From Myxococcota bacterium (lineage in GTDB: Bacteria; Myxococcota_A; UBA9160; JAFDET01): DNA of 64,000 bases. The notes beneath the pieces were generated by a model that was not told the DNA's origin, did not search any database, and saw only the letters and a program-made list of their open reading frames with translations. Below are positions 1 through 64,000 of this stretch, in pieces. The stretch lies in assembly GCA_028278065.1 (NCBI GenBank), contig JANQFA010000193.1, positions 2,940 to 66,939 on the forward strand. Reading direction: 5' to 3'. The translations under genes and the position numbers were made by a program. Position 1 is the first letter of the stretch; each line of letters begins with the position of its first letter.

Positions 1-9
1 GACGCCGGA

Positions 10-789
10 TCAGTCCTCGGGCGCGAGGCTCGAGCCGCCGCGCCACTCGCCGAGGTGGCCGGTCGCCTCGGTCCCCGCGGCCACCAGCCCCGTCCAGGCG
101 GCAGCGCCGCCCAGGGTGATGCGCACGACGCCCGAGCGGCTCGAAGACTCGCCCGGATCGGCGACATCGGAGCGGATCGTCTTCACCCGCGGTCCCTCGG
201 ACGGCGGGATCAGGTTGAAGGTGGGACCGCCGAGCGCCCATCCCTGGCGCTGCCAGACGGGCTCGGGTGCGTGGCGATCGGCACGGAACTCCAGGCGCAG
301 GGTCGCGACGCCGGCCTCGCGGACCTCGCCGATCCATCCCCCCTCCTCCTCTTGCAGACGGATCTCCGCCCGGTACTTGGGAAATCCCATGGTGCGCCCG
401 CTCCAGATCGCGACGATCTGGTTCTCCGGCATCGCCAGGACGTGCCAGCCCTCTTCACCCCGCCAGGTGCAGCGCAGGCTGACGGCGCCGAGCTGGTAGG
501 GGGTGAGCGGCCAGGGACCGACATCCAGATTGTCGGTGACGCGCAACGCGACCAGCGGATGCTCGGGCAGCTCGAACGGCTCGGGAAGGAGCCGACGGTA
601 GAGAGCGCGATCGGCCGGCTCCACCAGCACGGTGATCGAGCGGGAGGCGCGGAAGTTGGGCTCGCGGGAGGCGGCAAGCTGCACGACCCAGGCGCCCAGA
701 TCGCCTTCCAGGAGGTCGCAGCCCGTTGGCGCGACGAGCAGCATCGCCAGCAATCCCGACCGGATGCGGTGGCGCGAGCGCGACGGCAT
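10..789 (-). CDS. Acetoacetate decarboxylase (ADC) family protein, possible lipoprotein
   Basis: LLPEPFELPEHPLV and GRTMGFPK (ADC-family Schiff-base Lys motif); N-terminal hydrophobic stretch ending PTGC. Confidence 0.7.
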   Translation of the reverse strand: MPSRSRHRIRSGLLAMLLVAPTGCDLLEGDLGAWVVQLAASREPNFRASRSITVLVEPADRALYRRLLPEPFELPEHPLVALRVTDNLDVGPWPLTPYQLGAVSLRCTWRGEEGWHVLAMPENQIVAIWSGRTMGFPKYRAEIRLQEEEGGWIGEVREAGVATLRLEFRADRHAPEPVWQRQGWALGGPTFNLIPPSEGPRVKTIRSDVADPGESSSRSGVVRITLGGAAAWTGLVAAGTEATGHLGEWRGGSSLAPED

Positions 790-867
790 GCCCGCAATCC
801 TACCCCAAGCCCCGGAGCCCTCCCTTCGGGAGACCTCGAGACACGCACTCCGCTAGCATCTTCCGCA

Positions 868-1836
868 ATGAAGGACCCGGCCACTGCGGACCGCGAGTTC
901 CGGAGCCGACGCTTCCTGGTGCTGGCCTCGATCGTGCAGCTCGCCAAGCGGATCGGCCTGAGCAAGCAGGTGGTCCGGCTCGCCTTCAGGCGACTCTTCT
1001 CGGAGAAGGCGAAGGCGCGTTCCTTCACCGGCTACGAGCCCGACGAACACGACGTCTTCGTGACCACCTTCGCCAAGAGCGGGACCAACTGGATGATGCA
1101 GATCGCCCAGCAGATCGCGCACCGAGGAGCCGCGGAGTTCGAGCACATCCACCAGCTGGTCCCCTGGCCGGACTCGCCAGGGCCCGGCCCGGTCGCACTG
1201 GACGATCCCGCTCCGCGCGACGCCTCGCCCACGGGCCTTCGCGTCATCAAGACGCACCTGGAGCCCGAGTTCGTCCCCTACGCCGAGGGAGCCCGCTACC
1301 TCACGATGATCCGCGACCCCAAGGAGGTGCTGGTCTCGAGCTACTACTTCCTGGGCGGGATCCTCGACATCCTCGATCGCGTCACGATCCACGATTGGTT
1401 CGATCTCTTCATGGCGCCCGATGCCCTGGCGACGCAGTGGGCGCGACACAGCGCCGGCTATTGGAGCTGGCGCGATCGGACGAACGTCGTGGTGATCACC
1501 TATCCCGAAGCCGTTGCCGAGCCTCGCGTTGCCGTCGAGCGCGTCGCCCGCGTGATGGGGGTCGACCTGAACGAGGCGGAGCTGGCCGCGGTTCTCGAAC
1601 GCAGCAGCTTCGCGTACATGAAGGCGCACGAGTCGCAGTTCGCGCCTCCCCGCCCGGTGTTCGGCGGAGATCGCCCCCTGATGGTGCGACGCGGAGAGCC
1701 CGGTGGCTCCGCCGAGCTTCTCGACGCCACCCAGCAGGTGGAGATCGACCGGCGCTGCCGCGCCGAGCTGGCCCGCCTGGGCTCCGACTTCCCGTACGCG
1801 GAGGCCTTCGACCTGGCCGAGGACGCCGCCGCCTGA
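868..1836 (+). CDS. Sulfotransferase domain protein
   Basis: 5'-PSB motif TFAKSGTNW, IKTHL, 3'-PB motif IRDPKEVLVSSY, RRGEPG; ATG at 868 within ORF 55..1836. Confidence 0.85.
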   Translation: MKDPATADREFRSRRFLVLASIVQLAKRIGLSKQVVRLAFRRLFSEKAKARSFTGYEPDEHDVFVTTFAKSGTNWMMQIAQQIAHRGAAEFEHIHQLVPWPDSPGPGPVALDDPAPRDASPTGLRVIKTHLEPEFVPYAEGARYLTMIRDPKEVLVSSYYFLGGILDILDRVTIHDWFDLFMAPDALATQWARHSAGYWSWRDRTNVVVITYPEAVAEPRVAVERVARVMGVDLNEAELAAVLERSSFAYMKAHESQFAPPRPVFGGDRPLMVRRGEPGGSAELLDATQQVEIDRRCRAELARLGSDFPYAEAFDLAEDAAA

Positions 1837-1885
1837 GCGTCCGGCCGCTCGCCCGGCCGGACGCACACGCGCTACGCTGGATTCG

Positions 1886-2281
1886 ATGCCCGACGGGCCC
1901 GCACCCAACCGCCTCGGGAAGGCCGTCCCCTCCCTTCCGGTGCGCAGCTGCGTCGACTCCCTGGCCTGGTACTGCGAGAAGCTCGGATTCCGCAAGGACT
2001 TCGACGACGCCGTCCTGGGACGGGACGAGATCCTGTTCGCCGGGGTCAGCCGCGACGAATTCCACATCACCCTGAACCAGCACGACGAGCAGGGCTGCAT
2101 CGTGATCGTCGGCTGCGACGTCGCGGACGTGGACGCGCTCTACGAGGAGCTCAAGGAGCGTGGCGTGGAGATCCTCCTGCGGCCGCAGGACGAGCCCTGG
2201 GGCGAACGCCACATGGCGATCGTCGATCCGGACGGCAACGAGCTCCACTTCTCGTCGCCGATCGCCGCGGAGGATTCATGA
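1886..2281 (+). CDS. VOC/glyoxalase family protein
   Basis: WYCEKLGF, DVDALYEELKERGVEI, PWGERHMAIVDPDGNELHF. Confidence 0.85.
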   Translation: MPDGPAPNRLGKAVPSLPVRSCVDSLAWYCEKLGFRKDFDDAVLGRDEILFAGVSRDEFHITLNQHDEQGCIVIVGCDVADVDALYEELKERGVEILLRPQDEPWGERHMAIVDPDGNELHFSSPIAAEDS

Positions 2282-2868
2282 GCGGATCGGTCGAGTTCGT
2301 GTTCAGCTTCCGCAGCCCGTACGCGTGGATCGCGGCCCGCCGCGTCCTCCCGATGGTCCACCCGGACACCGAGGTCCGCTGGACACCCTTCTTCCCCCTT
2401 CCCTCGTTCGCGAACTTCGGAAACCTCATCCCGGTCCGCGCTCGCTACAACATCGAAGACCTGCTGCGCCTGTCCAGGGCATACGACCTGGAGTTCGGCC
2501 GCCCGCCGCTTGCGGAGCCCGACTGGTCCATCCCCCACGCTGCCTTCGTGCATGCCGAACGCGAGGGGTGCGGCCCGGAGTTCGGCCTCGCCCTGGCCGA
2601 CTCGCGCTGGCACGCGGGAGAGGACGTGGCGAGCGCCGAGGTGATCGGAAAGGTGGCCGAGTCGGTCGGTCTCGACGGCGACGCGGCGGTCAGCGCCAGC
2701 TCGAACGCGGGACTGCGAGCCCGGCTGACCGAGGAAATCGAGGTCAACTACCGCGAGCGCGGCATCTTCGGAGTGCCGATGTTCGTCCTGCCCGACGGCC
2801 AGCGCTTCTGGGGACACGACCGGATGGAATGGGCGCTCCACTACGGCTACGTACCGTCCGCCTCGTGA
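2278..2868 (+). CDS. DsbA-family 2-hydroxychromene-2-carboxylate isomerase / kappa-GST-like protein
   Basis: FSFRSPYAW, GIFGVPMF, FWGHDR; ATGA overlap with upstream gene. Confidence 0.85.
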   Translation: MSGSVEFVFSFRSPYAWIAARRVLPMVHPDTEVRWTPFFPLPSFANFGNLIPVRARYNIEDLLRLSRAYDLEFGRPPLAEPDWSIPHAAFVHAEREGCGPEFGLALADSRWHAGEDVASAEVIGKVAESVGLDGDAAVSASSNAGLRARLTEEIEVNYRERGIFGVPMFVLPDGQRFWGHDRMEWALHYGYVPSAS

Positions 2869-2878
2869 GGGAGACGTC

Positions 2879-3631
2879 ATGAGCTCCTCCCTGCGCCGCC
2901 ACTGGTCGAAGGGCCTGCGCAGCCTGTGGCGCTTCATCACGACGCCGAGCGACCTGGCGAACAGCTTCGAGGCGATGTTCGCGCTGGCCGGTCCCACCGT
3001 AGAGCGCGAGTTCCAGCGCTTCGCCGAACACCCGGTCGGGCAGCGACTGCTCGCGGAGCGGCCGCGGCGGGATCTGAACGCCCTCCTCACCCAGCACGAG
3101 GCGCTGGCGGCCATGCCGCCCGACAGCTTCGCAGCCGCCTACCTCGCCTACCTGGGTGGCGAGGACATGGGCTCGGCCGGCTACTTCCTGGAGGCCGCCC
3201 ACCTGGAAGAGAGCGCCGCCCGCTTCGGCTGGAGCGACGATCACCTCTGGTTCGTGCGGCGAATGGCCAACAGCCACGACCTCTTCCACGTCGTCGCCGG
3301 CTACGATCGCGACGTCACCGGCGAGATCGGCGTGATCGCCTTCACCGCCGGCCAGGTCCCGCTCCTCCCGCTGCGCCTGCTCCTGCCCTACCTGCTGTCG
3401 CTGAAGCCGTCGGAGCCGATCGGCTGGTGGCGCTACGTGGCCGGCGCCTATCGCCACGGGCGCGAGGCCCCCTCCCTGGCGTGCGTCGACTACGAGGCCA
3501 TGCTCCCGAAGCCGCTCGCCGAGGTTCGCCGCGAGATCGGGATCCGCCCCGTCGCGGAGGCGCTGCCGGCGGGCGCGCCGGCGAAGGGCTGGCTCCTCGA
3601 GCGCGTCGAACGCAACGTGGCGCTGGTCTAG
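2879..3631 (+). CDS. Coq4 family protein
   Basis: HDLFHVVAGYDRDVTGE matches the HDxxH-(x)11-E metal motif; LAAMPPDSF. Confidence 0.85.
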   Translation: MSSSLRRHWSKGLRSLWRFITTPSDLANSFEAMFALAGPTVEREFQRFAEHPVGQRLLAERPRRDLNALLTQHEALAAMPPDSFAAAYLAYLGGEDMGSAGYFLEAAHLEESAARFGWSDDHLWFVRRMANSHDLFHVVAGYDRDVTGEIGVIAFTAGQVPLLPLRLLLPYLLSLKPSEPIGWWRYVAGAYRHGREAPSLACVDYEAMLPKPLAEVRREIGIRPVAEALPAGAPAKGWLLERVERNVALV

Positions 3632-3678
3632 CAGAACCGTGGCTTCCGGGACGCAACGGGACGGGCTAGCCTGCGGCG

Positions 3679-4263
3679 ATGCGCAAGCTCACGCCGGAAG
3701 CCTACGGGCCCGAGGGAGACGCCTCCCACCACCTCTCTGCGAGCGAGCTGGAGGAAGGCCTGCGCGCACTCCCCACTCCCGGAAGGGACGCCGGACGGCT
3801 GACCCTGATCGTGCGCCGCCATCCGGACGGCGAACGGGAGACACTCGAGCGCACCCGACTCAGCACCGAGGAAGGCGTCCCCGGGGACGGCTGGAACCGG
3901 CGCCCACCGCGCAAGCCCGATGCCCAGCTGGCTGTGATGCGAACCGACGTGGCCGAGCTCATCGCCGGGGGACAACCGCTGACCCTCTTCGGGGACAACC
4001 TCTTCGTCGAGCTCGACATCACGGCGGCGAACCTCCCCTTCGGTACGCGCCTGCGAGTAGGCGAGGCCGTAGTGGAGATGACGCCCGAGCCGCACAACGG
4101 CTGCCTCAAGTTCAAGGGACGCTTCGGGCTGGACGCCCTCAAGCTGGTCCAGGCGCCCGCCACGCGCGACCAGAACCTGCGCGGCGTGTACTGGAAGGTG
4201 GTCGAGTCCGGCGACGTGGAGGCGGGCTCGACGGTCGAGGTGATCTCCCGACCCGAAGCCTAG
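3679..4263 (+). CDS. MOSC domain protein
   Basis: GDNLFV, GTRLRVGEAVVEMT, HNGCLKF, LRGVYWKVVESGDV. Confidence 0.85.
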   Translation: MRKLTPEAYGPEGDASHHLSASELEEGLRALPTPGRDAGRLTLIVRRHPDGERETLERTRLSTEEGVPGDGWNRRPPRKPDAQLAVMRTDVAELIAGGQPLTLFGDNLFVELDITAANLPFGTRLRVGEAVVEMTPEPHNGCLKFKGRFGLDALKLVQAPATRDQNLRGVYWKVVESGDVEAGSTVEVISRPEA

Positions 4264-4736
4264 AGCAGGTCGAGCGCCCGCTGCGCCTCGACGTAGGTGA
4301 GCTCGCGCTTCTGCATGAGCTCCGCCAGGACGTCTCCTCCATCGGACGCCGGGGTGACGCCCCTCGCTCGGGACTGCCCCCTCTCGAGATGACGCGCCAC
4401 GAGGAGGTCGAGCGGGGCGTCCTCCCAGCCGACCCGAACCAGCAGCTCCCCGAGTGCCTCGATCGACGACACCACCACCCGGCGCTCGGCCAGCGCGAAA
4501 CCGTCCGCCGTCCGCGCGACCACGCGTCCGCGGTCGACGGCGGCCAGCACCCGCCCCGCCGGCTCGCGTCCGCCCACCACGAAGACGAGGACGGGCTCGC
4601 TCTCCGACTCCAGCGCGGGGGAGACCCAGTCGGATACGCCTTCCCAGTCCAGGTCGCTCCTCGCCGCGCCGAGCGCCACCAGCAGGCCGCCGAGCAGGAT
4701 CCCCAGGGACAGGAGGGCACTTCGTCGTGCGGGCAT
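4260..4736 (-). CDS. Hypothetical protein with N-terminal hydrophobic/signal segment
   Basis: ORF fills the gap between MOSC and CAP genes; LLSLGILLGGLLVALG; no recognised motif. Confidence 0.55.
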   Translation of the reverse strand: MPARRSALLSLGILLGGLLVALGAARSDLDWEGVSDWVSPALESESEPVLVFVVGGREPAGRVLAAVDRGRVVARTADGFALAERRVVVSSIEALGELLVRVGWEDAPLDLLVARHLERGQSRARGVTPASDGGDVLAELMQKRELTYVEAQRALDLL

Positions 4737-4879
4737 GGCATCTCTTCGGCGCGAGGCGGCATGGACTTGCCATCGGGAGCCATGGAATGCCGACGTCCTG
4801 CGCCCGGGCTGCCGGCGACCTGCACGACCGGTGACGAGCCGTACTTCGGTTGGAGCTCCGGAGGCCCGATGAGAAGGAC

Positions 4880-5965
4880 ATGCGTTCGGTCGCCCCCGCC
4901 GTCCTGCTGGCCCTGGCCTGCTCGGCCTGGTCGTCCTCCGCGCAGGCCGCCTGCCCCAGCCTCTACGAGCTGAAGGTGGTGCTCCTGGTCAACGAGGAGC
5001 GCGCCGCGGAGGACGTCCCGCCCCTCGAGATCGACGACCGCCTCTCGGCGGCCGCCCAGGGCCACGCGAACGACATGGCCAAGAAGAACTTCGTCTCCCA
5101 CACGGGCTCGAACGGCTCCGCGTGGGACGCCCGCATCCGCAAGAAGGGCTACCCGAATGCGGCGATGGGGGAGAACGTAGCCGGCGGTCAGCCCACGCCC
5201 GAAGCGGTCGTGGCCGCATGGATGGCTTCGTCGGGTCATCGCGCCAACATCCTGAATCCGAGCTTCGGCCACATCGGCGTGGGCTACGCCTGGCGCTCGA
5301 AGACGACCTATCGACACCACTGGTCCCAGTCGTTCGGAGGCGCCGCGACCCTCGTGAGCCAGTGCGGCGCGGCGGGGCCCGAGGTGGCTCGCGCCCGCTG
5401 CCAGTCCGCCCAGCTCGCCGCCCTGGGCAAGCTCTGCACGACGGAGCTCAAGTGCCACGCCAAGCGCGCCAAGAAGCCGGCGCACCCCAACGCGACCGCC
5501 AAGCTCGCGACGTGCATCGCCAAGGCCGAGGACAAGTTCGCCCGTGCCTGGGACAAGGCGGCCGAGCAGGCGGCCGCGGGCCTCGCCCTGTGCGCCCGTG
5601 ACCAGTCGGCGGCGGGCGCCGCCGCCGACTTCGAAGGCGAGATCGACACGCTGGTCGGACCGGTGGTGCTGGACGAGGACGCGTCCGACAAAGCCGACTC
5701 GAAGCTCCGCTCCAGCCTGCTCGGCGAGGCCGGGAAGCTCTGTGGAGGAGCGCTCTCCGCCGAGGGCAAGCACGCAGCCGGCGGAGACCCCGCGGCGCGG
5801 GACACCGCGCGCGACAAGGCGCGTGCCCGCTTCGACGTGAAGGCGGACAAGGCCCATCAGCGCGCCCTGGATCGCGGTGTGTCGTACGGCGGACCCACCC
5901 CGGATGCTCTGGGTGATGGCAGCGAGACCCTGGCCGACGACGCCGTCGCCGACACCTCACCCTAG
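4880..5965 (+). CDS. Secreted CAP/SCP domain protein with Cys-containing helical C-terminal extension
   Basis: Signal peptide; LVNEERA, HANDMA, FVSHTGS, GENVA, WMASSGHRANIL, IGVG. Confidence 0.85.
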   Translation: MRSVAPAVLLALACSAWSSSAQAACPSLYELKVVLLVNEERAAEDVPPLEIDDRLSAAAQGHANDMAKKNFVSHTGSNGSAWDARIRKKGYPNAAMGENVAGGQPTPEAVVAAWMASSGHRANILNPSFGHIGVGYAWRSKTTYRHHWSQSFGGAATLVSQCGAAGPEVARARCQSAQLAALGKLCTTELKCHAKRAKKPAHPNATAKLATCIAKAEDKFARAWDKAAEQAAAGLALCARDQSAAGAAADFEGEIDTLVGPVVLDEDASDKADSKLRSSLLGEAGKLCGGALSAEGKHAAGGDPAARDTARDKARARFDVKADKAHQRALDRGVSYGGPTPDALGDGSETLADDAVADTSP

Positions 5966-5993
5966 GATCCCGCGTCCGTGATAGGGTGCGGCC

Positions 5994-6362
5994 ATGACCG
6001 TCACCTACGTCAACATCTTCGTCACGGACCTCGAGCGCGCGGTCGACTTCTACACGTCGAAGCTCGGGCTGAAGCTCGAACAGAGCGACGCGGGCCACGG
6101 CTACGCCTCCCTGGATGCGGGCGCGATACGCCTCGGCCTGGCCGCCGTCGACGGCGAGCACTCCCGGATGGCCGGACGGCACACCGGGGTGGGTCTGGCC
6201 GTGGACGACCTGGTCGCCGAGCACGACCGGCTGCGGGAGCTGGGCGTCCGCTTCACCATGGCCCCCGAGCGCCAGCCGTGGGGCGGCTTCATGGCGGTGC
6301 TCGCCGACCCGGACGGCAACGAGCTGTACCTGGACGAGGTCGCCGCCACCCGCCGCGACTGA
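5994..6362 (+). CDS. VOC/glyoxalase family protein
   Basis: VTDLERAVDFYTSKLGL, QPWGGFMAVLADPDGNEL. Confidence 0.9.
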   Translation: MTVTYVNIFVTDLERAVDFYTSKLGLKLEQSDAGHGYASLDAGAIRLGLAAVDGEHSRMAGRHTGVGLAVDDLVAEHDRLRELGVRFTMAPERQPWGGFMAVLADPDGNELYLDEVAATRRD

Positions 6363-6378
6363 GCGGCGCTCGCGAAGG

Positions 6379-6993
6379 CTAGAGACTGCCCGCGGCCGCC
6401 TTCTGGAAGGCCGGGCGGACCTGGAGCCTCGCCAGGTAGCCCTGGGTGCGCGGATGGCGTTCCGAGAGGACCCCGAAGAGCTGCGCGACCGTCAGGGTGA
6501 AGCCCAGCATGACGTCGGCCGCCGAGAACGCCTCCCCCAGCAGCCAGGGACCCTCGCCGAGCTGATCCTCGAGGAAGTCGAGTGCCTCCGCGGCCCTCCC
6601 CTTCTGGTCGGCGACGACCTCGGCGCCTCCCGGCGCGTCGGGCCGGTAGAGCGTGTACCAGACCGCGATCCCGATCGGGGGGTAGGCCGTCGACTCGGCG
6701 AAGGACATCCACTGCAGGAAGCGGCCGCGCAGGGGCGACTCGAGCGGCGGAGACAGCAGGTGCTCCCGATCGTAACGCTCGAGGATGAACTGGACGATCG
6801 CGCCCGATTCGCACATCACCACGTCGCCGTCCTCGATCACCGGGAGCTTGCCGAGCGGGGTGGCCTGGGCGTAGGTGGACTCGGTGGGCCGGTTGAACTC
6901 GATCGTCTCGAGCTCGTACTCGATGCCCAGCTCCTCGAGGAGCTGGAGGATGCGCACCGAGCGGGTGCGAGGAGCATGGTAGAGCTTGATCAT
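6379..6993 (-). CDS. Glutathione S-transferase family protein
   Basis: MIKLYHAPRTRSVRI, PLGKLPVIED, ESGAI, FSAADV. Confidence 0.9.
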   Translation of the reverse strand: MIKLYHAPRTRSVRILQLLEELGIEYELETIEFNRPTESTYAQATPLGKLPVIEDGDVVMCESGAIVQFILERYDREHLLSPPLESPLRGRFLQWMSFAESTAYPPIGIAVWYTLYRPDAPGGAEVVADQKGRAAEALDFLEDQLGEGPWLLGEAFSAADVMLGFTLTVAQLFGVLSERHPRTQGYLARLQVRPAFQKAAAGSL

Positions 6994-7065
6994 CGGGAAC
7001 CCCGGGGAAGAGCCGAGGGTGGCGAAGCCGGTTCCGCGCGGCAAGCGCCGTGATACGCTGCGCGC

Positions 7066-7962
7066 GTGGCACACCCGATCGCCGTCGCGCTCCTCGTGGC
7101 CCTCGCGGTCGCCGCCTGCGGGACTGAAGCGCCCCCGCGGCCGGCGCCCACCCTGATCGCCCACCGGGGCGCATCGGGCCATCTCCCCGAGCACACGCGG
7201 CGCGCCTACGATCTCGCCCTCGAGCAGGGCGCGGACTACCTGGAGCACGACCTCCATCGCACCCGCGACGGCGTCCTCGTCGTGGTGCACGATGACACGC
7301 TCGAACGAACGGCGCGCGGTCCCGCCGAGGACTGCAGCGGAGCGGTCGCGGAGAAGACCCTGGCGCAGCTTCGCCGCTGCGACTTCGGAGCCTGGTTCTG
7401 GGAGCGTCGCCCGCGGCCCGCCCTGCCCCCCGCCGCAGCCGAGATCCTCACCCTGGATCAGGTGCTGGACCGCTACCGCGATCGCGCCCGCTTCTACATC
7501 GAGACGAAGGACCCCGACGAGGCGCCGGGGATGGAGACGGAGCTGCTCGCTGCGCTGGAGCGCCACGACCTGCGACCCCAGAGCCGCGACGATCGGACCG
7601 TGATCGTCCAGTCGTTCAGCCCGAAGAGCCTCGCTCGCCTGCACGCGAGCTGGCCCGAGCTACCGCTGGTCCTCCTCGTGGAGGCGGGTGAGCTGCCGCG
7701 GCCGCTGGACGCGGGCCTGGAGCGGATCGCCGAGACCGCGGTGGGGATCGGTCCCCATCGGGGTGACGTGGACGCCGAGCTCGTGGAGACGGCGCACCGG
7801 CACGGCCTCGTCATCCACCCGTGGACCGTGAACGACACCGACGAGATCGCGAGGCTCCTCTCCCTCGGCGTGGACGGCATCTTCACCGACTACCCGGACC
7901 GCTTCCGCGAGGTGTGCTGCGAGGAAGCGTCCACACCCGTGCGCGACACGGAGGCCCGTTGA
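7066..7962 (+). CDS. Glycerophosphodiester phosphodiesterase, probable lipoprotein
   Basis: AHRGASGHLPEHT, EHD, VVHD, IETK, WTVND, GVDGIFTDYP; lipobox-like VAAC. Confidence 0.9.
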   Translation: MAHPIAVALLVALAVAACGTEAPPRPAPTLIAHRGASGHLPEHTRRAYDLALEQGADYLEHDLHRTRDGVLVVVHDDTLERTARGPAEDCSGAVAEKTLAQLRRCDFGAWFWERRPRPALPPAAAEILTLDQVLDRYRDRARFYIETKDPDEAPGMETELLAALERHDLRPQSRDDRTVIVQSFSPKSLARLHASWPELPLVLLVEAGELPRPLDAGLERIAETAVGIGPHRGDVDAELVETAHRHGLVIHPWTVNDTDEIARLLSLGVDGIFTDYPDRFREVCCEEASTPVRDTEAR

Positions 7963-7991
7963 CCGGCACCCGCGGCACTCCCGAATCGGTC

Positions 7992-9170
7992 GTGGACGGC
8001 GAGACCAGCACGCCGATCGGCGGCTTCGTCGACCCGGGCTTCGCGGGCGTACGTGAGGCCTTCGCTGCCAACTTCCGGGAGCACGGGGAGGTGGGCGCCG
8101 CCGTGGCGGTGCGCGTCGACGGGCGGGTGGTCGCGGACCTGCACGGGGGAGTCGCCGACCCGACCACCGGCCGGCCCTGGCGTTCCGACACCCTGGTGAA
8201 CGCCTTCTCCGTGGGCAAAGGCGTGTTGGCGGCGCTGGTCCTCGTGCTCGTCGAGCGCGGGGACGTCGAGCTGGACCGCCCGATCTGCGAGTGCTGGCCC
8301 GAGTTCGCGACCGCGGAGAAGGACGCGATCACCCTGCGCATGCTGCTATCCCACCGCGCGGGTCTGCCCGCCATCCGGGAGATGCTCCCCGATGGCGCCT
8401 GGCGCGACTGGGATGGGGTGTGCGCCGCCCTGGCCGCGACGCGTCCCTGGTGGGAGCCCGACTCTGCGCACGGCTACCACGTGAACATGTACGGCTTCCT
8501 GGTGGGGGAGGCGCTGCACCGCGCGACCGGTCGGCGCGTCGAGGATCTGCTGCGCGAGCACATATCGGGCCCGCTCGGCGTCGACTTCCACTACGGGCTC
8601 CCCGACGCGCAGCACCCGCGGGTCGCGCGGACGGGAATGCCCGACGTCCACCTGACCACCCAGGAGCACTTCGAGAAGGCGTTCCCGCCCACCGGCGACG
8701 GAGCCTTCGACCTGATGATCTGGCGGGCCTACTTCAACCCACCGGGCGCATCGGGCGCGGGCACCGTCAACACGGCCGCATGGCGCTCGTCGGTGAACCC
8801 GTCGACCTCCGGGACCGGCGACGCGCGCTCGGTGGCCGCGATCTACGCCGGGCTCCTGGCGCGCCGGGGCGGCCCGGACCTGGGCGTGGGCGCGTCCGTC
8901 CTGGCCGACGGGTTGCGGATCCACTCGGACGGACACGACCGCGTCCTCGACCGCCCTTCGCGCTTCGGTCTGGGCTTCCAGATCTCCTCGGAGAACCGGC
9001 CGCTCGGCCGCGGAGAGCGGGGCTTCGGGCACTACGGCTACGGTGGCTCGCTCGGCTTCGCCGACCCGGAGGCCGCAATCGCGTTCGGCTATGTGACCAA
9101 CCAGCCCGGGGCACGCTGGAAGTCGCCACGCACCGACGGGCTGATCGACGCTCTCTACGGCTGTCTGTGA
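7992..9170 (+). CDS. Serine hydrolase, beta-lactamase/EstA family
   Basis: SxxK motif FSVGK, LLSHRAGL, HGYH, FGHYGYGGS; start uncertain (GTG 7992 or TTG 7959). Confidence 0.85.
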   Translation: MDGETSTPIGGFVDPGFAGVREAFAANFREHGEVGAAVAVRVDGRVVADLHGGVADPTTGRPWRSDTLVNAFSVGKGVLAALVLVLVERGDVELDRPICECWPEFATAEKDAITLRMLLSHRAGLPAIREMLPDGAWRDWDGVCAALAATRPWWEPDSAHGYHVNMYGFLVGEALHRATGRRVEDLLREHISGPLGVDFHYGLPDAQHPRVARTGMPDVHLTTQEHFEKAFPPTGDGAFDLMIWRAYFNPPGASGAGTVNTAAWRSSVNPSTSGTGDARSVAAIYAGLLARRGGPDLGVGASVLADGLRIHSDGHDRVLDRPSRFGLGFQISSENRPLGRGERGFGHYGYGGSLGFADPEAAIAFGYVTNQPGARWKSPRTDGLIDALYGCL

Positions 9171-9185
9171 GACGGGCCCGACCGC

Positions 9186-9716
9186 TCACTGGTAGCGGCG
9201 GCCCTCGTGCTCGATCCAGCCGTGGGGGTGGCGTCCGGCCGGATCGCGGTGGGTCCAGTGGATCACGCCACCCTTCTCGTTCCATTCGTACTCGCCCTTG
9301 AAGGAGATCCGGTCGCCCCGGCGCAACGCGTCCACCCGCGGAGCGAGATCGATGTTGTGGGCGACGAGCACGCTGTGACCATCCTCCAGCTCGACGATGA
9401 AGCGCTGGTGGCGGGAGCCGTCCAAGTCGTCGCGCAGGACCGCGCGGACCACGCCCGAGGCCTGCACCACGAAGTCCGAGCGACCGCTGCGATAGGCCTC
9501 GACGATCCGCGCCGCGCCCGCGTCGCGGAGTCGCGGCGCCTCGCCGATTCGTCCGGCGCCGCCGTCGCCACGTTCCCGCGCCTCCGCGGGCGGGCGGGCG
9601 CGCGACGGGAGCTCGCTCCTGCGCTCCAGCAGCGCGAACACCAGCGCCAGGGCGATCAGAGCCAGCGCGAGGCGGTTCCACCCCCGACCCGAGCGACGAG
9701 GAGTGGCGCGGGGCAC
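9186..9716 (-). CDS. DUF3465 domain protein
   Basis: GSRHQRFIV, AHNIDLAPRV, GEYEWNEKGGVIHWTH, GWIEHEGRRYQ. Confidence 0.8.
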   Translation of the reverse strand: MPRATPRRSGRGWNRLALALIALALVFALLERRSELPSRARPPAEARERGDGGAGRIGEAPRLRDAGAARIVEAYRSGRSDFVVQASGVVRAVLRDDLDGSRHQRFIVELEDGHSVLVAHNIDLAPRVDALRRGDRISFKGEYEWNEKGGVIHWTHRDPAGRHPHGWIEHEGRRYQ

Positions 9717-9722
9717 GAGCCT

Positions 9723-10601
9723 CTAGCCGGCCAGCTCGGGTGCGGCCTTGGCGAGGGTCTCGCCGATGGCCGCCGGCGAGCGCGCCACGGCAACCCCCGC
9801 CGCCTCCAGTGCCGCGATCTTGTCGCTCGCGCGGCCCTTGCCGCCCGCGATGATGGCGCCGGCGTGACCCATGCGCTTGCCGGGCGGAGCATTCTGCCCG
9901 GCGATGAAGCCGACGACCGGCTTGGACATGTTCGACTGCACGAACTCGGCGGCCTCCTCCTCGGCCGAGCCGCCGATCTCGCCGATCATGACCACCGCCT
10001 TCGTCTCCGCGTCCGCCTCGAAGAGCTCGAGCGCGTCGATGAAGTTGGTTCCGATGACCGGATCGCCACCGATCCCGAGGCAGGTACTCTGGCCGATCCC
10101 CAGCCGCGAGAGCTGGTCGACCGCCTCGTAGGTGAGCGTGCCGGAGCGCGAGACCACGCCCACCGGACCCGGCCGCGTGATCTGCGCCGGCATGATGCCG
10201 ATGCGGCACTGCTCCGGCACCACCACGCCCGGGCAGTTCGGCCCGACCAGGCGCGTCGCGCTCTCGCGCAACGCGGTCTTGGCGCGCACCATGTCCAGTG
10301 CCGGGATGCCCTCGGTGATGCACACCGTGAGGGACAGGCCGGCGTCGGCCGCCTCCAGGATGGCGTCGGCGGCGCCGGGCGGCGGCACGAAGATCACCGA
10401 GGCATCCGCTCCGGTCTCGGCCACCGCCTGGCCGACCGTGTCGAAGACCGGGATCCCGTCGATCTCGCTTCCGCCGCGCCCGGGATGGACCCCGCCCACG
10501 ACCTGGGTTCCATACTCGACCGAGAGGCCCGCGTGGAACTGGCCCATGCGGCCCATGCCCTGGACGAGGAGCTTCGTCTCCTTGCTCGCGAGAATCGCCA
10601 C
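9723..10601 (-). CDS. sucD: Succinyl-CoA synthetase alpha subunit
   Basis: [37 protein letters not shown]. Confidence 0.95.
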
Positions 10602-10606
10602 GTCGC

Positions 10607-11770
10607 CTACCCCCGCGCCGCTGCCACGGCCTTCTCGCCCGCTTCCTGCAGCGTATCGGCCGGAATGATGGAGAGGTCGGAGTCGGCCAGAATCTGGCGG
10701 CCCTCCTCCGAGTTGGTTCCCTGCAGGCGCACCACGAGGGGTACCGAGAGGCCCATCTCCTGGGCGCCAGCCACCACGCCCTCGGCGATCAGATCGCAGC
10801 GCACGATCCCGCCGAAGATGTTCACCATGATGGCCTTCACGTTCTCGTCTTCGAGGATCAGCTTGAACGCGGCCACGACCTTGTCCTTGTCCACGCCACC
10901 GCCGCAGTCGAGGAAGTTGGCCGGAGCTCCTCCGCACACGGTGATCATGTCGAGGGTCGCCATCGCCAGGCCGGCCCCGTTCACCATGCAGCCGATGTCC
11001 CCGTCCAGGCCCACGTAGGCCAGATCGATCTCCTTGGCGGCGCGCTCGCGCGCGTCCTCTTCCTCGGGGTCGTAGAGCTCCGCCACGTCCGGATGCCGAT
11101 AGAGCGCGCTGTCGTCGAAGTTGAGCTTGCAGTCGAGCGCGAAGATGTCCCCGTCCTCGGTCACCACCAGCGGATTCACCTCGGCGAGCGAGCAGTCCTT
11201 CTCGACGAAGAGGCGGTAGAGTCCGTGCAGGAAGGCATCGAACTTCTTGACCTGGTCGGCGTCCAGCCCGAGGCCGAAGCCGATCTTGCGCGCCTGGTAG
11301 GACTGCAGTCCCAGGTTGGGATCGACCGGCTCGGTGAGGATCTTCTCGGGCGTCTTCGCGGCGACCTCCTCGATGTCCATCCCGCCCTCGGTAGAGGCGA
11401 TCACGGCCAGCTTCTCGGTGGCGCGATCGAGCAGGACGGCCAGGTAGAGCTCGCGCGCGATCTTCGAGCCCGACTCCACGTAGACCGAGCGCACGAGCTT
11501 GCCTTCGGCACCGGTCTGGTGGGTCACGAGGGTCATCCCGAGGATCTCGCTCGCCGCCGTCTTGGCTTCGGCAGGGGACTTCGCCAGCTTGATCCCGCCG
11601 CCCTTGCCGCGGCCACCCGCGTGCACCTGGGCCTTGACCACGACCACCTCGCTGCCGAGTGCACGCGCCGCCGCCTCGGCCTCGGCGGGGGTGGTGGCCA
11701 GCTGACCTTCGGGCACGGCCACCCCGTACTGCCGCAGGAGCTCCTTCGCCTGGTATTCGTGGACGTTCAT
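10607..11770 (-). CDS. sucC: Succinyl-CoA synthetase beta subunit
   Basis: [49 protein letters not shown]. Confidence 0.97.
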
Positions 11771-11795
11771 CGGGTCCTTCCGGCTGCTGGCTGGA

Positions 11796-13986
<2,191 letters not shown>

Positions 13987-14024
13987 GGCGCCCGGTGGAT
14001 ACCCGATTCGCGGGCCTCCTGCCA

Positions 14025-14486
14025 TCAGGACGAGGCGTCGTCCCCGAGGGTGCCGAGGGCTGTCTGCACGCGCGCGATGGGAATGTGCGCCGGGCAGCGG
14101 AGCTCGCAGGCACGGCACGCGTCGCAGCTCCCCGTTCCCCCCTCGAGACCCAGACGACGCACGTCGATCTCGAGACGGATGGCGGCCAGGACGGCGTCGC
14201 GCGGATCGAGGGCCGGCCGACCCGCCGCCTGGGCGCAGGCGCCGGAGCAGAGTCCGCAGGCCAGACAGGCCTGCGCGGCGTTCTGCAGCTCGCGCAGCTC
14301 GGCGCGCGGGCGGCGCACGCCGTCGGCGGCATAGCTCTCCAGGAAGAGCGCTTCCGAGTCCACGTCGGGACGCCGGCGTGTCCACTGGCGCAGGACGTGG
14401 CGGCCACCCACGCTGAGCTGGAGCACCAGGGCGCGCAGGGAGCCCGTGCGCCGGAACTCGCGCAGAAAGCCGCGGTAGCCCCTCAC
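14025..14486 (-). CDS. Short 2x[4Fe-4S] ferredoxin-type protein in the glpC position
   Basis: [11 protein letters not shown] and [12 protein letters not shown]; GTG start overlaps the glpB stop (GTGA); 153 aa. Confidence 0.7.
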
Positions 14487-15850
14487 CGCACCGCCTCCGA
14501 GGCGAGCAGCGCCGCTTCGAGGCCGGCGCGGCGTCCGGAGAGCAGCGCGAAGCCGAGCCCCGTGCGCTGCAGGGCGGGGTCGAAGCCGCTCACGATCTCT
14601 CCCGCCGCCACCAGGTTGGGCGCCGCCACGTCTCCGCCCGCGCCGAGCGGACGGAGACGGCCGTCCACGCGCACGCCCGCCGTGAACAGGGGCTGGGGAT
14701 CGCCGAAGCGGCGACGCAGGTGACGGCGGGCGGGGCCGCCGTCGAGTCGCCGGCCGCGGTCGTCGTAGACCGGGAGCCCGAGCAGTGCTTCCCCGAAGGC
14801 CTCTTCCTCCTCGCGCAGGCCCCCTCCGACGAAGCGTCCGGTGGCCAGGACCACCGCGTCGGCGGGAAGACTCTCGTGTCCGTCTTCGTCGGCGACGACC
14901 ACGGTGTCCGCGCGCCCGAAGGGCGTTCCGATCGACTCGGCGCGAGCGCGACGCACCAAGACCCCCGCGCCTTCGAGCGCTGCGCCCAGGGCGCGGTCCA
15001 GACGGAGCCCGGCCGGGCTCCAGGGCGGCGCGCCCAGGAGCTCGGCCACACGCCCGCCGCAGGAGTCCTCGAGGGTCGCGCGCAGCGCGCCGGTCCGAAG
15101 CAGCCCCAGGATCGGCGGGAAGAGGATCAAGCGACCCTCTCCTCCGAGCGGCGCCACCTTTGCGGCGAGCGCCTCGGCGGCGGACGGATCGTCGAGTGCT
15201 CCGGCCAGGCGCGCGGGCGACGCGGCCAGCTCGGCGAGCGCCTGGGGCAGATCGAGACGTGCGACCCGGATCGAGGGGCCGGGGACACCGAGCGCATCCA
15301 GCTCGGCACGCAGCGCGCGCGCCACCGCGTTCGGCGAGAAGCCCGCCAGACCGGGGACGTCCACGACCACGGCGCCTTCGCCGCGCCCCAGGTCGCCCGC
15401 AGCCGCCTCGGCCAGCGCGAAGTCCGCCACCCGGATCGCGCCACGCACGTTGGCCAGGAGTCGGCTCTCGTCGAGGCTGCCCACGAGCGTGACGCCATGG
15501 GGCCGCAGCTCGCCCGACAGGACGTCCAGCGCCTGCTTGATGTCGGGGACGGCGCGGCCGACGTCGCGTTCGGGAAAGAGCACGCCGTAGGGATGGGCGG
15601 GCCGGCTGTTGAGCAGGTAGGCGACGCGCTCGGCCGGACCGAGGGGCTGGTCGCGCACGGGGTCGCGCCACGGCAGGCCCGAGCGATCCGGGGACGCGCT
15701 GGCGACGTCGATCGTCCCCCAGCACATCCCCGTCGCGCCCGGACCGCTGCGCACGAGTGTCGTCGCCAGACCCTGGCGGGCCAGGGTCAGGGCCGCGACC
15801 GAACCCGCCATGCCGCCTCCGATCACGACCGCGCGGCGCGCGCTCGTCAC
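14483..15850 (-). CDS. glpB: Anaerobic glycerol-3-phosphate dehydrogenase subunit B-like FAD protein
   Basis: [54 protein letters not shown]; follows glpA. Confidence 0.75.
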
Positions 15851-15916
15851 GGACCGCTCTCCCACGCCGGCGATGCGCCCCTCACGGACCGCTCTCCGAC
15901 GCCGGGGACGCGCTCC
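15847..15916. repeat. Two-copy 35-bp imperfect direct repeat at the glpA/glpB junction
   Basis: tcacggaccgctctcccacgccggcgatgcgcccc / tcacggaccgctctccgacgccggggacgcgctcc (4 mismatches). Confidence 0.85.
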
Positions 15917-15943
15917 TCTCCGGGCCTGGGCGCGGGACGCCCA

Positions 15944-17596
15944 TCATGGCCGACTCACCGTTCCGGGCGGCGGCGCACTCCAGGGCCGGGCTCCGCGATG
16001 GACGGCCCGGTGCACCTCCGCCGCCGCGAGCTGCGACCCCGCCAGCGCCGGGCGCAACGCGCGCCAGCGCTCGCCGGCGAACTCCGCCACCTCGGCCGCC
16101 GCCCGTTCGGCGCTCCAGCCGAGCGCCTCGCCCACGACCTCCGCGGCCGCCCCCGCGCAGGCGGCCCCCTGACAGGCCCCCACACCCAGGCGCACGCGGG
16201 CCGAGCAGTCGGTGAGCTTGCCCAGGCCTTCGCTGCGCGCGACGTGAGCGAGCTCGGCATCCGTCACCGGCTCGCACGCGCACACCACGTGCGGCCGCGG
16301 GCGCGCCGCGAGCACGCGCGCGGCGCGGGATCCGTGCCGGAACGCGACGCGCAGGATCGCCGGCCAGTCCGTTCGGAAGCGGCGCGCCAGCGCACCCACG
16401 TCCGGCCACTCGTCTCCGCCCGGTAGCGGCGTGTCCGCGGTGCGACACACCTCCTCGACGCCGAGGGCGGCGCAGATCCGGTCGCTCGCGTCTTCCGCCA
16501 TCAGCCGGTAGGCGGCCAGCTTCCCGCCCGCGAGGCTCCAGAAGCCGGGCACGCCCTGCCGGGTCCCGTGGTCGATCACGGCGTAGTCGCGCGAGAGCTC
16601 GTCCTCGTAGAGCCCGAACCCGTAGAGGGTGGGCCGCACCCCGGCCAGGGTGTGGATGACGCGGTGTCGGCGGATCCCGGGAATCGAGCGATCCATTGCC
16701 TCCAGGACGTAGCGGACCTCGTCCTCCGTCACCTCGAGACGGTCGAGGTCGCCGTAGAAGTCGTCGTCGGTCGTCCCCGCCATGCTGTTCTGTTCGTGCG
16801 GGAAGGTGAACATGTCGCGGCCGTCGATGCCGCGGGCGTAGATCGCCACGTCCGAGACGCGCCGCTCGAACACCAGGTGGATTCCCTTGGCGGGACGCAG
16901 GCGCAGCTCCGCCCCCGCCAGGGCGGCCAGCTGCGACGCCCAGGGACCGGTGCAGTTGAGGGTGATCTCGGCCTCGATGTTGCGCTCCTCGCCGCTCAGC
17001 CGATCGCGGACCCGCGCCCCCCGCACCCTCCCGCTGCCGCCCTCGCGCAGCAGCTCGCGCACCTCCGTGTGGGTGTGGACCTCGGCGCCGCGCTCGGCGG
17101 CGTCGAGGGCGTTGAGAGCGACGAGGCGCGGCGCATCGACACCCCACTCGTCCAGGCTGAAGGCGCAGTCGATGCGCGGAGAGAGCGCGGGCTCGAGGCG
17201 CAGCGCCTGCTCGCGGGTCAGCCGGGTGTGGGGCCGCCCGTTCTTGAGCGGCTGGAAGCGGTCGTACATCTCGAGGCCCACCTCGACCAGCTCGGGTCCG
17301 ATGGGGTCCTCCGGGAAGACGGGCATCAGGAAGGGGATCCGGAAGATCAGGTGCGGCGCGATCCGCTGGATCGCGCCGGAGTCTGCGCACGAGTGCTGGG
17401 TGACCTCCGGGTCCATCTGCAGATAGCGCAGTCCACCGTGGATCATCCCCGAAGACGCCCAGGTGGTTCCGGTCCCGAACTCGCCCTTCTCCACCAGCGC
17501 GACGCGCACCCCGCGCAGCGCGAGGTCACGCGCCACCCCCGCGCCGTTGATCCCGCCGCCCACGATCAGGACCTGGAAGGCGGCGCTGGCGCTCAC
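15944..17596 (-). CDS. glpA: Glycerol-3-phosphate dehydrogenase subunit A (FAD, C-terminal BFD-like [2Fe-2S] domain)
   Basis: VGGGINGAG, SSGMIHGGLRYL, PAKGIHLV, AGVRP, GGKLAAYRLMAE, CACEPV...GACQGAAC. Confidence 0.85.
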   Translation of the reverse strand: MSASAAFQVLIVGGGINGAGVARDLALRGVRVALVEKGEFGTGTTWASSGMIHGGLRYLQMDPEVTQHSCADSGAIQRIAPHLIFRIPFLMPVFPEDPIGPELVEVGLEMYDRFQPLKNGRPHTRLTREQALRLEPALSPRIDCAFSLDEWGVDAPRLVALNALDAAERGAEVHTHTEVRELLREGGSGRVRGARVRDRLSGEERNIEAEITLNCTGPWASQLAALAGAELRLRPAKGIHLVFERRVSDVAIYARGIDGRDMFTFPHEQNSMAGTTDDDFYGDLDRLEVTEDEVRYVLEAMDRSIPGIRRHRVIHTLAGVRPTLYGFGLYEDELSRDYAVIDHGTRQGVPGFWSLAGGKLAAYRLMAEDASDRICAALGVEEVCRTADTPLPGGDEWPDVGALARRFRTDWPAILRVAFRHGSRAARVLAARPRPHVVCACEPVTDAELAHVARSEGLGKLTDCSARVRLGVGACQGAACAGAAAEVVGEALGWSAERAAAEVAEFAGERWRALRPALAGSQLAAAEVHRAVHRGARPWSAPPPGTVSRP

Positions 17597-18042
17597 CGGG
17601 AGAGCAGCTCCTGGGCCTTCTCACGCACCTGCCTGCGCTCGCCCGGCGCCACCGTGGGGATCTCGAGTGACTGCCCCGGATGAAGAGCATCCGGGTCCTT
17701 GATCTGGTCGCGGTTGGCGCGGAACAGGGCCGGCCAGAGCGACGCATCGCCGAGGGCCTCGGCGGCGATGGTCCAGAGCGTCTCGCCCGGCCGGACCACG
17801 TGGATCTCTCCGGACCGCACCCGCCCCTCGACGGCCGCCTCGGCCTCTACAGGCCGCCCCCCGACGGCCGCCTCGGCCTCTACAGGCCGCCCCTCGACGG
17901 CCGCCTCGGCCTCTACAGGCCGCCCCCCGACGGCCGCCTCGGCTTCTACAGGCCGCCCCCCGACGGCGTCCTCGGCCTGCAGCGCCGCCCCCGAGACCAG
18001 GAGCGCCGCGCCGGCCACCCCCGCCACGAGGGTACGGCTCAA
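17593..18042 (-). CDS. Secreted LysM peptidoglycan-binding protein with 11-aa tandem repeats
   Basis: HVVRPGETLWTIA...WPALFRANRDQIKDPDALHPGQSLEIP; signal peptide. Confidence 0.85.
   Translation of the reverse strand: MSRTLVAGVAGAALLVSGAALQAEDAVGGRPVEAEAAVGGRPVEAEAAVEGRPVEAEAAVGGRPVEAEAAVEGRVRSGEIHVVRPGETLWTIAAEALGDASLWPALFRANRDQIKDPDALHPGQSLEIPTVAPGERRQVREKAQELLSR
17821..17977. repeat. 33-bp in-frame tandem repeat (~4.7 copies) in the LysM gene
   Basis: ccgccc(c/t)cgacggccgcctcggcctctacagg-type units encoding V(G/E)GRPVEAEAA. Confidence 0.9.
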
Positions 18043-19850
18043 GAGCCCGGCTTCCGCACCCGCAGCGACAGCTCCTGGAGCTGCGCAGGCGGGATCGCGC
18101 TGGGCGCCTCGAGGAAGGCGTCTTGTCCGCGCTGGGTCTTCGGGAAGGCGATCACGTCGCGCAGGCTGCTTCCGCCGGCCATCAGCATGACGAGGCGATC
18201 GAAGCCGTAGGCGAACCCGCCGTGGGGTGGCGCGCCCGCGTCCAGGGCGTTCAGCAGGAAGCCGAAGCGCTCCTCCATCTCCTGCTTGCCGTAGCCCAGC
18301 ACCTCGAGAACTCTGCGCTGCACGTCGCTGCGATGGTTGCGCAGGCTACCCGACCCGAGCTCGACGCCGTTGCAGATGAGGTCGTAGTGAGTGGCGCGCA
18401 CGGAGTGCGGATCGCTCTCGAGGAGGGGGATGTCCTCGTCCATCGGCGCGACGAAGGGCATGTGGGCGTAGGTCAGCGAGCCGTCCTCTGCACTCTCGAA
18501 GAGCGGGAAGTCCACGACGAACAGCACGTCCCAGGGGCGATCCTCCACGCGACCGAGCCGGTGACCGAGGTCGTCGCGCAGGCGCGCCAGGATGGCGTTG
18601 GCACGCGGCGCCGTGTCGGCCTGGAAGAAGAGAAGCGAGCCCGCACGTGCCCCGCTGCGCTCGGCGATCGTCTCGCGCTCGGCATCGCTGAAGAACTTGA
18701 CGATGGGCGACTGCCAGGTGCCGTCCCCGGTGACGCGCACCCAGGCCAGGCCGCGCGCGCCCAGCTCCTTCTTCGCAAAGGCCTCCAGGCGATCCACGTC
18801 TCCTCGGGAGAGCGCATCGGCCTCGTGGATCGGCAGGCACTTCACGATGCCACCGTCCTCGACCGCGCCGCGGAAGGCGCGGAACTCGCTTGCGGCGAAG
18901 ACGTCGGTGAGGTCGACCAGCTCGAACGGAATGCGCGTGTCGGGCCGGTCGATTCCGTAGCGATCCATGCACTCCCGGTAGCCGAGACGGCGGAAGGGGC
19001 GCGGCAGGGCGACCTCCAGCACGTCCTCGAACGCACGCGCAGTCACCTCCTCGAGGACGTCCAGGACATCGTCCACGCCCACGAAGGCCATCTCCAGGTC
19101 CACCTGGGTGAACTCGAACTGACGGTCTGCACGCAGGTCTTCGTCGCGGAAGCAGTGGGCGATCTGGTAGTAGCGCTCGAAGCCTCCGATGATGAGGAGC
19201 TGCTTCAGGAGCTGCGGGGACTGCGGCAACGCGTAGAACTCGCCGGGATGCATGCGACTCGGAACCAGGAAGTCGCGGGCGCCCTCGGGCGTGGCCTTGG
19301 CGAGGATCGGGGTCTCGATGTCCACGAAGTCGAGCCCCGCCAGGGTGCTGCGAACCGAGCGGGTGAGGGCGTCGCGCAGGCGCAGGGCGCGCTGCAGCGG
19401 GGGGCGACGCAGGTCGTGGATGCGATGACGCAGGCGCACCGGCTCCTCGGCTTCCACCTCCTCCTCGATCGGGAAGGGCGGCGGAACCGCGATGTTCAGC
19501 ATGCGCAGCTCGGAGACGGAGATCTCCACCTCGCCTGTCGGGAGGTTGGGGTTGATCGTCTCCTGGGAGCGGCGCTCCACCACGCCCTTGGCCAGGATCA
19601 CGAACTCCCCGCGCAGCTGGTGGGCGCGCCGGTGGGCCTCGGGCTGCACGTCGGGCCGGAAGACCACCTGGACGAGCCCGCTGGCGTCGCGCAGGTCCAC
19701 GAAGATCACGCCGCCGTGGTCGCGGCGGTGGTGGACCCAGCCCGTCACGACGACCTCGCGGCCGACATGGTCGGGCCGCAGGTCGTTGCAGGGGTGGGTT
19801 CGGCGCAGGGCACCGAGGCCGTCGAGCTGCACGGCGTCGCTGGAGGACAA
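18039..19850 (-). CDS. aspS: Aspartate--tRNA ligase (possibly non-discriminating)
   Basis: RRDHGGVIFVDLRD, TPEGARDFLVPSR, YALPQSPQL, CFRDEDLRADRQ, PPHGG, DVIAFPKT. Confidence 0.97.
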   Translation of the reverse strand: MSSSDAVQLDGLGALRRTHPCNDLRPDHVGREVVVTGWVHHRRDHGGVIFVDLRDASGLVQVVFRPDVQPEAHRRAHQLRGEFVILAKGVVERRSQETINPNLPTGEVEISVSELRMLNIAVPPPFPIEEEVEAEEPVRLRHRIHDLRRPPLQRALRLRDALTRSVRSTLAGLDFVDIETPILAKATPEGARDFLVPSRMHPGEFYALPQSPQLLKQLLIIGGFERYYQIAHCFRDEDLRADRQFEFTQVDLEMAFVGVDDVLDVLEEVTARAFEDVLEVALPRPFRRLGYRECMDRYGIDRPDTRIPFELVDLTDVFAASEFRAFRGAVEDGGIVKCLPIHEADALSRGDVDRLEAFAKKELGARGLAWVRVTGDGTWQSPIVKFFSDAERETIAERSGARAGSLLFFQADTAPRANAILARLRDDLGHRLGRVEDRPWDVLFVVDFPLFESAEDGSLTYAHMPFVAPMDEDIPLLESDPHSVRATHYDLICNGVELGSGSLRNHRSDVQRRVLEVLGYGKQEMEERFGFLLNALDAGAPPHGGFAYGFDRLVMLMAGGSSLRDVIAFPKTQRGQDAFLEAPSAIPPAQLQELSLRVRKPGS

Positions 19851-19900
19851 TGAAAAACCTCAGGGAATTCGTGCGGTTGGTAGCACGGAGGGCGCCGCCG

Positions 19901-21307
19901 TCAATCCCGCGGGAGGTCTCCCAGATCGTTCGCGCTGCAGACCTTGTTGCGCCCGATCGACTTGGCCCGGTACATGGCCTTGTCCGAGAGATCCAGGAGC
20001 TCCTCGCGCGTGCGACCGTGGTCCGGGTAGGTGGCGACGCCGATCGAGAGCGAGAGCTGCATCGACTCACCGCGCCCCCCGTCGAACCAGGTGTCGGCCA
20101 CCGTCGCGCGGATGCGCTCGGCGATCTGCATGGCGTGGTCGTGTCCGGTATCGACGAGGAGGATCGTGAACTCGTCCCCGCCGTAGCGGGCCAGGGTGTC
20201 CACCTGGCGGACGCAGCCGGCCAGCACCCCGCCCAGCTGGCGCAGCGCCCGAGAGCCGACCAGGTGGCCGTAGCGGTCGTTCACCAGCTTGAAGCGGTCG
20301 AGGTCGAGAAAGAGCACCGAGAGGGGGTTTCCGTAGCGGTCGGCGCGCCGGATCTCGTGGTCGGCCGCCAGCAGGAGGTAGCGAACGTTGTAGAGCTCGG
20401 TGACGTCGTCGATGAACGCCTTCTCGCGAGCGCGGTGGTACTGCTCGGCGTTGCGCAGCGAGAGAGCCGCGTGGCCTGCGACGATGCGCGTGCGCTCGAG
20501 CTCGTTCTCGTCGGGCGGACGCCCCCCGTCCAGGACGAAGAGCACCCCCGACTCGCTCTCCTCGCCCGACACCGGAACCGCGAGGAGCCCCTCGACGTCG
20601 ATCCCCGCCTGCCGGAGCGCCGAGTGGACCGGACCACGGGAGCTGGTGCTCAGCTCGCGGAAGGCATCCACGTCCACCTGCTTCTCGTCCACCAGCAGGT
20701 TGTGGATGCGACTCTCCTCACCGTCGCTGAACCCGCGCAGGATCAGTGCGTCGGAGAGCGCGATGTTGGTGCGCCGGAAGAGCGCGAGGCCGCGTTCGCG
20801 CTTGAGGCTCTTCAGCAGGAGGTCGAGACCGACGGCGAAGACCTCGGCTGGATCGAGGCAGGTCGCCAGACCGCGGCAGGCCTCCACGGTCTGGAGCATG
20901 TCGCGCAGCCTCGTGTTCTCCTCCACCAGTGCGCGGCGGGCGAGGAGACGGCGCACCACCAGGACCAGCTCCTCGGCCTGGATGGGCTTGAGGAGGTAGT
21001 CGGCAGCGCCCATGCGCAGGGCACCGATGGCGCTCTCCACGGAGGCCTTGCCGGTCAGGAAGACGAAGTCGGTGCCGGGCGCCTCGCGGCGGATCCGCTC
21101 CAGGAGGTCGAGACCGGAGATGCCGGGCATGGTGAGGTCGGATACGACCAGGTCGGCACGCTCCCGGGCAAGAGCCGCCAGGGCCTCGTCTCCGCTGGCG
21201 CAGAGCTCGAGCCGGACCTCGGAGCGCAGCGCGTCGGCGGCGAGCTCCCGATCCATGCGGCTGTCGTCCACGACGACGACCCGCGGGCGCTGGGCCTCCC
21301 CCCTCAT
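19901..21307 (-). CDS. Diguanylate cyclase (REC-GAF-like-GGDEF)
   Basis: REC VVSDLTMPGISG; DLDRFKLVNDRYGHLVG; I-site RQVD and intact RYGGDEF. Confidence 0.9.
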   Translation of the reverse strand: MRGEAQRPRVVVVDDSRMDRELAADALRSEVRLELCASGDEALAALARERADLVVSDLTMPGISGLDLLERIRREAPGTDFVFLTGKASVESAIGALRMGAADYLLKPIQAEELVLVVRRLLARRALVEENTRLRDMLQTVEACRGLATCLDPAEVFAVGLDLLLKSLKRERGLALFRRTNIALSDALILRGFSDGEESRIHNLLVDEKQVDVDAFRELSTSSRGPVHSALRQAGIDVEGLLAVPVSGEESESGVLFVLDGGRPPDENELERTRIVAGHAALSLRNAEQYHRAREKAFIDDVTELYNVRYLLLAADHEIRRADRYGNPLSVLFLDLDRFKLVNDRYGHLVGSRALRQLGGVLAGCVRQVDTLARYGGDEFTILLVDTGHDHAMQIAERIRATVADTWFDGGRGESMQLSLSIGVATYPDHGRTREELLDLSDKAMYRAKSIGRNKVCSANDLGDLPRD

Positions 21308-21492
21308 CCCCTCTCCTGAGCCTTCCCGGCGCCACCCGCGCCCGGGAATCCACCTCTCGGATCGTCCTCGCGCGGAAGGCGCTTGAGGGCCGTGGTTGCG
21401 TGGCACTATACCCAGGGTGGGTTGTGGGGGCAGCGCAGGCGTCCGCCCGGCCACCGGCCCCATTCCCCGCGGGGGATAGCCTCGGAGGAGTC

Positions 21493-23118
21493 ATGTCGGA
21501 GCTGAGCCGCGCGCTCGAGCGCCATTGGCGGACCCGGGAGGTCTTCCGCTGGGAGGTCCCGGCAGCCTTCAACTTTGCCCGGGACGTGGTGGACGGCTTC
21601 GCCTCCGGGCGCCCCGCCCTGCTCTGGCGCGACGCCGATGGCGACGAGCGGCGCCTCGACTTCGGAGCCGTCCAGGAGGGCACGCGCCGGGTGGCCGGGC
21701 TGTGGCGCGCTCTCGGCGTGGGTCCGGGCGACCCGGTCATCGTCATGCTTCCCAAGGTCCCGGAGTGGCACCTGGTGATGGTCGGCAGCCTGCGCGCCGG
21801 GGCCCTGGTGATCCCCTGCTCGACGATCCTGCGACCCAAGGACCTCATCTTCCGGGCCGAGCACAGCGGGGCGGTCGCCATCGTGAGCGGAGCGGACGAG
21901 ACCGCGATGGTCGACTCGGTGCGCGATCAGCTGCCGGGCGTTCGCCACTTCCTCACCCTGTCGGCCGATGCGACGCCCGACGGCTGGACCCGCCTCGCGG
22001 CGGCCCTGGCCGACGCCTCGCCCGACGACGGACGGATCACCGCGGCCTCCGATCCGGCACTCGTCTACTACACCTCCGGAACCACGGGCCCGCCCAAGGC
22101 CGTGCTCCACTCCCACGCCTATACCTTCGCCCAGCGCTACACGGGCGAGTTCTGGCTGGGCGTACGCGACGGCGACCGGGTCTGGACCACCAGTGACACC
22201 GGGTGGGCCAAGGCCGCCTACAGCGTTCTCTTCGGCCCCTGGAGCGCGGGCGCGGAGGTCTTCCTGTACGGCGGACGCTTCGATCCGAGGCGCGAGCTGG
22301 ACCTCCTCGAGGAGGTGCGCCCCGACGTCTTCTGCGCGCCGCCCACCGAGTTCCGCCTGCTCGTGAAGGAGGATCTCTCGCAGCGCAGCCTTGCGAGACT
22401 GCGCGAGTGCGTCTCGGCGGGAGAGCCTCTGAACCCCGAAGTGATCCGCGCCTGGCGGGACGCCACCGGGCTCACCATCCGCGACGGCTACGGCCAGACC
22501 GAGACGATCCTCCTGGTGGGGAACTTCCCGGGCATGCCGATCCGGCCGGGCTCGATGGGGCTTCCCATGCCGGGCCACGAGGTGGAGGTCATCGACGAGA
22601 GCGGCGCACCGAGTCCGCCGGGTGAGGTCGGGGACGTGGCGGTGCGCGACGGAATCCCCGCGCTCTTCCTCGAGTACTGGAAGGACCCGGACGCTACGGC
22701 GCGCTGCCGGCGCGGTTCCTGGTACGTCACCGGCGACCGCGCCCACCGAGACGAGGAGGGCTTCTTCTGGTTCGTCGGCCGCGCCGACGACGTGATCATC
22801 TCGGCGGGCTACCGGATCGGGCCCTTCGAGGTGGAGAGCGCGCTGATCGAGCACCCGGACGTGGTGGAGGCCGCGGTCGTGGCCGCGCCCGACGAGACCC
22901 GCGGCGCCGTCGTCCAGGCCTACGTGGTGCTGCGGCCCGGTGTGGAGGGCGGCCCGGATCTCTGCCGCGCCCTGCAGGCCCACGTCAAGGAGGTCACCGC
23001 CCCCTACAAGTACCCCCGGCGCATCGAGTTCGTCGCCGAGCTACCCAAGACCGTGAGCGGCAAGATCCGCCGCGTCGAGCTGCGAGCCCAGGCGGAGGCG
23101 GAGACCGGACCGGAGTAG
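21493..23118 (+). CDS. Medium-chain acyl-CoA synthetase (AMP-forming)
   Basis: YYTSGTTGPPK, SAGEPLNPE, GYGQTET, GRADDVIISAGYRIGPFEVES, LPKTVSGKIRR; GGAGG RBS. Confidence 0.92.
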   Translation: MSELSRALERHWRTREVFRWEVPAAFNFARDVVDGFASGRPALLWRDADGDERRLDFGAVQEGTRRVAGLWRALGVGPGDPVIVMLPKVPEWHLVMVGSLRAGALVIPCSTILRPKDLIFRAEHSGAVAIVSGADETAMVDSVRDQLPGVRHFLTLSADATPDGWTRLAAALADASPDDGRITAASDPALVYYTSGTTGPPKAVLHSHAYTFAQRYTGEFWLGVRDGDRVWTTSDTGWAKAAYSVLFGPWSAGAEVFLYGGRFDPRRELDLLEEVRPDVFCAPPTEFRLLVKEDLSQRSLARLRECVSAGEPLNPEVIRAWRDATGLTIRDGYGQTETILLVGNFPGMPIRPGSMGLPMPGHEVEVIDESGAPSPPGEVGDVAVRDGIPALFLEYWKDPDATARCRRGSWYVTGDRAHRDEEGFFWFVGRADDVIISAGYRIGPFEVESALIEHPDVVEAAVVAAPDETRGAVVQAYVVLRPGVEGGPDLCRALQAHVKEVTAPYKYPRRIEFVAELPKTVSGKIRRVELRAQAEAETGPE

Positions 23119-23286
23119 AGCCCCATCGCTCGCGGGGCCGGGGCATCCAGCTCCCGCGAGACGGTCTCTTGGTGGGGAGGGGTGCGATCCGCGCACTCTC
23201 TCCGACCGAATCGGCGATGGCAACCGCCTCCGACGTCCAGCCGGGCCAACCGAGCCGCAGCTTCCTGGCAGGATCTCGTTTCAGGG

Positions 23287-23314
23287 TTGACAGAACAAAA
23301 CACCGCGGCATTCT
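23287..23314 (+). promoter_or_regulatory. Candidate sigma70-type promoter for the Y1 transposase
   Basis: Perfect TTGACA at 23287-23292, 16-bp spacer, weak -10 CATTCT; ATG 8 nt further on. Confidence 0.4.
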
Positions 23315-23322
23315 ACGCAAGG

Positions 23323-23991
23323 ATGAGTCGGCTACAGAAGCAGGAGAACCTCCCCTTCCCCAGCAGCTGGGGAGGACGGCGCGAGGGCGCCGGAAGGCCC
23401 AGGTCGTCCGCCTTCCTGCCGCACGAGAGCCGCGACCCCTTCGCCTCCCGACATCCGGTGCTGGTGACGCTGAAGGTCCGGCCCGACGTGCCGTCGCTGC
23501 GAAGCGTGAAGGTCGTGCGCGAGGTAGAGCGCTCCTTCCGCCAGGCGTGCGATCAGCGGCGCTTCCGGGTCGTGCACTACTCCCTCCAGTCCAACCACGT
23601 CCATCTTCTCGTGGAGGCCGGCGGGGCGCGAGACCTCGGTCGCGGAATGAAGAGCATCGGGGCGCGGCTGGCGCGCGCGGTCAACCGGGTGTGTTCGCGG
23701 AAGGGGCCGGTGCTACTGGATCGCTTCCACCACCGCGTGCTGAAGACCCCTAGGGAAGTCCGCAACGCACTGGCCTACGTGCTGCTCAACGCGCGGCGGC
23801 ACGCGGGACGGCTGGCGAGGACGATGGGGACGGTGGATCCGGCCTCCTCCGGACGCTGGTTCGACGGGTGGAAGCGGAGGATCGCCTCGGTCCGCGAGCC
23901 TGCCGGGGTGGCGGAGCCTCACACATGGCTGCTGCGCCGGGGCTGGCGGAGACACGGCCTGATTGCGCTGGACGAGGTGCCAGGCGGGTAG
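23323..23991 (+). mobile_element. HUH/Y1 tyrosine transposase (IS200-like, RAYT-type), solitary
   Basis: HUH motif SNHVHLLVEA, catalytic Tyr in ALAYVLLNARRH, VLLDRFHHRVL; no tnpB adjacent. Confidence 0.8.
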
Positions 23992-24276
23992 AGCCACGCT
24001 GCTAGACTACGCCTGATCCGGCATTGAGATCACGGGATTCAGGGCAGCCGGGGGCTGGTCTCAGGCCGCGAGCTTTCTCTCGATGGCTCGGATCTGGCGT
24101 TGCGAGTCGGGCGCGGCCGCGATGCGGAGCTGGATTCGGCCCGCCGGCCGGGCGATCGCCATGCGCCACGACCCGGAATCGGTGTCGAGGCTGGCCCTTT
24201 CGGAGTAGAGTGGTGGTTGGCACCGCACGCGCCGCCTGGCGCGGCGGTTGCGTCGCGAGCAGCGGCCCGTGGCCTG

Positions 24277-25794
24277 CTAGTGCCCGGTGTCCGCCTTGGC
24301 GACCTTGGGCTTGGGGAGGACCTTCGTCCACTCGGCGCCGCCATCGGTGCTGCGCATGACCAGGCCGCGCTGGCCCACGATCATGCCGGTGCGGCCGCTC
24401 GGCTCGAAGTCGACGTCGCGCATGAAGGTGAAGATCTCCGGGACCTTCACGTCCTCGAGCCCGGTCCAGGTGCGGCCGCCGTCGGCCGACTGCCGCGCGT
24501 TGCCCTTCTCGCCCAGCGCCAGCGCGGGTCGAGTGCCGGGCGCGACCGCGTAGAGGGCCTGCTTGGTTCCCGAGTCCCCGTAGCGCCAGGTCTTGCCCCC
24601 GTCATCGGAGACCAGGACCACGCCGCCCAGTCCGGTGATGATCCCGTTGTCGTCGTCCTTGAAGCGCACGCGGAAGAGATACGGGTTCTGGGCGATGTCG
24701 ATGGTCACCTGGGACTCGTCGGCCCGGCGACCGTCGAGGTAGCGCTGCAGGAAGGTGGGGTCGTCCTCGAGGAAGTCCTCGTAGTCCCAGGGCGGCGTTC
24801 CGCGCAGGCGCAGGCGGTCGGACAGGATCCCGGTCTCCTCGACGATCGCGCGGACGCCCACCGAGCGCGAGTCCAGGATGTCGAAGAGCGCCGACGGGTC
24901 ACCGTCCTCGACGAAGGCGCGCAGCTCGCGCGGCGACGCGTACGCCTCGATCAGGATGTTCAGGTGCTCCTGGGTGAGGATCGCCTCGACGAACTTCTTG
25001 AGCCGCTCCGCGTCCTCGTCCGAGATGTCCGAGTCGTCGAAGCCGAAGGTGATCGGCTCGAACTTCTCGGTGCCGACGATCTCGGCGGGCGTCCAGTTCT
25101 TGCCGTGGTCGTCGGACCAGAAGATGTAGCCGAACTCGCCCACGATCCAGCAGCGCGTGCTCGGCGCCGGCCGGCAGTAGATGTCGTTCAGCGAGACGTC
25201 CTCGAAGACCATCTCGCCGGCGCGCACCCGCTCCTGCTCGGGCGGCGAGAGCCACACATACTGGGGGTGCGTGGTGTCGATGGTGAGCGAGTAGTCCTGC
25301 CAGGACGCCCCGCCATCCTCCGTCTTGATGCGCGAGCCCCAGACCCCGATGGCCCAGGCGGTGTTGGCGTCGAGGGCCTGGACCGAGAAGAGGTGGAAGC
25401 CCGAGTCGCTCTTGGGGTTGTCCTGGGGAGCCCAGGTCCGGCCGCCGTCCCGGGTCCGCACGATCTTGCCGAGCTGTCCGACGATCCAGCCCCGCTCTTC
25501 GTCGGCCATGCTGACGTCGTAGAGGAGCGGGCGCTGTGCGGGAGCGCGGCCGTCCCAGGCGATCTCGCGCTCGCTCCAGCTGTCGCCTCCGTCGTCACTG
25601 GCGTAGATGGCGCTGCGGTAGCCGACCGCGACCGCCGTCTTCTCGCTGGGCACGGACACCGCGAAGAGATGGTCGTACAGGTCGATCTCGGCCGGGTCGG
25701 CGTGGGATTCGAAGTGGACGTCGTGACAGGCGACCGATCCGATCCCGAGGGCAAGGACGAACGCGGTCAGCCGGGCGCAGCTTCGGGGGGTCAT
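24277..25794 (-). CDS. YCF48-like BNR-repeat beta-propeller lipoprotein with internal OmpA-like insert
   Basis: Lipobox SVAC; repeated S/T-x-DGG-x-(T/S)W motifs; directly downstream of DUF1329. Confidence 0.8.
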   Translation of the reverse strand: MTPRSCARLTAFVLALGIGSVACHDVHFESHADPAEIDLYDHLFAVSVPSEKTAVAVGYRSAIYASDDGGDSWSEREIAWDGRAPAQRPLLYDVSMADEERGWIVGQLGKIVRTRDGGRTWAPQDNPKSDSGFHLFSVQALDANTAWAIGVWGSRIKTEDGGASWQDYSLTIDTTHPQYVWLSPPEQERVRAGEMVFEDVSLNDIYCRPAPSTRCWIVGEFGYIFWSDDHGKNWTPAEIVGTEKFEPITFGFDDSDISDEDAERLKKFVEAILTQEHLNILIEAYASPRELRAFVEDGDPSALFDILDSRSVGVRAIVEETGILSDRLRLRGTPPWDYEDFLEDDPTFLQRYLDGRRADESQVTIDIAQNPYLFRVRFKDDDNGIITGLGGVVLVSDDGGKTWRYGDSGTKQALYAVAPGTRPALALGEKGNARQSADGGRTWTGLEDVKVPEIFTFMRDVDFEPSGRTGMIVGQRGLVMRSTDGGAEWTKVLPKPKVAKADTGH

Positions 25795-25879
25795 CGAACA
25801 CTCCCTGTGAGGGTCGGGACACGGTGGGGCCATGAGGCGCATGCGCCCCCGGCCCCACCGGCAGGATCATGGCACCGGA

Positions 25880-27190
25880 CTAGCGGCCGCGGGTGAGCCG
25901 TCCGATGTCGATGTAGCGCCGCACCTTGCCCGTGCTCTTGAGCGGCGTTCCGTTGCTGTCCCAGAACTCGATGCGGTTGCCCGTACCGGTCTGCACGTTG
26001 ACGATCATGTCGGAGACCACGCGCAGGTCGCGCGGCGTTTCGACGCCCTTCCATCCCTTGTACCAGTCGGGATCCGACTCGCTCCAGCGCTTGTTGTGCC
26101 AGAGGATCTTCCAGAGCTCCTCCTTCTGGTCGTAGGCGAAGGAGTAGAGCGGCACGAGGGTCTGCTTGTCGAGGTAGATGTCCTTGTGGTGGTACGGGTG
26201 ATCGTCGTTCTTGGGCTTCATCCGCACCTTCACAGCGTTGCGCACCTCCCACAGGTCGTCCGCATACGACAGGCCGTACGGCCCGAAGTTGTGCTCCTTG
26301 TTGTAGGGATAGGCGCGCACCTTGGAGTTGGTCGGCGCGATCATCTCCATCTCGCCGAGGCACTCCCAGCTGTACTGGGGAACGATGCCCGCGAAGCTGC
26401 GCAGGTCGTCGAGGGTGAAGTCGGTGCCCGAGACGGCGTCGGTGCGCTGGGCGGCCGAGATGCGACGGACACGGCGCATGGTGGGCAGGTAGACCCAGGT
26501 GTCGTCGTTCTTCGCGTCCGCACGCGCATTGTCCGATGCCTTGTAGCGGTAGGTCATCAGGTTGATGCCGCGCGCGTCGAACGGAGCGGTCACCTCGATG
26601 CCGAACGCGCTCTTGCGGCGCTCCTTGCGGAAGAGGTCGCCCTGCTGCTTGTCGAGGAGGTCCTTCTCCACCCGGTGGGCGAGCTGGACGGTTCGCGAAG
26701 TGCCCTCGTAGTAGAGGGGCAGCTGCTCACCGCGGTCCCAGTAGGAGTAGAAGAAGTGGGCGAAGGCCCCATCCCCCGACCAGGCGTAGTCGAAGTTCCA
26801 CATGATCTTCGTCCCGGCCTGGGGATCACCCTTGCAGTCGATCTCTTCCATGGGGAAGGGCTGGCCGGCGGTGTAGTTCTCGAGGCTGTCATCGGGACCG
26901 ATGCGCGCCTGCCCCTTGTACGCCTCGGTGGCGTCCTGGTACTCCTTCGCCGGGGTGTAGTCGGCGTGGAAGGGACCGATCTCGAGGCGCATGCCCTCGT
27001 AGAAGAAGAAGTCGCGGTTCGCCCAGAACTCGGGCGGCAGGTACTTCTTCAGGGAGTCCAGCTTGTCGAAGGTGATGGTGTCGCCTTCCTTGAAGGCCGG
27101 ACCGGTGACTCCCGCGTCTTCCTGCGCCGACGCCGGCGCAGCGAGGGCCAGCGCGATGGCGGGGATCAGCAGGCGGTGGATTCGGATCAT
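25880..27190 (-). CDS. DUF1329 domain protein (secreted)
   Basis: Signal peptide; AGQPFP, WVYLPTMRRVRRISAAQRTD, YDQKEELWK. Confidence 0.8.
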   Translation of the reverse strand: MIRIHRLLIPAIALALAAPASAQEDAGVTGPAFKEGDTITFDKLDSLKKYLPPEFWANRDFFFYEGMRLEIGPFHADYTPAKEYQDATEAYKGQARIGPDDSLENYTAGQPFPMEEIDCKGDPQAGTKIMWNFDYAWSGDGAFAHFFYSYWDRGEQLPLYYEGTSRTVQLAHRVEKDLLDKQQGDLFRKERRKSAFGIEVTAPFDARGINLMTYRYKASDNARADAKNDDTWVYLPTMRRVRRISAAQRTDAVSGTDFTLDDLRSFAGIVPQYSWECLGEMEMIAPTNSKVRAYPYNKEHNFGPYGLSYADDLWEVRNAVKVRMKPKNDDHPYHHKDIYLDKQTLVPLYSFAYDQKEELWKILWHNKRWSESDPDWYKGWKGVETPRDLRVVSDMIVNVQTGTGNRIEFWDSNGTPLKSTGKVRRYIDIGRLTRGR

Positions 27191-27291
27191 CGACGACTCC
27201 TTTGCGCAACGGGGTTCCCCAGCAGGCGCTTCGGGCGCGCGATCCCCCTGGGAAACCTGGGGGCTGCCTAGCTTAGCTGCGTGAGGCCGAA

Positions 27292-27357
27292 GAGGCGAGC
27301 AAGAACGCCCGGCCGCCTCCCCGGGAGGCGAGCAGGAACGCCCCGCCGCCTCCCCGG
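27292..27357. repeat. Two-copy 33-bp direct repeat with internal palindrome in the divergent intergenic region
   Basis: gaggcgagca(a/g)gaacgccc(g/c)gccgcctccccgg x2; each unit has gaggcg...cgcctc arms. Confidence 0.85.
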
Positions 27358-27438
27358 ATATGACGCAGCAGGACCTCGATCCGATTCAGGGCGCTCGATT
27401 TGTGCCCGGCGCGGACCGGCCGTACGGTGCGAGGGCCC

Positions 27439-28836
27439 ATGGATCCCGCCCTCGATTCCACTCCGCCCCGCCCGCTTCCGGCGGCCGGCGGTGCAGCGCG
27501 CCGATGGCCGTCGGCCCGGGCGCTGGGGCTGGTCCAGGGCGCGATCCTGCTCCGCGAGGGCCTGGTGTGGGCGTGGGTCGCAGGCTGGGGACGCCTCGGC
27601 GACCTCTTCGCGACGAGATCCCGGCGCTCCGAGCGACGCGAGGCGCGCCGGGCGCGTCATCTGCAGCGGCTGGCCGTCGCCCTCGGGCGCCTGAAGGGCG
27701 CCTTTGCCAAGGCCGGGCAGTTCGCCGCACTCCGCTACGACGCCCTGCCGCCGCCGGTCCGGGGCGCCCTGGCCGAGCTCCAGGATCGGGTCCCCCCACT
27801 GCCCTTCGAGGCGATCCGGGCGGTGGTGGAGGAGGAGCTCGGTGAGCCGATCGAGGGGCGCTTCGCCCGCTTCGATCCCGAGCCGCTCGGGGCCGCCTCG
27901 ATCGCCCAGGTGCATCGCGCGTGGCTCCCGGATGGGCGCGAGGTGGCCGTGAAGGTGCAGTACCCCTGGCTGGCCGAATCGCTCCCGGCCGACCTGGCCA
28001 TCGCCCGACGCCTGGTCCGGCTCTGGACCCGCGGCCGGCGCGGGCCCGTCGACTCGAGCGAGCTCTTCGACGAGTTCGCCCGCGGCCTCTCCGAGGAGCT
28101 CGACTTCGTCCGCGAGGCCGACGTGGCCGAGGAGATCGCCGCCAACCTGGCCGGAGAGACCGGGATCGTGGTGCCCCGCGTCCACCGCGAGCACTCGGCG
28201 CGGCGCGTCCTCACCCTCGACTACCACCGCGGCGCGCGCGTGACCGACCGTGCGGCCCTGGCTCGCGCGGGGGTGGACCCGGCGGACGTGCTGCGTCTCC
28301 TCGCCCGCGCCTACGCCCAGCAGGTCTTCGGCGACGGGCTCTTCCACGCCGACCCCCATCCCGGCAACCTGTTCGTCGCCGACGAGCCGGCGCCCGGCGG
28401 TGGACCCCGGGTGGTCTTCGTGGACTTCGGCCTGGCGCGACGCCTCGATCCGGAGCTCCGCGCCGCGATGCGGCGCGGCGTCTACGCGCTCCTGCAGCGG
28501 AGCCCCGAGACGTTCGTATCCGAGATGGGAGCCGCCGGGATGATCGAGGCCGGGCGTGAGGAGGACGTGCAGCGCTCGGTGGAGGCGATGTTCGCGCGCA
28601 TCGCCAGCGCCGGAGCGGCGCCGCTGGGCCTGTCGGGAGGCCAGGTCCTCGACCTCAAGGACGAGGCCAAGGCGCTCCTCGAGGAGACGCCGGGGCTGCG
28701 CCTCCCCAACGACCTCCTCCTCTGGGCGAAGACCCTCTCCTACCTGCTGGCGCTGGGCCAGGAACTCGCCCCGGAGGTAGATGTGGTGCGCCTGGTGGTG
28801 CCGCACCTGCTCCGGTTCCTGGCGGAGCGTGACTGA
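27439..28836 (+). CDS. ABC1/AarF/UbiB family atypical kinase
   Basis: [48 protein letters not shown]; start uncertain. Confidence 0.9.
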   Translation: MDPALDSTPPRPLPAAGGAARRWPSARALGLVQGAILLREGLVWAWVAGWGRLGDLFATRSRRSERREARRARHLQRLAVALGRLKGAFAKAGQFAALRYDALPPPVRGALAELQDRVPPLPFEAIRAVVEEELGEPIEGRFARFDPEPLGAASIAQVHRAWLPDGREVAVKVQYPWLAESLPADLAIARRLVRLWTRGRRGPVDSSELFDEFARGLSEELDFVREADVAEEIAANLAGETGIVVPRVHREHSARRVLTLDYHRGARVTDRAALARAGVDPADVLRLLARAYAQQVFGDGLFHADPHPGNLFVADEPAPGGGPRVVFVDFGLARRLDPELRAAMRRGVYALLQRSPETFVSEMGAAGMIEAGREEDVQRSVEAMFARIASAGAAPLGLSGGQVLDLKDEAKALLEETPGLRLPNDLLLWAKTLSYLLALGQELAPEVDVVRLVVPHLLRFLAERD

Positions 28837-28863
28837 GCGCTTCGGCGGGCGGCGCTTCCGAGC

Positions 28864-28939
28864 GTCGCGGCTAGCGGCGCCCGGGGGTCGCGGCTAGCGG
28901 CGGCCGGGGGTCGCGGCTAGCGGCGGCCGGGGGTCGCGG

Positions 28940-28952
<13 letters not shown>
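28864..28952. repeat. 23-bp tandem repeat (~4 copies) containing the argG stop codon
   Basis: gtcgcggctagcggcggccgggg units starting at 28864, 28887, 28910 and 28933. Confidence 0.9.
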
Positions 28953-30139
<1,187 letters not shown>

Positions 30140-30217
30140 CGTCCGCACCTCCTCGTGGCGCGGGAAGGTAGCGTCTCGTCAGGCCTGGGGGAGACGAGCC
30201 GCGCCGGCAGCGCTGCG

Positions 30218-31162
30218 TCAGGCCAGGGGCAGACGAACCGCGGTCGTGACCCCCGCGACCGGATCGGCGACCCGGGCGACCGAGCCGCCGAGGGGCTCGG
30301 TCACCGCCGAGAGCGACGCGGGCGCGCACTCGTCCTCGGGCGCGAAGCTCCTCGCGTCGTCCGGGGGCACCTCGGTGAACGAGAAGAGCACCCCCGCCTT
30401 GAGCGCCTTCGCCGTCCAGGTGAAGCGGCTGCCCTCGGGCGCCGCCTCGAGCCGCTCGCGGGCGAAGCGCACGAAGGCATCCACCAGACGGCCCGGCTCG
30501 CCCTTCACCGCGGGCAGAGCCGCGGGCAGCAGGAGCTCGAGCTGGTGCCCCGCGACGCGCGCGGTGCGGGCGGCGGCGTCGCCCACCTCGTGGGCGCCCG
30601 CCAGCGCATCCGCCACCGCCTGGGCGGGACGCTCGGAACGCTGCGCCACCGCGTCGCGCAGCTCGTCGCTCCACTTGCGCAGGCGCTCGGACGCACGGAG
30701 TCCCGTCTCCACCTGCGCGCGAAAGCGCTCCGCCCGGCGCCCGCCGGTCTGCTCCAGCATGCTGTCGAGGGCCGAGGCGAGCTCGGCGAGGGGCTCCTGG
30801 ATCTCGCGGTGGTAGGAGAGCACGCGCTCCCCGGCCGGCTCCTCGAAGAACAGGAAGATGATCCCGACGTTGGCACCTTCGGCTGCGATCGGCGCCGCCG
30901 AGGCGGCGTACGCATGGTCGCCCTCGCGCAGCCGGAAGCGCACCGTGCGCCCCTCGCGACAGACCCGGTCCGTGGCGGCCAGCACCACCTCGCGGGCGCC
31001 GCCGGCGAAGATCTCGGCGAGCGGGCGTCCACGCGTCTCGCCCTCGCAGGTGTCGAAGGCCTCGCCGAACGCCGGATTGACGTACACCGCCTTGCCGTCC
31101 GGATCGGCGACGGCGACCGGAGCCGGCAGGAAGGGGAGGAGCGAGCTTCCGGGCGAGGTCAT
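30218..31162 (-). CDS. PAS-domain protein with degenerate HisKA/HATPase fold (pseudo-histidine kinase)
   Basis: PAS: PVAVADPDGKAVYVNPAF...GRPLAEIF; HREIQEPL; LPAVKGEPGRL...LGGSV...GVTTAVRLP, lacking N/G1/G2 boxes. Confidence 0.65.
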   Translation of the reverse strand: MTSPGSSLLPFLPAPVAVADPDGKAVYVNPAFGEAFDTCEGETRGRPLAEIFAGGAREVVLAATDRVCREGRTVRFRLREGDHAYAASAAPIAAEGANVGIIFLFFEEPAGERVLSYHREIQEPLAELASALDSMLEQTGGRRAERFRAQVETGLRASERLRKWSDELRDAVAQRSERPAQAVADALAGAHEVGDAAARTARVAGHQLELLLPAALPAVKGEPGRLVDAFVRFARERLEAAPEGSRFTWTAKALKAGVLFSFTEVPPDDARSFAPEDECAPASLSAVTEPLGGSVARVADPVAGVTTAVRLPLA

Positions 31163-31731
31163 TCAGCGGCCACGACGCCCGCCTCGAGGAGACCGGACAG
31201 GGTGCGAAGGGTGTCGAAGGGGTCGAGTCCCGACAGGGAGATCAGGTCGTTCACCGTGGTATGGCCGTCCACGAGGGAGAGCAGGAAGCCGGTCGTGGCC
31301 GGCAGGTTGAAGCCCATCAGCTGGCGGTCGTTCAGCCGCACTGCGGGCACCGCCTCGAGGCCGCCGACCCGCTCCCGGTAGCGGGTGAGGAGCTTGCTGC
31401 GCACCATCTCGAGGTAGGTCTCCACCTCGATCTGCTCGCCGTCGCGGCGCGCCAGGGTCTCGAACAGCTCGAGCGCGGCCTCGAGATGCCCTTCGCGCAT
31501 GAGGCGCATGGCGTCCTCCGCCAGGTCCGGCCGGCGCTCGCGCGCCGGCGCCTCCGGCGCGCCGCCGTCCTCCTCGAGTGCCTCGAGGTAGTCGCGAGCC
31601 TCGGCGTTCTCGGGGTCGAGGAAGAGCGCCTCGCCCCAGCAACGCCCCGCCTCCGCCGCGCGGCCCTCGCCGTAGTGGTCGAGGCCCGCCTGGAGGAGGC
31701 GTGCGACCTGTTCCTGCCGGGATTCCGCCAT
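31159..31731 (-). CDS. TPR-like plus C-terminal wHTH-like hypothetical protein
   Basis: AGRCWGEALFLDPENAEARDYL (TPR-like); C-terminal GFLLSLVDGHTTVNDL...LLEAGVV. Confidence 0.7.
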   Translation of the reverse strand: MAESRQEQVARLLQAGLDHYGEGRAAEAGRCWGEALFLDPENAEARDYLEALEEDGGAPEAPARERRPDLAEDAMRLMREGHLEAALELFETLARRDGEQIEVETYLEMVRSKLLTRYRERVGGLEAVPAVRLNDRQLMGFNLPATTGFLLSLVDGHTTVNDLISLSGLDPFDTLRTLSGLLEAGVVAAE

Positions 31732-31740
31732 CGCCCCCGC

Positions 31741-33312
31741 CTACTCCTTCGTCGCGACCTCGTAGAGCTCGTGGTCCTCGATGATGCGCTCGATCTCGTC
31801 CTGCGAGAGCGTGCCCGTGGCGTTCACCGTGATCGACTGCTCCTTGCCCGTGGCCAGGTCGGTGGCCGAGACGCTGACGATGCCGTTGGCATCGATGTCG
31901 AAGCACACCTCGATCTCCGGCTCTCCCTGGGGCGCCTTGCGGATGCCCGACAGGATGAACTCGCCGAGCAGGTCGTTCTCCGCCGCAGCCTCGGCCTCGC
32001 CCTGCAGCACGCGGATCTTCACCGCGCTCTGCCCGTCGCGCGTCGTGGTGAACGTGTGCGTCTTGCGCACCGGCACCGTCGTGTTGCGCTCGATCAGCTT
32101 GGCGAAGTGGCCCCCCACCGTGGCGATGCCCAGGGAGAGCGGCGTCACGTCGAGCAGCAGCAGGTTCGACTCGTCCGAGGTGAGCGCCTCGCCCTGGAGG
32201 GCCGCGCCGATCGCCACGACCTCGTCCGGGTTGACGCCCTTGTGCGGCCCCTTGTTGAAGAACTCGCCCACGGCCTTCTGGATGAGGGGCATGCGGGTCT
32301 GGCCGCCGACCAGGATGACCCGGTCGACGTCGCCGGGCTGGAGCCCCGCGTCGGCGACGCAGGCTTCCACGGTCTTGAGGGTCTGGTTGACGAGGCCGTG
32401 CACCAGCGCCTCGAGAGTCGCGCGATCCATCTCCAGCTGGAGATGGCGCGGCCCCGAGTCGTCGCTGGCGATGAACGGCAGGCTGATCTCGGTCTTCTCG
32501 CGCTCGGAGAGATCGCACTTGGCCTTCTCCGCGGCGTCCTTCAGGCGCTGCAGGGCCATCGCGTCCTCGCGCAGGTCGATGCCTTCGTTCTCCTCGAACT
32601 TCTCGAGCAGGTGGGCCACGATCATCCGGTCGAAGTCCTCGCCCCCGAGGAACGTGTTGCCGCCGGTCGCCAGCACCTCGATCACGCCGTCGCTCATGTC
32701 GAGCACCGAGATGTCGAACGTGCCGCCGCCCAGGTCGTAGATGGCGACCTTCTCCTCCTCGCGGTGCCCCGCGCCGTAGGCCATCGCCGCGGCCGTCGGC
32801 TCGTTGATGATGCGCAGCACCTCGAGGCCCGCGATCTTCCCGGCGTCCTTCGTGCACTGTCGCTGGGTATCGTTGAAGTACGCCGGGACGGTGATCACCG
32901 CGTCGGACACGGGTTCGCCGACGTACTCCTCGGCCACCCGCTTCATCTCGCGCAGGATGATGCCGCCGATCTCCGGACAGGTGAACGTCTTGCCGGCGAT
33001 CTTGATGCGCGGATCGTCGTTGGCCCCGCGCACGATCTCGTAGGGGCAGAGGTCGATGGCCTTCTGCACCTCGGGCGCGTCGAAGCGACGTCCGATGAGA
33101 CGCTTGGAGGCGTGCACCGTGTTGCGCGAGTTCGTCACCGCCTGACGCTTGGCCAGGTGGCCCACCAGACGCTTGCCGTCGTGCGAGATCGCGAACATCG
33201 AGGGAGTGGTCCGGTACCCCCCGGCGTTCGGGATCACCGTGGGCTGCCCGTTCTCGATCACGGACACGCACGAGTTGGTGGTACCCAGGTCGATTCCGAT
33301 CACGCGACTCAT
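31741..33312 (-). CDS. Hsp70/DnaK paralogue lacking most of the C-terminal helical lid (523 aa)
   Basis: [38 protein letters not shown], linker [20 protein letters not shown]; ends ...[14 protein letters not shown]. Confidence 0.92.
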
Positions 33313-33345
33313 CGTCTTCCTCCCCTCCACCCGGAGGTGGCTCCC

Positions 33346-34662
33346 CTAGAGCGACTTCAGGGCCTGCTTGGCCTCGAGATCCCTGGGATCCAGGCGCAGC
33401 GCCGTCTTCAGCTCGCGCCGCGCGTTGGCCTTGAGACCGGCGGCGGCGTAGATCTGCCCGAGCCCTCGGTGGTACTCGGCCTTGTCGGGATCCGCCTCGA
33501 CGGCCCGCATCGCGTACTCCTTGGCGCGGTGCAGGTCGTCGGCCGCCAGCCAGGCCAGCTTCGCGGCGACGTGGTTGGCCTCCGGATCGTACGGGCGGAA
33601 GATGAGCGCCTCTTCGTAGATGCGCAGCGCATCCTTGCGATCCCGGAACGAGAGCGCGCTGTCCGCCTCCTTCATGAGCTGGGCGAAGCGGATCTCGTGG
33701 GCCTGGGCCTGGACCTCGCCGAAGCGCTCGCGGTAGAGCGCGCTCTTGGGGTCGTAGGCGACGGCGAGCCGAAGGCTGGCCGCAGCCTCCAGCCAGCGCT
33801 CATCGCTGACCGCAGCCATCGCGGCCTCGAAGAAGCTCTTGGCCTTGGCCTTGCGCTTGGCGATGAGCCGGCCGAGCGGGCTGAAGGGGGACAGCGCACG
33901 CTTGCGCCGGCGCTCGGCGCGCTCGGACGCGGCCTTCGGGTCGGCCGAGTCCGCACCCTCCACCGGCGCCGCCTCGGCGTCGGCGCCCAGCGAGCGCTCC
34001 ATCTCGGCGCGCACCGTGGGGTCGCTCATCAGCTCGTAGGCCTCGACCACCTTGCGGAAGATGCGCTCCAGGGGCTCCTTGAACGGCCCGATGTCGCGTC
34101 GGAACCAGCGATCCGGATGGAACTCCTTGGAGAGCTGGAAGTAGGCCCTCTTCACCGCGCGGGCATCGGCGTCGCTCGCGACTCCGAGAATCTCGGCGTA
34201 GGGCCGCTCGAGCCGCTCGTGGAAGTCGAGGATCGCCTGCTGCGCCTCCTCGGGGATGTCGAGGCCGGGATCGAGCGCGGGCAGGTCGGACGCGACAGCC
34301 GGAGAACCGGCCTCGGTCGCGGCGGCGGCGGACTCGCCTTCGGGTGACGACGCGTTGGCCTCGAGCCGGGGCGGAGCTCCCGCTCTCGTGGCGGATGCCC
34401 CGTTGACACGCTCCGTCGCCGGGGGCCCCGCCTTGCTCCAGACGACGACACCCGCCTCCGCCCAGCGCGCCAGGCACAGATCGACATCGTGGGGAGGCAG
34501 ACCGGCCAGCTGCGAGAGCAGGTCCTTGGGTGTGTGGCCGTCGATCCGCGAGAGCAGGAATCCCTCCTGGGGAGACAGGTCCAGGCGCGTGAGATCGCAG
34601 TCGGGCGCGAGCGCCGGCACGCGCACGTCCTTCCGATCTCCTGCCGCATCCGCCGAAGACAT
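33346..34662 (-). CDS. J-domain co-chaperone with N-terminal wHTH-like domain and C-terminal TPRs
   Basis: YAEILGV...VKRAYFQLSKEFHPDRW...EAYELMSDP; TPRs AVEADPDKAEYH and ALRLDPRDLEA. Confidence 0.88.
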   Translation of the reverse strand: MSSADAAGDRKDVRVPALAPDCDLTRLDLSPQEGFLLSRIDGHTPKDLLSQLAGLPPHDVDLCLARWAEAGVVVWSKAGPPATERVNGASATRAGAPPRLEANASSPEGESAAAATEAGSPAVASDLPALDPGLDIPEEAQQAILDFHERLERPYAEILGVASDADARAVKRAYFQLSKEFHPDRWFRRDIGPFKEPLERIFRKVVEAYELMSDPTVRAEMERSLGADAEAAPVEGADSADPKAASERAERRRKRALSPFSPLGRLIAKRKAKAKSFFEAAMAAVSDERWLEAAASLRLAVAYDPKSALYRERFGEVQAQAHEIRFAQLMKEADSALSFRDRKDALRIYEEALIFRPYDPEANHVAAKLAWLAADDLHRAKEYAMRAVEADPDKAEYHRGLGQIYAAAGLKANARRELKTALRLDPRDLEAKQALKSL

Positions 34663-34827
34663 GGATCCTCCCGCACGCCTCCCGAGACGGGAGACGCGCC
34701 CGTGCGTCTCATCGGCAGATTCCCCCGCCGGACTGAGGGAACTTGGGGTAGTCCCTAGACTCCGATGTCCCCGAGGGGAGGGGACAGGAGGCGCCGGCAG
34801 ACCCCCGCGAAGCGCGCGGAGGCGCGC

Positions 34828-35745
34828 TCAGCCGGTGAGGAGGCGCTCCAGGATGGCCTTCTGTGCGTGGAGCCGATTCTCGGCCTGGTCGAACACGATC
34901 GAGCGCGGGCCGTCCAGGACGTCGTCGCTGATCTCCTCGCCCCGGTGAGCCGGCAGGCAGTGCAGGATCCAGGCGTCCGGCGCGCCACGCAGCAGCTCCG
35001 CGTTCACCTGGTAGTCGGCGAAGATGCGGCGTCGCTCCTCGGCCTCGTCCTCCTGGCCCATGCTCGCCCACACGTCGGTGTAGACGAAGCCCGCGCCCTC
35101 GACCGCCTCCCGCGGGTCGGCGCTCCAGGCGATCCTCGCACCGCTGGCCGCCGCCAGGTCCCGGGCCTGGGCCCACACGTCAGCGGGTACCCGGTGGCTC
35201 TCCGGCGTGGCCAGGCGTACCTCGACCCCGAGAACCGCGCCCGCCAGCACCAGCGAGCTGGCCACGTTGTTGCCGTCGCCGATGTACGCGATCACCGCCC
35301 GCTCCAGGTCGGCCCGCTCGGCCACGGTCACGAAGTCCGCCATGGCCTGGCACGGGTGCAGCTGGTCGGTGAGGCCGTTGATGACGGGGATGCTCCCCTC
35401 CCGGGCCAGCTCGCGCACCAGGTCGTGGCTGAACGTGCGCGCCACCAGGGCGTCGACCCAGCGCGAGAGGTTGCGCGCCACGTCGCCGCCCGTCTCGCGG
35501 CTGCCGATTCCCACCTGCTCGGGACGCAGCAGGATGGCGTGCCCCCCGAGCTGGGTCATGCCCGCCTCGAACGTGACGTGCGTGCGCAGCGACGGCTTCT
35601 CGAAGTACATCGCCAGAGTGCGGCCCTGCAGGGTCTGCGGTCGCTCGCCGCGCTTCCACAGATCCTTCAGCTCGCGCGCGCGATCGAGGAGCGCGCGCAG
35701 CTCCTGTGCGGGCCAGTCGGCAACGCTGATGAAGTCCTTGGGCAT
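34828..35745 (-). CDS. argF: Ornithine carbamoyltransferase
   Basis: FEKPSLRT, HPCQ, GDGNNVA, YTDVWASMGQE, HCLPAHRGEE, DQAENRLH. Confidence 0.93.
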   Translation of the reverse strand: MPKDFISVADWPAQELRALLDRARELKDLWKRGERPQTLQGRTLAMYFEKPSLRTHVTFEAGMTQLGGHAILLRPEQVGIGSRETGGDVARNLSRWVDALVARTFSHDLVRELAREGSIPVINGLTDQLHPCQAMADFVTVAERADLERAVIAYIGDGNNVASSLVLAGAVLGVEVRLATPESHRVPADVWAQARDLAAASGARIAWSADPREAVEGAGFVYTDVWASMGQEDEAEERRRIFADYQVNAELLRGAPDAWILHCLPAHRGEEISDDVLDGPRSIVFDQAENRLHAQKAILERLLTG

Positions 35746-35750
35746 CGGAT

Positions 35751-36605
35751 TCACCTCGCGATCAGGGTGCCGACGCCACCGTCGGTGAAGATCTCGAGCA
35801 GGATGGCGTGCTTGATGCGCCCGTCGATCACGTGGGCGCGCTCGACGCCGCCCTCCACGGCGGCCATGCAGCACTCCACCTTGGGGATCATGCCCTCGCG
35901 GATGGTGCCTTCGTCGATGAGCTTCCTGGCCTCCTCCACGGAGAGCTGGCCGATGAGCTCGCCGTCGGCGCCCTCCACGCCCTCCACATCGGTGAGCATG
36001 AGGAGCTTCGCGGCGCCCAGGGCGCGGGCGATGGCGCCCGCCGCATCGTCGGCATTCACGTTGTGCGAGACCCCGTCGCCATCCACGCCCACCGGCGCGA
36101 CCACCGGGACGAAGCCCGCGTCCGCGGCGGCCATCACCGCCGCGGGGTCCACCGCCGTCACCTCGCCCACGCGTCCGATGTCCCGCCCGTCCACCGTCTT
36201 GCGTCGCACGCGCAGCATTCCGGCGTCCTTGCCGGAGAGACCGACGGCCGAGCCTCCGCCGCGGTTGACCAGCTGCACGATGTCCTGGTTGATCTTGCCG
36301 CCGAGGACCATCTCCACCACTTCCATGGTCTCGTCATCCGTGACGCGCAGGCCGTTCACGTAGCTGGATTCCTTGCCCAGGCGTCGGAGGGTCTCCTTGA
36401 TCTGCGGGCCGCCGCCGTGCACCACCACCGGCCGGACACCGATGTACTTGAGGAGCACCACGTCCACGGCGAACTGGGCGCGCAGGTCGTCGTCGATCAT
36501 CGCGTGGCCGCCGTACTTGATGACGAAGGTCTTGCCCCGGAAGCGCTGGATGTAGGGGAGCGCTTCGACCAGGACGGCGGCCTTCTGGATCAGCGACTGG
36601 ACCAC
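35751..36605 (-). CDS. argB: Acetylglutamate kinase
   Basis: EALPYIQRF, KYGGHAM, VHGGGPQI, NVNAD, GMIPKV. Confidence 0.97.
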   Translation of the reverse strand: MVQSLIQKAAVLVEALPYIQRFRGKTFVIKYGGHAMIDDDLRAQFAVDVVLLKYIGVRPVVVHGGGPQIKETLRRLGKESSYVNGLRVTDDETMEVVEMVLGGKINQDIVQLVNRGGGSAVGLSGKDAGMLRVRRKTVDGRDIGRVGEVTAVDPAAVMAAADAGFVPVVAPVGVDGDGVSHNVNADDAAGAIARALGAAKLLMLTDVEGVEGADGELIGQLSVEEARKLIDEGTIREGMIPKVECCMAAVEGGVERAHVIDGRIKHAILLEIFTDGGVGTLIAR

Positions 36606-36637
36606 GGGGAACCTCGCTCCGTCGGGGGGCGGACGGA

Positions 36638-38146
36638 CTACGCGGGGTCGCGCGACTCCCGGCGGGCGCGCGCGACCTCCTCGATCGAATCCACGAGGCT
36701 ACGGTACAGGAGCACGTTGCGCACGGCCGTCGAGAGGGCGGCGGTGAGCACCTCGCCCGCGCGCGGCGAGGTGCGCGCGGGAGGGGCGAGGAAGGCACGG
36801 AAGACGCCCAGGGTCTTTCCGCGGAAGCGCATGGGCAGACACAGGAACGGGCCGGGCTCCCCCGCGGCGAGCGTGTCGATCTCCGGATCGAAGCGCGGGT
36901 CGCGGGACGGATCGTCGGTCGCCACCGGCCGGCCCGTCTCGAGCACCGTTCCCGTGAGGCCGCGTCCCGTGGCGAGGCTCTCGCGGTCGCTGGCCTCCCC
37001 GGGGCTCCAGGCGCCCTCGCAGGTCAGCCCGCCCTCCGGGTCGCGCAGATGGAGCGCAACGCACTGGGCGCCGAGCGCCTCCCCGGCGGCAGCGAGCGCC
37101 CCGGCGACCACACGCACCGGCTCCACTTCCGCCACGACCGCCTCGCACACGGCCCGCGCCATCTCGCCGTCCTCGGATCCGCCCGCCTCGTCGAGGGGCA
37201 GGGTCGTCGCCTCGGGTGCCGACACGGAGGGGCCGGCCGCCGCGGCGCCGCTCTCCTCGGCGCTGAGCAGCGCGGCCGCCTGCTGCGCGAGGACGCGAAG
37301 CAGGAGCAGGTCTTCGGGGTAGGGTGTGCCGCCCTCGCGCGGGTCCGTGGAGCAGAGCACACCCAGGGCCCGGTCTCCCGCCACCACCGGCGCCACCACG
37401 AAGCCGGTCGAGTCGTAACGATCGCGGGTCTTGCGCTCCCGGAAGCGCGGGTCGGTGGTCACGTCGCTCACCCACATGGGCTCGCTGCGCGCGAGACACA
37501 CGCCGGCGACGCCCTCCCCCACCGGCACCGGGTCCATCTCCGCGGCGGGCAGCTTGCTGCCGGTGGCCGCGGCAACCCGCAGCTCCGAGCCCGTGTCGTC
37601 CAGCAGCATCAGCGAGGCCTTGTCGGCACCCAGCACGTCGGACACCGTCTGTGCCACGGCGGAGTGCAGCTCGGCCGAGTCGCCACCGCTGCGCGCCAGG
37701 GTGACCAGACGCGCCGCACCGTGCTGCAGCTGGGCCAGCCGGGAGCGCAGGGCGTCGGCGGTGGCTGCGTGTTCGTACGTCTCGAGTGCACGCCGGACCG
37801 CCAGGGTGAGCTCCTCCTCGTGGAGCGGCTTGGCCAGGTAGTCGGAGGCACCCTGGCGCAGGGCGTCGATCACGTACGACTGGTCCTGGTGGGCGGACAG
37901 GATGATGACGGGGAGCGCGCGCCGCTTCTCGCGGATCTTGCCGAGGACCTCGAGACCGTCCATGCCCGGGAGGCGCACGTCCAGCACGACCGCGCCGATG
38001 GTGGGCTCGTCCACCATCTCCAACGCCTCCGCGCCGTCCGCGGCCAGCAGGCACTCGAGGCCTGCTCCCGACAGCGCGTCCTGGATCGCCTCTCGGAAGA
38101 AGCGCTCGTCGTCCACGACGAGCACACGGAAGAACCGGCCCTGCAT
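36638..38146 (-). CDS. Response regulator with receiver and two GAF domains
   Basis: VVDDE, LDVRLPGMDG, DYLAKP; GAF1 GEGVAG...DVTTDPRF; GAF2 GRGLTGTV...DPSRDPRF. Confidence 0.85.
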   Translation of the reverse strand: MQGRFFRVLVVDDERFFREAIQDALSGAGLECLLAADGAEALEMVDEPTIGAVVLDVRLPGMDGLEVLGKIREKRRALPVIILSAHQDQSYVIDALRQGASDYLAKPLHEEELTLAVRRALETYEHAATADALRSRLAQLQHGAARLVTLARSGGDSAELHSAVAQTVSDVLGADKASLMLLDDTGSELRVAAATGSKLPAAEMDPVPVGEGVAGVCLARSEPMWVSDVTTDPRFRERKTRDRYDSTGFVVAPVVAGDRALGVLCSTDPREGGTPYPEDLLLLRVLAQQAAALLSAEESGAAAAGPSVSAPEATTLPLDEAGGSEDGEMARAVCEAVVAEVEPVRVVAGALAAAGEALGAQCVALHLRDPEGGLTCEGAWSPGEASDRESLATGRGLTGTVLETGRPVATDDPSRDPRFDPEIDTLAAGEPGPFLCLPMRFRGKTLGVFRAFLAPPARTSPRAGEVLTAALSTAVRNVLLYRSLVDSIEEVARARRESRDPA

Positions 38147-38213
38147 CCCCCCTCCCCTGCTGCGGCCAGCGTAGCGCGGTCCCGCCTTCGGATGAACCGC
38201 GATGGTCGCTCGG

Positions 38214-39566
38214 CTACAGGATGAACCTCGAGAGGTCCTCGTCCTCGACCAGGCCGCCCAGCCGATCGCGCACCAGCGTCTCGTCCACTACCAGGCTCGT
38301 GCCCGAGAGGTCCGGCGCGTCGAAGCTGACGTCCTCGAGGAGCTTCTCCATGACGGTGTGGAGCCTGCGGGCGCCGATGTCGTCGGTGCGCTCGTTCACC
38401 CTGGCGGCGATCCGCGCGATGGCACGCACGCCGTCCTCCTTGAACTCCACCTCCACCGATTCGGTGGCGAGGAGGGCGGTGTACTGCCTCACCAGCGAGT
38501 TCCGCGGCTCCGAGAGGATCCGCACGAAGTCCTCCTCGGTCAGGCTCGAGAGCTCGACCCGGATCGGGAAGCGCCCCTGCAGCTCCGGGATGAGATCGGA
38601 GGGCTTGGCCACGTGGAAGGCGCCCGCCGCGACGAAGAGGATGTGGTCGGTGCGCACGGGTCCGTGCTTGGTCTGGACCGTGGACCCCTCGACGATGGGG
38701 AGCAGATCGCGCTGCACGCCCTCGCGAGAGACGTCGGGGCCCTGGGCCCCGCCCCCCGAGGCTCCCGCCGCGACCTTGTCCACCTCGTCCAGGAACACGA
38801 TCCCGGCCTGCTCGACCCGCTCCACCGCCAGCTCGCGCACCTTGTCCATGTCCACCAGCCGGCCGGCCTCTTCGGCGGCGAAGGCCTCGCGCGCCGCCGG
38901 GATCTTCATCTTGCGCTGGCGCGTCTTCTGCGGGAAGAGGTTGCCGAGCATGTCCTTCATCTGGATGCCCAGCTCCTCGACACCCTGGGGAGTGAAGATC
39001 GAGAGGTTGGGCGAGCCCCCGTCGGCCACCTCGACGTCCACGTCGCGGTCGTCCAGCCGGCCCTCGCGCAGCATGCGGCGCAGCTTCTCGCGGGTCTCGC
39101 CGCCCTCCGGCACCGGGGCGGCGAAGCCGGTCTGGCCCGGGCCGTGCGGAAGCAGCGCGTCGAGGATGCGCTCCTCGGCGCGCTCCTCCGCCTTGGCGCG
39201 GACGCCGCGCTTCTCCTCCTCGGCCACCAGGTTCACAGCCAGGTCGGCCAGGTCGCGGATGATCGACTCGACGTCGCGGCCCACGTAGCCCACCTCGGTG
39301 AACTTGGAGGCCTCGACCTTGATGAAGGGGGCCTGGGCCAGCCGCGCCAGACGCCGCGCGATCTCGGTCTTCCCGACGCCGGTCGGGCCGATCATGATGA
39401 TGTTCTTCGGGGCGATCTCGTCGCGCAGGTCCTCGGGCACCTGCTGGCGCCGCCAGCGGTTGCGCAGGGCAATCGCGACGGCGCGCTTGGCATCGCGCTG
39501 ACCGACGACGTAGCGGTCGAGCTCGGAGACGATCTCTCGGGGAGTGAAGGTGCGCAGGTCGGTCAT
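38214..39566 (-). CDS. hslU: ATP-dependent protease ATPase subunit HslU
   Basis: [55 protein letters not shown]. Confidence 0.97.
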
Positions 39567-40099
39567 GGGAGGGTTACCACGCTGATCTGGTCGTTGGTGT
39601 AGATGCAGATCCCGGCGGCGATGCGCAAGGCCTCCTCGGCCACCGCCTCCGCGGGAAGGTCGGTATGCGATACCAGCGCACGGGCCGCGGCCAGCGCGTA
39701 GGAGCCGCCGGACCCGATCGCGGCGATTCCGTCGTCGGGCTCGATCACGTCGCCGTTGCCGGACACGCACAGCACGCACTCGGGATCCCCCACCAGGAGA
39801 AGGGCCTCGAGGCGGCGCAGGGCGCGATCCGTGCGCCACTCGCGCGCCAGCTCCACGGCGGCACGACGCACGCCCGCCGGGTGGGCCTCCAGCTTGGACT
39901 CGAGGCGCTCGGTCAGGGCGAGCGCGTCGGCCGCCCCGCCCGCGAAGCCCACCAGGGCGCGGTCGCCCGCGGCCGGCCTCACCTTCTTCGCGCCGTGTTT
40001 CATCACGGCGTCTCCCACGGTGACCTGGCCGTCGGAGGCCATGGCGATACGTCCGTCACGGACGACCGCGATGACGGTGGTGGAACGGACCGCATTCAT
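39563..40099 (-). CDS. hslV: ATP-dependent protease subunit HslV
   Basis: [44 protein letters not shown]. Confidence 0.95.
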
Positions 40100-41007
40100 C
40101 GTCGGCTCCTCGCGCGCGGGTGGGCCTTGTCGTAGACCTCGAGGAGGTGCTCGGCCGACACCGCGGTGTACTTCTGGGTCGTGGAGAGGCTCGCGTGCCC
40201 CAGGAGCTCCTGGATCTCGCGCAGATCGGCCCCCATGTCGAGCAGGTGGGTGGCGTAGCTGTGGCGCAGCCGGTGCGGGTGGACCGGCTCTGCCAGGCCC
40301 GCGTCGCGCGCGCGGCGCTCGAGGAGCCGCCGCACGTCGCGGGGGCCCAGCCTGCGCGGCGCTCCCTTGCGCCCGCGGCGCAGGGACGTGAAGAGCGGCT
40401 CGGACAGGATGCCCGGGCGCTCGCGCACGCGCAGGTAGGCGGCGAGCGCCTCGCGCGCCTCGCCCGGGATGGGAACCACCCGCTCCTTTCCGCCCTTGCC
40501 CCACACACGCAGCTCGCCGCGGCGCAGCTCCACGTCGCGCACGTCCAGGGAGGAGAGCTCGCCGATGCGGAGACCGGTACCGTAGAGAACCTCCACCAGC
40601 GCGCGGTCGCGGAGGTCCGCCTCGGCGTCCCGACCGCGGGGCGGCGCCTCGGCCAGCACCTCGCAATCGTCCACCGCGAGGGGTTTGGGGAGCCGCTTCG
40701 GCGCCCGGGGCGAAGGGATGCCCGCGGTGGGGTCCGCGGCGCACACGCCCTCGCGAACCAGGTGGCGGAAGAAGGCACGCAGCGAGGCCAGCTTCCGGCC
40801 CAGGGTGGCAGGGGCGAGCTTCCCGTGGCGTTCGGCCATGAAGCCGAAGATGGAGTCGGGACGCACCGCAGCCGGCTCCGCCTCCTCGCCCAGCCAGGCG
40901 GCGAACTGACGCACGTCGGAGAGATAGGCGCGATGGGTATGCTCGGACAGACCGCGCTCGGCCCGCAGCCAGAGATCGAAGGAGTGCAGCGCCGATTCGA
41001 AGCTCAC
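40096..41007 (-). CDS. xerC: Tyrosine recombinase XerC
   Basis: [51 protein letters not shown]; trmFO-xerC-hslVU context. Confidence 0.9.
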
Positions 41008-42341
41008 GCCGCCTGCACCTCCAGGGCCTCGCGCCACCCGTCCAGCGCGCGCAACGCACGCTCGGCGAGACGCTCGTTCTTCTGGCGCTTGCCCAGCCTG
41101 GGCGGCGCGTCGTCGAGGGCCGGAAAGAGCCCGTAGGTGACATTGCTGGGCTGGAAGCGGCGCGCGTCGGCCCCACCCGCCAGGTGCCGCATCAGGGCGC
41201 CGTGCGCCGTGCGCGGATCGGGCGGCAGCGGCGCCAGGCCGCGCAGCCGCCTGGCCGTGTGCAAGCCCGCCAGCAGGCCGAGCGCGGCCGACTCGACGTA
41301 GCCCTCCACGCCGGCCATCTGGCCCGCCAGGAAGAGGCCCGGTCGCTTGCGGACCTGCAGGAGGCCGTCGAGCTGGAGGGGGGCGTTCACGTAGGTGTTG
41401 CGGTGCACGCTCCCGAAGCGCGCGAAGACCGCCTTCGCGAGACCGGGCAGGGCGCGGAAGATGCGCTTCTGCTCGCCGATGCGGAGCTTGGTCTGGAACC
41501 CCACCAGGTTGTAGAGGACGCCGTCCCGGTCCTCCTGGCGCAGCTGGACGACGGCGTGGGGCCGGCGTCCGGTGCGGGGATCGACGAGGCCCACCGGCTT
41601 GAGCGGGCCGTAGGCGAGAGTGCGCGGCCCGCGCCGCGCGATCTCCTCCACGGGGAGGCATCCCTCGAAGTAGAGCGCCTTCTCGAACGGGTGCAGCGGG
41701 ACGGTGTCGGCGGCCACCAGCTCGCGCACGAGGGCGTCGTACGCGTCACGATCCAGGGGCACGTTCAGGTAGTCGCCAGTCCCGTCCTCCCAGCGCGAGG
41801 CGCGGAAGACGACGCCCGGATCGATGGAGTCGGCGTACACGGTGGGCGCGATGGCGTCGTAGAAGTAGAGGTACTCATCCCCGAGCAGGGCGGCGAGCTC
41901 GGCGGCCAGGACGCCGTGGGTGAGGGGACCGGTGGCGAGGATCACGGGGTCGCCGGCCGGGATGCGGTCGACCCGTTCGCGGCGCACCTCGATCCCGGGG
42001 TGGGCCTCGATCTCGGCGGTGACGCGGGCGGAGAACGCCTCGCGATCGACCGCCAGGGCGCGCCCGGCCGGAACCCGGGTGGCGTCGGCGGCGGCCAGCA
42101 CGAGCGACCCCAGGCGCCGCATCTCCTCCTTGAGCAGGCCGACGGCGTTGGCGAAGCGATCCGAGCGGAGACTGTTGCTGCAGACCAGCTCCGCGAAGCC
42201 GTCGCCCACGTGGGCGGGAGAGCGGCTTCCAGGGCGCATCTCGTAGAGCACCACGTCCACGCCGCAGCGGGCCGCCTGCCAGGCCGCCTCGCAGCCCGCC
42301 AGGCCGGCTCCGACCACCACGAGCCGTCCGCTCCCGTTCAC
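41004..42341 (-). CDS. trmFO: Folate/FAD-dependent tRNA m5U54 methyltransferase
   Basis: [54 protein letters not shown]. Confidence 0.95.
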
Positions 42342-42409
42342 GTCCAAATCCCCCCCCGGGTGAAGAGACTCAGGATAGCCCACGGTCAGGCAGACCTTGG
42401 AGACGTCCA

Positions 42410-43543
42410 TCACCGCCCGCCGGCCGGGCTCGGCGACCGTCCGTCACCACGGGCGGGGCGAGCCTGGAGACGTCCATCGCGTTCGCGCAGGATGCGGCCC
42501 GAGAGCTCCAGCTGGACCAGATCGGCGGCCAGCTCGCCGGCGCCCCGCCCCAACCGTTCGGCGAGATCGTCGGCTGCCAGGGGCTCGTCGAGCAGGGCCC
42601 TCAGGATGGCGCGCTGGCCCGGCGACTCGACTCCCGCCAGGGGATCGCTCGCCACGTAGGCGGCCGGTGGAAGCCCGAGGGTGCGCAGGACGTCGTCGAC
42701 CTCGAGACAGACCGCCACTCCCGACTCGCCGGTGAAGCGCAGCAGCGCGTTCGATCCGCGGCAGACGGGAGCATCCACCGGTCCGGGGACCGCGAGGACC
42801 GGAACCCCCTGGTCGCGGGCGTGGCCCACGCTGATCAGCGAGCCGCTCCGCTCCCGGGCCTCCACCACGACCAGCGCCTGGGACAGCGCACTGATCAGAC
42901 GGTTGCGGAGCGGGAAGTGGTGGCGCAGGGGCGGCGCGCCCACCGGCAGCTCGCTCACCACCGCGCCGCTCCGCACCAGCTCCGCGTCGAGCGAGCGATG
43001 CTCGGGCGGGTAGATGACGTCGGGTCCACAGGCCTGCAGCGCCACCGACGTGCCCCCGGACTCGAGCGCACCGCGGTGGGCCGCCGCGTCGATCCCGCGC
43101 GCCAGACCGGACACGACGACGAATCCCAGATCGGCCAGCCCGGCGGCGAGGCTCCGCGCGGTGTCGCGGCCACGCGCGCTCGCAGCGCGCGCGCCGACCA
43201 GGGCAACGGCGGGAGCGCGCAGCGCGCTGGCGTCGCCGCGCACCGCCAGCAGCGGTGAGGCGTCGGGAAGCCGGGCAACCCGCACGGGGTAGAGCGGAGA
43301 TCCCCAGGGCAGGAGCCGCGCGCCGAGCCGCGCGAGGACCTCGATGCGCCGGGCGCGCTCCGCACGGGTCGGCACCGGAGCTCCCCCAGCGGGCTCCCTG
43401 GCGGCGGCAGCATGAACCCGGACCTTGCCCGCGACGCGCGCGGCCGCGCGCGCGGGGTCCCCGCGGCAGGCCTCCAGCTCGGCTCGCGCCAGGGCGGGAC
43501 GCAGCGCGCCCACGGCCTGCAGGGCGAGCCATCCGAGCAGCAC
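42410..43543 (-). CDS. dprA: DNA-processing protein DprA
   Basis: VALVGAR, VSGLARGIDAAAH, FPLRNRLISALS, VVEARERSGSLIS; start uncertain (may extend towards 43690). Confidence 0.9.
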   Translation of the reverse strand: MLLGWLALQAVGALRPALARAELEACRGDPARAAARVAGKVRVHAAAAREPAGGAPVPTRAERARRIEVLARLGARLLPWGSPLYPVRVARLPDASPLLAVRGDASALRAPAVALVGARAASARGRDTARSLAAGLADLGFVVVSGLARGIDAAAHRGALESGGTSVALQACGPDVIYPPEHRSLDAELVRSGAVVSELPVGAPPLRHHFPLRNRLISALSQALVVVEARERSGSLISVGHARDQGVPVLAVPGPVDAPVCRGSNALLRFTGESGVAVCLEVDDVLRTLGLPPAAYVASDPLAGVESPGQRAILRALLDEPLAADDLAERLGRGAGELAADLVQLELSGRILRERDGRLQARPARGDGRSPSPAGGR

Positions 43544-43694
43544 CTCCCGGGATTCGGGCCGCGTGTCGCGGGGATCGAGGAGGTCCGGTGTCTCCAGACG
43601 CGCCGCTCTCCGGGGACCGGGTCGCGGCGAGGCTAGCGGCGCTTCGGCGCCGGGTCGCCGTGAACGGGCAGCCCCGGCACCGGGTGGAATCGCG

Positions 43695-45107
43695 CTACTC
43701 CTCCTCGAGCTCGACGGCGCGCACCCGTGCGCCCACCGAGATCGACTCGCTGGCACCGCGCACCACGCCGGCGGCGCTGCGCGGGAAGGCGGACACCACG
43801 ATCAGCTCGCCCAGGATCGTCGGCGGAACGTCCACGTCCTTGCTGCGGGCCGCCTCGCGACGCTTCCCCACCGGGCGGTAGATCTCGAGCACGTTGCCGA
43901 TCTCGAGCCCGTCTTCGGTACCCAGATCCAGGAAGACGACGTCCTCGCTGCCGGCGGTGAAGCGGTCGGCCGGCATGAAGGCCACCTGACCGTCGATCCC
44001 CGGCTGCGCCTCCTTGATCTCCACCTCGAGCGGCATCAGCTCGCGCGGGAGAAGGCGATCGCCGATCTTCATCTCGGCGAAGGACATGCGCACCGACGCC
44101 AGGGCGACGTCGCCCTGGGGCTCGCTCACCTCCAGCCAGCCCAGCACCCGCACGTTCCAGCCCAGCAGGCGACCCGAGGAGGGATCGAACACGCGCTCGC
44201 GCGCGCGGAAGACGACGAACTGCTCGCCCGCCTCGACCTCGCCTTCGCCCAGGCCGATGTGGACGTCGTCCATGGTGCCGAACCACTTGCGCGGCACGGG
44301 GCTCGAGACGATGCTCGCCGCCCCATCGAGCTGGTTCTCGGATACCAGTCCGAGACCGTCGCGCATGGAGTAGCGGAACATCGGCTTCTTGGGCTGATCG
44401 GCGTCGGCGGGGAGCGCGTCGTAGGCCACCGAGCCCATGTCGGCGGCGCCGTCGGCGGGCGCCGCGGCCAGCATCGCCTGGGCCTCCGCGTCGCTCACGC
44501 GGCGGATCTCGGTCGGGGACACCCAGAGGGTGTCACCGGGATGGATCACGTGGGGGTTCTCCACTTCCTGGTTCTCGCTCCAGATCGACGGCCAGACCCA
44601 CGGTGTGCCCAGGTAGGCGTCGGAGATGTCCCACAGCGTGTCTCCGGACGCGACCGTGTGGACGCGGCCCGGATTCCCCTCGGCGTCCTGGCCCACCGGA
44701 CCGAGACGCACGACGTGGTCGGGGCGCGCCCGCTTGGCCGCGGGCTGCTCGGCGGGGGCGTCTTCTGCGGCCTCGGCGGGGGTGTCTTCTGCGGCCTCGG
44801 CGGGGGCCGCGGCCGCGCCGCTCTGCGCACCCTCGCCGTCGGAAGCGGCTTCGCCGGCGGTCGCCGCCTCGGTCGCCTGCGCGGCCTCGGAGCCGGTCGT
44901 GGACCCGGTCGCCTGCGCGGCCTCGGAGCCGGGCGTGGACCCGGTCGCGGGCGCGGCCTCGGAGCCGGTCGTGGACTCGGTCGCGGGCGCGGCCTCGCCG
45001 GCGGTCTCGGCCACCGCAGCCTCGGCCGTGGCCGGCGCCTCGGCCAGCGCGGGACCGGCCAGGCCCAGCGCCAGAACAACTGCCAGAGCGCGGGTGAACG
45101 GGCTCAT
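43695..45107 (-). CDS. LysM domain protein, TsaP-like
   Basis: Signal peptide; GDTLWDISDAYLGTPWVWPSIW...NPHVIHPGD; beta-rich C-terminus; directly upstream of dprA, as typical for tsaP. Confidence 0.75.
   Translation of the reverse strand: MSPFTRALAVVLALGLAGPALAEAPATAEAAVAETAGEAAPATESTTGSEAAPATGSTPGSEAAQATGSTTGSEAAQATEAATAGEAASDGEGAQSGAAAAPAEAAEDTPAEAAEDAPAEQPAAKRARPDHVVRLGPVGQDAEGNPGRVHTVASGDTLWDISDAYLGTPWVWPSIWSENQEVENPHVIHPGDTLWVSPTEIRRVSDAEAQAMLAAAPADGAADMGSVAYDALPADADQPKKPMFRYSMRDGLGLVSENQLDGAASIVSSPVPRKWFGTMDDVHIGLGEGEVEAGEQFVVFRARERVFDPSSGRLLGWNVRVLGWLEVSEPQGDVALASVRMSFAEMKIGDRLLPRELMPLEVEIKEAQPGIDGQVAFMPADRFTAGSEDVVFLDLGTEDGLEIGNVLEIYRPVGKRREAARSKDVDVPPTILGELIVVSAFPRSAAGVVRGASESISVGARVRAVELEEE
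44748..44997. repeat. In-frame 24-bp (44748-44807) and 36-bp (44871-44997) tandem repeats in an Ala/Glu/Thr-rich linker
   Basis: Units encode PAEAAED(T/A) and SEAA(P/Q)ATGST(T/P)G. Confidence 0.8.
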
Positions 45108-45278
45108 CGATTCCCTCCCAAGCGATGCGCACCGGCGGTCCGGCGCTGGGAGCGTATCGGCCGATCTCCCCTTTCCCTTGAAACCCGAAGGGTTGTTTCG
45201 CATCCGGGCCGCACCCGCGGCGCTCCCCCAGGGGGAGACCCCTGCGCTCCACTGGCGCGGGTGCTGCTCCGGGCGGGA

Positions 45279-47744
45279 TCAGCTGCCGGCTTCCAGCTTC
45301 TGCTGGAGGGCCTGCATGTCGGCGAGCCAGGCGGGGTCGGTGGGCTCCTTGCCGGTGTTCGCCTTGTAGCTCTTGCGGATCTGCTCGAGATCGGCGAACG
45401 CGCGCTCCAGGGCGGCCCGAGCCCGCTCGCGCTCACCCGCTGCCTCGTAGGCCAACGCCAGGTGGTGACGCACCACCGCCAGGTTGATGTCGTCGGGGCG
45501 GAACAGGCCCTCGGCCTCCTTCAGGTAGCCGATGGCGGCACTGGGAATGCCCTTCTTGTACAGGACCCAGCCCAGCGTATCGGCGGCGTGGCCGTTCTCG
45601 GGCATGCTCGCCTTGGCCTCCTGGGCCAGGTCGAGCGCGCGGTCGAGATCCTGGCCGGACTCCGCCAGGATGTAGGCGAGGTTGTTCTTGGCCGCCGAGA
45701 GGCTGGGATCCATCTGGATCGCCTTCTCGTAGGTCTCGCGGGCCTTGTCCAGATCGCCGTAGGCCTCGTACAGCGAGCCCAGCACCAGCTGCAGGCCGGC
45801 CGAGTCGGGGCGGGTTTCGGCCGCGCGCTCGTAGGTCGCCAGCACCTCGTCGCGACGACCGGTGAGCGCCAGGTACTGGGCCAGGCTCTGGTACGGCGCC
45901 AGGTTGTTGGGGTCGAGCTCGATCGCCTTGCGGAAGCTGACTTCGGCCTCGGAGCCGCGGTTCGTCAGCACCTGCACCAGCCCGAGCAGGTGCACGAGCC
46001 GGGCGTCCTCGGGATTGCTGCGCGCGGCCCTCTCGATGCGTTCCACCGACTCGGCGATGCGGTTCTCGGCGCGGTCCAGGGTGAGGAGCGCCTCGAGGAT
46101 CTCCGGGTGGTCGGGCAGCTTCTCGTAGGCGCGCTCGAACTGGACGCGCGCCTCGGCTGCGTCGCCCTTGAAGCGGTAGACGCGACCCATCGCGTAGAGG
46201 GTCTCGCCGGTTCGCTTGTCCTCGGGAATCGCCTTGAGCTCGGCGATGGCATCGTCGAGCTTGCGCTCGCGCACCAGCGCCTGCGCCACCAGGAGGCGGG
46301 TTCCGACGTCGTCGCCGCGGCCGTCGCGCAGGACGCGGCGGCCCTCCTCCGCGGCCAGCTCGTGCTCCCCGGCCATCGAGTGGATGCGCGCCAGGACCTT
46401 GCGCGCCTCGATCAGCTGGCCGTCGATCTCGAGGGCCCGCGTGATCTCGGCGCGGGCGCCGTTGAGATCGCGCTGGATGAAGAGCGCCGATCCGAGCAGG
46501 TAGTGGGCCTCGGCCCAGTCCGGCTTCAGGTCGATGGCACGGCGCAGGTCGCTCGCGGCCTCGTCGGGCTTCTTCTCGGCCAGGGCCACCTTGGCGCGCA
46601 CGAAGAGCGCCTCCGGCGAGGACGGCTCCTTCGAGAGCACGCCCTCCACGATGCTCCGCCCGCGCGCGATCTTCTGCGCGTCCTTCTCGCGGTAGCCGAT
46701 GTCGAGGAGGAGCTCGGCGCGGCGCAGGCGCGCCGGCAGGTGCTCGCTGTCCACCTCGAGCGCCGCGTCGGCTGCCTCGAGCGCACCCTCCAGGTCCCCC
46801 TGCTTGCCGCGGTACGCGGACAGGACCAGCCACGGCTGGACTTCGTCGGGCTTCGCCCGCGTGGCCTCTTCGATCATGGCGTCGGCACGCGCCTGGTCGC
46901 CGCGCGACGCGTAGAAGCGGGCCAGCACGTAGAGCAGCTCGAGGTCGCCCGGCCGCTCCTCGAGAGCATTGGTGAGTACCTGCTCCGCCTCGTCGAAGCG
47001 CTCGCGCGAGAAGTAGAAGCTCGCGAGCACCCGCTCGGAGAGGATCTTCTGGTCCTCCTCGGCGACGTCGCGCCCCTTCTTGTAGGCGGCCTCCGCCTCG
47101 TCGTCGCGATCGCCGTCCTGGGCCAGGAAGCCGCCGTAGGCCGCCCACGAGCTGAAGCCCGGCTTCACCTCCGTGATGCGAACGAAGTGCTTCTCCGCCT
47201 CGTCGCGCAGTCCCTGGCGCAGGTAGAAGTTGGCGGTGAGGAGCAGAGGGGCGGCCTCGTCGGGAAAGCGACGCGCGGTCTCCGCGTACGACGCCTTGGC
47301 CTCGTCGAAGCGCTTCATCGCCTCGAGGGTCTGGGACTTCAACACCCAGGCCGGCATGTTGTCCTCGTCCGCCTCGAGGATCGCCTCGGCCTGGGCCAGC
47401 GCCTCGTCCAGCTCGCCGGCCAGGCGCGACAGCTGACCGTACTGGATCCGCGCCTCGAGATTGGCCGGATCGAGGCGGACGCTCTCGCGCAGCTCCCAGT
47501 AGCCCTCGCGCAGCTTGCTCGACGCCAGGTAGGCGCGGGCCAGCCCCCAGTGGGCCTGCGGGTTGTTGGGCTCGTAGCGAAGGACGTTGCGGTACTCGAT
47601 CACCGCCTCCGCGTTCTCCTCCGACTCGAGGTATGCGTCGCCCGCGGCGAGGTGCTCGGCCGCCTTCTCGGCGTCGCTGCCACAGGCCAGCGCGAAGAGG
47701 ACGAGAGGAAGCAGGACGGCCGCTCGGGACCGGAGCCAGTACAT
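45279..47744 (-). CDS. Large TPR lipoprotein (PrsT/EpsE-like, polysaccharide-locus associated)
   Basis: Lipobox ALAC; AVIEYRNVLRYEPNN; many TPRs; AKNNLAYILAE, ADTLGWVLYKKG, HLALAY. Confidence 0.8.
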   Translation of the reverse strand: MYWLRSRAAVLLPLVLFALACGSDAEKAAEHLAAGDAYLESEENAEAVIEYRNVLRYEPNNPQAHWGLARAYLASSKLREGYWELRESVRLDPANLEARIQYGQLSRLAGELDEALAQAEAILEADEDNMPAWVLKSQTLEAMKRFDEAKASYAETARRFPDEAAPLLLTANFYLRQGLRDEAEKHFVRITEVKPGFSSWAAYGGFLAQDGDRDDEAEAAYKKGRDVAEEDQKILSERVLASFYFSRERFDEAEQVLTNALEERPGDLELLYVLARFYASRGDQARADAMIEEATRAKPDEVQPWLVLSAYRGKQGDLEGALEAADAALEVDSEHLPARLRRAELLLDIGYREKDAQKIARGRSIVEGVLSKEPSSPEALFVRAKVALAEKKPDEAASDLRRAIDLKPDWAEAHYLLGSALFIQRDLNGARAEITRALEIDGQLIEARKVLARIHSMAGEHELAAEEGRRVLRDGRGDDVGTRLLVAQALVRERKLDDAIAELKAIPEDKRTGETLYAMGRVYRFKGDAAEARVQFERAYEKLPDHPEILEALLTLDRAENRIAESVERIERAARSNPEDARLVHLLGLVQVLTNRGSEAEVSFRKAIELDPNNLAPYQSLAQYLALTGRRDEVLATYERAAETRPDSAGLQLVLGSLYEAYGDLDKARETYEKAIQMDPSLSAAKNNLAYILAESGQDLDRALDLAQEAKASMPENGHAADTLGWVLYKKGIPSAAIGYLKEAEGLFRPDDINLAVVRHHLALAYEAAGERERARAALERAFADLEQIRKSYKANTGKEPTDPAWLADMQALQQKLEAGS

Positions 47745-47779
47745 GCGGAAACCCCCCGGAAACGGGATGGAACGACGGA

Positions 47780-49288
47780 TCATGATGCGTCGGACCCGAA
47801 GTCTAGCGACGCCTCGGCGTCGGGGCCCATCGACTCGGCCCCGTCCGGGGCCTCGTCCTCGTCGTCGCCGCGGTTGCGGCGCCAGGACGGATGGGTGATT
47901 CCCATCTTGCCGATCATGTAGTTGAGCTTGCGCCGGCTGACGCCCAGCAGGTCTGCGGCGGCCTTCTGGACGAAGCCGCTGCGACGCAGGGCAGCGAGCA
48001 CCACCTCGCGCTCGACGTCCGCCAGGCTGAAGCTCGTGAGCCCGATCTCGCGGCCGGCCTCGGTGGGCACGGGAACGGGCGTCAGGACCAGGTCCTCGGG
48101 ACCGATCCGCTCGCCCTCGGCCATCAGGCTGGCCCGCTCGACCACATTGCGGAGCTCGCGCACGTTGCCCGGCCAGGGGTGCGCGCGAAGGCACCTCTCG
48201 GCCGCCCGGCTGAAGCCCGCCGAGGGCCGGCCCAGCTCCCGGGCGAAGCCCTCGCGCAGGTGCTCTGCGAGGAGCAGCACATCGTCCCCGCGCTCGCGCA
48301 GGGGCGGAAGGTGGATGCCGATCACGGCGAGACGGAAGTAGAGGTCCTCGCGGAAGAGGCCCTGGGAGATCGCCGCCTGGAGGTCGTGGTTGGTCGCGGC
48401 CACGATGCGCACGTCGGTGTGCAGGGTGGTCGTGCCGCCGAGTCGGTGGAACTCCTGCTCCTGGAGGACCCGCAGCACCTTGGCCTGGGTGGCGGGGGAC
48501 ATGTCGCCCACCTCGTCCAGGAAGAGCGTTCCTCCGTCGGCCTGCTCGAAGCGGCCCACGCGCGTACGCTCCGCGCCCGTGAAGGCGCCGCGCTCGTGCC
48601 CGAAGAGCTCGGATTCGAGCAGCGTCTCGGGAAGCGCCGCGCAGTTGACCTTCACGAAGGGGCCATCGGCGCGCGGGGAGCCCGCGTGGATGAGGCCCGC
48701 GATCAGCTCCTTGCCGGTCCCGGTCTCCCCGGTCACGAGCACCGTAGAGCGGGAGGGCGCGGCGCGTTCGGCGAGGTCGACCGCCGCCGCCAGGGCGGGA
48801 CTCTCGCCCACGATGCGGTCGGCCCCGAGACGGGCGCTGCGCTCGGCGCGCAGATCGCGCACCTCGCGCAGGAGCCGCGTGTGCTCGACGGCGCGCGTCA
48901 CGCGCACCTCCAGCTGGTCCAGCCCCACCGGCTTCTCCACGAAGTCGAAGGCGCCCTGGCGCATGGCCTCGACGGCGGTCTCCACGCTTCCGAAGGCGGT
49001 CATCACGATCACGGCAGTGCGCGATTCGCACTGGCGCGCAGCGCGCAGCACGGCCAGCCCGTCGGCGCCCGGCAGGCGAAGATCGGTGATCACCACGTCC
49101 GGAGCGAGCCCCTCGCCCTCGCTCAGCCGCGCGACGGCGCGGTCGCCACGCGAGAGGGCCTCCACTTCGTGGCCTGCGTCGCCCAGCGCCATGGCGATGC
49201 CGCGACGCAGGGCCTCGTTGTCCTCCACCAGGAGAACCCGGGCGGGGAACGCGGTCACGGCGAGCCCTCGGCTGCGGGGAGCCGTCAC
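47780..49288 (-). CDS. Sigma-54-dependent response regulator (NtrC family)
   Basis: REC TDLRLPGADG; [40 protein letters not shown], Fis-type HTH; alternative start 49258. Confidence 0.93.
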   Translation of the reverse strand: MTAPRSRGLAVTAFPARVLLVEDNEALRRGIAMALGDAGHEVEALSRGDRAVARLSEGEGLAPDVVITDLRLPGADGLAVLRAARQCESRTAVIVMTAFGSVETAVEAMRQGAFDFVEKPVGLDQLEVRVTRAVEHTRLLREVRDLRAERSARLGADRIVGESPALAAAVDLAERAAPSRSTVLVTGETGTGKELIAGLIHAGSPRADGPFVKVNCAALPETLLESELFGHERGAFTGAERTRVGRFEQADGGTLFLDEVGDMSPATQAKVLRVLQEQEFHRLGGTTTLHTDVRIVAATNHDLQAAISQGLFREDLYFRLAVIGIHLPPLRERGDDVLLLAEHLREGFARELGRPSAGFSRAAERCLRAHPWPGNVRELRNVVERASLMAEGERIGPEDLVLTPVPVPTEAGREIGLTSFSLADVEREVVLAALRRSGFVQKAAADLLGVSRRKLNYMIGKMGITHPSWRRNRGDDEDEAPDGAESMGPDAEASLDFGSDAS

Positions 49289-49313
49289 GTCGAGCCCTCG
49301 GCTGCGGGGAGCC
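49254..49313. repeat. Two-copy 30-bp direct repeat at the kinase/regulator junction
   Basis: gtcacg(g/t)cgagccctcggctgcggggagcc x2. Confidence 0.9.
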
Positions 49314-50439
49314 GGATGCGGAACAGGGCTCCCTCGCCCTCCCGGCTCTCGAGCTCGATGGAGCCGCCATGGCTGCTCACGATCTTCTGGGCCTTGGCCA
49401 GCCCCACACCGCTCCCGGCGTCCTTGGTGGTGAAGAAGGGGTAGAAGATTCGGTCGCGGATCTCGGAGGGGATCCCCGGTCCCGAGTCCGCGATCGAGAT
49501 CACCACCTCGCGACGCTCCTGGGGATCGGCCGCGGCGCGCAGCGAGCGGCCCGCCACGCGCACCGGCGGCTGATGGCCGGGGCGGCGCTCCCACTGCAGG
49601 CCGAGGCTGAGGCGCGGCGGCCAGCGGGTCGGTGCCTCGTCCATCGCTTCGAGCGCATTCACCACCAGGTCGGTCACGGCCGTCAGCAGCTGCTCGGCGT
49701 CCCCGGCCGCGGCCGGCGCATCGGCCGCGTACTCCCGCTCGACCTTGCCGGGGAAGTCGATCCGGGCGCACGCGCGGTCGGCCGCCAGGTCGAGGAGCGC
49801 GGCCACGTCCACGGCCTCGGGCTCGGGCGCCACGGGGCGCACGAAGTCGAGCGTCTGATCGAGGGTGCCGGCGACCACGCGAAGCTGCGCCAGCAGGTCG
49901 AGGACCAGGGCGTGCGCCTCGCTGCCCTCGTCGAGGCGGCGCTTCAGGAGCCCCGCCATCACCTCCATCCCGGCCAGGGGGTTGCGCAGCTCGTGGGCGA
50001 GGCCCGCCGCCATCTCGCCCAGCGCGGCGAGCCGGTCACGCAGGCGCATCTGCTCTCCCACGCGCTCGTAGGCGGAGAGATCGCGAAACTGGATGGCGGC
50101 GCCGCGGACGGCCCCGTGCGGATCGCAGATGCTGAGCAGGGTGAAGCCGATGGTGGTCTCCGGGGTCGCGCCCCGGCCGGGCAGCACGATCTCGGCTCGC
50201 GACGGTCGCGGGCGTCCATCGAGGGCGTCCTCGAGCAGGGCGACGACCTCGGGGCGTCCCGCCAGCACGGCGCGAAAGTCGCTCCCCAGCCAGTCGTGGG
50301 GCTCTCCTGCGAGGCCGCCCAGGATGTGCTTCGCAGCCGGGTTGAAGCCCGTCAGCACCCCCGAGGCGTCGATCGCGACCAGCCCCGACGAGAGCGAATC
50401 CAGAAGCCACTCGGCCAGCGCAGGGTCACGGATCGCCAT
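49285..50439 (-). CDS. Cytoplasmic PAS sensor histidine kinase
   Basis: AHELRNPL, DLVVNALEA, DSGPGI, FFTTK, GSGVGL. Confidence 0.92.
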   Translation of the reverse strand: MAIRDPALAEWLLDSLSSGLVAIDASGVLTGFNPAAKHILGGLAGEPHDWLGSDFRAVLAGRPEVVALLEDALDGRPRPSRAEIVLPGRGATPETTIGFTLLSICDPHGAVRGAAIQFRDLSAYERVGEQMRLRDRLAALGEMAAGLAHELRNPLAGMEVMAGLLKRRLDEGSEAHALVLDLLAQLRVVAGTLDQTLDFVRPVAPEPEAVDVAALLDLAADRACARIDFPGKVEREYAADAPAAAGDAEQLLTAVTDLVVNALEAMDEAPTRWPPRLSLGLQWERRPGHQPPVRVAGRSLRAAADPQERREVVISIADSGPGIPSEIRDRIFYPFFTTKDAGSGVGLAKAQKIVSSHGGSIELESREGEGALFRIRLPAAEGST

Positions 50440-50532
50440 GCCCCCCTACATCGGACGGCGAGCGGCGCGCCCTGAGCCGACGAAGGGAAGGTCCCTGCGA
50501 ACCGCAGCCTCACACCGGACCGGCTCGGCGCG

Positions 50533-51189
50533 TCAGGCCTCGAGCGGGACGATGTAGCGCTTGCCTTCCTGAGCGAGCCAGCCGGTGGACTTCAGGTCCT
50601 TGACCACGCGCGTCACGGTCTCCCGCGAGGTGCCGATCATGTCGGCCATCTGCTGGTGCGTCAGGGTCGGCGTCATGCGCACGCCGCTCTCGGGCGATAC
50701 CTCCGCGAGACGCACCAGGAGGCCCTTGGCGCGGTCCTTCACGCGCAGGAACGAGAGGGAGCTGGCCTGTTCATCGGTCTCGCGCAGCCGCCGGGTCAGC
50801 TCCTGGATGACGTGCAGGGCGAGATCGGCATTGCGTCGCAGGAGCGAGAGGAAGTCCGCGCGCGACAGGGCCAGCAGGCGCGAGTTGGACAGCGTCTTGA
50901 CCGTGGCCGAGCGCGGTGCCTGATCGAGGAGCGCCATTTCGCCCACGAAGGCGCCCTCGCCCATCATCTCGAGGATCTTCTCGCGGCCGTCCTCGGAGAG
51001 CTTCGTGACCTTCACGCGGCCTTCGGCGATGACGTACATGTAGTCGCCCGGCAGCCCTTCCTCCATCACGGTGGCGCCCTTCGGATAGCGCCGCTCGATG
51101 AGGTGGGATGCGATCTCCTCGAGATCGTCGTCTTCGAGCTGCTGGAACAGCGGGATCTTTCGCAGCGAATCGAGCGTTCGCTCGGCCAT
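50533..51189 (-). CDS. Crp/Fnr family transcriptional regulator
   Basis: GEMALLDQAPRSATV; HTH THQQMADMIGTSRETVTR. Confidence 0.93.
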   Translation of the reverse strand: MAERTLDSLRKIPLFQQLEDDDLEEIASHLIERRYPKGATVMEEGLPGDYMYVIAEGRVKVTKLSEDGREKILEMMGEGAFVGEMALLDQAPRSATVKTLSNSRLLALSRADFLSLLRRNADLALHVIQELTRRLRETDEQASSLSFLRVKDRAKGLLVRLAEVSPESGVRMTPTLTHQQMADMIGTSRETVTRVVKDLKSTGWLAQEGKRYIVPLEA

Positions 51190-51212
51190 GTCGGCTCACC
51201 CCCTCCGGAACC

Positions 51213-52310
51213 CTACACGAGTTGGTCCCGCTTGCGGGACTTCAATCGCTCGACCACGCGCTTCACCTCCGGGCTCCGATCGATCGCGCTCACGAGCAGT
51301 GCATCCCCCGTGTCGATCACCGCCAGGTCCTCGACTCCGACGAGGGCGATGGTACGGACACCGTCACCCCAGACGAGGTTTCCCGACGCTTCGTGCTCGA
51401 TCACGTCCCCCCCGAGGACCCGAGTCGTTCCCGGCCCGACGCCGAGCTCCTCGGCCAATGATTGCCACGTTCCGACGTCGCTCCAGTGGAAGTCGGCCGG
51501 GACCACCCAGACTCGCCGGCTCCGCTCCAGGACCGCGACGTCCACCGGGAGCGAAGGCGCGCGCCGGTAGGCCCGCTCCAGCGCCGCGGCGGCGGCACGG
51601 CCCCGCGGACTCCGGCGAACCGGAGCCAGCGCCCGGTGGATCTCCGGGGCGTGAGCCTCCACCTCCTCGAGGAACGTCGCGGCCCTCCACACGAAGATGC
51701 CGGCGTTCCAGAGATGGCCCCCGCCCCGAAGGAACCGGCGCGCTCGAGCCGCAGCGGGCTTTTCGACGAACCGGGCCACCTGGTGTAGGTCTTTGAACAC
51801 GCCCCCCGCGGGAGGACCGACGCGGATGTAGCCGTAGCCGGTCTCGGGGCGCGTCGGAGCCACCCCCACGGTGACGAGCACCTCGGCGGCGTCGGCGGCG
51901 GGCGCCGCCCGGCGCATCGCGCGGGTGAAGGCCCGGGCGTCGGGAATCCGGTGGTCTGCGGGCAGCACTGCGAGAACGGCATCCGGATCTTCCGCGGCGA
52001 TGCGCACGGCGGCCGAAGCGGCCGCCGGGCCGGTGTTGCGACGCTGGGGCTCGATGATGACGCGACGGCGGGCAATTCCCGTGATCTCCATCACACTTCT
52101 GGCGTGCTCCCGCCCGCAGACCACCCAGACCTCGCCAGCGAAGCGCTCGGCACGCGCCACCGTGGCCTCGAGGAGGCTGGGACCGCCGTCCACGGACAGG
52201 AAGAACTTGGGAACGGCGGCGCGGGAGGCGGGCCAGAAACGCTCACCGGCGCCCCCGGCGAGGATGACCGCGTGGATCCGCCGGCGCGGCGGCGCTACCG
52301 CCCGACGCAC
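51213..52310 (-). CDS. manC: Mannose-1-phosphate guanylyltransferase
   Basis: ILAGGAGERFWPASR, RNTGPA, PADH, ETGYGYI, FVEKP, WNAGIF, WSDVGTW; start approximate. Confidence 0.9.
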   Translation of the reverse strand: MRRAVAPPRRRIHAVILAGGAGERFWPASRAAVPKFFLSVDGGPSLLEATVARAERFAGEVWVVCGREHARSVMEITGIARRRVIIEPQRRNTGPAAASAAVRIAAEDPDAVLAVLPADHRIPDARAFTRAMRRAAPAADAAEVLVTVGVAPTRPETGYGYIRVGPPAGGVFKDLHQVARFVEKPAAARARRFLRGGGHLWNAGIFVWRAATFLEEVEAHAPEIHRALAPVRRSPRGRAAAAALERAYRRAPSLPVDVAVLERSRRVWVVPADFHWSDVGTWQSLAEELGVGPGTTRVLGGDVIEHEASGNLVWGDGVRTIALVGVEDLAVIDTGDALLVSAIDRSPEVKRVVERLKSRKRDQLV

Positions 52311-53605
52311 GCGTACTCGAAGCCCGCCGCCCGCATCGGTCCGGGCTCGTAGATGTTGCGCAGGTCCACCACGAGCGGGCGCCTCAGCAGCCCCTTGATG
52401 CGCTCGAGATCGAGCATCCGGAACTGGTTCCACTCGGTGACGAGGACCAGGGCGTCCGCGCCCGCGCAGGCCTCGTAGGCGTCCTTGCAGAGGGTGGCGT
52501 CGCCCAGGACGGGTTCGGCCTTCCGCATGGCGACGGGATCGAACGCGCGAACCTTCGCTCCGCCCTCCTGGAGACCGCGCACGATGTCGATGGCCGGCGC
52601 TTCGCGGATGTCGTCGGTCTCGGGCTTGAACGAGAGCCCGAGCACCGCCACGGTGGCCTCGGAGAGGTCGCCCCCGAGCGCAGCGCGGATCTTCTCGAGC
52701 ATGCGCGAGCGCTGGGCCTCGTTCACCGCCACGACGGCCTCGATGATCGCGAGCCGCTCACCGGCCTCGCGGGCCTGATGGGCGGCCGAGCGCGTGTCCT
52801 TCGGGAAGCAGGAGCCGCCGAAGCCGGGGCCCGGGTGCAGGAACTTGGAGCCGATGCGCCGGTCGAGACCCATCCCGCGCGCCAGGGCATGCACGTCGCC
52901 GCCGATCCGCTCGCAGAGATTCGCCACCTCGTTGATGAACGAGATCTTGGTGGCGAGAAAGGCGTTCGCCGCGTACTTGGTCATCTCCGCCGTCGGGATG
53001 TTGGTCATCACGAAGGGCGTCTCGTTGAGGAAGAGGGGCCGGTAGAGATCGCGGATCACGGCCAGGGCCTCGTCGTCGTCGGCGCCGATCACCACCCGGT
53101 CGGGACGCATGAAGTCGGAGACCGCGGCGCCTTCGCGCAGGAACTCGGGATTGGAAGCCACCGAGAAGCGGACCTCCTCGCCCTTCGCCTCGAGCTCCTC
53201 GCGGATCCAGTCGCGCACCTTGTAGGAGGTGCCGACCGGCACGGTGCTCTTGGTGACGACCACCTTGTAGCCGTTCATGGAGCGCCCGATCTCCCGCGCC
53301 ACCTGCTCCACGAAGCGCAGGTCGGTGCTGCCATCCTCGCGCGGCGGAGTACCCACCGCGATGAAGATCACCAGGGAGCCCTCGATCGCGTCCTGCGTGT
53401 CGGTGGAGAAGGCGAGGCGCCCCTGGGAGACGTTGCGCGACACCACGGTGTCGAGCCCGGGCTCGTAGATCGGGATCTCTCCCCGCTCGAGCGCGGCGAT
53501 CTTGTCGGCGTCGTTGTCGACGCACGTCACCTGCACGCCGAACTCGGCGAAGCAGGCACCCGTCACCAGACCGACGTAGCCGGTCCCGATCACACAGACG
53601 TTCAT
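52295..53605 (-). CDS. ugd: UDP-glucose 6-dehydrogenase
   Basis: IGTGYVGL, KSTVPVGT, SNPEFLREG, GFGGSCFPKD, FKPETDDIREAP. Confidence 0.93.
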   Translation of the reverse strand: MNVCVIGTGYVGLVTGACFAEFGVQVTCVDNDADKIAALERGEIPIYEPGLDTVVSRNVSQGRLAFSTDTQDAIEGSLVIFIAVGTPPREDGSTDLRFVEQVAREIGRSMNGYKVVVTKSTVPVGTSYKVRDWIREELEAKGEEVRFSVASNPEFLREGAAVSDFMRPDRVVIGADDDEALAVIRDLYRPLFLNETPFVMTNIPTAEMTKYAANAFLATKISFINEVANLCERIGGDVHALARGMGLDRRIGSKFLHPGPGFGGSCFPKDTRSAAHQAREAGERLAIIEAVVAVNEAQRSRMLEKIRAALGGDLSEATVAVLGLSFKPETDDIREAPAIDIVRGLQEGGAKVRAFDPVAMRKAEPVLGDATLCKDAYEACAGADALVLVTEWNQFRMLDLERIKGLLRRPLVVDLRNIYEPGPMRAAGFEYACVGR

Positions 53606-54563
53606 CGACTGGTCCCCCCCGCTCCCGGCGCGCCGACCGGCGCGGCCTCGAGCGTCCGCCTCAGGCCCGAGCGCAGCTCCACGCGGGCCTCGAAGCCGAG
53701 CAGCGTGCGCGCCAGCGACGGATCCCCGACGCTGCGCCGGATGTCTCCGGAACGCGCCGGAGAATAGGTCGGATCCTCGGACACGCCCGCCAGCTCCGCC
53801 AGCCCTTCGGCCAGGTCGCGGATCGAGGTCTCCCGTCCGGAGGCGACGTTCACGGCGCGCCCCACGGCGAGGTCGCTGGCGGCAGCCAGGAGGTTGGCGC
53901 GAACCACGTCCTCCACGAAGAGGAAGTCCCGGGTCTGGGAGCCGTCGCCGTGGATCTGGGGCGCCTTTCCGGCGTGGCATGCGTCGACGAAGCGTGACAC
54001 CACGGCGGCGTAGGGCCCCTGGGGATCCTGGCGGGGGCCGTACACGTTGAAGTAGCGGAGCGCCACGGCCGCCACGCCGTGCAGATCCGCGTAGATCCGG
54101 CAGTAGGTCTCTGCCGCCCGCTTCTGGATCGCGTACGGGGATCGCGGATTGGTGGGACCGTCCTCCCTGCAAGGAAGGGGAGCGTCGTCCCCGTACACCG
54201 CGCAAGACGAAGCGAAGACGAGGCGACCCGCCGCCCCCGCCCGGACCGCCTCGAGCGCGCGCAGCGTCCCCTCGACGTTCGTCGCCCCGGTGGAGATCGG
54301 GTCCTCGATGCTGGCCGGAACCGACGCCGCGGCGGCCTGGTGGAACACCACGTCCACACCGTCGCTCAGTGTCGCCATCGCGTCCGGGTCGCGGACGTCG
54401 CCCCGCTGCAGCTCGATCTGGCCCGAGACCGGCTCGAGATTGTCCTCCCGCCCGCTCGAGAAGTCGTCCAGGACGCGCACCTGCCAGCCTTCTTCGACGA
54501 GGGTCCGCGTGAGGTGACTGCCGATGAAGCCCGCCCCGCCCGTGACGAGGGCCCGGCGCGCGC

Positions 54564-54567
<4 letters not shown>
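53602..54567 (-). CDS. NAD-dependent nucleotide-sugar 4-epimerase (WbpP/GalE-like)
   Basis: TGGAGFIGSH, ASSCAVYG, YAIQK, RYFNVYGPRQDP, TRDF. Confidence 0.88.
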
Positions 54568-59441
<4,874 letters not shown>

Positions 59442-59444
59442 GCC

Positions 59445-61061
59445 CTACTGCTCCTCCGTCGGCGCCGTCGGGACGTCGGCCGTCTCGGCCGGACCGCCGG
59501 TCAGCAGGTGGGGGCGGTTCACGGCGACGTAGCCGGCGGCGGCGCCGATCAGGACCACTCCGACCACGGCGGCGCTGGCCATGGCGGTGACCGCGCGGCG
59601 GCGGCGCTCGGCCACCCGGTCCGATTCGAGCGTGATGCCCGGAATCTGGGCGAGGACCGGGAGCTTGATGGCGCTCTGCAGCGATCTCGCGCCGTGGAAC
59701 GAGTCGTCGGCGGTCTCCAGCAGCACGGCCATCCCGCCGCCCAGCGCCATGCCGAAGATCATGCCCAGCGCCATGATGAGCAGGCGGTTCGGCGAGCTGG
59801 GCTCGGTGGGCGCCACCGCGGACTCGAGGATGCGCAGCTTCTCTCCCTTCTGGCGCCGCTCCGCGTTGGCCGCCACCGCAGCCTCCAGCCGCTTGTTGCT
59901 GTACTCCTGGAAGCTCGCGAACAGGTGCTCGTAGTCCCGGTCGAGCGCGGCCAGCCGCTCGGCGACGCGGGGTGTCTCGGCCAGGCGCTGCTGAACCTCG
60001 TCGGCCAGGCCCTCGAGACGGGCGATCTCCTCGCGGGCGGACTCCACCCGCAGGCTGGCCCGCCGGCGCTCGGCCTCGGCCCCCTGCTGCTGCGCCGAGA
60101 TCGGCCGGCTCGTATCCTCGGCGCTCTCGTCGCGCGCGATCTTCTCGCGCAGCTCCTCGATCTCGAAGCGCTTGGCGACGATGTCCGGGTGCTTCTCCGT
60201 GTAGCCCCTGGAGAACATCTCGTTCAGCTGGAGCTCCATCAGCTCGAGCCGGCGCTTGGGATCGGCGGGATCGAGGCGACCCAGGTCGGGACTGATCAGC
60301 GCCTGCTGGCGGAAGAAGGCCTCGTCGCTCTGGGCCTCGGCGAGGTTGCGCTGTGCGATCCGCAGACTGTCGACGGTCCGCTCGTACAGGCGCTGGTTCG
60401 AGAGCAGGTCCTCGGGCAGCTTGCCCGGGTTCTCGGCCTTGACCTGCGCGATGCGCGCCTCCACGTCCTGGATCTGGACCGCCAGCCGCGACAGCTCGGC
60501 CTCGATGAACTCGGAGGTGTCGGTGGACATCTGCACTCGATCGCGGATGTGCTCTTCGATGAAGTCGTTGGAGAGCCGGTTGGTCACGGCGGCCGCGATG
60601 CGGGGCTTGGGGTGCCGGAAGTAGAGCCGGAAGGTGTTGATCTGGATGTCGCGGCGTGGACTCAGGAGCTCCTCCTCCAGCTCCGGAAGGACGGGCTCGA
60701 CGCTGATCTGGTCGCGCATCATCTCGATGACCTCCTCGCGGGTCATCTCCTCGGACTCCTCTTCGTAGAGACCGAGGTCGTCGATGATGCGCGAGAGGCG
60801 CGGCCGGCTCAGGATCTGCATGGTCATCAGGTGGAGGCGCTCGTTGAGGTCGGTGCCCGCCACCTGGGCCTCGACCAGCTCGGCGGAGATGGTCTGGGGC
60901 TCGACCAGGATCGTGGTGTAGGTCTCGTACTGGTCCGGCAGCACGGCGGCCACGACGATCGACGCCAGGAACACGATCCCCGCCACCAGGGCCGCGACCT
61001 GCCAGCGACGCGCGAACATGCCGCGCAGGTCGCCGAGCTGGAGTCCTTCGTCCAAGTTCAT
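59445..61061 (-). CDS. Polysaccharide co-polymerase (Wzc/GumC-type, no fused kinase)
   Basis: Two flanking TM segments, coiled coil, YTEKHPDIV, PTEPSSPNR, LPVLAQIP. Confidence 0.85.
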   Translation of the reverse strand: MNLDEGLQLGDLRGMFARRWQVAALVAGIVFLASIVVAAVLPDQYETYTTILVEPQTISAELVEAQVAGTDLNERLHLMTMQILSRPRLSRIIDDLGLYEEESEEMTREEVIEMMRDQISVEPVLPELEEELLSPRRDIQINTFRLYFRHPKPRIAAAVTNRLSNDFIEEHIRDRVQMSTDTSEFIEAELSRLAVQIQDVEARIAQVKAENPGKLPEDLLSNQRLYERTVDSLRIAQRNLAEAQSDEAFFRQQALISPDLGRLDPADPKRRLELMELQLNEMFSRGYTEKHPDIVAKRFEIEELREKIARDESAEDTSRPISAQQQGAEAERRRASLRVESAREEIARLEGLADEVQQRLAETPRVAERLAALDRDYEHLFASFQEYSNKRLEAAVAANAERRQKGEKLRILESAVAPTEPSSPNRLLIMALGMIFGMALGGGMAVLLETADDSFHGARSLQSAIKLPVLAQIPGITLESDRVAERRRRAVTAMASAAVVGVVLIGAAAGYVAVNRPHLLTGGPAETADVPTAPTEEQ

Positions 61062-61077
61062 CCTCGCGATTCCTCGT

Positions 61078-62601
61078 CTACCAGGGCCGCTTCCAGTCCA
61101 TCAGCCAACGCACGCCGAACGCCACCCGGTAGTCGTCGAAGTCGCGCTGGGACGTCTCGCCGTCGAAGTCCTGACGGAGGTAGCGGAACTGCACCCAGCC
61201 CTGGGACCAGCGCCCGAACCTCCGGGCGACGCGCAGGCCCGTCGTCCACGTCTGGACGTCGATGATGTCGTCGCTCTGCACACGCACCAGGCTGACCGCA
61301 GGGGACCCGGCCGCCAGCGTCGTGCTGGGCGGCGGGAAGGCGATCGCCTCCGGCGGCCCGAGGCCGACGGAGTTGCCGGTCTGGTTCGTAGCGGACTGAC
61401 GGTTCGTCCAGCCCAGGTCGAACCGGCTCTCCCAGCGGTCGTCGGGAGTCCAGATCAGGAATGCGCTCACGAAGTCGAGGATGGTGGCCTGGCCCACGCC
61501 CGATGCGGTGCTGTCGCTTCGCTGATAGCGCAACGAAGCGCGCCACTGCCGCCACATCTTGGTGAGATCGGCGGTTGCGAAGATGGTGGTCCGGATGTCG
61601 GGGTCGCCCGCGTCGCTCCCCTGGAAGACCTGGGTGCTGGTCCCGCGCACGAAGGCCGCATCGGCCCCGCTCAGCTCCGCTCCGAGCAGACCGCAGGTGT
61701 CGGCCACGTAGGGAACGTCGTCGTCGTTGGTCGGGCAGCTGGCCGAGTCGATCGTACGCACTCCGCCGGCGGTGGTCGCCCGGCTCGGGTAGGCGGGAAC
61801 GATCGCCGAGGTCGGTGCACCTCCGCGCGTGCTCTGGTCGATGAAGGTCGGACCGGCGTTGACCGTGAACGTGAACGTCGGATCGAACTGGTGGACCCAG
61901 CTCGCGAAGAGCCGATAGAAGAGCGTCTCGGAGCCGGGCTGGAGCGTCGTGTCCTCGAAGCGCTGCCAGGTGAAGCCCGCCCCGCCCCCGATGCGGTCCG
62001 TCGGCCGGAGGACGTAGAGGCTTCGCGCCGTGACGCCGGCGGTCTGGGAGTCGAAGCGATCGTCGCGGTCCGTGATGAAGAGGTCGTGCCGGAGATCCAG
62101 GATGCCCTCGAGCCGCTCCGTGAACTGATGCTCGGCGGAGAACGCAGCCAGGTTCCGGGTGATGCGCTGGCGCGCCACCTCGATGTCGGGCGTGGGACCC
62201 ACGTCGGGCTGGGTCGGGTCCGAGATGAACGAGGAGCGGTTGAGACTGCGCGTGATCAGGAACCGGTTGGAAGCGCGCAGGGTCGTGCGAGGGGAGATCT
62301 GCCACTGAGCGTTCAGGAAGGCGTTGTGGTCCCAGACGTCGTCTGCGGACTGGTCGATGAAGTACTCCCAGCGCGGGGCGTAGCGGATCTGGTAGGTGAA
62401 GCTCCCCTGCGAGCGCCGCAAGGCCAGGAGAGGCCCGACGCGGATGGCGGTGTCGTCGATCTCCAGCTCCGATTCAGGGGCGTTGAAGAGGTTCGAGTCG
62501 TACTCGATCGAACCGACCACACCCAGCCGAACCTCCTCGGCATCGACCGGGAGCGAACCGAAGAGAACGAGAGCGAGGGCGGCCGCGATGAGGGCACGCA
62601 T
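61078..62601 (-). CDS. Putative outer-membrane beta-barrel of the polysaccharide export system
   Basis: Signal peptide, YDSN, alternating beta-strand pattern, aromatic C-terminus; lies between OPX and co-polymerase genes. Confidence 0.7.
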   Translation of the reverse strand: MRALIAAALALVLFGSLPVDAEEVRLGVVGSIEYDSNLFNAPESELEIDDTAIRVGPLLALRRSQGSFTYQIRYAPRWEYFIDQSADDVWDHNAFLNAQWQISPRTTLRASNRFLITRSLNRSSFISDPTQPDVGPTPDIEVARQRITRNLAAFSAEHQFTERLEGILDLRHDLFITDRDDRFDSQTAGVTARSLYVLRPTDRIGGGAGFTWQRFEDTTLQPGSETLFYRLFASWVHQFDPTFTFTVNAGPTFIDQSTRGGAPTSAIVPAYPSRATTAGGVRTIDSASCPTNDDDVPYVADTCGLLGAELSGADAAFVRGTSTQVFQGSDAGDPDIRTTIFATADLTKMWRQWRASLRYQRSDSTASGVGQATILDFVSAFLIWTPDDRWESRFDLGWTNRQSATNQTGNSVGLGPPEAIAFPPPSTTLAAGSPAVSLVRVQSDDIIDVQTWTTGLRVARRFGRWSQGWVQFRYLRQDFDGETSQRDFDDYRVAFGVRWLMDWKRPW

Positions 62602-62603
62602 GG

Positions 62604-63206
62604 CTAGTCCGGCACCACCACGGTGTCGCCCGGGTGCAGCAGCATGTTCGAGTGCGGCGGGATCTTGCCCTTGAGATAATCGTCGTAGTCGAACCCGTAC
62701 TCCACGATCTCCCCTCCCGAGCGGCGCAGGATCCGGATACCGCCCTTGTCGGCGAATGGCGCGAAGCCGCCCGCCACCGAGATGGCGTCCAGCACCCGCA
62801 TGTCCGAGGTCAGCGGGATGGGCCCACTGCGAACCACCCCGCCCAGGACGTAGACTCGCTTCGAGTTCACCTGGATCACCACGACGGTGACGTCGGGGTT
62901 CGCTACGTACTCGGCGAGCTGCTTGGTGAGGAGCTCCTTCAGCTCCTCGGGGGTGAGACCGGCGGCCTGCACGTCGTTCAACAGGGGCACCGAGATCTTC
63001 CCGTCCGGCCGCACCGGGACGTCGGCCGAGAGCTCCGGGTTCTTCCAGACCGTGATGCGCAGGAGGTCCGCATTGCCGATCACGTAGACGTCGCGTGCCA
63101 TGACGTCGGGCTCGGGAGGCGGCGGCGCGGGCGGGCGTCCCGCGCACGCCGCGAGCAGGGTCACGCCGAGAAGGGTGGCCAGGCATCGGGTCGAACGGGT
63201 CTGCAT
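62604..63206 (-). CDS. Short polysaccharide export (OPX/Wza-like) lipoprotein
   Basis: Lipobox LAAC; YVIGNADLLRITVW, VRPDGKISVPLLNDV, SLBB VYVLGGV...LHPGDTVVVP. Confidence 0.9.
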   Translation of the reverse strand: MQTRSTRCLATLLGVTLLAACAGRPPAPPPPEPDVMARDVYVIGNADLLRITVWKNPELSADVPVRPDGKISVPLLNDVQAAGLTPEELKELLTKQLAEYVANPDVTVVVIQVNSKRVYVLGGVVRSGPIPLTSDMRVLDAISVAGGFAPFADKGGIRILRRSGGEIVEYGFDYDDYLKGKIPPHSNMLLHPGDTVVVPD

Positions 63207-63236
63207 CGGGTCTCAGTCTCCTTGGGGGGAGGACTG

Positions 63237-64000
63237 CTAGCGGCCTTCCGAGAGGCCGTTCTCCTTCATCTTGTAGAGCAGCGCCTTGTAGCTGATCTGT
63301 AACCGCTCGGCGGCTTCCTTCCGGTTCCAGCGGGTCTGCCCCAGGACCTTCTCGATCACGCGCTTCTCGGCGACCTGCGCCGCCCTCTTGGCGATCGCCT
63401 TGAGATCGATGCCGTTGCCTTCCGCCAGGTCCGCGTCCAGGGCGGCGAGGTCCGGCAGCGCGGGCTCCTCCGCGGAGGCCGCCCGCGCCTCGCGCAGGTT
63501 GATGTCGGCGAGCACGGCGCTCTCGTTCTCCAGCACGACCATCCGCTTCACCATGTTCTCCAGCTCTCGGACGTTGCCGGGCCAGTGATACTTCATGAAG
63601 ACGTCCAGGGTCTCGGGCGAGAGCTGCTTCACCTCCTTCTTGTACTGCTCGTTGTACTTCTTGAGGAAGTGATCCACGAGCAGCGGAATCCCGTCGGTGC
63701 GCTCGCGCAGGGGCGGCATGGCCACGGTCACGACGTTCAGCCGGTAGTAGAGGTCCTCCCGGAAGGTCCCGTCCGCTACGGCCTCCTCGAGGTTCCGGTT
63801 GGTCGCAGCGATGATCCGCGTGTCCACCCGCACGTCGCTCTCGCCGCCCAGGCGCGAGAACTCGCCGTCCTGAAGCACCTGCAGCAGCTTGGCCTGCAGG
63901 TTGGGGTGCATCTCGCTGATCTCGTCGAGGAAGATCGTCCCGTGGTTGGCGTACTCGAACTTGCCGAGCTTGCGCTTCTGTGCACCGGTGAAGGCGCCCT
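63237..64000 (-). CDS. Sigma-54-dependent transcriptional activator (partial; 5' end outside window)
   Basis: GAFTGAQ at window edge, [42 protein letters not shown]. Confidence 0.92.

Follow-up and report, generated by a model that had tools for sequence, protein, structure and literature searches.

A lidless Hsp70, a J-protein and a PAS pseudo-histidine-kinase encoded together between argF and argG in a Myxococcota lineage

Results

Four co-oriented genes lie between argF and argG

The analyzed stretch of Myxococcota DNA, 64 kb in length and referred to as the window, carries four co-oriented genes on the (-) strand between argF and argG, in the order P1-P2-P3-P4. They encode a class-C J-domain protein of 438 aa (P1, 33346..34662), a lidless DnaK-type Hsp70 of 523 aa (P2, 31741..33312), an acidic TPR/winged-helix scaffold protein of 190 aa (P3, 31159..31731), and a PAS pseudo-histidine-kinase of 314 aa (P4, 30218..31162). 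When re-read from the sequence, the gaps measured 33 nt (P1-P2) and 9 nt (P2-P3), and P3 and P4 shared an ATGA overlap, exactly as the initial annotation had described. Its statement that the set splits argB-argF from argG was likewise supported by Pfam matches, which place argG downstream of P4 and both argF and argB upstream of P1. The argininosuccinate synthase gene argG (28940..30148, (-); Arginosuc_synth and Arginosuc_syn_C) is separated from the end of P4 by 69 nt, while 165 nt lie between P1 and the argF-type ornithine carbamoyltransferase gene (34828..35874, (-); OTCace_N and OTCace). The real start of argF is probably later than 35874, because the alignment of its relatives begins only at residue 22-44. 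Further upstream are argB (acetylglutamate kinase, 35751..36605, (-); AA_kinase) and, directly adjoining it, a gene for a response regulator with two GAF domains (36638..38146, (-); Response_reg and 2x GAF). The receiver of this regulator carries DD, D56, S/T, and K, and its position is kept across the order (15 of 15 loci).

A conserved noncoding block, CTGCCGATG (34710..34718, (-)), is located ~45 nt upstream of the P1 start, with a CCCCnnGGGG hairpin further upstream. The block was invariant in all six aligned upstream regions from the window's own family and absent from the same place in other families; an Rfam search of the region matched no family. Neither a promoter nor a terminator could be assigned around the four-gene set. 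Searches of the 64-kb window by tblastn, using the genome's own GrpE and HrcA as queries, gave no match, consistent with the reported absence of grpE and hrcA.

Domain architecture of the four proteins

Pfam placed the DnaJ domain of P1 at residues 157-220 (nt 34003-34194; E 5e-12). Its HPD motif (nt 34111-34119) was unchanged in all 15 aligned relatives, and the J protein is thus HPD-intact, as proposed. The J domain is preceded by a winged-helix-like N-terminal domain (residues ~15-73, nt 34444-34620) and a low-complexity linker, and the protein ends with a TPR region (~280-438; TPR_2/TPR_11 match at residues 370-435). DnaJ_C and zinc-finger domains were not found by Pfam. The DnaJ-TPR combination is among the class-C J-protein architectures listed in PMC10410713.

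The match of P2 to PF00012 (E 8e-214) covers profile positions 1-520 of 599; therefore, the helical lid is missing, in agreement with the original description of a lidless DnaK. The protein retains the nucleotide-binding domain, the interdomain linker LLLLDVTPL, the beta substrate-binding domain, and one helix, with all ATPase and peptide-binding motifs present, and terminates in a conserved ELYEVxxKx tail. It scored 785 bits on NF001413 (cut-off 648) and above the cut-off of the DnaK model (PRK00290), while it fell far below that of the HscA models (541 versus 709 bits). The open reading frame lister started P2 at GTG 33330; however, 13 of 14 orthologues, 520-523 aa in length, use the downstream Met, and a GGAGG is found 8 nt upstream of ATG 33312. 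Across the order, the identity of P2 was 73-93%, as compared to 37-65% for P1, 35-75% for P3, and 33-72% for P4. Judged by these values, P2 is far more constrained than the other three proteins.

For P3, the Pfam TPR match was weak, and TPR_2 was detected in 13 of 14 family members. The AlphaFold model (pLDDT 86.7) contained TPR-like helices at residues 5-54 and 70-122, followed by a C-terminal winged helix (residues ~128-190, nt 31171-31350). In VIA-align comparisons, residues 121-190 resembled a GATOR1 winged-helix domain (Z 10.6, rmsd 2.0, 69 aa), and residues 1-123 resembled co-chaperone TPRs, with Z scores of 9-10.5 that are generic for repeats. The C terminus of P3 shares 45% identity over 60 aa with the N terminus of P1 (E 5e-10). 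Because the winged helix of P3 has a pI of 4.5 and a net charge of -4, it is unlikely to bind DNA.

PAS_4 was the only Pfam match of P4 (E 9e-10; PAS residues 12-105, nt 30848-31129). The PAS domain is followed by a DHp-like helical hairpin (residues 110-175, nt 30638-30835), the EQTGGRR tip of which is invariant, and by a CA-like alpha/beta domain (residues 182-313, nt 30224-30619). The best Foldseek matches of the AlphaFold model (pLDDT 83.4) were LOV-histidine kinases, ThkA, CpxA, and DivL, with E values down to 1.5e-17, and the family profile matched ZraS (1e-9), DivL (3e-9), and RetS (9e-4). In the alignment, the phospho-His column holds R, D, or A, and the N-box Asn as well as the G1 and G2 glycines are missing. 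Together, structure prediction, Foldseek, profile, and alignment confirm the suggested PAS protein with a degenerate kinase core: P4 folds like a histidine kinase, but its catalytic motifs are dead. It is predicted to be unable to bind ATP or to be phosphorylated on histidine. Twelve genomes carry P4 shortened to PAS and DHp; thus, P4 can do without the kinase-like domain, and its function is not catalytic.

A J-Hsp70 core with separable accessories

The order 1-2-3-4 was present in all 15 loci first fetched from relatives, and because it recurs in this way, the gene set is not due to chance. Of 55 order-type loci in the named MAG collection, 53 had the same order, the remaining two being interrupted by a contig edge right after P3. 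Thus, the co-occurrence in relatives that had been proposed as a check was indeed observed. In a census of 101 genomes of the order, the window's own included, a single-copy lidless Hsp70 orthologue was detected in 88 and a single-copy P4 in 66. Among the 61 genomes with both genes, the two lay on the same contig at a distance below 1 kb in 60 and on different contigs in one; P4 away from the lidless Hsp70 was never seen in this census. P4 followed Hsp70 directly, leaving no room for P3, in 23 of these 60 genomes, and it was missing from 27 of the 88 genomes holding the lidless Hsp70. Furthermore, two of the fetched loci retained J-Hsp70 alone, while loci of the sister family and of other classes contained P3 without P4. 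P3 and P4 have thus been gained and lost independently, and they are separable accessories of a J-Hsp70 core. The part of the initial annotation that saw a chaperone with its own adaptor and sensor as one chain is therefore not supported.

A J/TPR-Hsp70-TPR/winged-helix trio is present phylum-wide, often beside arg genes, and there its Hsp70 is of full length. Loss of the lid is limited to the window's class, and no P4 pseudo-kinase was detected outside the window's order. The four genes together represent the form that this phylum-wide trio takes in a single lineage rather than an independent unit.

The operon Hsp70 is distinct from housekeeping DnaKs

Elsewhere, the window's genome also has an hrcA-grpE-dnaK-dnaJ operon and a stand-alone DnaK, and each of five genomes checked contained at least three Hsp70s above the PRK00290 cut-off. 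A rapid maximum-likelihood analysis of 49 Hsp70s split the operon Hsp70s from both housekeeping-type groups, the stand-alone and the hrcA-grpE-linked DnaKs, by a branch with 98% SH-aLRT, and the lidless Hsp70s formed one clade (99%). This nonhousekeeping clade, together with its co-occurring genes in relatives, bears out the idea of a dedicated chaperone set. The genome (90.5% complete) yielded one GrpE match, on another contig; the operon itself is without an exchange factor, which we count against the signaling reading given below.

Discussion

We consider it about as probable as its negation (roughly 0.5) that the set is a dedicated Hsp70 machine remodeling a pseudo-kinase signaling complex, in a manner similar to DjlA-DnaK and RcsD. 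P1 and P2 would form a core separate from bulk protein folding, with the HPD motif of P1 triggering ATP hydrolysis in P2. In a lid-truncated DnaK, the loss of the lid leads to fast on/off binding and leaves room for folded clients. The acidic winged-helix and TPR modules shared by P1 and P3 serve protein-protein contact and should determine which client is bound or where the set acts. P4 would be the signaling end, acting either as a client or as a sensor-scaffold, and the J-Hsp70 cycle might loosen or reset the P4 dimer or its partner contacts. The PAS domain could then pass a sensed signal on as a change in a partner, and the neighboring GAF response regulator is a possible candidate for this role. 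On this reading, the chaperone cycle would switch a signaling protein. What speaks against the signaling reading is that 27 of the 88 lidless-Hsp70 genomes lack P4 and two loci hold J-Hsp70 only; thus, the core machine must perform a task that is independent of both P3 and P4.

The presence of the trio among arg genes throughout the phylum points to a metabolic link, which the signaling reading leaves unexplained. The set could assemble or control ArgF, ArgG, or ArgB, or couple the pathway to a signal, being cotranscribed with the arg genes. It sits between argF and argG in the window and across the order, with gaps of 165 and 69 nt and no terminator-like site in between; arg genes accompany 12 of 19 trio loci from other families of the phylum, among them loci of the sister family and of a distant family (two genomes) with the order argB-argF-J-Hsp70-P3-argG. 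However, a single ancient insertion is enough to account for every case, and the linkage may thus have been inherited by chance. Seven of the 19 trio loci have no arg gene within ~9 kb on either side, other genes, including one for an M1 peptidase, separate the trio from argB in MAGs titled Polyangiaceae, and several loci combine an intact four-gene set with the absence of argF or argG alongside. No protein feature points to arginine, and we regard such a role as unlikely.

Another explanation, which we find improbable, is that P2 is a third DnaK serving general or back-up folding under some stress, with TPR proteins as helpers and P4 as a mere neighbor. Its score above the PRK00290 cut-off, its complete ATPase and peptide-binding motifs, and the survival of the J-Hsp70 pair after loss of P3 and P4 would all fit this role. 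Nevertheless, two housekeeping-type DnaKs are already encoded in the genome, one alongside hrcA, grpE, and dnaJ; P1 is devoid of the client-binding domains of DnaJ; and the lid was lost and has stayed lost throughout a class. Adjacency to P4 is also strict (60 of 61 genomes), with the P3/P4 ATGA overlap in addition.

Like P2, StkA and SglK of Myxococcus xanthus are DnaK paralogues of the non-heat-shock type from this phylum, and they have regulatory roles (PMC4319316; PMC8265645; bioRxiv 10.64898/2026.08.28.747804), and the alpha subdomain of MXAN_2747 is described in the same sources as much shorter. They are set apart by gene context: stkA is followed by an SCP2 gene (StkB) and then by an 89-aa gene (StkC) (PMC4319316), while sglK follows grpS (bioRxiv 10.64898/2026.08.28.747804). 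Thus, although specialized M. xanthus DnaK paralogues control exopolysaccharide and social motility (PMC4319316; PMC8265645) and StkA is also short (540 aa), a regulator of this kind is very doubtful here, as these contexts, so far as the sources describe them, are unlike that of our set, SglK would by context belong to the grpE-linked group that the tree separates from the operon clade, and no pilus or polysaccharide genes lie beside the four genes.

The closest parallel to the proposed remodeling of a pseudo-kinase is DjlA-DnaK of Escherichia coli, in which a class-C J-protein recruits Hsp70 to a two-component pathway. According to PMC11709261, activation of Rcs by DjlA requires the J domain, DnaK, and GrpE, and DjlA weakens IgaA-RcsD contacts, loosening a contact of the PAS-like domain of the pseudo-kinase RcsD. 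DjlA differs in using housekeeping DnaK and GrpE, in being membrane-anchored with a TerB domain, and in being encoded apart from its target (PMC11709261). The set described here instead combines a private lidless Hsp70, a winged-helix/TPR J-protein, and a pseudo-kinase gene within the operon, and would act by a comparable mechanism.

HscA-HscB and HscC-DjlC are specialized bacterial Hsp70/J pairs, and they likewise consist of an Hsp70 paralogue encoded beside its own J-protein and devoted to a narrow task. In contrast to them, P2 groups with DnaK-type proteins, and those pairs are not known to include a winged-helix/TPR scaffold or a PAS pseudo-kinase. We know of no naturally lidless member among these pairs or in the DnaJ-TPR class. 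DivL and RetS share with P4 the histidine-kinase fold and act by binding partners rather than by phosphotransfer; P4 differs from both in being small and soluble, in having no phospho-acceptor and no N, G1, and G2 boxes, and in being tied to an Hsp70 operon.

Organization of the four-gene cluster

The interval 30218–34662 contains four minus-strand open reading frames, which are transcribed in the order P1 (a J/TPR protein; 33346–34662, 438 aa), P2 (a lidless Hsp70; ATG start at 33312), P3 (a TPR/winged-helix protein; 31159–31731, 190 aa), and P4 (a PAS pseudo-histidine-kinase; 30218–31162, 314 aa). The ORF listing starts P2 at a GTG at 33330. The ATG at 33312 has a GGAGG 8 nt upstream and matches the methionine at which the orthologues begin, 13 of 14 of which fall in the 520- to 523-aa length class of P2. 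With this start, we confirmed the spacing given in the initial annotation, with gaps of 33 and 9 nt followed by an ATGA overlap. On the same strand, argG lies downstream of the set, while argF, argB, and a response regulator with two GAF domains lie upstream. The latter (36638–38146, minus strand) is located directly upstream of argB, and a sequence check found its receiver intact. A search of the window also verified that GrpE and HrcA are absent from it.

P2 is a lidless Hsp70 distinct from housekeeping DnaK

P2 matched PF00012 with 711.7 bits (cut-off 20.6) and NF001413 (PRK00290) with 785 bits (cut-off 648), and scored below the cut-off of TIGR02350 (755.7 versus 822.55). In a 17-sequence Hsp70 alignment that includes housekeeping DnaK, the nucleotide-binding motifs, the LLLLDVTPL linker, and the beta substrate-binding core of P2 were invariant or nearly so. 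Its profile match stops at position 520 of 599, and its C terminus lies about 80 to 90 residues short of the end of full-length relatives. The protein ends after one helix, and the helical lid (alpha subdomain) is missing, just as the term lidless had implied. A much shorter alpha subdomain has also been reported for MXAN_2747 of Myxococcus xanthus (PMC8265645). If MXAN_2747 or MXAN_3016 were to belong to the same clade as P2, the lower sporulation and oxidative resistance published for mutants would bear on the gene set. The end of P2 forms a conserved tail, ELYEVxxKx; in carboxylate-clamp TPR co-chaperones, a clamp of three TPR repeats binds the C-terminal tail of the chaperone. The full-length Hsp70s that accompany J/TPR and P3-like genes in other classes end in (M/L)(F/L)KGVV plus 3 to 7 residues, as seen in loci L103, L111, L115, L117–L121, L125, and L130 from relatives. 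Both tails may be docking sites.

The window's genome encodes four full Hsp70s: one within an hrcA-grpE-dnaK-dnaJ operon, a stand-alone DnaK at a contig end, an 817-aa Hsp70 fusion next to a small J-protein (L110:5912–8365, minus strand), and P2. At least three proteins exceeded the PRK00290 cut-off in each of the five genomes tested, and the Hsp70 of the four-gene operon was always the lowest scoring of the top three. We then compared 49 Hsp70s in a quick maximum-likelihood tree with SH-aLRT support only, from which one split copy (L142) was left out. All operon Hsp70s fell on one side of a 98% branch, with the stand-alone and grpE-linked groups on the other, and the lidless Hsp70s formed a single clade (99%). 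Because of this separation, P2 does not group with housekeeping DnaK, which agrees with the dedicated chaperone-based system inferred in the initial annotation. Nor does P2 belong to the housekeeping operon, as hrcA, grpE, and dnaJ are not its neighbors and both the grpE-linked and the stand-alone DnaK are encoded elsewhere in the genome.

The match of the 817-aa Hsp70 was likewise limited to profile positions 1–520, and the protein has a long tail rich in proline and acidic residues. Downstream of its gene lie those of the 179-aa J-protein and a 684-aa peroxiredoxin/multihaem cytochrome fusion; the tree places this Hsp70 with short Hsp70s from another genome.

P4 is a predicted pseudo-histidine-kinase

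In Pfam, only the PAS domain of P4 was matched, with no HisKA or HATPase_c match. The predicted structure (pLDDT 83.4) consists of the PAS domain, two long helices arranged as a hairpin, and an alpha/beta domain, that is, the DHp hairpin and CA alpha/beta fold of sensor histidine kinases. At E ≤ 0.001, Foldseek gave 500 or more matches; those listed at the top were histidine kinases, the best being LOV-histidine kinases, ThkA, CpxA, and DivL, itself a pseudo-kinase. At the sequence level, the P4 family profile likewise matched ZraS, DivL, and RetS. Where ZraS has its phospho-acceptor histidine, the family has R, D, or A, and in place of the neighboring histidine its members carry G, Q, T, or R. 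Compared to ZraS, the N-box asparagine positions of P4 read R and E, G1 reads TEVP and so contains no glycine, and the alignment shows a deletion in place of the G2 stretch. Thus, with a histidine kinase fold that is kept and catalytic motifs that are gone, P4 is by sequence and model a pseudo-histidine-kinase, and the degenerate kinase core noted in the initial annotation was substantiated. A few more distant relatives (327–351 aa) also have no histidine at this position and carry N, S, or D instead.

The P4 family is small and sharply bounded: it comprises 75 representatives at E ≤ 1e-30, after which the scores fall to those of generic PAS kinases, and none of its 47 clusters at 90% identity carries a kinase domain in the precomputed Pfam assignments. 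Outside the PAS domain, the most conserved piece is the hairpin tip, EQTGGRR. Shortened forms of P4, with the PAS domain and hairpin (about 140–200 aa, e.g., L150:9901–10422) but no kinase-like domain, occur in 12 genomes of the order; they always directly follow the Hsp70 gene and always occur without P3. The kinase-like domain is therefore dispensable. A complex prediction of two P4 copies together with P3 scored 0.60, while the control with chain 1 replaced scored 0.45; the prediction thus speaks neither for nor against binding.

P1 and P3 have a domain in common

P1 carries a DnaJ domain at residues 157–220 (Pfam, E 5e-12) and TPR repeats at its C terminus, which is the DnaJ-TPR architecture of a class C J-domain protein. 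The HPD motif, reported earlier as intact, proved invariant in all 15 aligned relatives. Neither DnaJ_C nor DnaJ_CXXCXGXG was matched in P1 by Pfam, whereas the true DnaJ of the same genome has both; P1 is thus devoid of the client-binding domains of true DnaJ.

The first ~75 residues of P1 and the last ~60 of P3 are 45% identical (E 5e-10), indicating that the two proteins have a domain in common. TPR matches of P3 in Pfam were weak. In its AlphaFold model, built with 14 relatives (pLDDT 86.7), two helical blocks resembling TPRs precede a winged helix at the C terminus. This winged helix aligned with a domain of the same kind from the structure of a GATOR1 complex (Z 10.6, rmsd 2.0 Å, 69 residues). 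Residues 1–123 aligned with the TPRs of PP5, Sti1, Tom70, Sgt2, and CHIP at Z 8–10.5, a range that is ordinary for helical repeats. A Foldseek search of P3 against the PDB gave nothing at E ≤ 0.001. As the winged helices of both P1 and P3 are acidic (pI 4.5–4.7), we read them as probably protein-binding rather than DNA-binding.

We also looked for a relation to PatA_N/DUF4388 (PF14332). The families listed at E ≤ 0.1 for P1 and for P3 did not include it, nor did the best 25 of 29 families for 14 P3 members (E ≤ 1), and a protein-language-model search reached PatA_N+TPR clusters only at 0.87–0.88, under the 0.9 lead level. Long P3-like proteins elsewhere carry TPR repeats at the N terminus and before the winged helix, with no enzyme domain found. 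In two loci of the sister family (L122 and L123), the J-protein is only ~340 aa long. Because its alignment begins at the J domain, it seems to lack the N-terminal winged-helix domain, while P3 keeps its own.

Conservation of the gene set in the order and the phylum

An initial P3 search covered 41 genomes of the order, and 24 of them, counting the window's own, gave matches. All 15 loci fetched showed the order response regulator-argB-argF-P1-P2-P3-P4-argG, with argF missing in two and argG not seen in three; one of these three is cut short by the end of its contig. The GAF response regulator kept its place upstream of argB in every one of them. Identities across these loci were 73–93% for P2, 37–65% for P1, 35–75% for P3, and 33–72% for P4. 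Scanning named genome records with the P3 alignment yielded 257 relatives, titled as uncultured Myxococcota or "Deltaproteobacteria" MAGs, and 80 loci were kept, 55 window-type and 25 more distant. P4 followed P3 in 53 of the 55, the other two ending at a contig edge. Among the 25 distant loci, mostly titled Polyangiaceae, 23 had the trio of J/TPR, Hsp70, and P3-like genes and none had P4. One of them encodes a 615-aa Hsp70 with a lid, a 355-aa P3-like protein, and then an M1 peptidase, with argB ~4.5 kb downstream. The four genes co-occur in relatives within the order, while outside it the trio loci are without P4.

We extended the analysis to a census of 101 genomes of the order, the window's own included. 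The lidless Hsp70 was found once each in 88 genomes and P4 once each in 66. Both were present in 61, and in 60 of these they lay on one contig less than 1 kb apart (on different contigs in the remaining one). The gap between them was 442–760 nt in 37 of the 60, leaving room for P3, and at most 164 nt in the other 23, so that P4 directly follows the Hsp70 gene. Five genomes had P4 with no Hsp70 match at threshold, and 27 had the Hsp70 without P4. A fetched complete genome reads regulator-argB-argF-J-Hsp70-P4-argG, and two fetched loci contain only J-Hsp70. The initial annotation had pictured a chaperone with its own adaptor and sensor. This picture was not supported as it stood, as P4 also occurs without P3; on these gene arrangements, J-Hsp70 is the core, with P3 and P4 as independent accessories.

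In a sample of 301 genomes from the phylum, 187 gave a match to the P3 profile. From 19 genomes spread over many families we retrieved 20 loci, and 19 of these loci had the trio, with the P3-like gene directly after the Hsp70 gene. The Hsp70 was 597–638 aa long and had a lid in 17 of the 19. The other two, from the sister family of the window's order, encode Hsp70s of 520 and 525 aa and read argB-argF-J-Hsp70-P3-argG, with no P4. Arg genes were present in the fetched stretch of 12 of the 19 trio loci. This distribution suggests that an old trio lodged in the arg cluster, that the lid was lost once in the window's class, and that P4 was added in the window's order. The operon is also a natural case of an Hsp70 whose lid has long been absent. 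In relatives, J-Hsp70 occurs by itself, together with either the scaffold or the pseudo-kinase, or as part of the complete set; these naturally occurring sets form ready-made deletion series for asking what each part adds.

Proposed working of the gene set and alternative readings

Bacteria with complex lifestyles commonly carry specialized Hsp70 paralogues, and to our knowledge, clients have been named for very few of these. Here, gene adjacency names the dead PAS-kinase P4 as a likely client or partner of the lidless Hsp70. On the most likely reading, the J domain of P1 would trigger ATP hydrolysis by P2. Lid-truncated DnaK shows fast exchange and tolerates folded clients, and the missing lid of P2 would confer the same properties. 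Selection of the client or partner could fall to the winged helices and TPRs that P1 and P3 carry. P4 would be either a client of J-Hsp70 or a sensor-scaffold with contacts that the chaperone cycle resets. The receiver-GAF-GAF protein co-occurs with P4 at the order level; as this is a single lineage, it is no more than a hint that the two may be partners. Near the cluster in other lineages, we observed different response regulators: a receiver-GGDEF protein after argB in L103, and receiver-only matches in L117, L118, and L122.

At its fullest, this reading proposes that the Hsp70 ATPase cycle took over the energy input of a two-component-like pathway. The PAS domain would decide when P4 becomes a client, the dimer or partner contacts of P4 would be set by the lidless Hsp70 and the J-protein with no phosphorylation, and the output would be the receiver-GAF protein or the arg genes. 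We give it a probability of about one in five; if true, it would constitute a signaling switch driven by a chaperone and encoded in a single operon. For an action of J-Hsp70 on P4, the nearest working precedent comes from Escherichia coli, where DjlA activates the Rcs relay via its J domain, DnaK, and GrpE and weakens the contact of IgaA with the PAS-like domain of the pseudo-kinase RcsD (PMC11709261); by analogy, P1 and P2 could act on P4 in a comparable manner.

Among the rival readings, an arginine-linked role of the trio draws on its phylum-wide seat in the arginine cluster, which is testable. The signaling reading leaves this linkage unexplained, and 27 of the 88 genomes with the lidless Hsp70 have no P4, which also speaks against it. 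In another reading, P2 would be a general back-up chaperone. It keeps the nucleotide-binding and substrate-binding core of an Hsp70; in the tree, it lies apart from the stand-alone and grpE-linked DnaKs. The third rival is a motility or polysaccharide regulator similar to SglK or StkA. In Myxococcus xanthus, stkA (540 aa) is followed by the SCP2 gene stkB and the small stkC (89 aa) (PMC4319316), whereas P2 is followed by P3 and P4. sglK lies downstream of, and is co-transcribed with, grpS, encoding a GrpE homologue (bioRxiv 10.64898/2026.08.28.747804), whereas P2 has a J/TPR gene upstream and no GrpE in the window. Thus, compared by gene context only, neither layout matches the four-gene set. 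A defense system was rejected, since PADLOC on all four proteins gave no match.

Examples of dedicated Hsp70/J pairs, of J-TPR proteins, and of pseudo-kinases have all been described before. In open-access papers and bioRxiv, we found no description of the four-gene set, of a DnaK paralogue that is naturally devoid of a lid throughout a class, of its strict pairing with a PAS pseudo-kinase, or of the phylum-wide seat of the trio in the arg cluster.

Non-coding DNA and flanking reading frames

Three putative ORFs with no Pfam or NCBIfam match flank the cluster: 27268–28806 (minus strand, 512 aa), 25832–27271 (plus strand, 479 aa), and 38202–39602 (plus strand, 466 aa). A promoter scan of the locus gave 0 promoter-like sites, and a terminator scan gave one terminator-like site, located within P4 and no more than in shuffles. 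The four sequencing runs listed as containing the sequence, from two studies, were all of DNA. An Rfam search of 28700–38400 yielded a single sub-threshold match, hence no known leader RNA. The non-coding DNA upstream of P1 contains, on the minus strand, the block CTGCCGATG (34710–34718) and a CCCCnnGGGG hairpin (about 34766–34786). Neither was found at the corresponding place in other families; both were invariant in all six upstream regions of the window's own family. We considered the block, which is kept only in this family, as a possible operator or leader. A 7-bp inverted repeat, GAGACGC/GCGTCTC, lies just after it.
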